A program made the translations under genes and the position numbers. A DNA stretch of 64,000 nucleotides, from positions 4,302-68,301 of the forward strand of contig JAWLEB010000007.1 of assembly GCA_041686375.1 (NCBI GenBank), in the 5' to 3' direction. The notes beneath the pieces are model-generated. The model did not search any database, was not told the DNA's origin, and was given only the letters and a program-made list of their open reading frames with translations. Source of the stretch: Bacteroidales bacterium (GTDB lineage: Bacteria > Bacteroidota > Bacteroidia > Bacteroidales > UBA12077). Below, piece by piece: positions 1-64,000 of the stretch (position 1 is its first letter; every line of letters begins with the position of its first letter).

Positions 1-26
1 AATAAATTTGAATTTGTAAACCAGAA

Positions 27-55
27 TTAATATTTGTTTAATATAGCCTTAAGAA
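27..55 (+). promoter_or_regulatory. Pho-box-like direct repeats (OmpR/PhoB-type binding site)
   Basis: TTAATAT at 27 and 38 and TTAAGAA at 49 give an 11-bp period, upstream of an OmpR-family regulator. Confidence 0.5.
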
Positions 56-123
56 ATAATTAGTAAACCTTGAATAAATAATTACGTAATTTGTTATATT
101 TATAAAATCATATATCCCGGACT

Positions 124-819
124 ATGGAAAAAGCTGCACATAAAATTTTACTTGTAGACGATGAACCCGATGTTCTTGAATTTATAGGATATAACCTAAA
201 GAAAGCTGGCTACGAAGTTTACACCACTCCCAATGGAAAAGAAGCTATAAAAAAAGCCAGGGAAATTATTCCCCATTTGATATTGCTGGATGTTATGATG
301 CCTGAGATGGATGGGATAGAGACTTGTGAAGAGTTACGAAAATATCCAGACATGCAGGATACCATTATTGCTTTCTTAACAGCCAGGGGAGAAGATTACT
401 CACAAATTGCCGGTTTTGAAGCAGGTGGAGATGATTATATCACCAAACCTGTAAAGCCGAGAGTGTTAATAAGCAGGATAAAAGCATTATTGAAACGCTA
501 TAAAAATAAATCGGCAAGTGAAAAAGATAAATCTGCGATTATTCGGGAAAAAGATATAACGATTGATAAGGAAAAATATATTGTAACAAAGGGCAGAGAA
601 GAATTGGTGCTGCCGAAAAAAGAGTTTGAATTATTGGTTTTGCTTATCTCAAAGCCTGACAAAGTGTTTACGCGAGATGAAATTTTTTATTCTGTCTGGG
701 GAGATAATGTAGTTGTAGGTGATCGGACAATAGATGTGCATATACGAAAATTAAGGGAAAAAATTGGGGGAGAACATATAAAAACAATCAAAGGAGTTGG
801 ATATAAGTATGTTGAGTGA
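124..819 (+). CDS. OmpR/PhoB-family DNA-binding response regulator (PhoB/PhoP-like)
   Basis: REC domain (LLVDDE, LLDVMMP, KP) plus winged helix (RTIDVHIRKLREK, IKGVGY); lies next to a phosphate transporter. Confidence 0.92.
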   Translation: MEKAAHKILLVDDEPDVLEFIGYNLKKAGYEVYTTPNGKEAIKKAREIIPHLILLDVMMPEMDGIETCEELRKYPDMQDTIIAFLTARGEDYSQIAGFEAGGDDYITKPVKPRVLISRIKALLKRYKNKSASEKDKSAIIREKDITIDKEKYIVTKGREELVLPKKEFELLVLLISKPDKVFTRDEIFYSVWGDNVVVGDRTIDVHIRKLREKIGGEHIKTIKGVGYKYVE

Positions 820-843
820 AAAAACGATTTATAATCAATACAT

Positions 844-884
844 AAAAAACCGGTCTATTAGTGTAACATCAAGACCGGTTTTTT
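844..884. terminator. Bidirectional intrinsic terminator
   Basis: Inverted repeat AAAAAACCGGTCT-N15-AGACCGGTTTTTT between convergent genes. Confidence 0.85.
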
Positions 885-896
885 GTATTTTAAATT

Positions 897-3167
897 TTAT
901 GAAGATTTGTCAATAATATCCTGGTTGAGAATGAAATCCCTTTGTGCCTTCAATAGGTTAACTGTATGAAGAGTAAAGTTTTTCATCTCATTAAGGAGTT
1001 GCAAATAAAGAATACTGTTTTTAGTACCTGTAATTTTTTTCTTAATTCGTTTGATTTGAGCTTTTCTGCTTTCGTCTATAGTGTATAATAATTGTTGTTG
1101 CTGATCAAATACCAATTCCTTAATTTCATCAAAGCTGTTGTTTTCAATAATGTGTATTGTATTGGTAAACAGCAAGGTCATTTCTTTTTTGATCTGCATT
1201 AACTCGTCAATTTGTTCTTTTGAAAGCCCTTTATGCTGGTTAGCTACGTGGTCATAGCTAGGTCCTGCAATAAAGGATAGTGCATGAGCCATTTCTCTCA
1301 AATAATCCGTAACCTGAACATAATAATGTCCCGTTTCAATTTCATCTTCTTCCAATTTGTTCAGTGTATGATGCACATTATTTTTAATTGCTTTGGCATC
1401 ATAATTTAAATTTTCAACCTTTTTATTAATATCTTTTAATCGCTTATGGTCTTCTTCAGAAACACCTATAATCGTCTCATTAAATATTTTAATTACAATA
1501 TCCAGCATATGATTAATCTCATTACTGCACTTATTCATTATATTGTCATCTTTGACATCGCCTGCTGCAATCTCTTCAAGCTCCTTCTCTTTAGTTTCCC
1601 GCTTTTTATGGATAGTATGAGTTCTTATCACAAAAGTAGCAGCAAGCAACAGCATGATAATAATTCCAATTATACCGCCATGTGTAATAATATTAGCTAC
1701 TACAAAGGCTGCTGTAAATGCTATTAATGCTGTAAGAAACCAGCCTCCTATAACTGTAAAGACTCCGGTAATTCGGTATACGGCACTTTCTCTTCCCCAG
1801 GCTCTATCAGACAGGGAAGTTCCCATTGCCACCATGAATGTAACATAAGTTGTTGATAAGGGTAATTTCAATGATGTCGCAAATGAAATAAGTATACTAG
1901 CTACAGTTAGATTTACAGAGGCACGTACAAGATCGAAGTATGCTTTATCATTTTTAGTTGCTTTTGGTTCATTTTCAGAGAGGTGTGGTTGAAATCTTTT
2001 CTTGACTTTGTTGCGGATCTGCCTGGGAATAAATTTATTGATGGTTTCATTTATTTCCAGTGCATGTCTGACAATTACTCTTGCAAAGCCAGTTGCTCCG
2101 AAACGCTCATAACCTTCACCCTGGCGGCTGAGGTTGATTTCTGTTCTTGTAACAGAACGTGCTTTTCTTGAAAAATAAAGTGTAATTACCATGATAACTC
2201 CAGCTGTTAGGAGTAAGTATGTATTTGTTTTTACACTTCCAGTCAGCCCTTCCATTAGAAGGTTATCCGGTGAAGCGCCTGGTGTGGATGCAAAGTCCTG
2301 GTATGATTTTAAACCTGCAACCGGAACACCAATAAAGTTCACCAGGTCGTTACCTGCAAAAGCCATGGCAAGGGCAAAAGTTCCCACCAATACGATTCCT
2401 CTGAATACATTGATCTTAAAGGCCATGTATAATAATTGCAAAATAACTGTCCAGCCTATAAAACTCGCTAATAATATTAATTGAGTATTTTCTTTTATCC
2501 ACTCCAGGTTGCTTTCAGTAATTAATGCAGAACCCTTTGCACCTTTTATGACGATAAAATATGTTATAGCAGTGATGGCAACACCACCCCATACAGAGCC
2601 AAAATATTTAAGGTATTTTGTGTAGTTATATGAGAAGACAATTCGCACTAAATATTGTACGATAGAACCCACAATAAAGGCAATGATCACAGATAATAAT
2701 ATTCCAGAAATAATTCCCAGAGCACTGGCAGAATTGATGTACTCGCCAAGGGTGCCGGCTGTTTCCATATCAGAACCTAATTTGATCAGGGAGACGGCTA
2801 CTGCGGAACCCAATAATTCAAATACAATAGATACTGTTGTAGAGGTTGGAAGGGCAAGTGTGTTAAATAAATCCAGCAAAAGAATGTCTGTAAGCATTAC
2901 TGCCAGAAATATCATCATAATCTCGGAAAAGTAAAATTGTTCCGGATGGAATATACCTTTCCTCGCCACTTCCATCATTCCACTGGAGAATGTAGTACCT
3001 ATAATTATACCTACACTGGCTATAATCATTATAATATAACGCGGAGCTGCATTCGATCCGATGGCAGAATTTAGAAAGTTTACCGCATCATTACTTACAC
3101 CCACAATGAGGTCTGAAACAGCAAGGGCGAAAAGGACTACAATGATTATTAAATAAATGTTTTCCAT
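897..3167 (-). CDS. Inorganic phosphate transporter (PiT/PHO4 family) with C-terminal PhoU-like helical domain
   Basis: Two PiT signatures (GVSNDAVNF, AGNDLVNF), PTSTT/PLSTT motifs, many TM helices and a ~230-aa soluble helical C-terminus. Confidence 0.88.
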   Translation of the reverse strand: MENIYLIIIVVLFALAVSDLIVGVSNDAVNFLNSAIGSNAAPRYIIMIIASVGIIIGTTFSSGMMEVARKGIFHPEQFYFSEIMMIFLAVMLTDILLLDLFNTLALPTSTTVSIVFELLGSAVAVSLIKLGSDMETAGTLGEYINSASALGIISGILLSVIIAFIVGSIVQYLVRIVFSYNYTKYLKYFGSVWGGVAITAITYFIVIKGAKGSALITESNLEWIKENTQLILLASFIGWTVILQLLYMAFKINVFRGIVLVGTFALAMAFAGNDLVNFIGVPVAGLKSYQDFASTPGASPDNLLMEGLTGSVKTNTYLLLTAGVIMVITLYFSRKARSVTRTEINLSRQGEGYERFGATGFARVIVRHALEINETINKFIPRQIRNKVKKRFQPHLSENEPKATKNDKAYFDLVRASVNLTVASILISFATSLKLPLSTTYVTFMVAMGTSLSDRAWGRESAVYRITGVFTVIGGWFLTALIAFTAAFVVANIITHGGIIGIIIMLLLAATFVIRTHTIHKKRETKEKELEEIAAGDVKDDNIMNKCSNEINHMLDIVIKIFNETIIGVSEEDHKRLKDINKKVENLNYDAKAIKNNVHHTLNKLEEDEIETGHYYVQVTDYLREMAHALSFIAGPSYDHVANQHKGLSKEQIDELMQIKKEMTLLFTNTIHIIENNSFDEIKELVFDQQQQLLYTIDESRKAQIKRIKKKITGTKNSILYLQLLNEMKNFTLHTVNLLKAQRDFILNQDIIDKSS

Positions 3168-3231
3168 GGATATATTTTTTTTAATGGTATGTAAAAATAG
3201 ATACTATAACCATAATGACGATGAAATATAA

Positions 3232-3248
3232 TGTTAATTTTTTGTTAA
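3232..3248 (-). promoter_or_regulatory. Pho-box-like direct repeat upstream of the phosphate transporter
   Basis: TTAACA-N5-TTAACA on the minus strand, 65-81 bp upstream of the start codon. Confidence 0.55.
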
Positions 3249-3448
3249 ATATAGAAGCATTGCTGGATTGAGTATATAAAAATCTATTTGTCAGTATTTT
3301 GGACTGTATAATTGGTTTTTAATTTATGAAATACTTATTTACGTCATTCAAATTAAAAAAATATTCATTGTTTAGTAAGATATAAAGTGGGATTTTAATA
3401 TCTTTGGGACATTATTCATTAATATATACCCTATTGCTGGATAATTAT

Positions 3449-3967
3449 ATGCCTATGAATTCGGATAAGAATATTATTAACTACCATGGTCACATAAACC
3501 GTAAAGTAGTTGATAATATTTTATATGAACTTAAGGCGAAACTCAAATTTATGGGTATTGAGCTTTTGAAAAGAAAGCGTGTTTATTCAGCTTCCGTTGA
3601 ATGCCTTGATAATATATACAAACATGCTGAAATCAATAGCAAACAGAATAATACTGAAGAAAAATATTTACCCCGATTTATCGTAAGAAGTGCTGAAGGC
3701 GTTTATTCCATTGAAACAGGCAATTTGGTTTCAATGGAAGAGGCAGAATTCTTGAAAAATAAGGTAGATGAATTAAATAGCCTTGAACTGGCTGATGTTA
3801 ATGATTTGTACAAAAAAACGATGTTGAAAAGCGCTGGGTTAAGTGATAAAGGGGGAGCAGGATTAGGTCTTATTGTAATTGCCAAAACTACTAGTTACCC
3901 GTTATCTTACGATTTGATACCAGTGAATCAAAGACATATGTATTTTACTTTAACTGTTAAAATCTAA
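3449..3967 (+). CDS. SiaB-family protein kinase (DUF6272, GHKL fold), copy 1
   Basis: N-box VECLDNIYKH, TGN and KGGAGLGL motifs; followed by a SiaC-like gene. ATG at 3449 (or 3455) preferred over TTG at 3404. Confidence 0.82.
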   Translation: MPMNSDKNIINYHGHINRKVVDNILYELKAKLKFMGIELLKRKRVYSASVECLDNIYKHAEINSKQNNTEEKYLPRFIVRSAEGVYSIETGNLVSMEEAEFLKNKVDELNSLELADVNDLYKKTMLKSAGLSDKGGAGLGLIVIAKTTSYPLSYDLIPVNQRHMYFTLTVKI

Positions 3968-3982
3968 TAACGATATAAACAC

Positions 3983-4393
3983 ATGAAAGTACTTAAAATA
4001 CCATCAACGGATAAATCACCACGCGTTTTATTCGACCCGGAAAACAGAATTTTTGAAATAGAAGGCAATTCAAGGCCAGAAAATGTACGTGAATTTTATC
4101 AGCCAATTATTGAAACCTTAAAAAAATTTTTCACACAAATTTTGGATGACGATACAATAGATGATTATTCGGATAGTCCTTTAAAATTTATTTATAAACT
4201 TGATTATTTTAATTCCTCATCAGCAAAGTTTATTTCAGATATCTTTTTTCTTGTTGGTAATTATTCTAAGAAGGGTATACCTGTTAAGATTTATTGGTAT
4301 TTTGATGAGGGTGATGAGGATATGATGGAAGTGGGAGAGGATTTTTCGAATATGATTGATGTCCCCTTTCAGATGATTATGATTAGTCAATAA
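3983..4393 (+). CDS. SiaC-family regulatory phosphoprotein (DUF1987), copy 1
   Basis: KSPRVLFD, GNSRPEN, FYQP, YFNSSSAK and WYFDEGDEDMMEVGEDF motifs. Confidence 0.88.
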   Translation: MKVLKIPSTDKSPRVLFDPENRIFEIEGNSRPENVREFYQPIIETLKKFFTQILDDDTIDDYSDSPLKFIYKLDYFNSSSAKFISDIFFLVGNYSKKGIPVKIYWYFDEGDEDMMEVGEDFSNMIDVPFQMIMISQ

Positions 4394-4484
4394 AAAGACT
4401 GTCCCAATTTTTCTGTAAATATATTTTTTGAATATATCATTTTAAAATACATTCTGGAGTGCCCGCCTTGTTATATGGCCCCTT

Positions 4485-5087
4485 CTATCCTAATTTTACA
4501 AATTGGGCTCCGGCAGCTTTCATTTCTTGAATAGCCTTATCTACAGAGCCATCTATATCAATTCCTTTGATTGCATTTTCAATCACATTAACATTGAAAC
4601 CTTCTTTACATCCATCAATAACAGACCATTTTACACAGAAATCTGTAGCCAGTCCACCAACATATAGAGAATCGATGTCTCTGTCTTTAAGGTACCCGGT
4701 AAGACCTGTTTTTGTTTTAAAATCATTTTCGTAAAATGCTGAATAAGAATCCATATGTTGTCTAAATCCTTTGCGTATGATTGCCTGTGTTTTTGTTGTA
4801 TTCAATTCCGTGTGGAAAGCAGCTCCCTTGGTATTCTGTACACAGTGGTCCGGCCAAAGGACTTGCTCTCCATAAGCAAGCTCAGTTGTTTGGAATGGTT
4901 GTTTGTCATCATAGCTTGAAGCAAATGAATAATGGCCTTTAGGATGCCAGTCTTGTGTCTGTATTATAATGTCATACTCATTGATAAGTTTATTTAATAC
5001 TGGAATTACTTTATCTCCTTTAGGAACTTCCAATGCTCCCCCAGGACAAAAATCGTTTTGTACATCGACTATCAAAAGCGCTTTCAT
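4485..5087 (-). CDS. pncA: Nicotinamidase/pyrazinamidase
   Basis: DVQNDF, QDWHP, WPDHCVQ and GLATDFCV motifs. Confidence 0.95.
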   Translation of the reverse strand: MKALLIVDVQNDFCPGGALEVPKGDKVIPVLNKLINEYDIIIQTQDWHPKGHYSFASSYDDKQPFQTTELAYGEQVLWPDHCVQNTKGAAFHTELNTTKTQAIIRKGFRQHMDSYSAFYENDFKTKTGLTGYLKDRDIDSLYVGGLATDFCVKWSVIDGCKEGFNVNVIENAIKGIDIDGSVDKAIQEMKAAGAQFVKLG

Positions 5088-5089
5088 AG

Positions 5090-6517
5090 TTACCTCCTTA
5101 CGGGATTTTTATTTTGCATTTGATATACTAGGTTATTTCTTAAATCATTAAGTTTCTTAGAAAGACCTACCTTGTAGATATGCGGTTTTTCGAACCTTTG
5201 ATGTTCTTCAGGTAGTTTTGCCAGTCTTTCATCTCTATATTTTTTTATCTCTTCTATACTTTTTGAAAAAGTTGTAATTTCACCCTTATCTAGTGCTGTT
5301 TCTAATAATGACTCATATTTCAAGCCTTCCAGATTACATTTTTTACCTTTCTCATAAGGGTGGTGCATTTCCTTTATTATATTTTCTCCTTCCAAAACAA
5401 TACAGTCGGCATAAAAATATCCATGATCATCGTAGAACCTGAAAATATCCTTTTTCCCAGGGATCGTTATTTTCTCAAATGTATCTGAGAGTTTTAATTT
5501 TGGGATTTCATTCATCATTGCCAATTTATATACACCGTCAAGCGCTGCATTACTTTTACCTGTAACTAGTTCTGTTCCAACGCCAAATCCATCAATCGGT
5601 GCGCCCTGAAACAACAAGCTGCGTATGATATATTCATTTAATTGATTAGATGCCAATATTTTTGTACTTTCTAATCCAGCTTCATCCAGCATTTTTCTTG
5701 CTTTTTTACTTAAATAAGCCAGATCGCCACTATCTAGTCTAATGGCTTTAAGATCATGTCCTTTTTCTTTGAGTTCTTTTGCTACTTTAATAGCATTGGG
5801 AACGCCACTGCGTAATGTGTCATAAGTATCTACCAGAAGAATGGTTTTAGAAGGATAGGTTTCTGCATATTTCCTAAAAGCGGTTAATTCATCATTAAAA
5901 CTTTGAATCCATGAGTGTGCTTGTGTACCACTCACGTCAAGATCATAAAGATATCCGGCCAGAACATTGGATGTAGAATCTATCCCTCCTATAACTGCTG
6001 CCCGGCTGGCTTGTAATCCCCCAAGACCTTGCGCCCTACGTAGCCCAAAATCGCTTACAATCCGGTTTTCTGCTACTTTTCTTATCCTTGAGGCTTTCGT
6101 TGCAATCAAGGATTCAAAATTCAGATAATTCAGGATAATGGTTTCAAGTATCTGACATTCTATTATGTTACCCTCTACTCTTAAAATGGGTGTTATGGGG
6201 AAAACAACTTCCCCTTCCCTTACACTTTTTATGGTACCCCTGAAACTGAATTTTTTGAGATACTCCAGAAAATCTGGGTTAAATCCGTTTTGTCTCAGAT
6301 AGTCAATAGCCTCATTTGAGTATTTAAAATTTTTTAAAGATCCAATCAGGTCTTCTAGTCCTGCAAAAATTACATATCCACAGTCAAACGGATTTTTGCG
6401 AAAATTATAATCAAACACCACTTGTTTTTCTTGCATCCCCTCCATAAAATATCCCTGGGCCATTGTGAGCTCATAGAAATCAGTATAAAGTCCGTTATGA
6501 TTATTTAAAATATCCAT
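5090..6517 (-). CDS. pncB: Nicotinate phosphoribosyltransferase
   Basis: TDFYELTM, DFGLRRAQG, GTQAHSW, LVDTYDT and RLDSGDL motifs. Confidence 0.95.
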   Translation of the reverse strand: MDILNNHNGLYTDFYELTMAQGYFMEGMQEKQVVFDYNFRKNPFDCGYVIFAGLEDLIGSLKNFKYSNEAIDYLRQNGFNPDFLEYLKKFSFRGTIKSVREGEVVFPITPILRVEGNIIECQILETIILNYLNFESLIATKASRIRKVAENRIVSDFGLRRAQGLGGLQASRAAVIGGIDSTSNVLAGYLYDLDVSGTQAHSWIQSFNDELTAFRKYAETYPSKTILLVDTYDTLRSGVPNAIKVAKELKEKGHDLKAIRLDSGDLAYLSKKARKMLDEAGLESTKILASNQLNEYIIRSLLFQGAPIDGFGVGTELVTGKSNAALDGVYKLAMMNEIPKLKLSDTFEKITIPGKKDIFRFYDDHGYFYADCIVLEGENIIKEMHHPYEKGKKCNLEGLKYESLLETALDKGEITTFSKSIEEIKKYRDERLAKLPEEHQRFEKPHIYKVGLSKKLNDLRNNLVYQMQNKNPVRR

Positions 6518-6590
6518 AGAACCATGTTTTTAATTAATACATTGAGAATTTTTTATTGTTCAATCGAATATAATCAAAAACCTTAACATA

Positions 6591-6623
6591 AAAAAAGCCT
6601 GAATTTTGAAATTCAGGCTTTTT
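6591..6623 (-). terminator. Intrinsic terminator downstream of the S41 peptidase
   Basis: AAAAAGCCTGAATT/AATTCAGGCTTTTT inverted repeat with flanking A/T tracts. Confidence 0.8.
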
Positions 6624-6643
6624 AAGGAAGTTTTTAGAATTTT

Positions 6644-9600
6644 TTATTCTTCAATTTGATCTAATAGTTCGTCCACTGCCTTCTTAAGTTGTTCATCCCT
6701 GTCATTAGCTTTGCTGTCAGGTTTATTATCAATCAGAATATCTGGTACTGCAGGTCCGTTCTCCATGTTTTCTTTGGTCTCTTTTACATACCATGCTCTG
6801 TAAGGCAAGCGTACATATGAATCATCTATTAATCCTCTTCCGCCTGTAGAGATAACAGCTCCGAATGTTGGTGTTCCTACCAGCGTACCAACATCGAGGG
6901 TTTTATAAGCATGAGAGAAAATTTCAGCGTTGGAATAACTGTTTTGATTGCATAATGCAATACTCGGCTTAGTCCATGCAGTTAATGGTAAACGGTCTGA
7001 AAATGGATAATACTCAGAGAATTTTTCGTGATTTTCCTCCAGGTTATCAGTTGCGCCTCTCGGAATAGTATATGAATGTTGTTTTACATTTAATACTGTC
7101 ATAAGGTAATCGGTAGTCCATCCGCCTCCGTTGAACCTCACATCTATCACTATTCCTTCTTTTCCCTTTCCATTGGCAGTTAATTCACGTTCAAAACGCT
7201 CAAAGCTTGGCCAATTCATTCCCTGTATGTGAATATATCCCAGTTTACCATCACTATATTTTTCTGTCAGTCGTTTTCTTTCTTCAACCCATTCATCATA
7301 TTTTTCTCTTCGCAAGCTATTAGTTGGCCTGATGGTAATTTCTCGGGAATTTCCATCATCGTCTCTCACTTTTATATATACTTCCTTTTTTCGTTTGTTG
7401 GTGAGATGTGCATATATGTTGCTGTTTTCTTCTATCCTCTCACCGTCAATATTTGTAATTATTTCTCCTTCTTTGATTTTGCTGGCTGACCTGTCTGCAG
7501 GAGAATTTGGGATTACGTGAGTTACCAGGGCTCCATTGGGATGGGGTTCTACTTCCACACCAAGATAACCTGTTCGTTCTTGTTCGGTATCTTCCATATT
7601 TCTTCCAGACAGACCCATATGACTTGCATTAAGTTGTCCCAGCATCACATTAAACATATCTCTAAAATCTTTCTTTGTTGATGCAGAAAGAGCGTATGGT
7701 TTAAATTTCTTTTTAAGGGCTGTCCAATCGTTTTCATGGAAGTCGGGATCATAAAATCCTTTTTCCAGAATGGACCATGCTTCTTCAAAAATTTGTTCAA
7801 GTTCTTCTTTATAACGAATTTTCATCTCTGCCTTTACTGAAACAGGTTTGAGTTTTCCATTGCTTTTTGTATCCATTTTGGCAAGTGCCCTTCCCTTTTT
7901 TATCATGTAGATTTTATTGTTATTATGATCTACTTTGACAGCATTTGGCTTTTGGTCATTCTCTGTTAATCTTTGCATATTCTTGCCATCCCAGTTTATA
8001 CTGTAAAGGTCCTCATCGGCCTGGTAATTTCTTCTGCCACCACTGTTGGCCACAAAATAGAAAGTTTTACCATCTTTGGAAATTGCTATGTCTGATTCAT
8101 TCCCTGGCAAACCTGTTACCTGGCGTAATCTTTCGTGTATATTTTCCGTATCTATCTCGACAGTGACATCATCTTCTTTCTCCTTTTCTTCATCTTCCTC
8201 TTCTTCAAGCTCTTCCCATTCATTTGGAGTTCTCTCCCAATCTTCTTTTTTCAGCCAGGCAAACCATAAATCAGCATCTCCATTATTACGTTGGGAAATG
8301 AAGCCTAATTTTTTTCCATCAGGACTCCAATAGGGATCAAAGTCTCTTTTGGGATGCATACTTACGTTGACGGGCTCCTGATTATCGTCTGCAGCATGGA
8401 TGTATATTTCAGAATTAAAATTTAAGTCCTGTAATGAATACGCTAACCACTTACTGTCGGGGCTCCATGCCACACCAGAAGGCATTGCCCAGCCATCTCT
8501 TAAAATGTTTTCATTGTTAAGTTCTTCGGATTCGGGATCAATATCAGCAACAATAAATTTGTTATCGTCCCGGATAAAGGATATCTTATTACCATCAGGA
8601 CTAACATTGAGGGATCTTTCCCCTACCTCTGTTTGTGTCAGCCTGATTTTATTGAATTTAAGAGCTTTATATAAATCTCCGGTTCTTTCATCTTTCGATT
8701 TGAGGAGATAGATTTCTTTTTGTCCCTCTCTGTCGGAAATAAATACCAATGATGAATCGTTTACCCAGTCAATATCATGATCACGATAGGGGTGATCTGT
8801 TAAACGAACCGTTTTATTTCTTTCACTTTCATTGTTAATGAGGAATATCTCACCACGGATGACAAAAGCTGTATATTTTCCACTTGGTGAAATCTCATAT
8901 TCACTAATATCTTTACTATACGTTTTGTATTGTACAGGCGCATGACGATCATCTTTTGTAAGATTTAGACTCAAAGGGGTCGCTTCTTGCTGTTCTTCTT
9001 TTTTAACATAAATATTGGTGTCCTTTTCATAGGTGATAACGCTTCCATCATCATTAACGTCAAAGTGTCTTATTCCGTCCTCTGTATGATTTGTGATTTC
9101 TTCTATCTCTCCCTTTTTCTTTCCATCATTGTCCAGATCAACTTTGTGTATATTGTATTTTCCAGATCTTGAACTGATGAAATAGATGGAATTAGAGCCT
9201 GCCCATTTGGGTTTAAAATCATTACCTTCAAATTCTGTTATCTGATGGTATTCATCATTTTCCTTGTCATAAATCCAAATATCTCTGTTGGCTGGTCCCT
9301 TATAATCCTCCCGATCCGTTTTACATGAGCCTCTTACAAAAGCAATAAAACGCTTGTTTGGTGAGAGAACTGGTGAATATCCTACGGCATCCATAACCCT
9401 TCTTGGAGTTTCGCCTTGCATTGAAACCTGGTAAATCTCTTTTTCTCTTTCTACCTGAACGAAGGCCCGTTCTGTAGTGAATAAAACTTTATTGTCTGAT
9501 ATCCAGTCGCTTGCAACATCGCTGGTGGAGTGGTGTGTCAATCTCTTCGGACTTCCACCAGTTGACTCCATAACAAATACGTCATTATGGCCATATCGAT

Positions 9601-9859
9601 TGCTGGAAAAAGCGATTTGTTCATCGTCCGGGCTCCATACTGGTGTATGTTCATAGGCCTCATTGACGGTTATTCTGTTTGCATTTGAATTATCCTCCAA
9701 AGATTTCACCCAAATATCACCTTGATAACTAAAGGCAATTTTGCTTCCATCTTTGTTCAGTGCAGGATATCTAAGAAACTGGTCGTTTTCATCTGCATGA
9801 ATATTACTAAATCCAATGCTTATGTATAAAAACGGTATTATCCATAAAAATTTTTTCAT
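6644..9859 (-). CDS. Tricorn-like S41 family peptidase (signal peptide, PD40 beta-propellers, PDZ, S41 domain)
   Basis: Repeated WSPDG/SPDG motifs, PDZ region (PNSPA), DVRFNGGG and catalytic SYSNAEIF. Confidence 0.92.
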   Translation of the reverse strand: MKKFLWIIPFLYISIGFSNIHADENDQFLRYPALNKDGSKIAFSYQGDIWVKSLEDNSNANRITVNEAYEHTPVWSPDDEQIAFSSNRYGHNDVFVMESTGGSPKRLTHHSTSDVASDWISDNKVLFTTERAFVQVEREKEIYQVSMQGETPRRVMDAVGYSPVLSPNKRFIAFVRGSCKTDREDYKGPANRDIWIYDKENDEYHQITEFEGNDFKPKWAGSNSIYFISSRSGKYNIHKVDLDNDGKKKGEIEEITNHTEDGIRHFDVNDDGSVITYEKDTNIYVKKEEQQEATPLSLNLTKDDRHAPVQYKTYSKDISEYEISPSGKYTAFVIRGEIFLINNESERNKTVRLTDHPYRDHDIDWVNDSSLVFISDREGQKEIYLLKSKDERTGDLYKALKFNKIRLTQTEVGERSLNVSPDGNKISFIRDDNKFIVADIDPESEELNNENILRDGWAMPSGVAWSPDSKWLAYSLQDLNFNSEIYIHAADDNQEPVNVSMHPKRDFDPYWSPDGKKLGFISQRNNGDADLWFAWLKKEDWERTPNEWEELEEEEDEEKEKEDDVTVEIDTENIHERLRQVTGLPGNESDIAISKDGKTFYFVANSGGRRNYQADEDLYSINWDGKNMQRLTENDQKPNAVKVDHNNNKIYMIKKGRALAKMDTKSNGKLKPVSVKAEMKIRYKEELEQIFEEAWSILEKGFYDPDFHENDWTALKKKFKPYALSASTKKDFRDMFNVMLGQLNASHMGLSGRNMEDTEQERTGYLGVEVEPHPNGALVTHVIPNSPADRSASKIKEGEIITNIDGERIEENSNIYAHLTNKRKKEVYIKVRDDDGNSREITIRPTNSLRREKYDEWVEERKRLTEKYSDGKLGYIHIQGMNWPSFERFERELTANGKGKEGIVIDVRFNGGGWTTDYLMTVLNVKQHSYTIPRGATDNLEENHEKFSEYYPFSDRLPLTAWTKPSIALCNQNSYSNAEIFSHAYKTLDVGTLVGTPTFGAVISTGGRGLIDDSYVRLPYRAWYVKETKENMENGPAVPDILIDNKPDSKANDRDEQLKKAVDELLDQIEE

Positions 9860-9953
9860 AGAAGAATGATTTAGAGGTTTTACAAATTAGATTCTACTGG
9901 TCTTTTGATTAATAATTACACTTAATGGTTTAATTAATATAAGAATTTGAAAT

Positions 9954-10601
9954 CTATTTCATGCCTATTGAATTGTTATAGTATTTGCAGACATCTCTAA
10001 TTCCACATTCAGCACATTTTGGTTTTCTGGCTGTACAAATATATCGCCCGTGTAAAATTAGCCAGTGGTGAGCTTTAGGTATTAAATCTTCAGGAATATA
10101 ACTTATGAGTTGCTTTTCTGCCTGAAGAGGATTTTTTGCATTATAGGTGAGTCCGATTCGGGCTGAAACTCTGAATACATGAGTGTCTACTGCCATTGTA
10201 GGTTTATTATAAACCACAGAAGCAATAACATTGGCCGATTTTCTTCCAACACCAGGTAGTTTTTGCAATTCTTTTACATCTTGTGGAACAATGCCACTGA
10301 ATTCTTCGGTAAGTGTTTTTGCCATTCCTATAAGGTGTTTTGTCTTATTATTTGGGTAAGAGCAGCTTTTAATGTACTCATAAACTTCAGAAATATCTGC
10401 TTCAGCAAGTTTTTGTGGTTCCGGGAAACGATCAATAAGTGGTGGAGTAATTATATTAACACGTTTGTCTGTACATTGTGCAGAGAGGATAACGGCAACA
10501 ATTAGTTCATAGGGATTTCTGTGAATAAGCTCCGTTTCTGCTATGGGATGATTTTCTTGAAAGTATTCCAGTACCTTATTGAATCTTTCTTTCCTTGTCA
10601 T
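9954..10601 (-). CDS. nth: Endonuclease III
   Basis: LSAQCTD, HhH motif LPGVGRKSA, VDTHV and the CxxxxxxCxxCxxxxxC Fe-S motif. Confidence 0.96.
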   Translation of the reverse strand: MTRKERFNKVLEYFQENHPIAETELIHRNPYELIVAVILSAQCTDKRVNIITPPLIDRFPEPQKLAEADISEVYEYIKSCSYPNNKTKHLIGMAKTLTEEFSGIVPQDVKELQKLPGVGRKSANVIASVVYNKPTMAVDTHVFRVSARIGLTYNAKNPLQAEKQLISYIPEDLIPKAHHWLILHGRYICTARKPKCAECGIRDVCKYYNNSIGMK

Positions 10602-10772
10602 ATAAAGACATTTATAATAGTTATATTTTTTTGTGTTCTATAAATCACGATTGGTATAATATTGCAAAACTTAAATTTTAACTAAAACAGGTGCCAGGTG
10701 TTCTCAGGCACAGATTCGAAAATTTTAGATTACTGTGTAAATCTGCTATAAAAATACAAGAAAATGGTAGAT

Positions 10773-12830
10773 TTATCTTGCTAAAGGGATATTAAAGTAG
10801 AATTTTGTCCCTTTGTTTTTTTCAGATTCAAACCATAGCTTACCATCCAGTATCTCTACAAAAGCCTTGGCGATAGTAAGTCCAACGCCAATTCCATAAT
10901 AGTTTCGGTTTAAACTTGTCTCAACTTGCATGAAACTTTCAAATATTAGTTCTTGATCATTTTTTGATATACCGATGCCTGTGTCCTCAACGAAAAAATG
11001 GATGTGAGAATTTTTTGTTTTGTAGCCAAACCTAATATGCCCTTCTTGAGTGAACTTAAGCGCATTGTTGCATAAAACCATAATAACCTTCCGTAGTTTA
11101 GTTTCATCAGTATAAATTATATTGGGTTCATCTTGATCAGGCTCAATAAGGATATTTACATCATTTTTCTTTTGGGAAACAATTTCCAGGTCAAATAGTT
11201 TTTTTAGTTCTTTGAGGAGTGCATTTATATCAAAATCCTTTTTAAAAACTTTTGTTTGCTGAGTTCTGATTTTTGCTATATCAATGATATCATCAATCGT
11301 TGTCAGTAAAGTTTTGGCATTTCGTTCAATTATATTTTTATATTTTTCTTTTTCTTGTTTTGAGATATCATCCTGTGCAAGGATTGCACTAAATCCTACA
11401 ATTCCATTAAGTGGAGTGCGTATCTCATGTGATATATTTCTCAAAAAATGGTCTTTCAATGCTTCTGAGTTTTCGGCTGTCTCTTTGGCCTGTTTTAGCT
11501 TTTTATTTAGTTGTTCCAGGTATGCTTTTTGTTGTTGTATTTCTCTGTTTTTTGCTCTTAGTGCTTTCCTGTTTTTTCTGCTTCGTATCAGGAAAAAGAG
11601 AAGTATGAAGGCAGTTACTAAAATTAAGATTGCAACTGCTATAATCAATTTGTTGATGGTCTTTTGTTTCTTTATTTGATCCTTTTGATTTTCATTGTAT
11701 TCTTTTTGCATATGGAGTTCATGCTGGAGGTTTTCTACTTCAATGATTTTTTTAACGCTATAGAGATTTTTGTAAAGTTCTGAGTATTTATGTAAGAATT
11801 GAGAGGCCTTTTTATAATTTTCTAGTGCATTGTATATTTCATACAGACCATAATATCCTTCCATCAGTTCCTTTTTGGCCGACTTATTCTCTGCATAATC
11901 GATAGCTTTCAGAAAATATTCTTCTGCTTGATTATACCGTTTTTGTTTTAATGAAAGTTTCCCCATTGCAACATTTGTTCTGCTTAATCCTAGTTTATCA
12001 TCTGTGTTTCTATTGAATTGCAGCGCAGTATCAAGTACATTTCTGGCTTTTTCATAATTCTCCAGCATTAAATAAATACGCCCCATATCTGCATATGATC
12101 TCCCGGCAGCTCTATAGTCCTCAGTTTTTATTTCCAGATTACTTCCTCTGTGGTAATATTGTAGCGCTTTTTCTAAATTCCCTTCTTTAAAAAATAATCT
12201 ACCCGTATTGGCATAAATTACTCCCATATATCGCTGATTATCGTATTTTTTTGCTAGTTCGATTGCATTGGAGAAATTTTCTTTTGCCTTGTCAAAATTC
12301 CTTAGTTCCAGGTATGTCAATCCAAGGATATTGTATACTTGGCTGTGGTCTACTGAATCTGCTTTATCAAGATTACGTTTTGCCTCCAGAATATGCTCCA
12401 GGGCATTGCTGTACCTTCCTGCTTCCCAATAATAATATGCTAGGGTTGGCAGATAAGACATGAAGCTCATATCATAATTATCCTTCTTAATAATCTTCCA
12501 GGCCTTATTCATGTATATAATTGCAGAATCCAGTTCTTGCTTATTCCTGTAATAAAGGCTGGTAAGGCGATATATTTCAGCACACAAACTATCGCTTTGA
12601 TATTTATCCGATTGTTTTTTTATACTGTCTAATAAATGTTTTGCTTTCTTTGTTTGATTGTTGTTAAGTAGGTTTCTTATTTCATCACTGTTTAAAGGCT
12701 TCTCATAATTCTGAGCAATTAATACGTTTATAAAGGAAAGAAAGGAAAAACTCAGGACTATAATTAATTTTAGAATAGGCATATTAATATTTTCAATTTG
12801 ATCTATTCTGCAAATTAAGAAAAATTTCAT
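10773..12830 (-). CDS. TPR-repeat membrane sensor histidine kinase (orphan)
   Basis: Periplasmic TPRs, a TM helix, H-box ISHEIRTPLN, NNALKFT, DTGIGI and GIGVGL. The true start may be the downstream M of MPILK. Confidence 0.9.
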   Translation of the reverse strand: MKFFLICRIDQIENINMPILKLIIVLSFSFLSFINVLIAQNYEKPLNSDEIRNLLNNNQTKKAKHLLDSIKKQSDKYQSDSLCAEIYRLTSLYYRNKQELDSAIIYMNKAWKIIKKDNYDMSFMSYLPTLAYYYWEAGRYSNALEHILEAKRNLDKADSVDHSQVYNILGLTYLELRNFDKAKENFSNAIELAKKYDNQRYMGVIYANTGRLFFKEGNLEKALQYYHRGSNLEIKTEDYRAAGRSYADMGRIYLMLENYEKARNVLDTALQFNRNTDDKLGLSRTNVAMGKLSLKQKRYNQAEEYFLKAIDYAENKSAKKELMEGYYGLYEIYNALENYKKASQFLHKYSELYKNLYSVKKIIEVENLQHELHMQKEYNENQKDQIKKQKTINKLIIAVAILILVTAFILLFFLIRSRKNRKALRAKNREIQQQKAYLEQLNKKLKQAKETAENSEALKDHFLRNISHEIRTPLNGIVGFSAILAQDDISKQEKEKYKNIIERNAKTLLTTIDDIIDIAKIRTQQTKVFKKDFDINALLKELKKLFDLEIVSQKKNDVNILIEPDQDEPNIIYTDETKLRKVIMVLCNNALKFTQEGHIRFGYKTKNSHIHFFVEDTGIGISKNDQELIFESFMQVETSLNRNYYGIGVGLTIAKAFVEILDGKLWFESEKNKGTKFYFNIPLAR

Positions 12831-12969
12831 GATTTAGTAATATATATGATGACGAATGAAATATTAATAAAGTTTAAATATTTTTTACTTTTGGTGATTA
12901 TATTTTATTTAATTGATTGCTAATTCAGAGGATATAATAAATTTTTATCCCAAATATAAAGGAGGCTGA

Positions 12970-14829
12970 ATGATAAGCTATCTTCAGGTTGAAGACCTGT
13001 CAAAATCTTTTGGAGACTTAACGCTTTTTAGGAATATTTCTTTCGGTATTGCCAAGGATGAAAAAGTTGCATTGATTGCCAAAAATGGAACAGGGAAAAC
13101 AACTTTACTGAATATAATCGCAGGCAAAGAGCACCTTGATAGCGGAGAAGTTATTTTCCGTAATGATATTAAACTGGGCTATCTCTCACAGGAACCAGAT
13201 ATGAATCCTGACCTTTCTGTTTTTGATTTTATTTTCAATACTTCTGATGAGATATTGAAAGCAATACAGAAATATGAAGAGGCTTTGAAACATCCTAGTG
13301 ATTCTCAGCTTAATGAAGCATTGGAATTAATGGAAAACCTGAATGCATGGGATTATGAGGTTAAAATAAAACAAATCCTGACAAAGTTGAACATTACCAA
13401 TTATAAGCAGAGAATCGGCACATTGTCTGGTGGAGAACAAAAACGTGTTGCCCTGGCTGCTGTTCTTATCAATGAGCCGGATTTTATCATCCTTGATGAA
13501 CCTACCAACCACCTTGATTTGCATATGATCGAGTGGCTGGAAGAATATTTGAAGAAATCCAATCTGACACTTTTCATGGTTACTCACGATCGGTATTTTC
13601 TGGATAGGGTGTGCAATGAAATTATAGAATTTGATGAGGGTGAAATCTACAGATATTCAGGAAATTATTCTTACTTTTTGAAAAAAAGGGAAGAAAGAAT
13701 TTATAATCAGAAGGCAGAAGTTAACAAGGCTAAAAACTTGTTAAGGAAAGAAGAGGATTGGGTAAAGCGTATGCCTAAGGCAAGAGGGACGAAAGCTAAA
13801 TACCGAGTTGATAAATATCATGACCTGAAGGATAAAGCTTCACAAAAAAGAAATGATGAAAAACTGAACTTGGATGTAGAAGCCACAAGAATGGGCAAGA
13901 AAATCATAAACCTGAAAAACTTATATAAGTCTTTTGGCGAAAATGTTTTTGTACGGGATTTTACATATAATTTTTCTCGTTTTGAAAAGGTGGGAATAGT
14001 AGGCCCTAATGGTTGCGGAAAAACTACTTTGTTAAATTTGCTTACTGGTCTGGAAAAGCCTGATTCAGGAATAATTGAGGCGGGAGAAACAATAAAAACA
14101 GGATATTACAAACAGGAGGGCATCAGATTTGATGAAGAGCAACGCGTTATTGATACCGTTCAGGAGATTGCAGATAGTATAGACATGGGAGATGGCCGGG
14201 TATTTTCTGCAAAGCAGTTTCTACGTTATTTTCTTTTTGACGATAAAAAGCAATATGTAAAAGTTGCAAAATTAAGTGGAGGAGAAAAAAGACGTTTATA
14301 CCTTCTTACTGTGTTAATGAATAAACCCAACTTTCTGATATTAGACGAACCAACCAATGATTTGGACGTTATGACATTGGGCGTATTAGAAGAATATTTA
14401 GCCAGTTTCAATGGTTGTGTGGTAATTGTGAGCCATGACAGGTATTTTCTGGATAATATCGTTGATCATCTTTTTGTTTTTCAGGGAGGTGGCATAATAA
14501 AAGATTTTCCGGGGAATTATACACAATACAGAAAATCGATTAAAGACTCTTTTGTAGAAGAAACGGTAAACGTTAAAAAGCAAAAGAAGCAACCTGTTAC
14601 AAACCGTAAAAAGTCTGTTTCTTTTAAAGTTAAACAAGAGTACCAGCAATTAGGGGTGGAAATCGAAAAGCTGGAACAAGAAAGAAAACAATTGGAGAAA
14701 GAGTTGAGTGCAGGGAATCTTGACAATGAAAAGATGGTGGAAAAGTCAAACCGTATTGGCGAATTGATGAAACTTATAGATGAAAAAACAGAACGTTGGT
14801 TTGAATTAAGTGAAATAATGGATTTTTAG
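12970..14829 (+). CDS. ABC-F family ATP-binding protein (Uup-like)
   Basis: Two NBDs (GTGKTT/LSGGE/DEPTN twice), no TM segments, C-terminal coiled coil. Confidence 0.92.
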   Translation: MISYLQVEDLSKSFGDLTLFRNISFGIAKDEKVALIAKNGTGKTTLLNIIAGKEHLDSGEVIFRNDIKLGYLSQEPDMNPDLSVFDFIFNTSDEILKAIQKYEEALKHPSDSQLNEALELMENLNAWDYEVKIKQILTKLNITNYKQRIGTLSGGEQKRVALAAVLINEPDFIILDEPTNHLDLHMIEWLEEYLKKSNLTLFMVTHDRYFLDRVCNEIIEFDEGEIYRYSGNYSYFLKKREERIYNQKAEVNKAKNLLRKEEDWVKRMPKARGTKAKYRVDKYHDLKDKASQKRNDEKLNLDVEATRMGKKIINLKNLYKSFGENVFVRDFTYNFSRFEKVGIVGPNGCGKTTLLNLLTGLEKPDSGIIEAGETIKTGYYKQEGIRFDEEQRVIDTVQEIADSIDMGDGRVFSAKQFLRYFLFDDKKQYVKVAKLSGGEKRRLYLLTVLMNKPNFLILDEPTNDLDVMTLGVLEEYLASFNGCVVIVSHDRYFLDNIVDHLFVFQGGGIIKDFPGNYTQYRKSIKDSFVEETVNVKKQKKQPVTNRKKSVSFKVKQEYQQLGVEIEKLEQERKQLEKELSAGNLDNEKMVEKSNRIGELMKLIDEKTERWFELSEIMDF

Positions 14830-14842
14830 TATATTTTGAGAA

Positions 14843-15688
14843 ATGGACAAATATTTAATTGATAAACTACGAGAAAGGGAAAAAGAACTTAACTGTCTTT
14901 ACAATATTCATGAAATATTGCGGGATGAGGGATCTCCGTTGGATGTGGTTCTTAGAAAGGTGGTTGCGAAAATTCCGGATGGATGGCAATTCCCTGGAAT
15001 TTGTATGGCGAGGATTGAATGTAATGATATTGCAGTCACAACCCCTGGCTTTTACAAAACCAAATGGTCTCAAGATGGCGATATAATTGTAGAAGGACAG
15101 AAGATTGGCAAAATTTCGGTCTTTTATAAGGAAGATGTAAGTGATGAAAATAATCCCTTATTCCTTGCAGAAGAGCAACAGCTTTTAAATGCTATTGCCG
15201 GACAAATTTCTCAATACTTATTTAACAGAAAATTAAAACAAACTCTTAGTTTTTTAAATAATCAGGAAAAGGGTTTCCCTGAACAAAATCAACTGTTACA
15301 ATTGTGTTCAGGAGAACATTGGCAATGGAGATTGGAAATGGCACAGTATATTGCTGACGTGACAGATTTCGAATATTACGGTGTTGAAGCACTATATATT
15401 ATTGGGAGTGTAAAAGATGCTACTGCAGGCCCCAAAAGCGATCTTGATTTATTAGTGCATTTTGAAGGTAGTGAGGAAAAGAAGAAATTATTCAAGGCCT
15501 ATATGAAAGGATGGGGCTTGTGCCTTGCAAAACTGAATGCCGAAAAAACGGGTATACGAATTAAGGAAGGACTGATTGATCTTCATTTTGTGACTTCTTC
15601 AGAAATTAAGAATAAAACCAATAGTTTTGCAGTTATGGTAACCAGCTACAATAATTCAGCCCGGCTTTTAAAGAAAAAGAAAGTTTAG
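14843..15688 (+). CDS. GAF-like sensor domain fused to a Pol-beta-type nucleotidyltransferase domain
   Basis: N-terminal EREKELNCLY...GWQFP...FLAEEQQLL module; C-terminal GS-x10-DLD motif (IIGSVKDATAGPKSDLDLL). Confidence 0.7.
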   Translation: MDKYLIDKLREREKELNCLYNIHEILRDEGSPLDVVLRKVVAKIPDGWQFPGICMARIECNDIAVTTPGFYKTKWSQDGDIIVEGQKIGKISVFYKEDVSDENNPLFLAEEQQLLNAIAGQISQYLFNRKLKQTLSFLNNQEKGFPEQNQLLQLCSGEHWQWRLEMAQYIADVTDFEYYGVEALYIIGSVKDATAGPKSDLDLLVHFEGSEEKKKLFKAYMKGWGLCLAKLNAEKTGIRIKEGLIDLHFVTSSEIKNKTNSFAVMVTSYNNSARLLKKKKV

Positions 15689-15692
15689 TTAT

Positions 15693-16544
15693 ATGTATTG
15701 TTATTTTGTCTCTGATTTGCACGGTAAAAAGGAATTGTATGAAAAGCTCTTTTCCAGGATATTAGCCAAGCCTCCTGAGGTAGTGTTTTTTGGTGGAGAT
15801 TTACTTGCTCATGGGTATTTAGAAGGAAGTGTTAACGAGCGGGATTTTATTAACAATTTCTTATTTGAGCAGTTTTCTGAAATTAAAGAAAAGCTTAAAG
15901 ATAATTATCCCAAAATTTTTATAATACTGGGAAATGATGATCCCAGGATACATGAAACAAAATTGAAGAATATTGAAAGCAGATATAATTTGTGGATCTA
16001 CCTCAATGAGCGGGTTTTTGAATATAATAACTACAATATTATTGGATATTCCTATGTACCCCCTACACCGTTTGGGTTGAAAGACTGGGAAAAATATGAT
16101 GTATCACGGTATGTAGATCCGGGATGTTCTCATCCTTTTGAAGGTATGAGGACTGTTAAACCGGACTATGACACGGAGTTTGCCAATATTAAACAAGACC
16201 TTTGTAAATTGTCTCATGACATTGATAAGAAAAATACAATTTTCTTATTTCACTCTCCCCCTTACAAAACAAATCTTGACAGAGCTGCGCTTGATGGCAA
16301 AATGATTGATTACGTCCCCCTGGATGTACATGTTGGTAGCATCGCTATTCAACGATTTATAGAGGAAGAACAGCCTTTGTTAACTTTGCATGGTCATGTT
16401 CATGAATCTTCTTCCATTACGGGTGATTGGCAGGATAAATTAGGAGAAACTTATGCTTTTAGCGCTGCATATGATGACAATAAGCTTGCCCTCATAGAAT
16501 TTGATACGTTTGACTTAGTCAGTGCGAAGAGAATTTTGATATAA
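15693..16544 (+). CDS. Calcineurin-like metallophosphoesterase
   Basis: SDLHG, GGDL, GNDD, HSPP and HGHVHE motifs. Confidence 0.88.
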   Translation: MYCYFVSDLHGKKELYEKLFSRILAKPPEVVFFGGDLLAHGYLEGSVNERDFINNFLFEQFSEIKEKLKDNYPKIFIILGNDDPRIHETKLKNIESRYNLWIYLNERVFEYNNYNIIGYSYVPPTPFGLKDWEKYDVSRYVDPGCSHPFEGMRTVKPDYDTEFANIKQDLCKLSHDIDKKNTIFLFHSPPYKTNLDRAALDGKMIDYVPLDVHVGSIAIQRFIEEEQPLLTLHGHVHESSSITGDWQDKLGETYAFSAAYDDNKLALIEFDTFDLVSAKRILI

Positions 16545-16630
16545 ACATTTTGTAGTTATAGAATTCCTATGAACAAACATCTGGATATTATTGTCATAGG
16601 TATTTAATTGCAAGCTGAAAAATTTATATT

Positions 16631-16638
16631 TAAATTTG
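16631..16638 (+). promoter_or_regulatory. Bacteroidota sigma-A -7 element (TAnnTTTG) for thrS
   Basis: TAAATTTG, with a TTG 20 bp upstream, located 36 bp before the ATG at 16674. Confidence 0.6.
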
Positions 16639-16673
16639 CAGATTTTGATTTTAAAACAGTTCAAAATAATACT

Positions 16674-18620
16674 ATGATAAAGATTAGTTTACCTGATAAT
16701 TCCGTTATGGAATTTGAGGAAGGAGTAACTGGCTTAGAGATAGCCCAAGCGATTAGTTCAGGATTAGCCAAGGAAGTATTGGCTATTTCTGTCGATGACG
16801 AAGTTTGGGATTTACACCGACCAATCAATAAAGATGCTAAAATTAAATTGCATAAATGGAATGATGAAGAAGGGAAACATGCATTCTGGCATTCTTCAGC
16901 ACATCTAATGGCTGAAGCTTTAGAGAAGTTATATCCGGGTATTAAATTCGGAATTGGCCCAAGCATTGAATATGGGTTTTATTATGATGTAGACCCAGGC
17001 GGTTGGACAATTACGGATGCAGAGTTGCCGGCGATTGAGAAAAAGATGAAGGAGCTTGCCAGTCAAAAGCAAGAATATGTCAGGGAAGAAGTAACCAAAA
17101 AACGTGCCCTTGAATATTACAGGAAGAAAGGTGATGAATATAAAGTTGAGCTGATTAAAGAACTGGAGGACGGTACAATATCATTCTATAAAAATGGCGA
17201 TTTTACAGACCTTTGCCGAGGACCCCATTTACCTCACACAGGATATATAAAAGCCATTAAGTTATTGTCTGTAGCTGGAGCATACTGGCGTGGAGACGAA
17301 AATAGTAAGCAATTGACCAGGATATATGGTATTACTTTCCCAAAGCAAAAAATGCTTGATGAATATCTAAAGATGCTTGAAGAAGCGAAAAAAAGAGATC
17401 ATCGTAAGCTTGGGAAGGAACTGGAACTTTTTGCTTTTTCACAAAAAGTCGGTCAGGGATTACCTCTATGGCTGCCAAAAGGAGCACAACTAAGAGAACG
17501 ATTGGAGAATTTCCTGAAAAAAATACAAAAGGAATATGGATATAATCAGGTTATTTCTCCGCATATTGGGCAGAAAGAATTATATGTAACATCAGGTCAC
17601 TATGAGAAATATGGTCATGATTCTTTTCAGCCAATTAATACTCCTGCTGAAGGAGAGGAGTTTCTCTTAAAACCGATGAATTGCCCTCACCATTGTGAAA
17701 TTTTTAAGCATTTCCAGTTCTCCTACAAAGATCTTCCAGTCCGATATGCTGAATTCGGTACAGTCTACAGATATGAACAAAGTGGAGAGTTGCATGGGCT
17801 TACAAGAGTTCGAGGTTTCACCCAGGACGATGCACATATATTTTGTCGACCAGATCAGTTGAAAGAGGAATTTATAAAGGTAATCGATATTATCTTAAAA
17901 ATATTCCGTGCATTACAGTTTGAAAATTATACAGTACAAGTCTCTTTAAGAGACCCTGAGCGTAAAGAGGATTACATTGGCAGTGATGAAAACTGGGAAA
18001 AATCTGAGAAGGCAATACTAGAGGCAGTCAAAGAAAAAGAACTGGAAATAAATGTTGAATACGGAGAGGCTGCCTTTTATGGACCTAAACTGGACTTTAT
18101 GGTTAAAGATGTCTTAAACAGAAAGTGGCAACTTGGAACCATCCAGGTTGATTACAATTTGCCTGAAAGATTTGACCTTGAGTATGTTGGAGCTGATAAC
18201 CAAAAGCACAGACCAGTTATGATCCACAGGGCCCCTTTTGGTTCAATGGAAAGATTTGTTGCCGTTCTTATTGAACACACTGCCGGGAAATTTCCATTAT
18301 GGTTGACACCTGAGCAGATTGTCGTATTGCCCATTAGTGATAAATTTAACGATTATGCGAAAAATGTTTCAAATTTCCTGAATAATTACGATATTCGTAG
18401 CATCGTTGATTTGAGAAATGAGAAAGTAGGAAAGAAAATACGTGATAATGAATTGAAAAAGATACCCTATTTGCTTATTGTAGGGGAGAAAGAAGTTGAA
18501 AGTGAGCAGGTTTCAATACGCAGGCAGGGGGTGGGTGATAAAGGTGCTATGCCTTTAAAGGAGTTTAAAGATTATATTATTAATGAAATTAATGAACAAC
18601 TTGATTTTATCAATCAATAA
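16674..18620 (+). CDS. thrS: Threonine--tRNA ligase
   Basis: TGS domain start [30 protein letters not shown] and [14 protein letters not shown] at 16674 preferred over TTG at 16608. Confidence 0.97.
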
Positions 18621-18625
18621 TTTTA

Positions 18626-18633
18626 TATATTTG
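18626..18633 (+). promoter_or_regulatory. Bacteroidota -7 promoter element for infC-rpmI-rplT
   Basis: TATATTTG immediately after the thrS stop and 32 bp before the ATA start. Confidence 0.6.
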
Positions 18634-18665
18634 CAAACCAAAACAAAAATAAGGAGGACAGAAGT

Positions 18666-19226
18666 ATAGCAAAAAAAAGAACAAAAAACCAGAATCAACA
18701 ACTCAGATATCGAATCAATGAAGATATAAGAGCTAAAGAAGTAAGAGTTGTTGGAGATAACGTTGATAATCCGGGTGTTTATGCTCTGTCAGAGGCTCTT
18801 AAAATGGCAGATAAACAGAATCTTGATTTGGTAGAAGTCTCACCCAAAGCTGTTCCACCGGTATGTAAAATAATTGATTATCAAAAGTTTCTTTATCAGC
18901 AAAAAAAGAAACAAAAAGAATTAAAGAACAAAACTTCGAAAGTTGTACTGAAAGAACTCCGATTTGGACCAAACACAGATGAGCATGATTATAATTTTAA
19001 ACTTAATCATGCAAAGAAGTTTTTACAGGAGGGTGCGAAAGTAAAGGCTTTTGTGTTCTTTAAAGGGCGTTCAATAATTTTTAAAGAACAGGGAGAAATT
19101 TTATTGCTGAGATTGGCACGTGATTTGGAAGAATATGGAACAGTTGAAAAAATGCCAAAGCTGGAAGGCAAAAGAATGACTATGTTTATTGCACCCAGGG
19201 CATCAAAGAAGAAAAGTTCACAATAA
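18666..19226 (+). CDS. infC: Translation initiation factor IF-3, with non-canonical ATA start
   Basis: The frame extends upstream of 18804 through the conserved [15 protein letters not shown] to ATA at 18666, preceded by AAGGAGG (18651-18657). Confidence 0.92.
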
Positions 19227-19250
19227 TAGCTAAAATAAAAATTGAGTATT

Positions 19251-19448
19251 ATGCCAAAATTAAGAAGGAACCCTGGAGCAAAAAAGAGATTTTCAATAAC
19301 AGGCTCAGGGAAAATTAGACGAAAAAGTCCTTACAAAAGCCACTTATTGACCAAGAAGACAAAAAAACAAAAGCGTAATCTTGGATATTATAAGGAAGTC
19401 CACCAAAGCGACCGAAATAATGTCAAAGAATTATTGGGTCTTAAGTAA
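19251..19448 (+). CDS. rpmI: 50S ribosomal protein bL35
   Basis: MPKL...GAKKRF..TGSGKI...HLLTKK; lies between infC and rplT. Confidence 0.95.
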
Positions 19449-19471
19449 AGTCATTAAATTAATGTTTAACC

Positions 19472-19521
19472 GAGTATTTTAGCTGAAAGAGCCTTTATTT
19501 TTCAAAGGCCGCTAAGTATTC
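19472..19521 (+). ncRNA. Candidate cis-regulatory ribosomal leader hairpin upstream of rplT
   Basis: Nested stems GAGTAT/GTATTC, TTAGC/GCTAA and GCCTTT/AAAGGC with a purine-rich internal loop. Confidence 0.5.
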
Positions 19522-19536
19522 AAAAAAATCAAAATT

Positions 19537-19884
19537 ATGCCAAGAGCAACAAATTCAGTAGCCTCAAGAAAAAGAAGAAAAAAAATACTTAAACAGGCAA
19601 AAGGGTATTTTGGGGCAAGAAAGAATGTTTACACTGTAGCAAAAAATGCTGTAGAAAAAGGATTACTTTATTCTTATAGAGACAGAAGGAAGAAAAAAGG
19701 CAATTTTCGTAAACTTTGGATTCAGCGGATTAATGCAGGAGCAAGACAACACGGTATGTCTTACTCAGAATTTATGGGAAAATTAAAAGCAAAAGGAATT
19801 GATCTTAACAGAAAAGCTTTGGCGGATTTAGCCATGAATAATCCCGAGGCTTTTAAAGCTGTTGTTGAAGAGGTAAAGGCCTGA
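19537..19884 (+). CDS. rplT: 50S ribosomal protein bL20
   Basis: [22 protein letters not shown] and [10 protein letters not shown] motifs. Confidence 0.97.
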
Positions 19885-19916
19885 TGAAATTTCTCCAAAA
19901 ACAATAAAATTATTAC

Positions 19917-19945
19917 AGGGGAGGCAAATGCTTTCCCTTTTTTAT
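19917..19945 (+). terminator. Intrinsic terminator after rplT
   Basis: Hairpin AGGGGAGGC-AAAT-GCTTTCCCT followed by a T tract. Confidence 0.8.
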
Positions 19946-20145
19946 TTGTTTAACCAGTATTCTCTTAAAATATTATTAAATTAGCAAGTTTGTCAATAAT
20001 AAATTATTTTTATGAACCCCTATCTACCAGAGTACACAAAGGCATATGCATAGATCACGGGGGTCTGTGGTTTTTAGTATCAACAAACGTTGACTTTTGT
20101 AGCAATAAGTCTCAGAGAATAAACTAATAATCAAACTTTATCCAA

Positions 20146-20871
20146 ATGAACAACCTTAAACTTATTATAATCGGCTATGGTCGGATGGGCTATGAAATCA
20201 AAAAAGTAGCAGAAAAGCGCGGACATGAGATTGTCTTGATGCTGGATAAAGAGAATGAGGAAGATTTTACAAAAGAGAATCTCCAAAAAGGTGATGTAGC
20301 AATCGAATTTACGCTACCTGATGCAGCATATGAAAACATTATAAAATGTTTCGACGCTAATATTCCCGTAGTTTCAGGTACAACGGGATGGCTGGATAAA
20401 TTCATTGATGCCAGACGATATTGTTTGGAAAATGATCAAAGTTTTTTCTATGCTTCTAATTTCAGCATTGGCGTGAATTTATTTTTCCATATTAACACCC
20501 AACTTGCAAGAATAATGGATAAGTATTCAAACTATGATGTTAAAATTGAAGAAACCCATCATAAGCATAAACTTGACGCACCAAGTGGTACCGCTGTCAA
20601 ACTTGCCGAAATCATTATTCAGGAAATGAACAGAAAAAATAGATGGGTAAAGGAAAATCCAGAGAATGAACAGGAATTCCCTGTTAAATCCATTAGAGAA
20701 GATGAAATTCCCGGTATTCATAAAGTAAACTATACTTCTGATTTCGACGAGATTGAAATTAAACATTCTGCAAAAAGCAGGGAAGGCTTTGCACTAGGTG
20801 CTGTGATGGCAGCAGAATTTTTATATGGGAAAAAGGGCATTTATTCAATGGACGATCTTTTAAATATCTAA
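20146..20871 (+). CDS. dapB: 4-hydroxy-tetrahydrodipicolinate reductase
   Basis: GYGRMG, GTTGW, NFSIG and ETHHKHKLDAPSGTA motifs. Confidence 0.96.
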   Translation: MNNLKLIIIGYGRMGYEIKKVAEKRGHEIVLMLDKENEEDFTKENLQKGDVAIEFTLPDAAYENIIKCFDANIPVVSGTTGWLDKFIDARRYCLENDQSFFYASNFSIGVNLFFHINTQLARIMDKYSNYDVKIEETHHKHKLDAPSGTAVKLAEIIIQEMNRKNRWVKENPENEQEFPVKSIREDEIPGIHKVNYTSDFDEIEIKHSAKSREGFALGAVMAAEFLYGKKGIYSMDDLLNI

Positions 20872-20977
20872 TAAGTATTATAATTACATGAAACGCTCAT
20901 GATAATTTCTCTGCCTATGGCAGTAATTTGCCTTCGACGGATAAAGATTTGACAAATAATTAAAAAAACAATATCAA

Positions 20978-22387
20978 ATGAAAATAAAAGACTTATTTAA
21001 GAATAAATATTTTAAATTTGGCTTAGTTGCTGCTATTTATATTTTATGGGTAATTTGGATTGAGAATCCATGGTTTCTTTTGGGCTTGCCAATTATTTTT
21101 GATATTTACATAACAAAGAAAGTAAACTGGAGTTTCTGGAAGAAGCGGGGCAAAAAGCCCAATAAGTTTGTAGAATGGTTAGATGCGCTGATTTTTGCTG
21201 TTATTGCGGCTTCATTGATACGATTGTTTCTTATTGAAGCATACACTATTCCTACCTCTTCAATGGAAAAAACTTTAATGATAGGGGATTATTTATTCGT
21301 GAGTAAAGTAAGTTATGGACCTAAAATGCCCAATACTCCTATTTCATTTCCTTTTGCCCACAATACTTTACCTCTGACCTCTGATGTAAAATCATATACG
21401 GAATGGATTAGATGGCCATACAATCGATTAAAAGGGCTAGGAGAAGTTGAAAGAAATGATATTGTGGTTTTTAATTTTCCGGCAGGAGATACGGCAATAT
21501 GGGAGATGCAGGACCAGAATTATCATGCCATTAAAAGACAATATGCTAACGAATTGAAAAGCAGAGATGTTAGGAATGGCAATGAAGCTAAACCGTTTGA
21601 CTATTATCTTAAGTATGCAAAAGAATACATCGAAGAGCATTACGATATTACAACACGACCTGTGGATAAACGCACAAACTATGTAAAACGATGTGTTGCT
21701 TTGCCTGGCGATAGTCTTAAAATTGAGCATGGTCAAGTTTATATTAACAATGAGAAACAGCCCCACTTTGAAGATATGCAATATAATTATAATGTAAAGA
21801 CCAATGGTTCCAGAATAAATTCAGTATTATTGAATAATATGGGAATTTCAAAAATCGACAGAAGTTATAATCCTTCCGCTTCCCTTTATACAATGCCTCT
21901 AACAAAGAAAAATCGGGACAAGATTGAAAATTTCTCTAATGTTGTCAGTGTGAAAAAATATGAAAATACAAACCCGGAATCTGTTCAATATGATATATTT
22001 CCTGTGGATAAACAATATGAATGGACAGAAGACAATTTTGGGCCTCTCTATGTTCCTGAAAAAGGTAAAACTATAGAACTTAACTTGAATAACCTTCCTC
22101 TATTTGAACGAATAATTAGAACACATGAAGGGAATGAGCTGGTTGTGAAGGACAGTACAATTTATATTAATGATAACGAGACGGATGAGTACACTTTCCA
22201 GATGGATTATTATTTTATGATGGGAGACAACAGGCATAACTCCGCTGATTCACGATTTTGGGGGTTTGTTCCTGAAGATCATGTTGTGGGTAAAGCTGTA
22301 TTTATATGGTTGTCACTCGACAGGGAAGGTAGATTTCTCAATAAGATAAGGTGGGATCGTATGTTTAACGTGATAACAAAAGATTAA
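20978..22387 (+). CDS. lepB: Signal peptidase I
   Basis: IPTSSMEKTL (catalytic Ser), YVKRC (catalytic Lys) and GDNRHNSADSRFWG. Confidence 0.95.
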   Translation: MKIKDLFKNKYFKFGLVAAIYILWVIWIENPWFLLGLPIIFDIYITKKVNWSFWKKRGKKPNKFVEWLDALIFAVIAASLIRLFLIEAYTIPTSSMEKTLMIGDYLFVSKVSYGPKMPNTPISFPFAHNTLPLTSDVKSYTEWIRWPYNRLKGLGEVERNDIVVFNFPAGDTAIWEMQDQNYHAIKRQYANELKSRDVRNGNEAKPFDYYLKYAKEYIEEHYDITTRPVDKRTNYVKRCVALPGDSLKIEHGQVYINNEKQPHFEDMQYNYNVKTNGSRINSVLLNNMGISKIDRSYNPSASLYTMPLTKKNRDKIENFSNVVSVKKYENTNPESVQYDIFPVDKQYEWTEDNFGPLYVPEKGKTIELNLNNLPLFERIIRTHEGNELVVKDSTIYINDNETDEYTFQMDYYFMMGDNRHNSADSRFWGFVPEDHVVGKAVFIWLSLDREGRFLNKIRWDRMFNVITKD

Positions 22388-22419
22388 CAACCCATTTGCA
22401 GCAGTTTTTTAGATAGTTA

Positions 22420-23103
22420 ATGAATAATATGCAAATATCTTCAACAGCCTTGCTGTCTGTAGCATATCTTGCTCCTGTTCAGTATTATACAAAGTTTTTT
22501 TTGTACGATAAAATTTTGATTGAGGCAAATGAAAATTTTCAAAAACAAAGCTTCAGGAATCGATGCAATATTTTATCTGCTAATGGAGTCTTACCACTTA
22601 CTATTCCTGTTCTTAAAGAGGAGCCTAAGGTAAAGACCAAAGAGTTACGTATTGATAATTCCCTTGAGTGGCAAAAAAATCACTGGACTTCTATAGAATC
22701 AGCATACAGTTCTTCTCCTTTTTTTGAATTCTATATGGATGAATTTATATTTTTTTATAATAGAAAATTCAAATATTTATTTGACTTTAATATGAAAATA
22801 CAGCAATATATTTTTAACCAACTGGAGATTTTACCTCATATAGCATTATCCGATCAATTTATTGAACCAGGAACTTCTGGTTATGATGATTACAGAGAGT
22901 CTATTCATCCTAAAAGAAGAAAACAAAGAGCAGATCCTACCTTTAAACCAGCTTTTTATTACCAGGTTTTCCAGGATAGGTATGGTTTTATACAGAATTT
23001 AAGTATTATTGATTTGCTGTTTAATGAAGGCCCAAATGCTGAGAACATTCTAAAACAAAGTGTGGACCCGAATTCTTTTATCCGGCATAAAGGAGAAAAA
23101 TAG
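22420..23103 (+). CDS. WbqC-family protein
   Basis: FQKQSFRNRC, AYSSSPFFE and LSIIDLLFNEGP; typical lepB neighbour in Bacteroidota. Confidence 0.88.
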   Translation: MNNMQISSTALLSVAYLAPVQYYTKFFLYDKILIEANENFQKQSFRNRCNILSANGVLPLTIPVLKEEPKVKTKELRIDNSLEWQKNHWTSIESAYSSSPFFEFYMDEFIFFYNRKFKYLFDFNMKIQQYIFNQLEILPHIALSDQFIEPGTSGYDDYRESIHPKRRKQRADPTFKPAFYYQVFQDRYGFIQNLSIIDLLFNEGPNAENILKQSVDPNSFIRHKGEK

Positions 23104-23785
23104 TCGGTAGTTTATTTAAATCAGGAGGATTTTTTTTCCATTTACCTATTTCTTGCGTTTTGATAAATTCGTTTGGGCTCGTTATATTGGTTGCTATACA
23201 CAACAAAGAGTTCGAACTACATGAATCAAGCAAAGAAGAGAGTAACTGCATATTGCGATAAGGAGTTTCCATGAATATCTGCGTTTTACCCTCCGTTCTG
23301 GATATTTTTTCTAATTGCTTGATGGCTTTAACTCGCTCGTTTTTTTTGATAGGAAGATACCCTCGGAAAGCAAAATTCTGCCCATTTAAACCCGATGCCA
23401 TTAACGCCAAAATGATTGATGAAGGACCGACAAGTGGAATTATTTCTATATTTTTTTTGTGAGCTAGTCTTACTATTTCTCCGCCGGGATCAGCAACACC
23501 CGGGACACCTGCTTCTGAGATAATTCCGATATCATAACCCTGATTGACAGGTTGAAAGAAATTTGCATATTCCTGTTCTGAGGTATACTTATTTAAGATA
23601 TAAAATTTAATGTTGTCGATATTTTTTTCCCGGCTTAACTGTCTGATATATCTCCTTGCCGTTCTGATATTTTCGACAATAAAATGATTTAGGTTCCTAA
23701 CTACTTCCGGGACCTTTGATGGTATGGTGGACTCTAATTGATCATCACCTATGGGTATTGGAATGAGGTAAATTTTCCCTTGCAT
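23078..23785 (-). CDS. RsmI-like tetrapyrrole-methylase-family SAM-dependent methyltransferase
   Basis: SEAGVPGVADPG, GPSSIILAL and FMETPYRN motifs. Confidence 0.88.
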   Translation of the reverse strand: MQGKIYLIPIPIGDDQLESTIPSKVPEVVRNLNHFIVENIRTARRYIRQLSREKNIDNIKFYILNKYTSEQEYANFFQPVNQGYDIGIISEAGVPGVADPGGEIVRLAHKKNIEIIPLVGPSSIILALMASGLNGQNFAFRGYLPIKKNERVKAIKQLEKISRTEGKTQIFMETPYRNMQLLSSLLDSCSSNSLLCIATNITSPNEFIKTQEIGKWKKNPPDLNKLPTIFLLYAG

Positions 23786-23914
23786 AATACTGGATGTTCA
23801 TATAAATTTCAAAATTAGTAAAAATAAAGTCGATAAGCTATTTGTATTTTTTTACCGGAATATTATCCGTAGGTAAAAATATATAGGGCGACTATATACC
23901 TTTTTGACTTTTAT

Positions 23915-23922
23915 TATCTTTG
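23915..23922 (+). promoter_or_regulatory. Bacteroidota -7 promoter element
   Basis: TATCTTTG located 33 bp before the TTG start at 23956. Confidence 0.5.
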
Positions 23923-23955
23923 TTTGAAATTATGTAAAATTAAAAAAAGATAACA

Positions 23956-24717
23956 TTGAAAGTAATTTTTTTAGGAACTGGTACATCTCAGGGAGTTCCG
24001 GTAATTGGATGTGATTGTGCTGTATGTCAGTCTGATGATCAAAAAGATAAAAGGCTCAGGACTTCCATATTGATCGAGGTAGATGAGCAAAACATTCTTA
24101 TCGATACCGGACCAGATTTTCGCATGCAGATGCTCCGAGAACAAGTGCGGAATATTCATGCTGTCATATATACCCACGAACATAGAGATCACGTAGCCGG
24201 TTTAGATGATATTCGGCCTATAAATTTTCTCAATCAAAGACCCATCTCAGTATATGCAGAAGAGAGAGTGCTGGAAGCTTTAAAGCAAATGTTACCCTAT
24301 GCGTTCCAACAGGACAAGTATCCGGGTGTACCCAGTATTAATCTGAATGAGATTGATCTTAAAGAATTTTATATTGGAAAGACTAAAATTATACCCATTC
24401 GTGCCTATCATTACAAACTGCCCGTTTTAGGTTACAGAATTGAAGATTTCACATATATTACAGATGCCAATTATATCCCAGAAGAAGAGAAAGAAAAAAT
24501 TGTTGGTAGTAAGTATTTGGTCATTAATGCATTAAGAAAAAAGAAACATGTTTCGCATTTTTCTTTATCCGAAGCGCAATACCTTGTAAAGGAATTCAGT
24601 CCGCGGCAAGCATATTTTACGCATATCAGCCATCAGATGGGTTTTCACAAAGAAGTCAACTCTCAGCTGTCAGATAATATGAGCCTGGCATTTGATGGCT
24701 TACATCTTGATATTTAA
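23956..24717 (+). CDS. MBL-fold metallo-hydrolase (PhnP-like phosphodiesterase)
   Basis: LGTGTSQGVP, CxCxxC and THEHRDH motifs. Confidence 0.9.
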   Translation: MKVIFLGTGTSQGVPVIGCDCAVCQSDDQKDKRLRTSILIEVDEQNILIDTGPDFRMQMLREQVRNIHAVIYTHEHRDHVAGLDDIRPINFLNQRPISVYAEERVLEALKQMLPYAFQQDKYPGVPSINLNEIDLKEFYIGKTKIIPIRAYHYKLPVLGYRIEDFTYITDANYIPEEEKEKIVGSKYLVINALRKKKHVSHFSLSEAQYLVKEFSPRQAYFTHISHQMGFHKEVNSQLSDNMSLAFDGLHLDI

Positions 24718-24820
24718 TTCCTTCTACAATCAAGTCAGCAAATTAAGAAAGTTTTATAAATTTGTTATAAATTGGGGCTTCAGGCGTTAAACCCTATCTT
24801 TTGTTTTATAAAAACTAACT

Positions 24821-26551
24821 ATGATGATAAAAAAGACTGTATTTCTTACATTGTTATTTGTGTATATTGCGCCGGGCATTATTAGTGCACAATCCGGTAA
24901 ATTGCTTTTAATTGGTGGGGGAACTGAATATGGTGGTAGCGAAAGTTGGAATGGAGAAGCATTTGAATGGGCAGTGGAACAAAGCCGTAATAAGAAGGTA
25001 GCATTGATTTCCTATAATGTGTCTGATGATCCGGACTGGCTAACTGATCATTTTATTTCAGACTGGGGAGCGGAAGATACCAAAAATTTTGTTATTGACT
25101 CACGCCATGAGGCTGATGCCCAAGATACATATGACAGTCTGATGGAATATGATGTACTGTATATTAAGGGTGGTGACCAATATAACTACTATTCAACATA
25201 CAATAATACTAAAACCGAGCAGGCAATACTGGATAAATATGCCGAAGGGGGCGTTATTTGCGGAACCTCTGCCGGACTTGCTATTTTATCAGAGGTAAAA
25301 TTTACTGCAGAAAATGGAGTCGTTTACCCGGAGGAATGTTTACTAAACTGGGATAATCAATATGTGACTTTAGCCGATGATTTTCTTAATCTTTTCCCAG
25401 GTTATATTTTTGATTCTCATTTTTCAGAAAGGGGAAGGTTTTCAAGATTATTAGGTTTTATGGCTTACTGGCGCTTCACAGAGAATGCAACTATAGTAGG
25501 CCTGGGATTGGATGACATGACTGCAATGGGAGTTGATGAAAATAATGTAGGCACAGTGTTTGGAACAGGTTGTGCTAATATTTACCAGGTTTCCGATGGT
25601 CAAAGTTTCATACAGTATATGAATAGTTTTGCTATTGATTCTTTAAGTGTTAAACAATTGCTGCAAGGCTGTACTATTGATTTTAACACCGGAGAAATTA
25701 ATGGTTTTACTGAATATATAGAGCCTGAGCAAAAAGAAGAAACAGGAAATATTAATCTTTTGGCAAGTGGAGCTGACATTCTGAAAAAAAATAAAACACT
25801 TCTGGAAAACTTTGTTGATAAATATGGAAACTCCTCAGATACAATTTTACTACTGACCGGTTCCAGGCATACAGAAGCGAATAGTTTTAAAAATGAATTA
25901 CAAAAACTGGAAACAGGGGAGATTCAAATTTATTCCGCAACATCGGAAAATACTTCTAACAAGGAGCTTAAAGAAAAAATTAGCCAGTCATCTAAATTGC
26001 TATTTGTCAATTTAGATGATGAGGAATTTGGTGAATTTTTACAGGGAAGTGCTGGAGAAAAGCTTTCCGAACGAATTCATGAAAATGGTATAACCAGCGC
26101 ATTTATCGGAGATGATGCTCGATGGGCCGGGCACACGGTGATCGAAAATTATTTGGAATCCGGAGCCTCTTTTCATGGAGAACTAACTTTCCGAGAAGGA
26201 CTGGATCTTCTGAGTGAAACTGTTATCATTCCAAAAACTTTTGATAATAGTGATATTTATGAGAATACAGCAACAGCAATTCCCTATTCGATGGTAAAAG
26301 ATACCTTGACTTATGGTATATGGCTGACAGAGGATAATCATTTTGAGTATTCTTCGGAAGAGGAAAAGACTTATTTGCATGCATTTGGAGAAGCCCCTGT
26401 AATGATAATAAAATCCAATGGAACGAATACCGGATTTTCTGAACAAACTTTAAGGGGTTTGGATGATCAGACACCAAGGATGATTGTGGGCTTCGAATAT
26501 ATGACTTTGTCTTTAATAGGAAATGATAATAAATATAAAATGGGTAAATGA
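24821..26551 (+). CDS. Secreted cyanophycinase-like S51 peptidase with a second degenerate S51-like domain
   Basis: Signal peptide; LIGGG, GGDQ, GTSAG nucleophile elbow and DSHFSERGR in domain 1; domain 2 lacks the Ser motif. Confidence 0.75.
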   Translation: MMIKKTVFLTLLFVYIAPGIISAQSGKLLLIGGGTEYGGSESWNGEAFEWAVEQSRNKKVALISYNVSDDPDWLTDHFISDWGAEDTKNFVIDSRHEADAQDTYDSLMEYDVLYIKGGDQYNYYSTYNNTKTEQAILDKYAEGGVICGTSAGLAILSEVKFTAENGVVYPEECLLNWDNQYVTLADDFLNLFPGYIFDSHFSERGRFSRLLGFMAYWRFTENATIVGLGLDDMTAMGVDENNVGTVFGTGCANIYQVSDGQSFIQYMNSFAIDSLSVKQLLQGCTIDFNTGEINGFTEYIEPEQKEETGNINLLASGADILKKNKTLLENFVDKYGNSSDTILLLTGSRHTEANSFKNELQKLETGEIQIYSATSENTSNKELKEKISQSSKLLFVNLDDEEFGEFLQGSAGEKLSERIHENGITSAFIGDDARWAGHTVIENYLESGASFHGELTFREGLDLLSETVIIPKTFDNSDIYENTATAIPYSMVKDTLTYGIWLTEDNHFEYSSEEEKTYLHAFGEAPVMIIKSNGTNTGFSEQTLRGLDDQTPRMIVGFEYMTLSLIGNDNKYKMGK

Positions 26552-26577
26552 GTTGGATGATAATCCACCAACTGCAA

Positions 26578-28158
26578 TTATTTCTGCGGGAGTGTAAACC
26601 TGAAAGTAGTTCCTTTTCCAGGTTGACTCGTAACCCAAATCGATTCATTATGCTTATTGATAAAATCTTGACATATAATGAGCCCCAAGCCGGTTCCTTG
26701 TTCGCCTGTGGTGCCTTCTGTACTTATCTGTTGTCCTTTCAGGAAAAGTTTGTTTATATCTTTGTCTTTTATTCCAATACCCGTGTCTTCTACTGCTAAG
26801 ACAGCTTTATCGTCTTTGGTTTCGTGGCGAAGGGTGATTTTTCCTCCTTCCCTGGTGTATTTTATTGCGTTTGATATTAAGTTTCTTAAAACTGTTTCGA
26901 TCATTTTTTTGTCCGCATATACTTCTACAGGCTCTTTAATCTCATTTTGCAGATCAATCTTTTTACTCTCTGCCTTCGACTTAAACAAGATAAAATTGTT
27001 GTTTACCACATGCTCAAGATTGAAATTTTCTGGTTTAAAAAGCAGCTCTCCACTGTGAAATCTACTCCATTGTAAGAGGTTATCAAGCAGGTTTTGGGTG
27101 GTCTTGGCAGAACTAAAGATTAATTCGTGAAATTTTTTAACTTTTTCAGGTGGATACTTATCATAATTAATGCAAAGCAACTCAGAAAAACCAATAATGT
27201 CTGATAAGGGATTCTTTAAATCGTGACCGATTATTGAGAATAACCGATTTTTTGTTTCATTGAGATATTTTAACTTTTCTTCCGTTTCTTTTCTGTTGTG
27301 AATGTCAATATGTGAACCTAAAGCGCGAAGGGGATTCCCGTCTTTATCAAATTCAACGATTTTTCCCCAGTTTAAAATCCATTTATAATCGCCGTTTTTG
27401 GTTTTTAACCGGTGTTCTACATTAAAGGCATCAGTTCTTCCCGTTTCATGTTCGTGTGTTGCTGCTTTTACTTTGGATAAATCTTCCGGATGAATCAAAC
27501 TGATCCAGTCCTTAGCTTTCTGTCCAATCTCTTCAAGGGTGTAGCCCAACATTTGTGCCCATTGTTTGCTTCTGTATACTTCACCGGTTCTAAAATTTTG
27601 ATCCCATAGCCCAATCTTGGCACTTTCTAACGCTAACTCAAGCCGTTCTTTGCTTTTAACAAGCTCCTGATCTTTTTCCTTAATTTTTGATAAATCTTTT
27701 ATTATTAGGATGGTATATGTTTCCTCAGTATCCTGAAAACAACTAATGAAAATATCAGAACTAAAGGAAGTATTATTCTTTTTCTTAAATATTTTTTCAT
27801 TTTGGAGTGTCAGTTGTGAACCCCCAGTATGCGCTTCCATTGCCTGCTCGATCTTTCGATTATAGAAATCTACTTTACTTTTTAGAATCAAATTATCTAT
27901 AGGCTGTCCGATGACTTCCTCAGCTTTGTAATGAAACAGAAATTCAGCAGCATCATTGAAATCTATAATTTCTCTTTGAGCGTTGACAAATATTATAGCG
28001 TCCATAGTTGACTGCAGGACTACGGTGAGAAATTTTTTTGCCTTTTGGGTATCTGCTAAGTTATAGGTAATTTTTTTATTTTGATAGTTAATTGTATTTG
28101 AGTCAACTTCAGTATTACTTAAACTTATTTTTTGTGCTATTTGTCTAAATAATTTCAT
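26578..28158 (-). CDS. Cytoplasmic PAS-PAS sensor histidine kinase (orphan)
   Basis: Two PAS domains (IHPED), H-box GHDLKNP, NAIKYT, DTGIG and GTGLGL. Confidence 0.92.
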   Translation of the reverse strand: MKLFRQIAQKISLSNTEVDSNTINYQNKKITYNLADTQKAKKFLTVVLQSTMDAIIFVNAQREIIDFNDAAEFLFHYKAEEVIGQPIDNLILKSKVDFYNRKIEQAMEAHTGGSQLTLQNEKIFKKKNNTSFSSDIFISCFQDTEETYTILIIKDLSKIKEKDQELVKSKERLELALESAKIGLWDQNFRTGEVYRSKQWAQMLGYTLEEIGQKAKDWISLIHPEDLSKVKAATHEHETGRTDAFNVEHRLKTKNGDYKWILNWGKIVEFDKDGNPLRALGSHIDIHNRKETEEKLKYLNETKNRLFSIIGHDLKNPLSDIIGFSELLCINYDKYPPEKVKKFHELIFSSAKTTQNLLDNLLQWSRFHSGELLFKPENFNLEHVVNNNFILFKSKAESKKIDLQNEIKEPVEVYADKKMIETVLRNLISNAIKYTREGGKITLRHETKDDKAVLAVEDTGIGIKDKDINKLFLKGQQISTEGTTGEQGTGLGLIICQDFINKHNESIWVTSQPGKGTTFRFTLPQK

Positions 28159-28273
28159 ATTGGTAATTTTGATATTCCAATAAAGGCAAAAACTAATGGT
28201 ATAATAGATTGTACAACTTTATAAGAGAATAAAAAGGAGATAAGTCCCTGTAAAAATAAAGAATTAACTAATA

Positions 28274-28924
28274 CTAATTCTTTAGATCTATTCGTATTGC
28301 AGAATCTTTTTTTTCTGTTATCAGCAAAGCAGCTTTACCATTTTCAAGCCATTCAATATTTTTAATCATAGGTTGACTCTCATTGTACAGGGATGTTTTA
28401 TCTTCCTCAGTATCATACCCATACAATCTATACGTTTTTCGGTTTTCATTGATTAAATGATATAGTAAAAGCTTTTCGTCTGGAGAAATCCAGAACTTTT
28501 CGCCATGATCTTCAATTTTTCTGATTTTTGATTTTCCGATGTTATAGAGGTAAATGCCTTCATTTTCATTTCTCTTATTTTTTCGAGTATTCTTCAATGA
28601 GAAGCCAACCAGATTTTCACTATAAGCTAAGTGAGTTTGCCATGCTGCAGGCCAATTGTTTATTTTCTCAAAAGTTTTAATTGTATGCACTTTGCCAGCA
28701 TAAGGCTGGTAAAAAAATAAACTTACATCGGTTTTAAGCTTTGAGGTGTCTATATTTTTTTTATCAGGTATAAAGGTGATGCTTTTATAAAATATAACAA
28801 CAGAATCTTCACTCTGAATAATGCCTTCTCCAAATTGCTCTTTAACATGAGCAGTATCATTTTGACAACTGAAAAGTAAAACACTGAATAAAAAGAGTGT
28901 ACTGACTGAATATATTTTTTGCAT
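28274..28924 (-). CDS. Hypothetical lipoprotein (partial beta-propeller-like)
   Basis: Lipobox LLFSC and a WISPDEK motif. Confidence 0.65.
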   Translation of the reverse strand: MQKIYSVSTLFLFSVLLFSCQNDTAHVKEQFGEGIIQSEDSVVIFYKSITFIPDKKNIDTSKLKTDVSLFFYQPYAGKVHTIKTFEKINNWPAAWQTHLAYSENLVGFSLKNTRKNKRNENEGIYLYNIGKSKIRKIEDHGEKFWISPDEKLLLYHLINENRKTYRLYGYDTEEDKTSLYNESQPMIKNIEWLENGKAALLITEKKDSAIRIDLKN

Positions 28925-29089
28925 GATTTTTATTTCAGATATTCTTGCTACATCATTTCAAAAGTATATATTTATATTGGCAATGTCAAATAATTGAAAC
29001 GGAATAATATTTGGCCAGAGTAATACTTCATATAACCCGATAATAAAATTATAGACATATAATAGTCAGCAATCCAAATCTTTATTTTT

Positions 29090-30382
29090 ATGGAAACATA
29101 CATTAACACTCAGAAAGAATTTGCGAATCAGTTAGATCAAAAAGACAAATTGTCAACTTTCAGGGAATATTTCTATTTTCCAGCCAATACAATATATATG
29201 GATGGAAACTCTTTAGGTTTACTATCTAAAAACGCTGAATATGCCTTAAAAAGAGTAATGAACGAATGGCGTGATTTAGCGATTAAGGGATGGTTATTGG
29301 GTAAAACGCCATGGTTTTATATGGCTGAGGAAATAGGGAAGAAGGCCTCAAACCTGGTGGGAGCGAAACCTGAGGAATTGATTCTAACAGGAACGACCAC
29401 CGTTAACCTTCATGCTTTACTGACTACTTTTTATCAACCCTCCAAAGAGAGATCTAAGATATTGGCTGATGAACTTAATTTTCCTTCCGATATATATGCC
29501 CTGAAAGGACAGATTAAACTCAAAGGATTTGATTTCAATAAAGAACTGGTTTTAGTTCCTTCTGATGATGGTTATATGCTTGATGAGGAGAAAATTGTTG
29601 AATCTATGACTGAAGATGTAGCTGTAGCTCTTTTGCCTTCCGTTCTTTATCGTTCTGGTCAATTGCTTGATATGGAGTACCTTACCCGGGAAGCTCATAA
29701 CCGGAATATACTTATTGGTTTTGATTGCAGTCACTCTGTCGGCGTGGTACCTCATGAGTTTAGTAGATGGGGTGTGGATTTTGCTGTGTTCTGTAGTTAT
29801 AAATATTTGAATGGAGGGCCCGGATCATCTGCATTTTTGTATGTTAATGAACGTCACTTTTCAAAAGAATCTTTTTTAAAAGGATGGTTCGGGAACAAAA
29901 AAGAAACTCAGTTTGACATGTCACTGAATTTTGACCAAGAGCACGCAGCGGGTGGATGGCAGATATCATCACCCGGAATACTCAATAGCGCTCCTGTAGA
30001 AGGAAGTTTGGATGTTATCAATCAAGCGGGTATTCAAAATATTAGGGATAAGTCAAAAACTATGACGTCCTACTTAACTTTTTTGATTAATGAGATATTA
30101 ACAAAAAAACCATATAACTATAAACTGCTGACTCCGGAAAATTCAGAACAAAGAGGTGGACATATAGCTCTTACTCACCCGGAAGAGGCATTTCGTATAA
30201 ATGAGGCTCTTAAAAATAGGGGTGTTGTACCGGATTTCAGGCCACCTGAAATTATCAGGATAGCGCCTTCACCGTTGTATAACACATACAATGAGATTTG
30301 GGAGGTGGTAAATCACTTGAAATTAATTATTGATAACGAAGAATATAAGCAATTCTCCCAACAACGGGATGCTATAAGTTAA
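29090..30382 (+). CDS. kynU: Kynureninase
   Basis: DGNSLG, NFPSDIY, CSYKYLNGGPG (PLP Lys) and DFRPP..IR.AP motifs. Confidence 0.93.
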   Translation: METYINTQKEFANQLDQKDKLSTFREYFYFPANTIYMDGNSLGLLSKNAEYALKRVMNEWRDLAIKGWLLGKTPWFYMAEEIGKKASNLVGAKPEELILTGTTTVNLHALLTTFYQPSKERSKILADELNFPSDIYALKGQIKLKGFDFNKELVLVPSDDGYMLDEEKIVESMTEDVAVALLPSVLYRSGQLLDMEYLTREAHNRNILIGFDCSHSVGVVPHEFSRWGVDFAVFCSYKYLNGGPGSSAFLYVNERHFSKESFLKGWFGNKKETQFDMSLNFDQEHAAGGWQISSPGILNSAPVEGSLDVINQAGIQNIRDKSKTMTSYLTFLINEILTKKPYNYKLLTPENSEQRGGHIALTHPEEAFRINEALKNRGVVPDFRPPEIIRIAPSPLYNTYNEIWEVVNHLKLIIDNEEYKQFSQQRDAIS

Positions 30383-30436
30383 TACGGGCATCAGACATAA
30401 CTATTTTAGTAAATTTAGGAATTGCTTTGTTTGTAT

Positions 30437-31381
30437 TTATACAATTATACCTTCGAGTAATGCCGCGACTGCTATCAAAAAATCTGTCGCCAGTACTGCA
30501 ATAACATTCATAGCTAAAGCGGGTACCAGTTTTGGGGTATCATTCCCGTATTTGAAAGCTCCTGTAATTGCTTTAAATGCAAAAGGTACCGGGATTAGAG
30601 CAAGCATAAACCATGGTGAAACTATGTTAAAAAGAGCAGCGCCGATGATCGTTCCAAATGTAGCAAACATACCGCCTGCATAGATATAGGCGGCTTTTTT
30701 TCTACCAAGCCAAATGACCAAATGATTTCGTCCTCCTTCTATATCCGCTTCAACATCTGGAAATTCGTTGATAAGAAGCAATAAAGCGGTAAGTATACCT
30801 GGAGGGATAGACATTAACAGAACGTCTTTTGGGAAAAGTTCAATGACAGACATTCCCGGAGATGCAGTCATCACAACATAACTACCCAGCACAACAAATG
30901 TTCCTAAAGTAAGACCTGCAAAAAGTTCACCTAAGCGAATTTTTGCAAGCAAAGTAGTGTAAAATAATATACTGAAAGCTCCTGATATGGACAACAGGAG
31001 TATTATCCAGTGTACTGTAATAGCAAAATAAATTCCAATTATTGCTGGTATTACGAGGGTTAAAACTGCAGTTCGGTATACATTCTTAGCGCTCAGTTTC
31101 CCTGAACTTAAGACGCCACTGCCACCACTAAAAGGTGTGCGATTGGTTTTATTATCTATTCCTGTTTTATTGTCGGAATATTCGTTAAATAAATTTACGG
31201 AGATATGGGACATTACAACTCCAATGACCAATAAAGCAGCCTTTAGAGGATTAAATGACACTTCCGGTGGATGATATTTCCACCCGAATGCTAAGCCAAT
31301 TGCTACAAGTAATACAGCCAGAAGTAAGAATGGTGCCCGCATTTCTGCCAGCCAAAGTTTTATTTTTTCTTTTTTATTCAT
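30437..31381 (-). CDS. UbiA-family prenyltransferase, MenA-like
   Basis: NLFNEYSD...GID, TPFSGGSG and NEFPDVEAD Asp-rich motifs; about 9 TM helices. Confidence 0.85.
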   Translation of the reverse strand: MNKKEKIKLWLAEMRAPFLLLAVLLVAIGLAFGWKYHPPEVSFNPLKAALLVIGVVMSHISVNLFNEYSDNKTGIDNKTNRTPFSGGSGVLSSGKLSAKNVYRTAVLTLVIPAIIGIYFAITVHWIILLLSISGAFSILFYTTLLAKIRLGELFAGLTLGTFVVLGSYVVMTASPGMSVIELFPKDVLLMSIPPGILTALLLLINEFPDVEADIEGGRNHLVIWLGRKKAAYIYAGGMFATFGTIIGAALFNIVSPWFMLALIPVPFAFKAITGAFKYGNDTPKLVPALAMNVIAVLATDFLIAVAALLEGIIV

Positions 31382-31527
31382 CGAGTTAATTTTTGTAATG
31401 TTGCTTCTAGAAGTTATATGCGTTTGTGTTATTTTAAGTAATGTATTCTCCTGCGCATTTTGATTTATTTCAGTTTTTCAAATAATAACAAATTATTTTA
31501 CGATGTGTTTACTTTCCTGACAAAAAA

Positions 31528-32493
31528 TTATGCTAACCGGTGCACATAAACAGGAATCACTTCAATATCTTTGCTTTTCATGTATTTTCTTACGAATGGT
31601 AAGTCATTAGTAAATCCCAGCAGGAAACCGCCTCCACCTGATCCACAAAGTTTAATATAAAAATCGTTGCTTTCAAGTCCTTTCTCCCAAATTTTCCTGA
31701 ATCCTTCAGGTATCATAGGGTTGAAGTGTTTCATCTGGAATTTAGATAATTGTTTAAGCGATTCGAAAAATTTTTTCCCGTCACCTTCTATTATTGTTTG
31801 AATGGCATGATTGGTGTATGAATTTAAAAGGTCTGCGTCAATACCATTATGATTGCTGTATTTTATCTTTTCCATGAAAATATTGACTAATGGTTCTGTT
31901 TTTCCTTGTTGCCCTGTATTGATTAAAAATACTGCAAACTCAGGCATTAAAGAGGGAAGGTTGATGCTAACAGGTTCTAAAAACTTGGTTTCGCTGACCA
32001 ACAAAGGGCGTTTGAGATAAGAATTTAACGGATCAATACCGCTGCTTGTTCCATGATAGAATGATTCCAGCACAGCAAACTGATCTTTTAATTTAGTCAG
32101 GACATCTGTATTGTTCAGGCTATTGTTATTTTTCCCATCGGCATATTTTTGGTAAAGGGCAGCAACAAGAGCTCCGGAGCTTCCTATGCCATATCCTTCG
32201 GGTATTGTAGATTCAAAATACAGCCCTTTTTTTAAATCGGTGGAAAATGCTTCTATATCAAAATTTACAGGGAGTTGATTTTGTTTTTTGAGCTTTCTTA
32301 AATAACCAAGATAATTGTATAAGCTGAGGTTTGACTGGCGGGCAAAATCATAATCAGTATAATTGTCCTGATAAATGAACTTTAATTCCCCGTTGAAATG
32401 GCTGTAAGGAATGGTTAAAGCCATACTGTTGTTAATAATGGAATATTCCCCAAACAACATTATTTTCGCATAGAAAATATTGCCGCTAGACAT
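31528..32493 (-). CDS. GHMP kinase of the mevalonate pathway (mevalonate-kinase-like)
   Basis: KIMLFGEY, PEGYGIGSSGA, HGTSSGID and KLCGSGGGG motifs; inside the mevalonate cluster. Confidence 0.85.
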   Translation of the reverse strand: MSSGNIFYAKIMLFGEYSIINNSMALTIPYSHFNGELKFIYQDNYTDYDFARQSNLSLYNYLGYLRKLKKQNQLPVNFDIEAFSTDLKKGLYFESTIPEGYGIGSSGALVAALYQKYADGKNNNSLNNTDVLTKLKDQFAVLESFYHGTSSGIDPLNSYLKRPLLVSETKFLEPVSINLPSLMPEFAVFLINTGQQGKTEPLVNIFMEKIKYSNHNGIDADLLNSYTNHAIQTIIEGDGKKFFESLKQLSKFQMKHFNPMIPEGFRKIWEKGLESNDFYIKLCGSGGGGFLLGFTNDLPFVRKYMKSKDIEVIPVYVHRLA

Positions 32494-32519
32494 TATGATT
32501 GTTATTTTTCATGAAACTT

Positions 32520-33638
32520 TTAATGATTATCTATTCGATGTGGTCCTTCTCCCGTGAAATCGTGAATGACCCTACCATTTTCACAATATTGTACTAATGC
32601 TTCATTGATAAACGCCCTGACTTTTTCTTTTGCATCTAGAGGATATATTATATGGACATTAGGTCCGGCATCAAGCGTAAAAGTAACAGGAAGCTTTTGT
32701 TCTTTACGCTGTTTTTGTACCTTTTCAATAATCTCTTTGGTTTCTTTTTCCATGAGGATATAACCGGGATTTGAAGACATCATCAATCCATGCAGCGTCA
32801 GGGCTTCATTTTCCACAATATTTGCAAATTTATTAAAGTTGCCCTCTTTGATTGCTATACGTATCTTGTCTAGATTGTATATTGCCTGGTCAACTCTTGC
32901 TTCTCTGAAAGGATGGTTGTTCATTCTTAAATGTCCCTCAGAGCTGGAATTTTTTTTCTCTTTGGAAGATACTAACAAAATGGAATCCTGCATTGTTTCA
33001 AATATATTACTAATCCTGTGTCCAAAGGGATGAGCAAATTCATCAGATCCATAATCATGTTCACCCCATTCAACTAAATTTCCGTATACTGAACGGCTTG
33101 CGCTGCCCGAGCCAATCCTTGCCATATAAGAGGCCTTTTGATAAAATCTTTCCGGGCTGTATTCCTCCCTTCTAAGGTTATTTTCTATGCTACATAAACA
33201 CAGAGCAAGTGAGCTATATGCTGATGCAGATGAGGCCAAACCTGATGAATGTGGAAAATTGTTGTTGGTTTCGATGTATATATCCATATAAGCTAGAAAA
33301 GGAAAATATTTTCCAATCTGTTTTATATATTTTTTAACCCTTTTGCCAAAAGGATGTTCATCATCATTCCCAAAGCGAAACAGGACAGCTCCGGTTTCAT
33401 GTTTACTTTTTCTATAGTGAATTTCCGTTCTGGTATATAAGTTGCTTAATGTTAAACTCAAGGACGGATTCAGGGGTAATTGGTCGCCTTTTTTGCCCCA
33501 GTATTTGATTAGAGCAATATTAGCAGGCGCTTCCCATGCAACTAATCTGGGAATTTCAGAAATGTTTTCTTTCCCTGTATTCAGTATCTCATCCCTGTAT
33601 TTCTTGTCTAACATGGTTTTATGACTTAATAATTTCAT
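32520..33638 (-). CDS. mvaD: Diphosphomevalonate decarboxylase
   Basis: ANIALIKYWGK, GLASSAS, GSGSASRS and TLDAGPNVH motifs; the start may be 33614. Confidence 0.92.
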   Translation of the reverse strand: MKLLSHKTMLDKKYRDEILNTGKENISEIPRLVAWEAPANIALIKYWGKKGDQLPLNPSLSLTLSNLYTRTEIHYRKSKHETGAVLFRFGNDDEHPFGKRVKKYIKQIGKYFPFLAYMDIYIETNNNFPHSSGLASSASAYSSLALCLCSIENNLRREEYSPERFYQKASYMARIGSGSASRSVYGNLVEWGEHDYGSDEFAHPFGHRISNIFETMQDSILLVSSKEKKNSSSEGHLRMNNHPFREARVDQAIYNLDKIRIAIKEGNFNKFANIVENEALTLHGLMMSSNPGYILMEKETKEIIEKVQKQRKEQKLPVTFTLDAGPNVHIIYPLDAKEKVRAFINEALVQYCENGRVIHDFTGEGPHRIDNH

Positions 33639-34530
33639 CCCACTGGAAAAATATACTTAAGTTATGACGTTCTAAATACTGTTTTAGTTCATTTTTACTT
33701 TTTCTCCATGACAACATTATGAAATCACCCCCCCAGGCACCCAGCCACTTGGCTTTGCCAGGGAAATTGCCCAGTATAGCTTCCCTTGCTTTTTGTTTCA
33801 TTAATAATTTGGACAACAGGGTTTCATGTCTATCTATCTGTACATCAAATTCTTCTATCAATTCACTTTGAAGAATTTTTGTATTAATATCTTTTAATTC
33901 ATTAATGTGTTGTTTTAAAGGAAAATTTTTCCGAAGAAAAGATCTTGCTTCACTTTTTGAATCTTGCTTTTTACCTGTATAAACAAAATAAATATTTTCT
34001 CTGAAAAAGGGGAGCCAGTCAATTTTCTTATATTCCGGTACTCCTGATTGGTTATGGTATAATATTGGCTTATTGCTTTCGGCACAAGCAATATCATATC
34101 CTGAACTTCCTGTTAAGTCCGTATTTAGTTTGAAAGGATCAATATGCAGGCATTTGGCCAGATTGTTTATTAATGTAGAGCTACTTCCCAGACCCCAATG
34201 CAGAGGGAAATCGAGATATGTTTGTATCAGAAGACCGTTTTTTATTGAGATTGAAGTTTGAGAGAATGCTGTTACCATTAAATTTTTGAGGTAATCTGCT
34301 ATATTTTTATCTGTGTATTCAATTATTTCAAAATTGTCAGCAGAAAAACTCCCTTGGAAAATCTTTTTTTGTTGATATGTGGTTTCCCAAATGATTTTGT
34401 TGTCGGGGATGCTATCAATTTTCATATATTGTCCTGTTTTTAAAGGCAGGGCGATAGCCTCACCTCCTTGTAGAACAAGATATTCACCGGTTAGCAAAAG
34501 CTTCCCATTTGAAAAGTATTCACACTTCAT
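33619..34530 (-). CDS. GYDIA-type GHMP kinase (second mevalonate-pathway kinase)
   Basis: GKLLLTGEY, WGLGSSST, SGYDIACA and LGAWGGDF motifs. Confidence 0.85.
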   Translation of the reverse strand: MKCEYFSNGKLLLTGEYLVLQGGEAIALPLKTGQYMKIDSIPDNKIIWETTYQQKKIFQGSFSADNFEIIEYTDKNIADYLKNLMVTAFSQTSISIKNGLLIQTYLDFPLHWGLGSSSTLINNLAKCLHIDPFKLNTDLTGSSGYDIACAESNKPILYHNQSGVPEYKKIDWLPFFRENIYFVYTGKKQDSKSEARSFLRKNFPLKQHINELKDINTKILQSELIEEFDVQIDRHETLLSKLLMKQKAREAILGNFPGKAKWLGAWGGDFIMLSWRKSKNELKQYLERHNLSIFFQWDEIIKS

Positions 34531-35822
34531 GTAATGCTGTTAATATAACTTTCTATATCCCTGTATGAAAAAGGTTTGTTTTGAAAATGCTTTCTCACTT
34601 TTACTTTCTTTTCTTCCTGTATATTGAAGTTCATCAATATATTTTCGAGGTGCAGCTTCATATGTCCTTTCTGTATTCCTGTTGTTATCAGCGACTTTAT
34701 AGCTCCAAAATTATTGGCCAATCCGGCTGCGGCTATAATTTTCATAAGCTCTTTAGCGGACGGGTTGTGTAAAATTTCCAGGGATTGTTTGGCGAGTGGG
34801 TGCAAGTTTGTAAGGCCGCCTACAGAGCCAACAGATAGGGGGATGGATAAGCAGTATGTAAACAATTCATTTGACAGGTTGCATTCCGTCAAAGAGGTAT
34901 AATTTCCCTCTTGTACAGCATAAGCATGGGCTGCACCTTCTACTGCTCTGTAATCGTTTCCCGTGGCCATAACTACTGAATCAATGCCGTTCATTATTCC
35001 TTTGTTATGCGTTACAGCCCTGGAGATATTCTTTTTGGATATTTCTACTGCATTGCAAAATTTTCTGGCAAATTGTTCTCCCTTCATATTTTCATCCACA
35101 TCATCCAGCATAGAAATGGGGCATTCTACTTTCATAGTAATTTTTGAATCCGGGGTATGATTGGAAAGTATCGCCATATTTATTTCCAGGTTATTTCTGT
35201 GGTTCGGGCTTAGTGACTCCTGTAAATATTGAGCAGCTTTTTCCAGGAGGGAGTTAATGAAATTAGCACCCATAGAATCAGCCGTTTCTATGGTAAAATC
35301 CAGCTCAAAATAGTGGGGTATATCAGAAGTTCTGTCATTGAGCTGAATTGATTTAATGCCGCCGCCTCTTTCCTCCATGCGGCTTGTGAAGTAACGTAAA
35401 CTTTCTTTTAATTCGGGAAGTAGTCTTTGGACAATAGTTTTAATTTCCTGATTATTTCCGTACCAGAAGAAATGAATCTGTCCTTTTTTACTAACAGAAA
35501 TGGATTCTGTTTGAAAACCACCCCTGAAATACCAGAATTTCGCACTCTTTGCTGCTGCCGCAACCACAGAGCTTTCTTCTATCACCATTGGTATGTGATA
35601 CACTTTCCCGTCGACTAAAAAATTCGGGGCAATGCCGTACGGTAAATGATAATTGGCTATTGTATTTTCGCTGAAGCTTTCGAGCTTTTGTTGTTCTACT
35701 GAACTTCGGTAACGGCTTTGAGTCAAAGCCTGTGTAAAATATTCAGGTTTTTCTGTAATGGCACCTATTAAGGCTACCTTGCTGTCCCTGTTATATTTAC
35801 TGAATCTTTCTATGAAATGCAT
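34527..35822 (-). CDS. mvaA: Hydroxymethylglutaryl-CoA reductase, class II
   Basis: EESSVVAA, DSMGAN, RAVTHNKGIMNGI and GIQKGHMKLH motifs. Confidence 0.93.
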   Translation of the reverse strand: MHFIERFSKYNRDSKVALIGAITEKPEYFTQALTQSRYRSSVEQQKLESFSENTIANYHLPYGIAPNFLVDGKVYHIPMVIEESSVVAAAAKSAKFWYFRGGFQTESISVSKKGQIHFFWYGNNQEIKTIVQRLLPELKESLRYFTSRMEERGGGIKSIQLNDRTSDIPHYFELDFTIETADSMGANFINSLLEKAAQYLQESLSPNHRNNLEINMAILSNHTPDSKITMKVECPISMLDDVDENMKGEQFARKFCNAVEISKKNISRAVTHNKGIMNGIDSVVMATGNDYRAVEGAAHAYAVQEGNYTSLTECNLSNELFTYCLSIPLSVGSVGGLTNLHPLAKQSLEILHNPSAKELMKIIAAAGLANNFGAIKSLITTGIQKGHMKLHLENILMNFNIQEEKKVKVRKHFQNKPFSYRDIESYINSIT

Positions 35823-35838
35823 TTTTTAAATTATATTG

Positions 35839-36831
35839 TTAAACAACTTTCAGATATGTGTATGCTGTTTTAAGTCCCTGAGCTTGGGCAGATAAGAAAA
35901 ATCTGAGTTTTTCGTAGTCTTCCACAGCATATTCAAGTAAAGCTGATGCCATCCCATACATTGCTGTCGCTTTGCTTTTATTGATTAAGTAATATCCGTC
36001 AAGGAAATTTTTTATTCCACCTGAGATTATAAGGTTTGGAGTATTTTTAATCTTTGTATTCGTAATCAGCTCATTAAGAGTAAAGGTCATCTCTTCTGCA
36101 GTATGTCCTACGAAAGTTAGGGGTTCTAAGTGTGCAGTGGTTTCTGAGCTGTTTCTCCTTAGTTCTACCTTTGCGAAATTTGTGCCTCCCAAAGCTCCAA
36201 ATTCTATAGCGGTCAGCGGAATTTTTAAAAGCTGACTCAGACTTTCCCTTCCCATTCCTTGTCCTACTTCCTTAACAATAACATTGCCGGAAAAATTATT
36301 TACAAACTCCCTGATAGTTTCTATAGGCGGCATTGTAATTCTGTCTCCTTCGGGTTGCATCATTTCCTGTATTGGGTTGACATGTATAACTAATCCGTCT
36401 GTATCGAGTAAGTTGACTAAATCTGTAATGGTTTTGAGGTCATCTTTTTTAAGGAAATGTTCCACTTGCGCAATACCCATGTTTGCATAGAAAGGACGTT
36501 CGTTGCCAATAATATGCCTTAAATTAAAATCAGGCAGGGCTTTTTCATTTTTTAACAGTATACTGCAGGAACCTAACCCCATGCCTAAACCAAATTCAGC
36601 AGCAGCCCTAGCAAGGTGGTGATTGATAGTACCACCCAATTTTGTACCTCCCGTCATGCTGGATATCCAGATTGGCAATTTCATTTCCTTCCCTCCAATT
36701 GAGACAGGAGGTATCTCCTGATCTCGACTTCCCTGAAGAAACGGTTCGTAGCGAAACCGTTCGTCTTTTTGAGAAGCATAAACCTGATTTGTCAGGGCCA
36801 GTGACAAGTGATCTGCTTTTCGGTTTTCCAT
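35839..36831 (-). CDS. fni: Type 2 isopentenyl-diphosphate delta-isomerase (FMN-dependent)
   Basis: RKADHL, SMTGG, HVNPIQE, VKEVGQG and GGTNF motifs. Confidence 0.92.
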   Translation of the reverse strand: MENRKADHLSLALTNQVYASQKDERFRYEPFLQGSRDQEIPPVSIGGKEMKLPIWISSMTGGTKLGGTINHHLARAAAEFGLGMGLGSCSILLKNEKALPDFNLRHIIGNERPFYANMGIAQVEHFLKKDDLKTITDLVNLLDTDGLVIHVNPIQEMMQPEGDRITMPPIETIREFVNNFSGNVIVKEVGQGMGRESLSQLLKIPLTAIEFGALGGTNFAKVELRRNSSETTAHLEPLTFVGHTAEEMTFTLNELITNTKIKNTPNLIISGGIKNFLDGYYLINKSKATAMYGMASALLEYAVEDYEKLRFFLSAQAQGLKTAYTYLKVV

Positions 36832-36882
36832 GTGAATATTACTTTGTTTTAAATATAAGGAAAAAAATAAAACATCAATTCA

Positions 36883-38028
36883 TTAAATGCCTATTTTACG
36901 GGATATAACCATTTTCAGGATTTCTGATGTTCCTTCTCCTATTTGCAGGATTCTTTGGTCTCTGTAAAATCGTTCTATATCGTATTCCTGAAGGAAACCG
37001 TACCCCCCGAAAATTTGTACAGCCTCATCGGCTATTTCCTTTGCTATTTCAGATGTATACAATTTTGCCATAGCTGCTTCTTTGCTAAATTCCTGTCTGT
37101 TTATTTTTAACCAAACTGCATGATAAAGCATATTTTTAGCAGCTTCTATTTTTGTGGCCATTTCTGCTAATTTGAAGGCTATGCTTTGAAATTTACTTAT
37201 CGGTTTACTGAACTGCACACGTTGTTTAGCATAATCTCTCGCCATTTCAAAGGCACCTATTGCTAACCCCAGTCCCATTGCTCCAACAGTCAGTCTACCC
37301 GAATCAAGCGTTTGCAGCATGATTTTGTGCCCTTTCCCTTCTTCACCTAATAAATTTTCTTTAGGAACCTTCACATTGTTAAAAATCAGTTCACCCGTAT
37401 CTGCGGCTCTCCAAACCATTTTATTCCGTATAGGTTTACGAATATAACCTTTTCTGTGTGATTCAACAATTATGGTAGAGTGTTTATTCCTGGATCCTTC
37501 TTTACTTGTTATGGCCTGCACAGTGACACCAGCAGACATTTTTGAGGATGAATTTGATATAAACATTTTAGAACCTTTGATATGCCAATAGCCATTTTTT
37601 AATTGTGCTGTTGTCCTTGTAGATCCACTGTCAGAACCCGCATCCTTTTCGGTAAGCCCGAAGGCCCATGTATTTTCTCCTGAAGTCAGGGGGGGCAAGT
37701 ATCTGAATTTTTGTTTTTCTGTTCCGTATGTTGCTATGGGGCCTATACCTAATGAATTCACTGCAGCAACAGTAGCTGCCTGGGAGCCATCTATCCTTGC
37801 TATCTCCTCTACAGCTATTATCAGTGCCATATAGTCCATACCTTGTCCACCGTATTGTTTTGGTATTGCAATGCCGAATAGACCTTTCTTTCCCATTTTT
37901 TTTGTTAGTTCAGGAGAAAATCGTTCTTCCCGATCCAATTTTCTGGCTTCTGGTTTAATTTCTTCTTCAGCAAATTTTCTGATTTCCTGTCTTAATTTGT
38001 CATGTTTTTCTGATGTGTATAATTGCAT
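36883..38028 (-). CDS. Acyl-CoA dehydrogenase (likely isovaleryl-CoA/short branched-chain, by context)
   Basis: FGLTEKDAGSD, GSKMFISN, QIFGGYG and IGEGTSEI motifs. Confidence 0.88.
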   Translation of the reverse strand: MQLYTSEKHDKLRQEIRKFAEEEIKPEARKLDREERFSPELTKKMGKKGLFGIAIPKQYGGQGMDYMALIIAVEEIARIDGSQAATVAAVNSLGIGPIATYGTEKQKFRYLPPLTSGENTWAFGLTEKDAGSDSGSTRTTAQLKNGYWHIKGSKMFISNSSSKMSAGVTVQAITSKEGSRNKHSTIIVESHRKGYIRKPIRNKMVWRAADTGELIFNNVKVPKENLLGEEGKGHKIMLQTLDSGRLTVGAMGLGLAIGAFEMARDYAKQRVQFSKPISKFQSIAFKLAEMATKIEAAKNMLYHAVWLKINRQEFSKEAAMAKLYTSEIAKEIADEAVQIFGGYGFLQEYDIERFYRDQRILQIGEGTSEILKMVISRKIGI

Positions 38029-38047
38029 ATTCTTTTTATTTGCATCT

Positions 38048-40039
38048 TCAGTGAATAATTGTTTCTATGAGTATCTGACCGTCTTTTACCTGGTCTCCCT
38101 TCTTAACAGCAATATTTTTTATAATCCCGTCACTGTGGGCAATAATGTTATTTTCCATTTTCATGGCTTCAAGCACAAGTAATTTTTGTCCTTTTTTTAC
38201 TTTCATGTTATTTGCTACATTTATTTCTATCACTTTTCCAAACATAGGCGATTTTATTGATTCATGTCCATTATTGCTTTTAAGATTTTCTTGTTTGTTG
38301 TTTATAATATGTTGAAAATCTTCATGTTTCAAGAAATATGTAAAACCCTCAATTGTTACTTCTGTCCAATGATCATCCCTAAAATAATAGTAAACTCTTT
38401 TTCGCTGGTTATCAATCAGGATAGTAAGATAACCGGGATTCTTTTCTATTAGATTTGCTAAGTGTTTTTTCTTTCCTATTTGAAATATCAGTTCCCCTGG
38501 CTTCTTAGTAAATTTAACATCTATTTCTTCCTCTTTCAGTTTAATGCGCCATTTCATAAGGTGACGCCAGTAACCAATATGTTGAAAAGCCTGTTCAATT
38601 GAATTTTCAGGATTTTGATTGATAGTATGAATAAAAATATAGGACGCAATGATAATCCCTCTGTCAATGGCTGACTGTTTGCTTTTGGTTTGTGTCACTA
38701 GCTGAGGATTATATTGATCTATATAATTTGTGGAAATATTGTTTTTCAAAAATGCATTACTTGTGATAATTTCCCTGATATATAGAATATTATGTCTGAT
38801 TCCTGAAATTATGAAGTGTCGTAGTTCATTAGCAAGAACAGATATTGCATTTTCCCTGTAATTCTTCCATAATATTGCTTTAGCAATCATTGGATCATAA
38901 TCAGGAGGAATAATGTCTCCTGTCTGGATTCCTGTTTCTATTCTTATATTGGAAGTTTGAGGTATTATTAAATTTTGAATTTTCCCGGGAGAAGGCGTGA
39001 AATTATTTTCAGGATCTTCAGCATAAATTCTTGCCTCAATGGCATGTCCTGTCTTCTGGATCTGAGACTGATTCCATCTCAGCACCTGGTGTTGAGCTAT
39101 GCGGATTTGCTCTTCGACTATATCTTTTCCTGTAATCATCTCTGTTACTGGATGTTCTACCTGAATCCTTGTGTTCATCTCAAGAAAAAAGAAGTTGTCT
39201 TCATTATCTACCATGAATTCAATCGTTCCAGCATTTGAATAGTCTATAGCCTCGGCTATTTGAAGAGCTGCATTGGTCAATTTTTTTCTTAGTTTTTCAT
39301 TCACGGAAGGAGAGGGGGCTTCTTCTATAATTTTCTGATGTCTTCGTTGAACACTACACTCTCGTTCAAATAAATGAATATAATTTCCAAAATGGTCACC
39401 GAGTAATTGTATTTCAATATGACGCGGATTTTCAATATATTTTTCCACATATACATCATTGTTTCCGAAATAATTGTTTGCCTCTCTTGCTGTCTGGATA
39501 ATGTCTTTTTTTAAACCGGAAGGATCTCTGACTATTCGCATTCCTTTGCCACCTCCACCTGCTGCGGCTTTTACCATTACCGGAAATTCTGATTCAGATA
39601 CTTGAGCAACTATTTCATCCGGACTACCTGTATACATTTCTAAAATGGGTATATTCAAAGCTGAGACAAATTTTCCAGCCTGAATTTTATTACCCATGGT
39701 TTGTATAGCCTTAACACCGGGTCCAATGAATACAATATTGTTTTCATTGCATTGAGTGGCAAAGTCTGCATTTTCTGATAAAAATCCGTATCCGGGATGA
39801 ATGGCATCTATCTCGTTCTTAATGGCAATTTGTACTATTTTGTTAATGTTTAGGTAGGTTTCGGCCAGGCTGCCACTTCCCAAAAAATATGCCTCATCTG
39901 CGAGCTTTACATGCAGAGCATGATTGTCCTGCTCTGTATAGATAGCAACGGTCCGCACACCCATTTTTCTGGCTGTCCGGATAATTCTTATGGCTATTTC
40001 ACCTCTGTTTGCAATCAGTACTTTTGAAAAAGTTTTCAT
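38048..40039 (-). CDS. 3-methylcrotonyl-CoA carboxylase alpha subunit (biotin carboxylase + BCCP; LiuD-like)
   Basis: ANRGEIA, HPGYGFLSEN, GGGGKGMR, EMNTRIQVEH and C-terminal biotinylation motif EAMKM. Confidence 0.88.
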   Translation of the reverse strand: MKTFSKVLIANRGEIAIRIIRTARKMGVRTVAIYTEQDNHALHVKLADEAYFLGSGSLAETYLNINKIVQIAIKNEIDAIHPGYGFLSENADFATQCNENNIVFIGPGVKAIQTMGNKIQAGKFVSALNIPILEMYTGSPDEIVAQVSESEFPVMVKAAAGGGGKGMRIVRDPSGLKKDIIQTAREANNYFGNNDVYVEKYIENPRHIEIQLLGDHFGNYIHLFERECSVQRRHQKIIEEAPSPSVNEKLRKKLTNAALQIAEAIDYSNAGTIEFMVDNEDNFFFLEMNTRIQVEHPVTEMITGKDIVEEQIRIAQHQVLRWNQSQIQKTGHAIEARIYAEDPENNFTPSPGKIQNLIIPQTSNIRIETGIQTGDIIPPDYDPMIAKAILWKNYRENAISVLANELRHFIISGIRHNILYIREIITSNAFLKNNISTNYIDQYNPQLVTQTKSKQSAIDRGIIIASYIFIHTINQNPENSIEQAFQHIGYWRHLMKWRIKLKEEEIDVKFTKKPGELIFQIGKKKHLANLIEKNPGYLTILIDNQRKRVYYYFRDDHWTEVTIEGFTYFLKHEDFQHIINNKQENLKSNNGHESIKSPMFGKVIEINVANNMKVKKGQKLLVLEAMKMENNIIAHSDGIIKNIAVKKGDQVKDGQILIETIIH

Positions 40040-40815
40040 TCTGGTTTTCTTTTTTCCAGGAATGATTTCATTCCTTCTTGTCCTTCCTTACTAATTCTGG
40101 CTTTTGAGATCAAATCTATTGTTTTTGTCTTTATTCCTTCATAGTCAGGTTGTTTTGTTATGGTGTTAATGAGTTGTTTAGTCTGTATCACTGATTTTTG
40201 ACTATTATTATTTACTTCATTTAATACCAATTCTAATTGATTTTCAATTTCTTTTGTTTCTCCGGCATAATTTACCAGTCCTATGCGAAGGGCATCTTTT
40301 GAATTGAATGATTGCCCTGTTAGCATATAATATTTTGCAGAAAATTCTCCCATGCGTTTAATTATAAAAGGTGCGATTGTTGCAGGAATAAGTCCGAGCT
40401 TTACTTCAGAAAAGCTGAATCTTGATTTTTTTTCAGCAAAAACTATATCCGATGCTGCCAGCAGCCCGTTTGCCCCGCCAATACAAGCACCATGAACTAC
40501 TGAAATGGTAAGACATGGCAGGTTGTATAACTTTTCGAATAACTCATATAGTTTCCTGCTCCCATCATAGTTTTCTGCATACGTATTGTTAATGCTGGTT
40601 TTCATCCAGTTTAGATCAGCACCCGCACTAAAGTCATTACCATTGCCCTGGATAATTATTGCTTTAACACTTTCAGATTTTTTTATTTTGTCGAATAGCT
40701 CATGCAATTCCTCTATCATTGTTTCATTAAGCGCATTACGAACTTCAGGACGATTGAAGGTAATTGTCCCGGTTTGTTTTTCATCTTTATATTCGATGGT
40801 TCCAAAATGATTCAT
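40036..40815 (-). CDS. Enoyl-CoA hydratase family, methylglutaconyl-CoA hydratase (LiuC-like)
   Basis: NRPEVRNALN, FSAGADLNWM, SEVKLGLIPATIAP and EGQEGMKSFLEKR motifs; lies between the MCC subunits. Confidence 0.88.
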   Translation of the reverse strand: MNHFGTIEYKDEKQTGTITFNRPEVRNALNETMIEELHELFDKIKKSESVKAIIIQGNGNDFSAGADLNWMKTSINNTYAENYDGSRKLYELFEKLYNLPCLTISVVHGACIGGANGLLAASDIVFAEKKSRFSFSEVKLGLIPATIAPFIIKRMGEFSAKYYMLTGQSFNSKDALRIGLVNYAGETKEIENQLELVLNEVNNNSQKSVIQTKQLINTITKQPDYEGIKTKTIDLISKARISKEGQEGMKSFLEKRKPE

Positions 40816-40841
40816 AATTCGTGGTTTTGATTGTTTTTTTG

Positions 40842-42449
40842 CTACATCCGGAAAACTCCGTTTTGAGGTCTTCCATAAGGAGCATTTCGTGATACAGCAA
40901 TCCCTATTCCGAGGACTTTTCTTGTATCTGTGGGATCGATGATTCCATCATCCCAAATTCGTGAAGTACTGTAATATGCTGAGCTCTCGTGTTCATATTT
41001 TTTAAGCATCTCTGTTTTGAAATGCTCTACTTTGTCTGTATTGATTTCCTTACCAGACTTTTTGAGTTGTGCTTTTTTTATTGATGTCAGGACACTGGCC
41101 GCTTGTTCCCCTCCCATAACAGATATTTTGGCATTAGGCCAGGTAAACAATAATCCTGGATCGAATGCCCGTCCTGCCATAGCATAATTGCCTGCACCAA
41201 ATGAACCGCCAAATATTATAGTAAACTTTGGAACATTTGCATTGGCAACAGCGTGTATAAGTTTTGCTCCATCTCTGGCAATGCCTCCGTGTTCATATTT
41301 TTTTCCCACAATAAAACCTGATATATTCTGTAAGAAAACAAGAGGGATGTTTCTGTATTTACATAGCTCTATGAAATGTGCAGCTTTTCTCGCTGTTTCT
41401 CCATAGATTACCCCGTTATTGGCTATGACTCCTGCCGGATATCCCATTATTCTGGCAAATCCTGTAACAATGTTTGTTCCGTAGTCCTTTTTAAATTCCC
41501 TTAATTTACTGCCATCCACAATACGCATGATAATTTCCCTGACATTAACTTCTTTTTTTAAATCTACAGGCGCCAGTCCATATAAATCATCAGGGTTGTA
41601 TAATGGTTCTTCAGGTTTGGTAATGTCTAAAGGCTGTTTGTTTGATTTTGGCAGTCGTGAAAAAATATCCCTGCAAATTTCGATAGCATCCAGGTCATCT
41701 TCTGCAATGTGATCGGCCAGACCTGAAATTTGCGTGTGTACTTCAGCGCCTCCAAGCTCTTCGTCTGTAACTTCTTCACCTGTTGCTGCTTTAACCAACG
41801 GTGGTCCTCCTATGAAAATTGTTCCCTGATTACGTACAATAATGGATTCATCGCTCATGGCAGGGATATACGCACCTCCAGCCGTACACGATCCCATTAC
41901 TATTGAAATCTGTGGAACACCCATTGAAGATAGTTTTGCCTGATTGCGGAATAATCGACCAAAGTCTTCTTTGTCAGGGAAAACTTTGGATTGCTCAGGT
42001 AGAAAGACTCCACCACTGTCAACCATATAAATCACCGGAAGATTATATTCCATAGCGATCACCTGTGCACGAACATGTTTTTTGATGGTTTCCTGAACAT
42101 ATGTTCCCCCTTTGACTGTAGCATCATTGACTATTATTACAGTCTCTTTGTTCTGAACAACTCCTATTCCTGTAACTATCCCGGCTGATGGAAAAGCATT
42201 GTCATATTGCTCGTATGCAGCTAATGGGGAAAGTTCAAGAAAGGGTGTTCCCGGGTCGACAAGTTTTTCAATACGTTCACGAGGTAAAAGCTTTCCACGT
42301 TCTCTGTGTTTTGCCACTGCTTTGTCACCTCCACTTTTATAAACCTTCTTGAGTTTTTTCCGATAATCTTCAAGAATTGACAAATACCGCTCCTTATCTT
42401 TTTGGAAATCAAAGGACTGAGTATCAAGATATGTTTTTAATTGGCTCAA
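40842..42449 (-). CDS. 3-methylcrotonyl-CoA carboxylase beta (carboxyltransferase; LiuB-like)
   Basis: NDATVKGGTY, GSCTAGGAYIPAM, GGSFGAGNYAM, WDDGIIDP and C-terminal GVFRM; TTG start. Confidence 0.9.
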   Translation of the reverse strand: MSQLKTYLDTQSFDFQKDKERYLSILEDYRKKLKKVYKSGGDKAVAKHRERGKLLPRERIEKLVDPGTPFLELSPLAAYEQYDNAFPSAGIVTGIGVVQNKETVIIVNDATVKGGTYVQETIKKHVRAQVIAMEYNLPVIYMVDSGGVFLPEQSKVFPDKEDFGRLFRNQAKLSSMGVPQISIVMGSCTAGGAYIPAMSDESIIVRNQGTIFIGGPPLVKAATGEEVTDEELGGAEVHTQISGLADHIAEDDLDAIEICRDIFSRLPKSNKQPLDITKPEEPLYNPDDLYGLAPVDLKKEVNVREIIMRIVDGSKLREFKKDYGTNIVTGFARIMGYPAGVIANNGVIYGETARKAAHFIELCKYRNIPLVFLQNISGFIVGKKYEHGGIARDGAKLIHAVANANVPKFTIIFGGSFGAGNYAMAGRAFDPGLLFTWPNAKISVMGGEQAASVLTSIKKAQLKKSGKEINTDKVEHFKTEMLKKYEHESSAYYSTSRIWDDGIIDPTDTRKVLGIGIAVSRNAPYGRPQNGVFRM

Positions 42450-42479
42450 ATTTAAATTTGGTTTAAATTAATATTATAG

Positions 42480-42520
42480 ATTAACAGATAGTAAAACGCT
42501 TTTGTTTAATATCTGTTAAT
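42480..42520. promoter_or_regulatory. Inverted repeat upstream of the liu-mva cluster
   Basis: Perfect 11-bp arms, ATTAACAGATA-N19-TATCTGTTAAT. Confidence 0.4.
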
Positions 42521-42834
42521 GAAGAGAAAAGTTAAATGTACAGGCAAATTTTTTTATCTGTTTTGAGAGATTTTTTATACTAACTGTTTTGATGCGACAG
42601 GATATTCTGAAAGAATCAATTAGTATGACAATCAGGTATCCCGGGAATTTATCAAAAAAAGCATTCAAAAGGCATAGCTTTTATCTCAATTCTTGTGAAA
42701 TCTCATGTTTCTCATTTTGTCAGGGGCATAGATAAAAGGTAATATTTGTCAGAAATATTTGAATACAATCCGATTTATCTTTAACTTGCTTTTTGTAAAA
42801 AGTGTTAATTGTTAGACTTTTATTGGGCTGTGTA

Positions 42835-43785
42835 ATGAATGAGATAATTAATCTGCATCGAAACTGGAAGTTAATAAAGCTCAGAAGTAAAGATCATTTT
42901 AAAGCTTCGGTTTTAATACAGCATCATGCATTACAATTTTTAGCTATGGCCGAGAAACACCTTTCTGCACGGAAGAAAAATAATGATGATATTCTCCTGC
43001 ATTGGAGCTTGGCAAAAAACATGGTAGTTGGTGGCTGGCTGGAGGCTGAACAATTTCCTTTCCGGGTTGGACTGAGTTTAGATAGTTTGGAAATAATGCT
43101 ACTCAAACCACCCTCTGTACAAGTAGCAAAGTTAAATATGCAGGGTAAAACCAAAGAAGAGGTATTTGAATGGCTTGATAATCAATTATATAAAATTGGA
43201 GTTAAATATGGAAGACTTTCCATGGATTTGCTATATAGTATTCCATATCACAAGACAGAAGAAGGGATTCCTTTTGAAATTTACTCTAAAGATGAAATGA
43301 TAGAATTATCATCTGTGAGAAACAATAGTGAGTTAATTTTTAGATATTTATATACCTTTGTTGATGGTTGTAAACCAATCTCCATTTCTCCTGTTACTTT
43401 TAACTCCACCTCTGTAATTCCCTTAGAATTATCAAATAACAAAAAGCCTGAGCACCTGGTTAACATTGGCTTTGCTATGCCAGATAGCCTGATAGATCAC
43501 TGTTATTTCTATGCTACTTTACTTAATAACCATACTCAGGATATCAGTTACGAGGATATCCAGCAACTCAATGGAGAAGGGTACTGGATAATTACTGACC
43601 ATTTAAGCGCTATCTTACCTCTTTATAAGTTTTATGCGGATAATCAAAAAGCAAAACAAATTTACAGGGTTTTGTCTTTTTATGTTTCTGCACTCAATAA
43701 TATTTTTGATATGTTGCTAGTTCCGGAATATAGACTTTCCAGAAAAGAACTATATGGAAATAAAATTTTTATTTTTTCTGAGTGA
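42835..43785 (+). CDS. Hypothetical protein
   Basis: Long ORF with no confidently recognised motif; ATG at 42835 preferred over GTG at 42802. Confidence 0.6.
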   Translation: MNEIINLHRNWKLIKLRSKDHFKASVLIQHHALQFLAMAEKHLSARKKNNDDILLHWSLAKNMVVGGWLEAEQFPFRVGLSLDSLEIMLLKPPSVQVAKLNMQGKTKEEVFEWLDNQLYKIGVKYGRLSMDLLYSIPYHKTEEGIPFEIYSKDEMIELSSVRNNSELIFRYLYTFVDGCKPISISPVTFNSTSVIPLELSNNKKPEHLVNIGFAMPDSLIDHCYFYATLLNNHTQDISYEDIQQLNGEGYWIITDHLSAILPLYKFYADNQKAKQIYRVLSFYVSALNNIFDMLLVPEYRLSRKELYGNKIFIFSE

Positions 43786-43883
43786 TAATCATTCATTGAT
43801 TGATAGATCGTTAGATTTTAATCATTCAACTTTTAAAGTTGTTTATAAATTTAGGACTTGATTTGAAAAAAGCTGTAATGTTT

Positions 43884-44912
43884 ATGAAGGCAATGATTCT
43901 CAATCAAATTACAAATCTTGAACAAAATAATAAACCATTAAAACTGGTAGATAGGCCAAAACCACAATTTCGGAATGATGAAGTATTGATACGGGTTTCC
44001 CGATGTGGGGTGTGCCACACAGAAATTGATGAAATAGAAGGCCGAACTGCACCACCGGAATTTCCGATCATTTTGGGACATCAGGTTGTTGGTTATGTTG
44101 ACAAATGCGGGAAAGAAGTGGAGCACTTTAAAGGGGGTGAAAGGGTGGGAGTGGCGTGGATTTTCTCTGCATGCGGCACTTGCAAGCAATGTAAAAACGG
44201 TCATGAAAATTTATGTTACGATTTTAAAGCGACAGGTAGAGATGCCCATGGTGGGTATGCTGAATATATGGCAGTTTCTGAGAAGTTCGTATATTTAATA
44301 CCTGAAGCATTAAATTTTTCAGAAGCCGCTCCTCTTTTATGTGCGGGAGCTATAGGTTATCGTTCCTTACGTTTAACAAATTTAAAGAATGGGCATAATC
44401 TTGGCTTAACAGGTTTTGGCGCCTCTGGTCATCTTGTGCTGAAGACAGCAAAATTTTTGTATCCCGATTCCAGCATTTTCGTTTTTGCTCGTTCTCCAAA
44501 GGAAAGAGAGTTTGCCCTTGAACTTGGCGCTGTTTGGGCAGGGGATACAGAAGATACTGCACCTGAGAAGATGGATGCAATCATTGACACTACGCCGGTG
44601 TGGAAACCTATTGTTGAAGGCCTGAGAAATCTCGATGCAGCCGGACGGTTAGTTATTAATGCAATCCGAAAGGAAAATCATGATATTGAATACCTTAAGA
44701 AGCTTGATTATCCAGAGCATTTGTGGCTTGAGAAGGAGATAAAGTCGGTTGCGAATATAGAAAGACGTGATGTTAGTGAATTTTTAGAATTAGCTGCCAA
44801 AATACCAATCAAACCAGCCTATGTTGAATATCCACTGGAGGATGCCAATGAAGCCTTGATGGAGATTAAACAAAGGAAAATAAGAGGAGCCAAGGTGCTT
44901 AAAATGGATTAA
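43884..44912 (+). CDS. Zinc-dependent alcohol dehydrogenase family protein
   Basis: CGVCHTE, GHQVVG, CGTCKQC...C, LLCAG and GFGASG motifs; start at MKAMIL. Confidence 0.92.
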   Translation: MKAMILNQITNLEQNNKPLKLVDRPKPQFRNDEVLIRVSRCGVCHTEIDEIEGRTAPPEFPIILGHQVVGYVDKCGKEVEHFKGGERVGVAWIFSACGTCKQCKNGHENLCYDFKATGRDAHGGYAEYMAVSEKFVYLIPEALNFSEAAPLLCAGAIGYRSLRLTNLKNGHNLGLTGFGASGHLVLKTAKFLYPDSSIFVFARSPKEREFALELGAVWAGDTEDTAPEKMDAIIDTTPVWKPIVEGLRNLDAAGRLVINAIRKENHDIEYLKKLDYPEHLWLEKEIKSVANIERRDVSEFLELAAKIPIKPAYVEYPLEDANEALMEIKQRKIRGAKVLKMD

Positions 44913-44969
44913 GACTTTTTTATAATTTTCCAAAGAGAAATGCCTGCAGGCTAGACCGGGATATTTGTT

Positions 44970-46301
44970 TTATACCACTTTCTTTTGCCATGGATAATAT
45001 TTCAGAAACAAAAGTGATATTAAGGCTATAAGCCCCCCGTAGATAAATTCAACTGCCCAAACCATCTCAATGGAAGTTTGCAGGATGACTGCAAGATAAT
45101 AGGTTACAAAAATATAGAGTACAAAAACAGCAGATTCAATAAAAAAAGCTGCTTTCGTGTTTCCTGTTCCTGAAACAGTGTTGAAAAGTACGAATCCTGA
45201 ACCAATAAGGAATGAAGTACCACTAATAACATATAAAACCGGAATGCTTTCATCTATGAGTTGCTGATTATCAGTAAAGACAGACAATATTTGTGTTGGA
45301 ATAATGATTATGATAGTTACCATCAGAGCTACACTTCCTATACATAGTTTAAGAGCCTTTTTGGTAACTTTCATTGCCTCGCCGGGTTTGCCTGTCCCAA
45401 TGACATAACTCACAAGAGAGTTGGCTGCAAATGAATATCCCATTATCGGTACAAGCATGATAACATAAATGCTTCGAATGATATTTGAAACGGCAAGGGC
45501 TCTTTCTCCCAGTTTTTCTACAAACAGGAAAAAAAACATCCACCCGGCGAAGGAAAGAAAATTTTGTAACATCACAGGAAGCGAGATATTAAAAACGCTA
45601 CCAAAAAGCTTTCTATCAAAAATTTGAAAGGTAAAAAGCCGGAATTTTTTGTAATCAATCCTTTTTAATGAATAATGTATGAAGGTTAGCATGGCAACCA
45701 GCTCTGCGATAACAGAAGCTAAAGCAGCTCCTTTTATACCCATTTCTGGAAAACCTGCTTTTCCAAATATCAACACATAATCAAGGAAAACATTCACTAA
45801 TGCCATCATAGCTGTTGTAATGGTAATTACTTTAGTTTGCCCTATACCAATATAAAATCCGCGGAACGTGAAATTGGTGAATGCAAATACCAGACCCCAG
45901 ATTCGGATATAAAGGAAGTCAAGCGTTGCTATCCGGATATTTTCCGATGAAACCACAGAACTGAAAATTTGCGATAGAGAGAGGTTTAATCCGGCAATGA
46001 CAATGATAGCAAAGACGAATAAAAAGTAAAAGGCGTGTTCTACTGTTTTTCCAATTTCTGATATACGTTGTTGCCCGTATCTTCGGGCAACCATAATCTG
46101 AGCGCCCACTCCGTAGCCCATTCCCAGCATCATAAACGTCATATAAAACACACTTCCAATGCCTGCTGCTCCCAGTTCAGTTTCTCCAACCCTTCCTAAG
46201 AAGGCAGTATCCGTAATGCGAATGACATTCTGAATGGCACTGCCGAGAATAATAGGATAGGCAATATTCCAAATTTTCCGGTATGAGGGACTCTTAGTCA
46301 T
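44970..46301 (-). CDS. MATE-family efflux transporter
   Basis: About 12 TM helices, DTAFLGRVG and GFPEMGIKGAALAS motifs. Confidence 0.9.
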   Translation of the reverse strand: MTKSPSYRKIWNIAYPIILGSAIQNVIRITDTAFLGRVGETELGAAGIGSVFYMTFMMLGMGYGVGAQIMVARRYGQQRISEIGKTVEHAFYFLFVFAIIVIAGLNLSLSQIFSSVVSSENIRIATLDFLYIRIWGLVFAFTNFTFRGFYIGIGQTKVITITTAMMALVNVFLDYVLIFGKAGFPEMGIKGAALASVIAELVAMLTFIHYSLKRIDYKKFRLFTFQIFDRKLFGSVFNISLPVMLQNFLSFAGWMFFFLFVEKLGERALAVSNIIRSIYVIMLVPIMGYSFAANSLVSYVIGTGKPGEAMKVTKKALKLCIGSVALMVTIIIIIPTQILSVFTDNQQLIDESIPVLYVISGTSFLIGSGFVLFNTVSGTGNTKAAFFIESAVFVLYIFVTYYLAVILQTSIEMVWAVEFIYGGLIALISLLFLKYYPWQKKVV

Positions 46302-46303
46302 TA

Positions 46304-47335
46304 TTAGAGTTTCTCGTCAAAATAGTGGGTAATCTTTTCCATTAAATGAATACGGTCTTTGCCTCTTACATTGTGTTTCTGTTTCGGATATGTAAAAAAG
46401 TCTATCTGCACATCTTCTTTGATGCATTCTCCGAGAAACGTCAGACTATGCTGAGATACTACTACATTATCCATATATCCGCTTATAATGAGTAAATCGC
46501 CCTCTATGTCAGTAACATAATTTTTTAAATCAGCATTTTCATAACCTTCCGGATTTTGTTCAGGTGTGTCCATGTATCGTTCTCCATACATGATTTCGTA
46601 AAAATTCCAATCTATAACCGGCCCCCCTGCAACACCTACCTTCAAAGTTTCGGGCTCTTTCGTCATTTTTTCTGTTTTGAGGTTATCAACATTTAGCTTA
46701 TACAAGTGACTTTCGAGTGGCGATTCTTATGTTGATACATAATATAAGTGTTTCCCATTTTCATCAAACTGCGTAGAATTTTCTACAACTTCCCATTCAC
46801 CTTCTGTTAATTGTTCTAGTTGTCTACCATCTGTGGTATACAAATATATGTGGTTATATCCGTCCTTCCGGCTGTGCCAGATAAACTTTTCTTTGTCCCC
46901 GGGCAAAAATTCAATAGGAGAAAGCGGTTCAACATATTTATCATTATTTTCTTCAAACAATGTTTTTTCAAAAGGATTGAGTTTGTAAACAGAATTATTA
47001 TGGGAGAAAGAAAACAAGGTTTCATCAAGCCAGTTAGTGCTTGGTAAATCTTCCAAAGCATCTTCCTCATCTAAATCACTTATTTTATTGAGCTCTTTCA
47101 GTGTGATAAGGGTATCTGTCTTATTTGACTTTGCAGAGGAGGTGAATAATGCATCATCCTTCTGGAATATGTAGAAATTTGATTCCGGAATCCAGTTTAG
47201 CTGTGGAATATTTTCAGCAGCTAGTGAAGTCCATTGACCCATTACCGCTTCTTTTATTGATAACTCTTTGTCCTGAGCGGTTACTTCTGTTATGACAATT
47301 GAAAGTATAAGAAAAGGAAAGAATAGCTTTTTCAT
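46304..47335 (-). pseudogene. Dipeptidyl-peptidase IV (S9B) pseudogene with two internal deletions and one in-frame stop
   Basis: The two ORFs share one frame, separated by TAA at 46727-46729 (VST*ESPLESHLY). Signal peptide, DGYNHIYLY and GVAGGPVIDW..YGERYMDTP remain; the GxSxGG catalytic motif is absent. Confidence 0.85.
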
Positions 47336-47427
47336 CGTTTTATTTTTTCTTATTAGATTTACTGTTTTTTTCAGAAGATAAACATAAAATTTTTTTTTGA
47401 TATTTTAATTATAGATGTTGAAAACCT

Positions 47428-49170
47428 ATGGAATTAATATTCATTGATTGGCTTTTAATTTGTTTGTATATTTCTGTTGCCCTTTTTATAGGATTTAAAT
47501 ATCGAAAGAAAGCAGGAAAAAATCTCGCTAATTATTTTCTCGGCGGACGGAAACTTCCCTGGTTTATTGCAGGTATCTCAATGGTAGCTACAACCTTTGC
47601 AGCGGATACACCACTCGCGGTTACCGAGATGGTTAACAATAATGGGATTTCCGGGAATTGGTTGTGGTGGAATATGTTGATAGGAGGAATGTTAACGACA
47701 TTTTTCTTTGCTGATTTATGGCGAAGAGCCAATGTCCTGACAGAGCTTGAGTTTATAGAGATCCGTTACAGTGGTAAGGCGGCTGCATTTCTGCGTGGCT
47801 TCAAATCTGTTTATCTCGGGTTATTTGTCAATGTGCTTATTATTAGTTGGGTTAATCTCGCTTTAGTATCTATTTTACAAGTGTTTTTTAATATATCGGA
47901 TGCTAATATAATTTGGTATGTAGGAGGAGCAATGCTTATAGCTTCTTTTTATTCTTCTTTATCAGGCCTGCTGGGTGTTGCTATAACTGATGCGGTGCAG
48001 TTTTTTATTGCTGTTACCGGTTCCGTTGTTCTTGCAGTTATTATATTATCCACAGAGCAAGTAGGCGGTTTAAGAGGGTTACAAGAACAACTGCCTGATT
48101 GGGCTTTTAATTTTTTTCCTACCATTGGCTCAGGTGGGAATGCGTCAAGCGCTTTTACTATAAGTATTGGAACTTTTCTGGCTTACATTGGAGTCCAGTG
48201 GTGGGCTAGTTGGTATCCAGGGGCAGAACCAGGTGGTGGGGGTTATGTAGCCCAACGGATGATGAGTGTAAAGAATGGGCGGCATGCGACATGGGCGACT
48301 TTGTTTTTTCAAATTGCTCATTATGTGGTGCGACCTTGGCCATGGATTCTCGTAGCGTTAGCTACATTAATTTTATATCCCGATCTTCCGGAGGGACAAG
48401 AACGTTTCGGATACGTACTTGCTATTCGTGATTATTTGCCGGCAGGGTTAACAGGCCTTATGCTGGTGGCTTTGTTAGCTGCCTATATGAGTACTATATC
48501 TACACAGCTTAACTGGGGCGCCAGTTTTATTGTTAATGATTTTTATAAGCGGTTCTTTTACCAAAAAAAGGGTAATAATGACGATGGGAAGCATCTGGTG
48601 TTTGTTAGCAGAGCTGTAACGATTTTAATAATGATAATAGCGCTTTATGTCACCACCATTGTTGAATCTATTACACAGGTATGGCATTTCCTTCTTGAAT
48701 GTGGTGCCGGTTTGGGTCTTGTCTTAATTCTTCGCTGGTATTGGCAAAAGATAAATGCATGGAGTGAAATTACCGCAACCGCAGTACCTTTCATAGTATT
48801 TGGTCTTGTGAAATTTGTGTTTTACATGGAGTTCCCCGATAGTTTCTTTATTACTGTGGGAATTACCACAATATTCTGGATAATCGTAACATATCTTACT
48901 CCTGAAACGAATTACCATACCCTGAAAAAGTTTTATTACCTTGTTCAGCCACCGGGGATCTGGAATATTGACAGCCAAATCAGACAAGAAAAAAACAAAA
49001 GAATCCCTAAAATGCTCATGTGTTGGCTGGGAGCGATTATGTTTACCTATTCTGCGCTTTTTCTATCAGGTAAATTACTGTTTGGAGAATGGATATCTGC
49101 TGGTATTTGGTTTATTACGTTATTTGCAGGTTTTTTTATTGTAAAACAGAACATCAAAGGATTATATTAA
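47428..49170 (+). CDS. Sodium:solute symporter family protein
   Basis: YFLGGRKLPW, SMVATTFAADTP and AAYMSTISTQLNWGAS motifs; many TM helices. Confidence 0.92.
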   Translation: MELIFIDWLLICLYISVALFIGFKYRKKAGKNLANYFLGGRKLPWFIAGISMVATTFAADTPLAVTEMVNNNGISGNWLWWNMLIGGMLTTFFFADLWRRANVLTELEFIEIRYSGKAAAFLRGFKSVYLGLFVNVLIISWVNLALVSILQVFFNISDANIIWYVGGAMLIASFYSSLSGLLGVAITDAVQFFIAVTGSVVLAVIILSTEQVGGLRGLQEQLPDWAFNFFPTIGSGGNASSAFTISIGTFLAYIGVQWWASWYPGAEPGGGGYVAQRMMSVKNGRHATWATLFFQIAHYVVRPWPWILVALATLILYPDLPEGQERFGYVLAIRDYLPAGLTGLMLVALLAAYMSTISTQLNWGASFIVNDFYKRFFYQKKGNNDDGKHLVFVSRAVTILIMIIALYVTTIVESITQVWHFLLECGAGLGLVLILRWYWQKINAWSEITATAVPFIVFGLVKFVFYMEFPDSFFITVGITTIFWIIVTYLTPETNYHTLKKFYYLVQPPGIWNIDSQIRQEKNKRIPKMLMCWLGAIMFTYSALFLSGKLLFGEWISAGIWFITLFAGFFIVKQNIKGLY

Positions 49171-49227
49171 CTGGTAACTTTGATATTTCACGTATTTTTT
49201 TTTAATTAGCAATAAATTAGTAATTTA

Positions 49228-50136
49228 ATGAATAAAACATATATTTTCCTTTTATCAAAAGTTTTTTTAATTGCCTTTTTCTTATTAGCAATCGCATCAT
49301 GCAAAAAAGAAAAAAAAGATACCCAGGAAAAGAAGTCTCTGGAAGAGGAATCGATTGATACTTCCAGTGTCCTTTTAAAGTACAATGAAACTGTTTTTAC
49401 TCTACCTTCTCCATATCAGGCTTCCATTGCTATCAAAGAAAAGGATATAGAATTTAATGATCAGTTACTGGCTCCTTTACAAAATAGTCAGAATTTTAAT
49501 ACCAGATTCAAACAAGCTCTGAATATTGGAGTCTATGGAGCTGATCTTGGTTATCTTAATTTATATGATCAACATCCGGAGTGTCTTGCTTACCTGTCAG
49601 TAATCAAAAAACTGGGAGAGAATTTGGGACTTGATAATGCCATATCTTCAGAAAAGATGAATAAGCTTGAACGTTATATTGATGCCCAGGACTCTTTGCT
49701 TATTTTTTTGGCAAATATATACAGGGACTTTGACCAGTATCTTACCAATAACAGAAGGAAAGAAATAGGCGCTTTGATTATTGCCGGGGGATGGATAGAA
49801 AGTATCTACATCCTTTCCCAGACTATAAAAAATCATGAGAACCGTGATTTAATAAATCGTTTAGGGGAACAAAAACGACCATTGGATAATCTGATTGAAT
49901 TGTTATCATCCTATTATTATAATTCTGATCGGTACACACATCTTATTGATAATTTGGTTGATCTTGCCTATGAATTTGATGGAATTATTTATAATTACTA
50001 TTACGAAAAACCAGAAGTCTTGACTGATAAGAATTTAACTATAGTTAACAGTAAGTCAAATGTTGTAATCTCAGAATATCATTTAACTACTATTACAGAA
50101 AAAATCACTAATTTAAGGCAAAAAATTATTCAATAA
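49228..50136 (+). CDS. Uncharacterised helical lipoprotein, paralog A1
   Basis: Lipobox LAIASC; PSP, ALNIGVYGADLGY and GGWIES motifs shared with 61495..62430. Confidence 0.75.
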   Translation: MNKTYIFLLSKVFLIAFFLLAIASCKKEKKDTQEKKSLEEESIDTSSVLLKYNETVFTLPSPYQASIAIKEKDIEFNDQLLAPLQNSQNFNTRFKQALNIGVYGADLGYLNLYDQHPECLAYLSVIKKLGENLGLDNAISSEKMNKLERYIDAQDSLLIFLANIYRDFDQYLTNNRRKEIGALIIAGGWIESIYILSQTIKNHENRDLINRLGEQKRPLDNLIELLSSYYYNSDRYTHLIDNLVDLAYEFDGIIYNYYYEKPEVLTDKNLTIVNSKSNVVISEYHLTTITEKITNLRQKIIQ

Positions 50137-50582
50137 TGCAATACAATTTTGTTAAAATTATATTCTCCGGTTTGTTTATTGTTGTTTCACATTTTACTAT
50201 TGCTCAGTATAATAATGAAAATACCTTGATGCGTTGTGATGATTACCTACATGATGACTATATATCCAGTGGACAGGATTATACTGCAAACCTTAATAAG
50301 AACAATAAAGCAGTTTTTCATACTACCTTCTATGGAGGAACACAATACAGAATTATAGCATGCAGTAATATAGAAAAATATCCGTTGATATTAGAGGTAT
50401 ATGATACCGAAAGAAATCTTATCTTTTCCAATTCCGACCATGATTATATACCTTACTGGGATTTATTATTTACCTCCACGGTAACAAGTATCGTAGAAAT
50501 TTCTATTGATACGAAACAAAATATAAAAAAACCAGTAAAACTATTGATTGGATTTAAGAGGAGTTCCCTTAATTTAGATTGA
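50136..50582 (+). CDS. Uncharacterised small secreted beta-rich protein, paralog B1
   Basis: Signal peptide; TFYGGTQYRIIAC and YDTERNLIFSN motifs shared with 61038..61481; overlaps the upstream stop (TAATG). Confidence 0.72.
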   Translation: MQYNFVKIIFSGLFIVVSHFTIAQYNNENTLMRCDDYLHDDYISSGQDYTANLNKNNKAVFHTTFYGGTQYRIIACSNIEKYPLILEVYDTERNLIFSNSDHDYIPYWDLLFTSTVTSIVEISIDTKQNIKKPVKLLIGFKRSSLNLD

Positions 50583-50614
50583 TTTATGGAGCAGGGTACA
50601 AAGTTAACTGAGTT

Positions 50615-53600
50615 ATGAGTGAACCAATATTAAAAGCTTTGATGCAGTTATTTGCCATCATTGGGCATCCAGTGAGCAATGCAGGGGAAAGAAGGGCAAT
50701 TGTTGAGTATTTTCTTAAACGGCAGATCAACCAGGAAGCTACAAAACAATATCTCCAGATATTTGATAAATTCTATAGAGAACACCAGAAAAAAATAAAA
50801 GAAAAGAAAAAAAGGGAAAAACGCACGTCTTCCAGCTCTGTGCGTGTTCTGAAAATATGCACAGAAATCAACGAGGAACTGACTCAAAAGCAGAAAAACG
50901 TTGTATTGCTCAGGTTGTTTGAATTTATAAAATCGGGCAAGCAAGTTACCGAACAAGAGATTGCCTTTCTTACTACTGTCGCAGATACCTTTAATATTTC
51001 CCAGGAAGAATTCGAGTTAATAAAAAATTTTGTTTTAAAGCCTTTTGATGAACTAATACCCTCAGAGCAAATTTTAATTATTGATAGTAATTCAACAATA
51101 TCCCTCCCGAAGGTAAAACATATGCGTTCCCCCAATTTAGATGGACAACTCAGGGTGATTGAGATACGCTCAACTTCGATGTACTTTATTCGTTACATTG
51201 GTTCAAGTGAGTTATATCTCAATGGCCAGCTATTGGAAAGAGATAAGGTATATGTACTGAATATAGGAGCATCAATCAGAAGTTCTAAAGTTAGTCCTAT
51301 ATATTATGGTGATATTATCAGTTTATTCAATATTGACAGAATAACAACCAGAATTACTTTTGAGGCCAGGGGTGTTGATTATATTTTTAAAAGTGGAGAT
51401 ATTGGACTGAGAGATATTAATTTTAATGAGTATTCCGGAAAACTAATAGGAATAATGGGGGCGAGTGGGACTGGAAAATCCACCTTGCTTAATGTTTTGA
51501 ATGGAAGCTATTTTCCGGCTTATGGAGAGGTACTCATAAATGATATTGACATTCATAAAGAAAATGAAAAAATAGAGGGATTGATCGGCTATGTGTCTCA
51601 GGATGATTTGCTAATTGAAGAACTTACAGTTTATGATAATTTATATTTTAATGCTAAGCTTTGTTTTGCAAATTATAGCAAAGAAGAACTAGAACAGGCT
51701 GTAAATAACACTCTGGAAGATCTGGGGTTATTTGATATTAAGGATATGGTTGTAGGAACTCCGCTGAATAAGAAAATTAGTGGAGGAGAACGCAAGAGAT
51801 TAAATATAGCTCTTGAATTGATCAGAGAACCGGCTGTTTTGTTTTTGGATGAACCAACATCAGGTTTATCCTCAAGAGATTCTGAAAATATACTGGATTT
51901 ACTAAAGGAATTGACCCTAAAAGGGAAGTTGATTTTTGCGGTTGTTCACCAACCTTCCTCAGAAATCTTTAAGATGTTTGATAAGTTGATGCTTCTGGAT
52001 ATGGGAGGATATCTAATTTATTCCGGAGAGCCTATTGAATCACTTATTTATTTTAAATCCAGCATACAGCATGCAAATTGGAATGAAAGCGAGTGCCCGG
52101 TATGCGGGAATGTCAATCCTGAACAAATCTTTAATATTATTGAGGCAAAGGTGCTTGACGAATATGGTAATTTTACCAATAACAGGAAAATATCACCACA
52201 AGAATGGAAAGAAAAATTTGATAACTCCGAGCTGAAAAAAAAACAGAAAAAACCTAAATCAAAAGTACAAATACCAGAGATTCATTTTAAAATTCCTAAT
52301 AAACTCAGACAATTTTTTATTTTCACTAAACGGGATGTACTTTCCAAACTTTCCAACACGCAATATTTGGTTGTTAATTTTATAGAGGCTCCTTTGCTTG
52401 CCTTTATTCTCTCGTATATTGTTAAATTTTATAATATTAATAGTGAATACGGCTATACTTTCACAGAAAACGGTAATGTGCCGGTTTACATTTTCATGGC
52501 TGTTATTGTTGCTCTTTTTATAGGATTAACAGTCAGTGCTGAGGAGATTATAAAAGACAGGAAAATACTTAAAAGGGAAGCATTTTTGAATTTAAGCTGG
52601 AATAGTTACTTATTTTCTAAAATTGCTGTTTTATTTATCTTGTCCGCTATACAAGCATTGATGTTTGTTGTTATTGGAAATTCTATTATTGAAATTAAAG
52701 GAATGTATTTTGAATACTGGTTGATGTTATTCAGTACCTGGTGCTTCGCAACGCTTCTGGGGCTTGTAATTTCTGATAGTTTTAAAACCGCTGTTACTAT
52801 TTACATTCTTATTCCGTTTTTAATTATACCGCAGCTTTTATTGAGCGGAATTATTGTTAAGTATGAAAAATTAAATCCAGACATATCAAACCCCAAGGAC
52901 ATTCCGTTTTATGGCGAAATTATAACAGCCCGCTGGGCGTATGAAGCTTTAGCCGTATATCAATTTACGCACAATGCTTATGAAAAACAATTTTACCCAT
53001 ATGATAAGGCCATGAGTGTTGGTGATTATAAAAATAACTATTGGTTACCTGCCTTAAAAAATCGGCTGAATTATTGCAGAAGAAATCTTGACAACCCGGA
53101 AAAAGAAGAACAAATAATTCAAAATCTAAAGTTGATACAAAATGAAATTAAAAAAGAATCAAATAATCGTTCCGCGGATTTAGTGAAATTTGATAATCCT
53201 GACACTATTACTTATGAAAATGCCGGACCTCAGCTTTTTCTGGATTTGGAGGATTATTTTGAGTTGGTCAGACGTTATTATATCAAATATTATAATAAAG
53301 CTAGTAATTTAAAAGACACGAAACTCCATGAGTTACAAAAAGACAGTTTGTCCAGACAACAATTTCTCAAGTTAAAACGGAATCATCATAACGAAAAATT
53401 AGCAGAATTTGTGAAAAACTCTAACGAGATAAATAGGATTCTGGAATACAATAATGAATTGATACAAAAAATTGATCCGATCTTTTTAGTCCCGGATAAC
53501 CCATTTATTAAATCACATTTTTATGCCCCTAAAAAACAAATTTTTGGGAACTATTATCATACATATTGGGTTAACTTGCTTGTAGTTTGGATTATGTCAA

Positions 53601-53710
53601 TTTTCTTGTATATTGTGCTTTATTTCAGATTGCTAAGGAAAGCGTTTAACTATTTTGAGGAAAAACAAATATTAAAACACAAAACAGCCACCAATAAAAA
53701 TAGAAGGTAA
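50615..53710 (+). CDS. ABCG/White-type fused ABC transporter (N-terminal TerB-like and FHA-like regions, NBD, ABC2 TMD, large extracytoplasmic domain)
   Basis: GASGTGKS, ISGGERKR, LFLDEPTSGL, VHQP and CPVC; the NBD precedes the TM helices. Confidence 0.85.
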   Translation: MSEPILKALMQLFAIIGHPVSNAGERRAIVEYFLKRQINQEATKQYLQIFDKFYREHQKKIKEKKKREKRTSSSSVRVLKICTEINEELTQKQKNVVLLRLFEFIKSGKQVTEQEIAFLTTVADTFNISQEEFELIKNFVLKPFDELIPSEQILIIDSNSTISLPKVKHMRSPNLDGQLRVIEIRSTSMYFIRYIGSSELYLNGQLLERDKVYVLNIGASIRSSKVSPIYYGDIISLFNIDRITTRITFEARGVDYIFKSGDIGLRDINFNEYSGKLIGIMGASGTGKSTLLNVLNGSYFPAYGEVLINDIDIHKENEKIEGLIGYVSQDDLLIEELTVYDNLYFNAKLCFANYSKEELEQAVNNTLEDLGLFDIKDMVVGTPLNKKISGGERKRLNIALELIREPAVLFLDEPTSGLSSRDSENILDLLKELTLKGKLIFAVVHQPSSEIFKMFDKLMLLDMGGYLIYSGEPIESLIYFKSSIQHANWNESECPVCGNVNPEQIFNIIEAKVLDEYGNFTNNRKISPQEWKEKFDNSELKKKQKKPKSKVQIPEIHFKIPNKLRQFFIFTKRDVLSKLSNTQYLVVNFIEAPLLAFILSYIVKFYNINSEYGYTFTENGNVPVYIFMAVIVALFIGLTVSAEEIIKDRKILKREAFLNLSWNSYLFSKIAVLFILSAIQALMFVVIGNSIIEIKGMYFEYWLMLFSTWCFATLLGLVISDSFKTAVTIYILIPFLIIPQLLLSGIIVKYEKLNPDISNPKDIPFYGEIITARWAYEALAVYQFTHNAYEKQFYPYDKAMSVGDYKNNYWLPALKNRLNYCRRNLDNPEKEEQIIQNLKLIQNEIKKESNNRSADLVKFDNPDTITYENAGPQLFLDLEDYFELVRRYYIKYYNKASNLKDTKLHELQKDSLSRQQFLKLKRNHHNEKLAEFVKNSNEINRILEYNNELIQKIDPIFLVPDNPFIKSHFYAPKKQIFGNYYHTYWVNLLVVWIMSIFLYIVLYFRLLRKAFNYFEEKQILKHKTATNKNRR

Positions 53711-53744
53711 CTGTTTTTACTTTTTTTGTTGTATAAACAGCATT

Positions 53745-54125
53745 TTACTCTACAATCTCTATCATTTTAAAAGGTATGCGTATTATGGACTCGTAATCTT
53801 CTCCTGCTTCCAGCATATCTTCATCATCTTCTTCATAATACCAGTTTATTACAACTTCATTCCTTGCTTTCTTTATGGTCTCTAATTTCTTGAAAATATC
53901 CAATATACACTTGGAAGAGCTTGTGTTGAAATATTCAAGCTGCACGTTAACGGTTGTCTTCTTCTGTGGATCGTCTGCGTATTCTTCCAGCCACTCAACA
54001 ACGGGTCTGTAGAATTCGATAGAATTCTCCGGAATGGAACGTCCTTTGATTTCGATTGTTCCGGTTTTAGGATTTAAATTTACTGTTGGTGTTTTTGTGG
54101 TTCCTTCTATTGAAATTGATTCCAT
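53745..54125 (-). CDS. SiaC-family regulatory phosphoprotein (DUF1987), copy 2
   Basis: GTTKTP, GRSIPEN, YFNTSSSK and WYYEEDDEDMLEAGEDY motifs. Confidence 0.92.
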   Translation of the reverse strand: MESISIEGTTKTPTVNLNPKTGTIEIKGRSIPENSIEFYRPVVEWLEEYADDPQKKTTVNVQLEYFNTSSSKCILDIFKKLETIKKARNEVVINWYYEEDDEDMLEAGEDYESIIRIPFKMIEIVE

Positions 54126-54148
54126 ATGATTTTGTTATATTTTATAAT

Positions 54149-54694
54149 TTATACAAAAATATCAAGATTGAAGAAAGAATATTTATCATTATATTGTGTG
54201 AAATCATAATCTATCCGCCCGTTTGTTCTTTTTGCCATATCAATTAACCCAAGACCCCCACCTCCTTTTTTTGAAAATTCTTGGTTGTTAAGAATGAATT
54301 TGTACAGTTCTTTTAACTCTTCTATATCCATTGATTTTATGTTGTCTAAACGCTCTTTTAAATCATCTTTTTTTTCGTTTCTAATAAAATTTCCTGTTGA
54401 AACTTTATAGAATTTATCTTCCATAGCAATAACAAATATCCCAAAATGTATATCAAAATTACCATTGTAAGTATCCGGTAAGTCATCAATGTGGTGATAT
54501 AAATTTTGAAGGCTTTCTACCAGTACATTATATAGCTTTTTTTTAATACTTTTCTTGTCAACCAAGTCCTCCAATTTAGCATCAATGACTTCTAAAACAT
54601 TAGTTATTAAGTCAGAAGAAATACTGCCTTTATATGCTAAAATAACATCTCCGGTGTTCATCTTCGAATAGAAATCATCAATACTTAAGCTCAT
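54149..54694 (-). CDS. SiaB-family protein kinase (DUF6272), copy 2
   Basis: LAYKG, VESLQNLYHH, TGN and KGGGGLGLIDM motifs; ATG at 54694 or GTG at 54718. Confidence 0.88.
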   Translation of the reverse strand: MSLSIDDFYSKMNTGDVILAYKGSISSDLITNVLEVIDAKLEDLVDKKSIKKKLYNVLVESLQNLYHHIDDLPDTYNGNFDIHFGIFVIAMEDKFYKVSTGNFIRNEKKDDLKERLDNIKSMDIEELKELYKFILNNQEFSKKGGGGLGLIDMAKRTNGRIDYDFTQYNDKYSFFNLDIFV

Positions 54695-54815
54695 ACAAGC
54701 CTTTTGAGTGTTATTCACTTATTTTTCAATTCAAACAAAAATAGAAAATAAAGTTGATAATTGATATCTTTTTTATATGTTAAAATTAAAAATAATGTTT
54801 TGTCATAACAAGCAT

Positions 54816-55970
54816 TTAACTTTTAAAACTTCCCTTGTAAATTGGAAAAAATTGCAGCTTGCATTCAACAGGACCATTAAATAAGGTGAACTTTTGTCTG
54901 GGATGTAGCCCGATTTGCTTGATAGCTTGTTTATTTCCACTAAATATCCAGGCTTCAAAACCTGCAAAATTATTTTTTAACACGGAACCAATATTATTAT
55001 AAAATTCTTCAATATTTTCCTTTTTTAATTTTTTATCATATGGAGGATTCATTATAATAATACCTTTTTTAAAGTCCTTTGCTGAAATGGTTTCAAATGA
55101 TTGAACCTTAAAGTCTATTTTTTTTTCTAAACCAGCTCCTTTGGCATTTGCTATGCTTGTTTCAATAGCTTTTTCTGAGATGTCCAGTCCTGTGATGCTT
55201 GCTTTTGGTGTATTCTTCTCCTGATGAATGTTATCGATAATTTTATGATGCAGTTCCTCATCGTAGTCCTTCCATTTTGTAAAGCCAAAGTCTTTACGAA
55301 ATTTATTAGGTGGTATATCGTAAGCAATCAAACCGGCTTCAATAGGAAGTGTTCCCGACCCACACATTGGATCCAGAAATGGAGTAGTGCTGTTCCATTT
55401 GGAAAGCATAATTATTCCTGCTGCCAATACTTCATTGAGAGGGGCTTTAATATTTCTTGCTTTGTATCCTCTTTTATGTAGGGATTCCCCTGAGCTATCG
55501 AGAGATATGGTGCAATTATCGAAGGCTATATGAATATTAATTCTATAATCTGGATTTGTCTTATCAATTGATGGTCGGAGCTGATATTTATTTCTAAAAA
55601 AATCGACTATGGCATCTTTAAGTTTTAGAGCAGCATAGTGGGAATGTTGTATTTTTTTTGAATTTACAAAACTGTCAATCAAAAAAGTATGGTACGGGGA
55701 AAAATAGCGATCCCATGCAATTATATTGGCCTTATCATACAGTTCATCATACGATTGTACTTTGAATTTCTCTATAGGAACCAAGATCCTTATAGCGGTT
55801 CTTAAATATATATTGGCTTTATATAGCAAAGCCTTGTCTCCTTCAAATTTAACAGCCCGGTTCAATATTTTAATGTTTTTTGCTCCAAGGTTTCTAATTT
55901 CTTGCGCAAGCAAATTTTCCAGGCCATAAAAGGTTTTCGCTGTAAAAATGGTATTTTTGTTCAGGGTCAT
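54816..55970 (-). CDS. THUMP-domain rRNA methyltransferase (RlmL-like)
   Basis: LHKRGY, APLNEVLAAG, DPMCGSGT and NPPY motifs. Confidence 0.9.
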   Translation of the reverse strand: MTLNKNTIFTAKTFYGLENLLAQEIRNLGAKNIKILNRAVKFEGDKALLYKANIYLRTAIRILVPIEKFKVQSYDELYDKANIIAWDRYFSPYHTFLIDSFVNSKKIQHSHYAALKLKDAIVDFFRNKYQLRPSIDKTNPDYRINIHIAFDNCTISLDSSGESLHKRGYKARNIKAPLNEVLAAGIIMLSKWNSTTPFLDPMCGSGTLPIEAGLIAYDIPPNKFRKDFGFTKWKDYDEELHHKIIDNIHQEKNTPKASITGLDISEKAIETSIANAKGAGLEKKIDFKVQSFETISAKDFKKGIIIMNPPYDKKLKKENIEEFYNNIGSVLKNNFAGFEAWIFSGNKQAIKQIGLHPRQKFTLFNGPVECKLQFFPIYKGSFKS

Positions 55971-56061
55971 AATATTATGGCTTTATATATCACTATTGTG
56001 CCGTTGAGGAAAAATCAATCTTTAATAATTAATTTTGTCAAAAATATAATAATTTTACTAT

Positions 56062-56763
56062 ATGCAACTTTTCTACGCTCCGGAAATAAATCAAAAAAGT
56101 TATACCCTTACACCTGAAGAATCACGGCATATTGTTCGTGTACTCCGACTGAAAGAGGACTCCCCGATTTTTCTTACGGATGGAAAAGGAAATTTTTATG
56201 AGGCTAAAGTAGCCGAACCGGATGCAAGAAAATGTAAAGTGAATATCATACGGAAAACTGGGGAATACGGGAAAAGAAAAATTTTTATCCATATTGCTAT
56301 AGCTCCAACAAAGAATATAAAACGTTTTGAATGGTTCCTGGAGAAATCCACTGAAATAGGAGTGGATGAGATAACACCAATTATTTGTGAGCACTCCGAG
56401 AGAAAACATTTGCGATTAGATAGGCTCAATAATATATTAATAGCTGCAATGAAGCAAGCCGTAAAAGCTTATCTTCCAACTATTCGCGAGCTCGTGAAAT
56501 TTGAGGATTTTATCAAACAGCCCCAAGACGGTATTAAGACAATAGCTGTATGTGATAATCAAAGTAAACCCCATCTTAGCAAGGCATGTGTTGGTTACGA
56601 CAGGATCACAATTCTCATCGGGCCCGAGGGAGATTTTAGTGCATCAGAAATTGAATCTGCTTTATCCAGAGGTTTTAAATCTGTCTCACTTGGTTCTGCC
56701 AGACTTCGAACAGAAACTGCAGGTATTGTTGCCTGCCATATTGCTAATTTAGTAAATGAGTGA
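56062..56763 (+). CDS. rsmE: 16S rRNA (uracil-1498-N3)-methyltransferase
   Basis: HIVRVLR, EKSTEIGV, IGPEGDFS and LGSARLRTETA motifs; TAATTTTG promoter element at 56030-56037. Confidence 0.95.
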   Translation: MQLFYAPEINQKSYTLTPEESRHIVRVLRLKEDSPIFLTDGKGNFYEAKVAEPDARKCKVNIIRKTGEYGKRKIFIHIAIAPTKNIKRFEWFLEKSTEIGVDEITPIICEHSERKHLRLDRLNNILIAAMKQAVKAYLPTIRELVKFEDFIKQPQDGIKTIAVCDNQSKPHLSKACVGYDRITILIGPEGDFSASEIESALSRGFKSVSLGSARLRTETAGIVACHIANLVNE

Positions 56764-56809
56764 TATATTCTCAATTTTGAGATAACTGTGTTAATGTTTA
56801 TATACCAAC

Positions 56810-56846
56810 AAAATCGCCTTTCCTGTATCTGAGAAAAGACGATTTT
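56810..56846 (-). terminator. Probable intrinsic terminator between convergent genes
   Basis: Minus-strand hairpin AAAATCGTCTTTTC...GAAAGGCGATTTT. Confidence 0.6.
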
Positions 56847-56869
56847 AGTATAATTTTTTCCTGCTAATC

Positions 56870-57079
56870 TTAATCGTGGCCAAAATGGAAGGACTGAGCG
56901 TAATTTATTACATTACCTATAATTCTATCATCGATTTCATAGGTATTTTGTTCCAGAAAATTGAAAATATCTGCAAACTTTTCAATTCCCAGTAACTCAT
57001 CCTTTTCTGGGCTGTAGATTAAGTTTCTCAGCTCTTCATCAGGAGGCGCAGGTTTTGTAGAGTGATGTTTCATAGGCAT
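56870..57079 (-). CDS. Small acidic hypothetical protein downstream of the sigma factor
   Basis: 69-aa ORF co-oriented with the sigma gene, ending IIGNVINYAQS, followed by a terminator. Confidence 0.55.
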   Translation of the reverse strand: MPMKHHSTKPAPPDEELRNLIYSPEKDELLGIEKFADIFNFLEQNTYEIDDRIIGNVINYAQSFHFGHD

Positions 57080-57138
57080 AAGTTTTATTTTATGAGTTTC
57101 TTACAAAACGGCACCTTCAAAACGATTATTGTAAAATG

Positions 57139-57176
57139 TTTTAACAAATTTTAACAAAAAACGGGAATTTTTAACA
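57139..57176. repeat. Three phased TTTTAACA direct repeats
   Basis: Copies at 57139, 57149 and 57169 (spacing 10 and 20 bp). Confidence 0.6.
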
Positions 57177-57184
57177 GGAGATGT

Positions 57185-57775
57185 TTATTGGGCTTTGAGA
57201 TTCAGATTTTTGTCTTCAATAAATTTTCTTAAATTTATTAAAGCATATCTCATTCGACCTAGGGCTGTATTAATACTAACGTTGGTTTGTTCAGCGATTT
57301 CTTTGAAGCTTAAACCTCCATAATGTCTTAAAAGAACTACTTCTTTCTGCTCTTCCGGTAAATAATCTATAAGTTTTCTTACATCGTTAACGATTTGTTC
57401 ATTCACAATTTCATCTTCAATTGTGCGATCAGCAAATTTCTGTGAATTGAATATATCAGCTTCATACTCATCATTGGAGTACATCTTGGTTTGTTTGTTT
57501 TTCCTGAAATAATCAATGATAAGATTATGGGCAATTCTTATGACCCATGATACAAATTTTCCACTTTCCTGATATTTACCCTTGTGTAGTGATTTTATAA
57601 CTTTAATAAAAGTCTCCTGGAATATATCCTCTGCCAGATGTTCATCTTTGACCATCAGTAGGATATAAGTATATACTTTATCTTTATATCTTGAAATTAA
57701 TCTTTCAATGCTTTCGGGATTGCCTGCTAAGTATTCTTTTATAAGATATTGGTCACTGTATTCCTTTTTTGTCAC
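57185..57775 (-). CDS. ECF-type sigma-70 family RNA polymerase sigma factor
   Basis: Region 2 (AEDIFQETFIK, WVIRIAHNLIIDYFR) and region 4 (LSFKEIAE..VSINTALGRMRYAL); GTG start with AAGGAGGT upstream. Confidence 0.92.
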   Translation of the reverse strand: MTKKEYSDQYLIKEYLAGNPESIERLISRYKDKVYTYILLMVKDEHLAEDIFQETFIKVIKSLHKGKYQESGKFVSWVIRIAHNLIIDYFRKNKQTKMYSNDEYEADIFNSQKFADRTIEDEIVNEQIVNDVRKLIDYLPEEQKEVVLLRHYGGLSFKEIAEQTNVSINTALGRMRYALINLRKFIEDKNLNLKAQ

Positions 57776-57944
57776 TATGACCTCCTTTTTGATTAATGAA
57801 AATTAGTCTGTATTTTCTCTTATTTGCAGTTAATTTGGGAATATTGCAAATAAACAAAAATTAATTAAAAAACAAAATAAATAATAAGACAAAATAGTTA
57901 ATAAACATTTCTAATTTTGCCCTCTAAAATATAATTCAACTATC

Positions 57945-60749
57945 ATGCCAGTGAATGCCAGAAATGAATATATTGTTGTAAAAGGAGCAAGGGTGCATAA
58001 TCTGAAAAATATAGATGTTCAAATACCCAGGGATAAATTAATTGTTATAACTGGAGTTTCAGGATCAGGGAAATCCTCGCTGGCTTTTGATACTTTGTAT
58101 GCCGAAGGACAGCGAAGATATGTAGAGAGTTTGTCCTCATATGCAAGGCAGTTTTTGGGAAGGATTGCCAAGCCTGATGTGGATTTTATCCATGGATTAC
58201 CCCCGGCCATTGCTATTGAACAAAAGGTTAATACAAGAAATCCACGCTCAACAGTCGGCACCTCTACGGAAATATATGAGTATCTTAAATTATTATATTC
58301 CCGTATAGGTAAAACATATTCACCGGTATCCGGTGAAATGGTTAAGAAAGACAATGTTACAGATGTTGTAAATTATATTCTGCAACTTCCTGAAAATACC
58401 AAAGCCCTTATTCTAACTCCTTTGCATGTTTATGAACCAGATAAAGCATTAGAATACCTACAAATAATTGAAAAACAAGGGGTAAATAGAGTTGAGATAG
58501 ATGGCGGTATATTGAGAATCAGGGATTTGGATACTGAAAGAATTACAAAAAGCAATCTCAAAAAATTAAACCTTGTTATTGACAGAATAAAGGTCAGGCA
58601 TTCAGACAATGAAAAAGCCCGTTATGAGGATTCTGTACAAATAGCATTTTCTGAGGGATTGGGAGTATGCTCTATAAAAACTATTGATGACCAGGCAACT
58701 TACGAGGAGTTTTTTAGTAATAAATTTGAACTTGATGGTATAGAATTCGAAGAACCTTCTGAGCACATGTTCAGTTTTAATAATCCGCTTGGGGCTTGTC
58801 CAACATGTGAAGGTTATGGAAAGATTATGGGTATTGATGAGGAACTTGTCGTACCCAATAAGCGGCTGTCTGTTTATGAAAATGCCATAGCTTGCTGGAG
58901 AGGAGAGAAGATGAAGAAATGGAAAGAAAAGCTTATTATGAATGCTGAGAAGTTTAATTTTCCTATTCATAAGCCATACGCTCAATTATCAGAAGAGGAA
59001 AAGCATTTGTTATGGACAGGGAATCGTTATTTCTACGGACTCAATGACTTTTTTGCATACCTGGAGAAGAAAAAATACAAGATTCAATATCGTGTAATGC
59101 TTTCGCGTTATCGTGGTAAGACTGTTTGTCCCGAATGTAAAGGAGCAAGGTTAAGAAAAGAGGCTAACTATGTTAAAATAGGTGATAAGTCCATCACCGA
59201 GCTTGTATTAATGCCAATCGACCGCTTGCATGATTTTTTTAGTAAGCTGGAACTTGATAGTTATGAATATCAAATTGCAGAACGTATTCTTTATGAAATT
59301 AATAGCCGATTGGAGTTTTTGCTCAATGTGGGTTTAGGCTATTTAAATTTAAACCGTTTAAGTTCAACGCTTTCCGGTGGTGAATCTCAGCGCATAAATC
59401 TTGCTACTTCACTTGGGAGCAGCTTGGTAGGTTCGATGTATATACTGGATGAGCCTAGTATAGGCTTGCATCCCAGAGATAATAACCGATTGATTTTAGT
59501 ATTGAAAAATTTACAGAAAATCGGTAATACTGTTATAGTTGTTGAGCATGATGAAGATGTCATAAGGGCCTCAGATCAAATAATTGATCTTGGTCCGCAA
59601 GCCGGAAGGTTGGGGGGAGAAGTTGTTTTTCAGGGCAACCAGGATGAAATTCTTAAAGATCAGAACAGTGTAACAGGAAAATTCTTACAGAAAGCTGATT
59701 TCATACAGTTGCCAGATAGTAGAAGAAAATGGAATAATTATATTGAAGTAAAAGGTGCAAGAGAAAATAATTTAAAGGGAATAGATGTCAGATTTCCACT
59801 GAATGTAATGACAGTTATAAGCGGTGTTAGTGGGTCAGGAAAGTCTTCATTGGTGAAGAGTATTCTTCATCCTGCTTTGAAAAGATACTATAAAGGTACA
59901 GGAGATAAAGCCGGCAAATATGATGAGATAACAGGAGACCTTAGTTTACTTGAGGATATAGAGTATGTGGACCAAAACCCCATAGGTAAATCGTCGCGTT
60001 CCAATCCTGTTACTTATATTAAAGCTTATGATGAAATAAGAAAGCTTTATGCCTCACAACAAGCGTCGAAAATCATTAATTTCAAACCCTCACACTTTTC
60101 ATTTAATACTCCGGGAGGGAGATGCGATGAATGCCAAGGGGAAGGTGTCATTAAAGTAGAGATGCAATTCATGCCGGATATTGTTTTGACGTGTGAAGTA
60201 TGCGGTGGGAAAAGATTTAAAGATGAAGTTCTTAATGTCCGTTTTCAGGGGAAAAACATATACGAGGTCTTGGAAATGACTGTCAATGAGGCTGTTGAAT
60301 TTTTCAATAGTTGCAACACGGCTATAACACGGAAAATTACCGATAAGCTAAAAGTTCTCCAATCTGTTGGACTGGGATACCTGAAACTTGGGCAATCTTC
60401 GAGTACATTGAGCGGAGGAGAAAGCCAACGGGTAAAACTGGCTTATTTCTTAAGTCAGCAATCTCAAAATGCTTCAACCCTATTTATTTTTGATGAACCC
60501 ACAACGGGTCTTCATTATTATGATATTTCCAAATTATTGACATCGTTTAATGAATTAATCAAAAAAGGACATACTGTAGTAGTCATTGAACATAACATGG
60601 AAATTATAAAATCAGCGGACTGGATTATTGATCTGGGTCCTGAAGGAGGTGAGAATGGAGGGGAGATAGTTTTTGAAGGAGTTCCGGAAGATATTATTGA
60701 TAATTCTAATTCATATACAGCTGAATACCTTTCACCTAAATTAAAGTAA
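57945..60749 (+). CDS. uvrA: Excinuclease ABC subunit UvrA
   Basis: Two NBDs (GVSGSGKSS twice, LSGGESQR twice) and Zn-finger CxxC motifs; TAATTTTG promoter element at 57912-57919. Confidence 0.96.
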   Translation: MPVNARNEYIVVKGARVHNLKNIDVQIPRDKLIVITGVSGSGKSSLAFDTLYAEGQRRYVESLSSYARQFLGRIAKPDVDFIHGLPPAIAIEQKVNTRNPRSTVGTSTEIYEYLKLLYSRIGKTYSPVSGEMVKKDNVTDVVNYILQLPENTKALILTPLHVYEPDKALEYLQIIEKQGVNRVEIDGGILRIRDLDTERITKSNLKKLNLVIDRIKVRHSDNEKARYEDSVQIAFSEGLGVCSIKTIDDQATYEEFFSNKFELDGIEFEEPSEHMFSFNNPLGACPTCEGYGKIMGIDEELVVPNKRLSVYENAIACWRGEKMKKWKEKLIMNAEKFNFPIHKPYAQLSEEEKHLLWTGNRYFYGLNDFFAYLEKKKYKIQYRVMLSRYRGKTVCPECKGARLRKEANYVKIGDKSITELVLMPIDRLHDFFSKLELDSYEYQIAERILYEINSRLEFLLNVGLGYLNLNRLSSTLSGGESQRINLATSLGSSLVGSMYILDEPSIGLHPRDNNRLILVLKNLQKIGNTVIVVEHDEDVIRASDQIIDLGPQAGRLGGEVVFQGNQDEILKDQNSVTGKFLQKADFIQLPDSRRKWNNYIEVKGARENNLKGIDVRFPLNVMTVISGVSGSGKSSLVKSILHPALKRYYKGTGDKAGKYDEITGDLSLLEDIEYVDQNPIGKSSRSNPVTYIKAYDEIRKLYASQQASKIINFKPSHFSFNTPGGRCDECQGEGVIKVEMQFMPDIVLTCEVCGGKRFKDEVLNVRFQGKNIYEVLEMTVNEAVEFFNSCNTAITRKITDKLKVLQSVGLGYLKLGQSSSTLSGGESQRVKLAYFLSQQSQNASTLFIFDEPTTGLHYYDISKLLTSFNELIKKGHTVVVIEHNMEIIKSADWIIDLGPEGGENGGEIVFEGVPEDIIDNSNSYTAEYLSPKLK

Positions 60750-61037
60750 GACTGTGCTTAATCACTCATTTTTCTATCAAAGTCAATACTGCACTAATAA
60801 CAAGGGTTACAAAGTTCTAACTCGGTTATTGTTAGTTTTGTGCTACAGACGTCCCCGGGCAAAATACCGGTAGAGAGAGGTATACCATCTGATTTAAGTT
60901 ACAGGACGAAATATAATTTCATATGGCCAGCTATAAATCAGGGTAAATAAAATCTAATCTAATCTGGTATGGTTCTTAAGTATCCTATTCAGGACAGCTT
61001 AATGATATGTGTAATGAAATTAATTTTCTATAGTTTT

Positions 61038-61481
61038 CTAAATATCTTCTTTGATTCCGACCATAATAGCTACGCATCCGCTCAATGGTTCATCTGAATC
61101 TTCCTCGCTTTCTTTGACTTTCAGAGAAATTATCAATTGCTGGCTGTTCTCTGCTACAAAGTCCCATGATGACACAAAATCATCTTTACTGTTATCATAT
61201 AGAACATTCCTGTCTACATCTAATATTTGAAAATGAATCTCAGGGAGTTCACCTTCTGAACATACCGAGACTCTGTAATTTTGTCCGCTATAAAACGTCT
61301 TATACATCTCAGCGCTTTCTCCCTCTGTTAAAACTGCAGCATGATAGTTGCCGTCATGTATATAAGGGGATAGTTCTTGTTTACAAATTTGTTGTGCAAA
61401 ATGCTTACATTGCGATTGTCCACTGAGGGGTATAACAATTAAGAAAAAAAGGATGAATATAGAATTGTATAATTTTTTCAT
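61038..61481 (-). CDS. Uncharacterised small secreted beta-rich protein, paralog B2
   Basis: Signal peptide from MKKLYNS; TFYSGQNYRVSVC, LDVDRNVLYDN and GCVAIMVGIK. Confidence 0.72.
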   Translation of the reverse strand: MKKLYNSIFILFFLIVIPLSGQSQCKHFAQQICKQELSPYIHDGNYHAAVLTEGESAEMYKTFYSGQNYRVSVCSEGELPEIHFQILDVDRNVLYDNSKDDFVSSWDFVAENSQQLIISLKVKESEEDSDEPLSGCVAIMVGIKEDI

Positions 61482-61494
61482 AAGACAAATTATT

Positions 61495-62430
61495 TTATAA
61501 TGTAAAATCATTTCTTATTACATCAACCTGCTTTTTAAGTTTATTGTATGTGTCCGGTGTCATTGAAATTTCAGTTTCTGATTTAAGAGTAGTAACTTGT
61601 TTAGCCGTATTTTTTTCAGGTACCACATCTGAAGAGGTAATTTCAATTTCGTCATATATTTTCATTAATTGATTAATTTTTTCTTTGACAGACTGAAGAT
61701 TTTTATTCTCTTCATTTTTTTCGATCAGTTTCATTATCGTATTTACAGCAAATTTTTGATCGGCTACCCTGGCTATAAGCTCACTGTTGTCAATATCCTC
61801 CTGAGTGGGGTCTTCACCTATTAAATTAGTTGCTATATAGAGTCCTTCAACCCATCCCCCGATTAAAATAATTGTTGAAACTGCCTCTCTGTCGTTTTCC
61901 TGAAAGAACGAACTTGAATTTAAAATAGATTCCGAAATAATATCAAGAATGACATCACGGTTATTTACATTTGCTTCCAGTTTTTCAATAGTTTTCTGAT
62001 CTATCGCGTGGAGAATTCCCAGCCCATCAGCCATATTTTTTGCAGCGTTAATATAATCAATTGTTGTTTGTGTTTGATCATAAAGGCTGGCGTAGCTCAA
62101 ATCAGTCGTATAAATTCCAAGATTTAATGCCATGCTTTTGGTGGTAACATAATCCGATGTTTTATCCACAGGATTTAGTAGTTCTGGGTTATAAGTTGTT
62201 TCTGCTTGTTTTAGGATCATTGCAACTTCCAGAGGAGAAGGCATAGAATAAAACATTTCTTTTACCGTCTTAATATCTTTGACAAGTTGTGTGTCAATAG
62301 TATCAACAGTAACAACATCTTCAGACTCCCTGGCTTCCTCTCTCTTTTGTTTATCTTTTTGACATCCTGGTAAGATAATAACTATTGCAACCAGGACAGC
62401 TAAGAGAGTTTGCATAAAACGTATGTTCAT
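61495..62430 (-). CDS. Uncharacterised helical lipoprotein, paralog A2
   Basis: Lipobox IILPGC; PSP, ALNLGIYTTDLSY and GGWVEG motifs. Confidence 0.75.
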   Translation of the reverse strand: MNIRFMQTLLAVLVAIVIILPGCQKDKQKREEARESEDVVTVDTIDTQLVKDIKTVKEMFYSMPSPLEVAMILKQAETTYNPELLNPVDKTSDYVTTKSMALNLGIYTTDLSYASLYDQTQTTIDYINAAKNMADGLGILHAIDQKTIEKLEANVNNRDVILDIISESILNSSSFFQENDREAVSTIILIGGWVEGLYIATNLIGEDPTQEDIDNSELIARVADQKFAVNTIMKLIEKNEENKNLQSVKEKINQLMKIYDEIEITSSDVVPEKNTAKQVTTLKSETEISMTPDTYNKLKKQVDVIRNDFTL

Positions 62431-62747
62431 AACTGGTATATTTTAAGTTTAACTTGAAGCGTTCTCATAATATTTGCAATAAAAATACAATTTTTCTTTA
62501 AACTTACCCCAAGATCGGTTTTTAAATTTTTATACTTGAAATCATATTACGTTTAAATGTAAATATGTTACTTTATAAGCAAAAATTGCGAGGTTAGTAT
62601 ATTCTTCATAACGCAATCCTGCCGGAAAGGTTACACAGAATTGAACTCCATTACGAAAATGATTTATCAGTGAAGTGAAAATTTTTACTTTGATTTTGAA
62701 ATCGAAATAATGTTTTATAGATTTACAGTATATCAATTTATTACGTA

Positions 62748-63650
62748 ATGAATCGATGGGTTTCCTATACTTTTTTGTTGTTTACAGCTCTGTTTATGTA
62801 TACTTTATCTTATAGTCAAAACAGATTAAATGTAGTTGGTTCTGTTTTTGACAATAATGGTAACCTTTCCGAAGTCGATATTCTTGTTAATTCTGATACT
62901 ATTCACAAATTTAGTTCAGATGCTAACGGCCGGTTTTCATTTCACCTGGATTTTAATGGATATTATTTAGTTAGTTTTAAGAAAAAAGGATACGGGAGCA
63001 AAAGAGTGGCTATTAACACTAATTTACCCGAAGTTCAAAAGTCACGTAAACAGCAGCTTATTTCTATGAATTTAGAATTGATAGACAAAGCGAGTGAAAA
63101 TACGTCAGATACTTTAGGAGAAATAAAATATAGTCTTGTTACAAAAGAATTTACTTATGAGTCAAAATATGATAAAAATGCTTTTTTAAATATTCAGGTT
63201 TTTGGAAGAGATTATTATGATTACCCTTTAGCAGATGAAGGCGATGAAGACTCAGGAAATAACTTACGTGCAGATACAGAAACTGATTTTTATGATAAAG
63301 ATATTTTAAAGAGAAAACAAAATGCTTATAAAAGTATTGTGGATAAAAGGAAGAAATTTCTGGGATCCAAAGTGGAGGAATATAAGTTTGAAGAACTGGA
63401 ATTGGTAGATAATAAAAATCAAGTATTACAACCTGATACAATAATTAATCAATATTCTCATCATAGAATGGATGTATTAGAAATCCTAATAAGCAGCAAA
63501 AAATTTGTGCGTGTATACCACAGAGTTAAACATGATTGGGGAGCTGTATTTTTTTTCAGAAATTATCGTTCCATAACAAAAACCTTGTTTAACCTGGAGA
63601 CGCAATTTGATCAAAAAAATACCGATGAAGAATTATCTGAAGCATTCTAA
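62748..63650 (+). CDS. Secreted hypothetical protein with N-terminal carboxypeptidase-regulatory-like beta-sandwich
   Basis: Signal peptide; G.V.D...L..V.I...SDANGRFSF...Y.VSFKKKGY pattern. Confidence 0.6.
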   Translation: MNRWVSYTFLLFTALFMYTLSYSQNRLNVVGSVFDNNGNLSEVDILVNSDTIHKFSSDANGRFSFHLDFNGYYLVSFKKKGYGSKRVAINTNLPEVQKSRKQQLISMNLELIDKASENTSDTLGEIKYSLVTKEFTYESKYDKNAFLNIQVFGRDYYDYPLADEGDEDSGNNLRADTETDFYDKDILKRKQNAYKSIVDKRKKFLGSKVEEYKFEELELVDNKNQVLQPDTIINQYSHHRMDVLEILISSKKFVRVYHRVKHDWGAVFFFRNYRSITKTLFNLETQFDQKNTDEELSEAF

Positions 63651-63899
63651 ACATCCAAATATTCTATGGAGGTCGATGATATGAATTGCTTTTCTTAAGA
63701 TGAAAATATGGGACATGTATTTGCAGCGTTAAATGATTTTTTTCGTAGTTATATTACATGAAGTGTTCATTTTTGTACATATTATGTTACGATAGCGGAC
63801 ACAAAATATTTGACAAGATTAAATAAGTTGTTTTTTTTCAGAGCTATATGTTTTTTGGTATAAATTATGATATATTCAATATAAATTAAAAATAAACTT

Positions 63900-64000
63900 A
63901 TGAAAGTAGATTTAAAACCCAATGAAGTTGTAGTTAAAGCTACTGATAGTCAGTATTTTAAAGACGATCACAAAATTAGTGGAAAACTGATATTAACAAA
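63900..64000 (+). CDS. Partial ORF, possible GRAM/PH-like domain protein (runs off the window)
   Basis: MKVDLKPNEVVVKATDSQYFKDDHKISGKLILT; the L..NE.V...G.L.LT pattern is typical of GRAM/PH-like domains. Confidence 0.5.
   Translation, partial: MKVDLKPNEVVVKATDSQYFKDDHKISGKLILT

Follow-up and report, generated by a model that had tools for sequence, protein, structure and literature searches.

On the minus strand of the 64,000-nucleotide stretch analysed here (the window), the ORF list places nine co-oriented genes between positions 42449 and 31528, and, 146 nt further on, the gene of a UbiA-family prenyltransferase. The order is MCC-beta, LiuC-like hydratase, MCC-alpha, acyl-CoA dehydrogenase (ACAD), IDI-2, class II HMG-CoA reductase (HMGR), GYDIA kinase, MvaD and MVK-like kinase, with spacers, calculated from ORF coordinates, of 26, −4, 19, 51, 16, −4, −20 and 26 nt. 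This layout, including the position of UbiA, matches exactly the one described in an earlier sequence-only reading. All ten ORFs are full length and free of stops.

Table 1. Genes and intergenic features of the liu-mva cluster
Feature	Coordinates	Strand	Evidence
MCC-beta (3-methylcrotonyl-CoA carboxylase carboxyltransferase subunit), 535 aa, TTG start	40842..42449	-	PF01039 490 bits
LiuC/AtuE-like crotonase-fold hydratase, 259 aa	40036..40815	-	PF00378 167 bits
MCC-alpha, 663 aa	38048..40039	-	Biotin_carb_N, CPSase_L_D2, Biotin_carb_C, Biotin_lipoyl (BC + BCCP)
Acyl-CoA dehydrogenase, SCAD/Bcd type, 381 aa	36883..38028	-	Three ACAD domains
ACAD-IDI2 spacer, 51 nt, with TATATTTA	36832..36882	-	Sequence read
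Type 2 IPP isomerase (IDI-2), 330 aa	35839..36831	-	TIGR02151 191.8 bits
Class II HMG-CoA reductase, 431 aa	34527..35822	-	PF00368 284.7 bits
GYDIA-family GHMP kinase, 303 aa	33619..34530	-	NF040656 283.7 bits
MvaD (diphosphomevalonate decarboxylase), 372 aa	32520..33638	-	TIGR01240 185.2 bits; MVD-like_N + MDD_C domains
MVK-like GHMP kinase, 321 aa	31528..32493	-	TIGR00549 56.3 bits; GHMP_kinases_N domain
UbiA-family prenyltransferase, putative MenA paralogue, 314 aa	30437..31381	-	PF01040 80.9 bits
Divergent intergenic region, AT-rich, 352 nt, upstream of MCC-beta; presumed promoter region	42450..42801	.	Sequence read

Enzymes and expression of the cluster

Compared with PDB sequences (phmmer), the MCC-beta protein scored 657.7 bits with its human counterpart and 657.3 bits with that of P. 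aeruginosa, versus 482.9 bits with GCC-beta and less than 300 with PCC, scores that clearly assign it to the MCC type. MCC-alpha carries an EAMKM biotinylation motif at residue 626. The hydratase remained under the cut-off of its top NCBIfam model (PRK05674, 210 bits, cut-off 426), and its PDB matches include AtuE (4zu2, 120 bits). In one relative (G027), whose liu operon includes a lyase-like gene, the hydratase gene has the equivalent place, and the present enzyme is presumably a 3-methylglutaconyl-CoA hydratase. For the dehydrogenase step of the Liu pathway, which the sequence-only reading had placed here, an ACAD is indeed present, but not a canonical isovaleryl-CoA dehydrogenase (LiuA/IVD). 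An IVD assignment was rejected because its best PDB matches are SCAD/Bcd enzymes (340–278 bits; IVDs reach 211–229 bits) and because a C-terminal GEGT motif contains the catalytic Glu. A 59% identical orthologue is found in the G027 liu operon, beside a lyase-like gene, and the enzyme is likely to oxidise isovaleryl-CoA. EtfAB, a FadE-type ACAD and an Fe-S oxidoreductase are encoded on another contig (C10). The genome yielded no dedicated branched-chain keto-acid dehydrogenase, and its sole E1 alpha/beta complex scores as PDH.

In the mevalonate half, TIGR02151 is the only family match of IDI-2, under its cut-off of 281.3 bits, and the location of the gene beside HMGR is conserved in relatives. 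The top NCBIfam model of HMGR is TIGR00532 ('degradative'), at 256.2 bits narrowly under the cut-off of 259.95. The protein scores 403.9 bits with PDB 7n7s and contains the ENT, DSMGAN, NKG, GND, VGG and KGHM stretches; a truncated paralogue lies on contig C80. The GYDIA kinase, a predicted phosphomevalonate kinase, exceeds its family cut-off (225), has the GYDIA motif at residue 144, and adjoins HMGR in most Bacteroidia loci. MvaD also passes its cut-off (171.35). The last GHMP kinase does not reach the TIGR00549 cut-off (163); its place after MvaD is conserved in relatives, and it would be the mevalonate kinase.

UbiA had been read as MenA-like and linked to menaquinone. It scores 68.5 bits on TIGR00751 (MenA), under the cut-off of 102, whereas a protein on contig C21 reaches 121 bits. 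By these scores the cluster UbiA is a MenA paralogue and the real MenA is on C21, so that the menaquinone link loses its support. Source annotations call the UbiA homologues 'prenyltransferase' or MenA.

The two halves are separated by the ACAD-IDI2 spacer, in which the weak −7-like element TATATTTA, noted previously at 36850–36857, is found on the minus strand (36857–36850). No promoter was assigned in the 352-nt divergent region upstream of MCC-beta; the promoter scan used a sigma-70 model, and Bacteroidota promoters are outside its coverage. A minus-strand scan detected no terminator-like site in any cluster spacer, including this junction, which measures 51 nt here versus approximately 10–12 nt in four relatives (L039, L040, L042 and L043). 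Four metatranscriptome libraries from a single study contain short contigs that match both halves at 99% identity or more, with possible DNA carry-over. Among the matches listed, none bridged the junction, and one RNA contig turns unlike the cluster at 36872. The liu and mva halves may be expressed as a single transcript.

HMG-CoA enzymes in the genome and its relatives

The host is a sediment Bacteroidales-like bacterium, whose genome is 98.07% complete in 109 contigs, so that a missing gene could fall in a gap. HMG-CoA synthase (mvaS) was not detected in this genome, either with profiles (TIGR01835, PF01154, PF08540) or in a tblastn search that used a synthase from Bacteroidia (best E 1.9); the only matches to synthase models were weak, in ORFs of FabH/FabF size. 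Neither was HMG-CoA lyase (NF004283, PF00682; tblastn with a same-order lyase, best E 0.8). The only ORF matched by the lyase profiles, of 608 aa, appears to be of the oxaloacetate-decarboxylase/pyruvate-carboxylase type. Thiolase was likewise not found by profile search or tblastn (best E 1.8); the only thiolase-model matches, of 38 and 26 bits, were in two ORFs of 339 and 419 aa, taken as probable FabH/FabF types. The absence of synthase, lyase and thiolase, pointed out before for the cluster, thus extends to the nearly complete genome. However, the MEP enzymes Dxr, IspG and IspH, sought along with mvaS and lyase, are present. This makes the cluster a second route to IPP, parallel to MEP, and it would be auxiliary and dispensable.

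HMGR is present in 20 of 41 genomes of relatives. No convincing synthase was found in these 20 (best E 9.3e-11, FabH-like by region and ORF length), the synthase model exceeded its cut-off in none of the 41, and of the 20 only G027 has a lyase-like gene. Absence of thiolase is not conserved: the enzyme is encoded in 7 of the 13 relatives within the order that carry the cluster or HMGR.

Linkage of the liu and mva genes is conserved. Seven of 16 relatives' loci have the full nine-gene order, three more have the same order minus MCC-alpha, and the arrangement is shared by three families within the order, which is beyond chance. A closed genome from another family of the order (G282) carries the complete nine-gene series in unchanged order, as well as Dxr; synthase and lyase were both not found in it. 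Among 80 metagenome loci, liu genes lie directly upstream of HMGR in four, and a synthase is nearby in one. UbiA follows the cluster in 7/16 relatives' loci and in metagenome locus L101.

Other arrangements exist. In G027, MCC-beta, hydratase, MCC-alpha and ACAD are followed by the lyase-like gene, which indicates that the ACAD belongs in a liu operon and that the mevalonate block occupies the lyase's place in the present cluster. The liu and mva genes are apart in G027 and in G035. MCC-beta is found in 6 of 21 HMGR-negative relatives, two of which (G001, G011) have it on cut-off contigs of 2.5–3.4 kb. The G014 cluster is decayed, with only fragments of liu genes and with MvaD and MVK gone, and the HMGR match of G007 has an in-frame TGA. 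Outside the order, Dxr is absent from all 44 HMGR-positive Bacteroidia genomes, 26 of which likewise gave no synthase match; of 19 loci examined from other orders, none had liu genes next to HMGR.

A proposed leucine-fed mevalonate route and its alternatives

We consider it reasonably likely that the cluster is an anabolic Liu-mevalonate operon feeding isoprenoid synthesis. Isovaleryl-CoA, derived from leucine/alpha-ketoisocaproate or from isovalerate, would be converted to 3-methylcrotonyl-CoA by the SCAD/Bcd-type ACAD, with electrons passing to an EtfAB system encoded elsewhere. The biotin- and ATP-dependent MCC (alpha and beta) would then form 3-methylglutaconyl-CoA, and the LiuC-like crotonase HMG-CoA. 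From there, HMGR would produce mevalonate, the MVK-like and GYDIA kinases would phosphorylate it twice, decarboxylation by MvaD would yield IPP, and IDI-2 would convert IPP to DMAPP. As the carboxyl added by MCC is the one removed by MvaD, the five carbons of isovaleryl-CoA would form the isoprene unit, at a cost of 4 ATP and 2 NAD(P)H per IPP. In addition to its usual MEP route, the bacterium would probably make isoprenoid units out of the leucine skeleton, plausibly as an auxiliary supply when peptides or isovalerate are abundant. The genome appears to encode no other recognisable HMG-CoA producer (synthase) or consumer (lyase), and we infer flux through the route, and its end products, from gene content. 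The proposal of the sequence-only reading, that Liu enzymes replace thiolase and synthase and meet the mevalonate half at HMG-CoA, withstood the genomic checks, but only as a route beside MEP.

Several points count against this explanation: the sub-cut-off scores of hydratase, IDI-2, MVK-like kinase and HMGR, the non-canonical ACAD, the lack of a dedicated keto-acid dehydrogenase among the genes identified, the presence of MEP, decay in G014, the in-frame TGA in the HMGR match of G007, MCC-beta in HMGR-negative relatives, separation in G027 and G035, the 51-nt junction with its −7-like element, bridged by none of the RNA contigs listed, and an assembly in 109 contigs.

It could be, although this is rather unlikely, that the same chemistry provides precursor only for a specialised prenylated product of the adjacent UbiA, as in a BGC, and not for isoprenoids in general. 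Housekeeping needs are already met by MEP, making the cluster dispensable, and its UbiA, which is not the housekeeping MenA, recurs after the cluster in relatives and in L101. However, it stands 146 nt off here, and 1.9 kb off in G008, with an opposite-strand cyclase gene between, and searches of the g2, f11 and f21 loci did not find it next to the cluster. In G008 and G014, a redoxin gene and a KAS III-like gene come after UbiA, but these do not adjoin it in the window, and the cluster showed neither a terpene synthase nor a polyprenyl synthase.

An association of two independent modules is improbable. The mva genes would then salvage mevalonate or use an unrecognised HMG-CoA-forming enzyme (a KAS III/thiolase-fold paralogue), and the liu genes would belong to another acyl-CoA pathway. 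The −7-like element in the spacer is consistent with this, but the short junction of four relatives is not. Against the separated genes of G027 and G035, and MCC-beta without HMGR in G032, G033 and G039, stands the nine-gene order common to three families. The ACAD is of a generic SCAD/Bcd type and the hydratase is under its family cut-off, yet MCC-beta is of the type whose product pathway ends at HMG-CoA, and, without lyase, HMGR is the only encoded HMG-CoA consumer. Another source of HMG-CoA may exist in the class, given the 26 other-order genomes without synthase, and G008 and G014 have a KAS III-like gene close to UbiA; in the present genome, however, synthase- and thiolase-model matches are weak and in ORFs of FabH/FabF size.

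That the cluster is a decaying relic, without current function in this genome, seems very unlikely. Ten intact ORFs with conserved motifs, orthologues intact in most relatives, and near-identical fragments of both halves in RNA libraries argue against it, despite the decayed G014 cluster, the in-frame stop in G007 HMGR, the truncated HMGR paralogue on C80, and a MEP route that renders the cluster dispensable. Finally, an Aib-like reverse flow, from HMG-CoA or mevalonate to isovaleryl-CoA priming iso-fatty acids, is hardly credible: Bcd-type dehydrogenases can work reductively, isovaleryl-CoA is the primer of Bacteroidota iso-fatty acids, and the top HMGR model is 'degradative', but what the cluster contains is an ATP-grasp biotin carboxylase with BCCP, not an AibA/B-type decarboxylase, no HMG-CoA synthase is there to provide HMG-CoA, and two kinases, MvaD and IDI-2 would draw mevalonate irreversibly to IPP.

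Comparison with known systems

The leucine-fed mevalonate operon that we favour resembles two kinds of bacterial clusters. With Liu operons, such as liuABCDE of Pseudomonas, a leucine/isovalerate utilisation operon, or that of G027, it shares MCC beta and alpha, a LiuC-type crotonase and an ACAD leading to HMG-CoA, and the order of these four genes is identical in G027. It differs by its SCAD/Bcd-type rather than LiuA/IVD dehydrogenase, and by having IDI-2, HMGR, two kinases and MvaD in place of the lyase. With thiolase missing from the genome, no energy-yielding catabolism of leucine is encoded. With the class II mevalonate clusters of Bacteroidia, it shares HMGR (44–50% identical to that of other orders of the class), GYDIA kinase, MvaD, MVK-like kinase and IDI-2. 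Unlike other bacterial mevalonate clusters, it has no synthase or thiolase, liu genes are fused upstream, and MEP coexists.

Myxobacteria retain HMG-CoA synthase (MvaS). In these bacteria, isovaleryl-CoA, dimethylacrylyl-CoA, 3-methylglutaconyl-CoA and HMG-CoA join leucine catabolism to the mevalonate pathway, and labelled dimethylacrylate entered a sesquiterpene while 13C2-acetate did not (PMC7321100, PMC5389471). As presented in the portions of these papers used here, the Aib decarboxylase runs the link backwards and no fused liu-mva operon is described, whereas in the present cluster the synthase is absent and the link would be hard-wired in one cluster.

In trypanosomatids, leucine is converted to HMG-CoA via IVDH and MCC and on to sterols, bypassing acetyl-CoA, and lyase activity was inferred by the authors to be effectively absent; that route is eukaryotic and mitochondrial, its genes are dispersed, and an acetyl-CoA route through thiolase and HMGS also runs (PMC5993337). 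For the archaeon Calditenuis (Caldarchaeia), leucine catabolism feeding HMG-CoA for isoprenoid lipids is a proposal based on genome and proteome; there, an alternative mevalonate pathway (Pmd + Ipk) is the only isoprenoid route, and an operon fusion is not described in the corresponding part of the paper (PMC12979851). A leucine-to-isoprenoid link has thus already been described for myxobacteria and trypanosomatids, and proposed for one archaeon; here it would be encoded in one fused cluster that does without the synthase.

The nine-gene cluster and its enzymes

The stretch studied (C7:4302-68301) belongs to an assembly of 3.26 Mb in 109 contigs, 98.07% complete with 1.87% contamination. On its minus strand, the ORF list of the window gives ten ORFs in succession from 42449 to 30437: four leucine-catabolic (liu) genes, five mevalonate (mva) genes and a UbiA-family gene. 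The sequence-only reading had claimed the nine-gene cluster and its spacers, and both agree exactly with the ORF list, from whose coordinates the distances below were calculated, and with the family scans.

Cluster genes in order of transcription, and other features with their locations. Spacers are in nt to the following gene, scores and cut-offs in bits.
Feature	Location (strand)	Spacer	Model, score	Cut-off	Remark
Nine-gene cluster	42449-31528 (-)				
Carboxyltransferase (MCC-beta)		26	PF01039, 490		
Crotonase (hydratase)		-4	PRK05674 (top model), 210	426	under
MCC-alpha		19			biotin carboxylase + BCCP; four domains; EAMKM at residue 626
Acyl-CoA dehydrogenase (ACAD)		51			
IDI-2		16	TIGR02151, 191.8	281.3	under; sole family match, no Pfam match
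Class II HMG-CoA reductase (HMGR)		-4	PF00368, 284.7; TIGR00532, 256.2	27; 259.95	slightly under on TIGR00532
GYDIA-family GHMP kinase (phosphomevalonate kinase slot)		-20	GYDIA family, 283.7	225	NCBIfam type 'hypoth_equivalog'
MvaD, diphosphomevalonate decarboxylase		26	TIGR01240, 185.2	171.35	over
Second GHMP kinase (mevalonate kinase slot, MVK)		146	TIGR00549, 56.3	163	under
Cluster UbiA gene			TIGR00751, 68.5	102	
UbiA-family gene on C21	C21		TIGR00751, 121.2	102	
Third UbiA-family gene	C23:28904-29878 (L065:3905-4879, -)		NF009512, 240.9	278	
Second HMGR-like gene	C80, L028:2910-4070 (+)				386 aa
Adjacent peptidase-like ORFs	46304-47335 (-)				133 + 202 aa
Redoxin and KAS III-like genes, G008	L031:1281-3139 (-)				
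Redoxin and KAS III-like genes, G014	L034:6965-8834 (+)				
Decayed cluster, G014	L034 (G014:C106:1-11373)				

The carboxylase encoded by the MCC-beta and MCC-alpha genes is, by its sequence, of the 3-methylcrotonyl-CoA carboxylase type. Against PDB structures MCC-beta scored 657.7 and 657.3 bits with the human and Pseudomonas MCC-beta subunits, 482.9 with GCC-beta and at most 295 with PCC; its best match was 9tps (698 bits), labelled PCC-beta by its depositors. A geranyl-CoA carboxylase (Atu) identity was dismissed because MCC structures outscore GCC by 175 bits for MCC-beta. The EAMKM stretch of MCC-alpha is the biotinylation (biotinyl-lysine) motif. The hydratase occupies a position orthologous to that of the hydratase in the liu operon of a relative, G027. 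HMGR scored 403.9 bits with structure 7n7s and retains the conserved class II stretches. The MVK-like kinase keeps its place after MvaD in relatives. Two flanking genes were not counted in the cluster, since they are retained in the closest relatives only (hyp327 in L029 and L030, Zn-ADH in L029 alone, among 17 loci). Elsewhere in the window, two adjacent ORFs each give a partial match to a DPP-IV/S9 peptidase (Peptidase_S9 positions 82-210 and DPPIV_N positions 223-300), and the pair has the appearance of a peptidase gene that is truncated or interrupted.

The dehydrogenase did not bear out a LiuA-type identity. SCAD and butyryl-CoA dehydrogenase structures (340-278 bits) outscore isovaleryl-CoA dehydrogenases (IVDs; 211-229 bits), and the protein carries the Glu within the C-terminal GEGT motif, a position at which, to our knowledge, IVDs have no Glu. 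By these comparisons it is not a canonical isovaleryl-CoA dehydrogenase. In G027, the MCC-beta, hydratase, MCC-alpha and ACAD genes stand in identical order, with an ACAD 59% identical to that of the window and a lyase-like gene about 80 nt further on, while HMGR-GYDIA-MvaD-MVK sit on a different contig. This gene order, with its lyase-like gene, indicates that a SCAD-type dehydrogenase does belong in a classical catabolic liu operon, and that in the lineage of the window the mevalonate block fills the position of the lyase.

An identity of the cluster UbiA protein as the genome's MenA, with a link to menaquinone, was dismissed: the protein falls below the cut-off of the MenA equivalog TIGR00751 and the C21 protein scores higher, so the cluster gene is better described, from its sequence, as a MenA paralogue. 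Its homologues in public sources are named 'prenyltransferase', or MenA by automatic annotation. The genome holds three UbiA-family genes, and the third, on C23, resembles an archaeal-type geranylgeranylglycerol-phosphate geranylgeranyltransferase. In two relatives, G008 and G014, the MenA-like UbiA gene has two genes after it, one of the redoxin family (197 aa) and one KAS III-like (362-363 aa), and the three may together serve to make a prenylated product; within the window, redoxin and KAS III-like genes do not adjoin UbiA.

Predicted formation and use of HMG-CoA in the genome

Whole-genome searches upheld the predicted lack of mvaS and of HMG-CoA lyase. For HMG-CoA synthase, TIGR01835, PF01154 and PF08540 gave no match at E≤1 in this 98.07% complete genome, and tblastn with a query from another Bacteroidia genome gave a best E of 1.9. 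The lyase models NF004283 and PF00682 matched a single 608-aa ORF, taken to be a putative oxaloacetate-decarboxylase/pyruvate-carboxylase-type protein, and tblastn with a same-order lyase reached E 0.8 at best. Thiolase searches of the genome found mere 38- and 26-bit matches, in 339- and 419-aa ORFs taken to be putative FabH/FabF-type proteins; with a same-genus thiolase as tblastn query the best E was 1.8. As no synthase, thiolase or lyase was found, the Liu enzymes are the sole recognisable producer of HMG-CoA and the reductase its sole encoded consumer.

The MEP pathway is also encoded, with Dxr (479 bits), IspG (441) and IspH (226) all over their cut-offs. The presence of these enzymes means that the supply of IPP does not depend on the cluster. 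Thus the Liu-fed mevalonate core of the sequence-only reading is supported, but not as the organism's sole source of IPP; altogether that interpretation stands in its core and is amended on four points.

We consider it fairly probable that isoprenoid units are made here by a leucine/isovalerate-fed mevalonate route, whose substrates, direction, flux and products we infer from the observed gene identities, absences and conserved linkage. The ACAD would convert isovaleryl-CoA to 3-methylcrotonyl-CoA and pass electrons to EtfAB, encoded on C10 beside a FadE-type dehydrogenase and an Fe-S oxidoreductase. MCC, with ATP and bicarbonate, would then yield 3-methylglutaconyl-CoA, the hydratase HMG-CoA, and HMGR mevalonate. 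Mevalonate would proceed through mevalonate-5-P to mevalonate-5-PP, from which MvaD would form IPP, and IDI-2 would convert IPP to DMAPP. In the established chemistry of such steps, C1 of mevalonate stems from the carboxyl that MCC adds, and MvaD takes off this same carbon, so that the isovaleryl skeleton would stay intact. In Bacteroidota, iso-fatty acids are usually primed with isovaleryl-CoA. Of E1 alpha/beta 2-oxoacid dehydrogenases the genome has one, which scores as PDH, and this search turned up no source of isovaleryl-CoA.

Contig C80 (6 kb) carries a second HMGR-like gene, along with a T9SS sorting domain that is consistent with Bacteroidota. The product of this gene is 49% identical to the cluster HMGR, breaks off before reaching the C-terminal KGHM stretch, and shows changes in its conserved motifs; a normal reductase function is improbable. 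The gene adjoins an IS3 transposase gene, and similar second copies occur in G003-G006.

Conservation and expression of the cluster

Linkage of liu and mva genes and absence of mvaS were looked for in relatives, and both were found. The set comprised 41 related genomes, our own included; the one near relative that has a name is a MAG under the label Bacteroidales bacterium, whose HMGR is 70% identical. HMGR was present in 20 of the 41, and Dxr in 40, among them every HMGR-bearing genome. No genome had an HMG-CoA synthase over the cut-off (0/41): the best match in HMGR-positive genomes had E 9.3e-11, none was convincing in any of the 20, and by matched region and ORF length these matches look FabH-like. 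A lyase-like gene was found in G027 and G040 only.

Gene order was read in 16 loci fetched around HMGR. The full order, MCC-beta to MVK, was found in seven, six from the same genus and one (G034) from another family. Three loci, all of genus g2, have this order minus MCC-alpha, and two end at a contig edge with the visible part fitting the full order. One, in G014, has liu genes as fragments only and lacks MvaD and MVK. The remaining three carry HMGR-GYDIA-MvaD-MVK alone (G027, G035 and G036, the contig of G036 being too short for judging). Over the 41 genomes, HMGR and MCC-beta occur together in 17, HMGR alone in 3 (G004, G007, G014), MCC-beta alone in 6 and neither in 15; in two of the MCC-beta-only genomes, G001 and G011, the gene is on cut-off contigs of 2.5-3.4 kb.

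Some individual loci had features of their own. The decayed cluster of G014, in the same genus, has an adenylate-cyclase-domain gene on the opposite strand in place of MvaD and MVK, and L037 (G007:C121) has an in-frame TGA within the HMGR match. In an HMGR-negative relative, L045 (G033:C342) contains a 355-aa HMGS-like ORF (E 2.1e-31) that shares its contig with an ORF of 735 aa bearing an HMGL-like domain; these may belong to a biosynthetic cassette, for beta-branching or another purpose, that has no connection with mevalonate.

At the liu-mva junction, 51 nt separate ACAD and IDI-2 in the window, versus about 10-12 nt in L039, L040, L042 and L043, a distance too short to hold a promoter of its own for IDI-2 in the latter four loci. 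A sigma-70 promoter scan of the window (63 sites versus 44.6 ± 6.3 expected) is not informative on Bacteroidota promoters. The terminator scan gave 11 sites versus 9.7 ± 3.3 expected, with no terminator-like site in the spacers of the cluster.

DNA of the window was present in three freshwater-sediment runs of one study, among which the source run may be included. From another study, four salt-lake metatranscriptome runs contained short contigs that match the MCC-beta, MCC-alpha, hydratase, ACAD, IDI-2, HMGR, MvaD and UbiA genes at 99% identity or more. These contigs give no strand, level or transcript ends and may include DNA carry-over, so that they hint only weakly at expression of both halves. 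Positions 33906-34773 had zero contig cover in all four runs, and no contig among those listed spans 36832-36882. Two joints in run X4, 31376>38282 and 31381>37704, have 20-letter sides with other letters in between, and look like assembly chimeras. In run X6 one contig matches as far as 36872, at a distance of 41 nt before IDI-2 begins, and continues with 57 unlike A/G-rich letters; the break may mark a chimeric join or the end of a transcript. The RNA contigs count neither for nor against co-transcription of liu and mva.

In a phylum sample of 401 high-quality genomes, one more same-order genome with HMGR was found: G282, closed, 4.9 Mb, of a third family. It has the nine genes in the same order as the window, with no synthase and no lyase detected, and carries Dxr and a thiolase. 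The noted lack of thiolase alongside synthase and lyase thus holds for our genome but is not a conserved trait, because 7 of the 13 same-order genomes examined that bear the cluster or HMGR carry one. Around HMGR in the best 80 metagenome loci, liu genes were directly upstream in 4 and a synthase nearby in 1.

HMGR was also found in 44 genomes of other orders of the class (sample G051-G434), all 44 without Dxr. A synthase match (TIGR01835, E≤1e-25) was obtained in 18 and none in 26, in a survey that scored just the 4 leading candidates in some genomes, so that some synthases may have escaped; with PF01154 at E≤0.1, no credible match appeared in the four of these 26 that were re-checked, two of them closed. 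MCC-beta-like genes (44-48% identity) occur in 41 of the 44 (also given as 42 of 45 genomes), solitary in 10 of the 11 loci examined, and were left out of the evidence. A lyase-like gene was present in all 10 other-order genomes examined, and liu genes adjoined HMGR in none of 19 loci examined. It seems to us less likely than not that Bacteroidia without HMG-CoA synthase generally use the Liu module as their 'upper mevalonate pathway'. If they did, the many Flavobacteriales-like genomes with HMGR and without Dxr or a detectable synthase would draw all isoprenoids from the leucine/alpha-ketoisocaproate branch; isovaleryl-CoA, which also primes iso-fatty acids there, would feed undecaprenyl phosphate, menaquinone and carotenoids, and the fused operon of the window would be the arrangement that makes the Liu-fed route visible.

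Comparison with known isoprenoid routes

According to textbooks, bacteria build isoprenoids either by the MEP pathway, from pyruvate plus glyceraldehyde-3-phosphate, or by the mevalonate pathway, which consumes three acetyl-CoA. The gene content here speaks for a third starting point, the C5 skeleton of an amino acid: among the encoded enzymes, only leucine-catabolic ones could make HMG-CoA, only the reductase could use it, and both sets are fused in a conserved cluster. If the leucine/isovalerate-fed route is real, it would be an operon-level bacterial case of a route labelled so far in myxobacteria and trypanosomatids, and metagenome annotation would score 'incomplete' mevalonate pathways differently. 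It would account for a way in which sediment Bacteroidales that degrade proteins might spare carbon and avoid the oxygen-sensitive Fe-S steps of MEP, and would offer a compact nine-gene cassette from isovalerate or leucine to isoprenoids. It also raises the question of how many MEP-less Bacteroidia without HMG-CoA synthase make HMG-CoA, for which the Liu route is one candidate.

Full-text searches over the main text of freely available papers turned up neither a bacterial liu-mva operon nor HMGS-less Bacteroidia, and excerpts of PMC3199775 and PMC9803151 contained nothing relevant. A review from 2026 on the diversity of isoprenoid pathways in bacteria, as excerpted, mentions neither leucine nor Bacteroides-type cases, and states that most Legionella are without HmgS (PMC13001223). 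Excerpts of other sources describe related links. Labelling documents the use of leucine-derived HMG-CoA for isoprenoids in myxobacteria, where a sesquiterpene took up dimethylacrylate-d6 but not 13C2-acetate (PMC7321100), and this use is documented in trypanosomatids too (PMC5993337). For the archaeon Calditenuis it was put forward on genomic and proteomic grounds (PMC12979851).

In the myxobacterial Aib route, as excerpted, a decarboxylase drives the link between leucine and mevalonate in reverse (PMC5389471). That route has an AibA/B-type 3-methylglutaconyl-CoA decarboxylase and MvaS, whereas the cluster has an ATP-dependent biotin carboxylase and MvaS was not found in the genome. The Liu pathway ends in HMG-CoA lyase (LiuE), which was found neither in our genome nor in G282, and the classical upper half of the mevalonate pathway uses acetoacetyl-CoA thiolase and HMG-CoA synthase, neither of which was found in our genome. 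We rate as new four features taken together: fusion at the level of an operon, a synthase and a lyase that are both lost, MEP present alongside, and Bacteroidales-like hosts.
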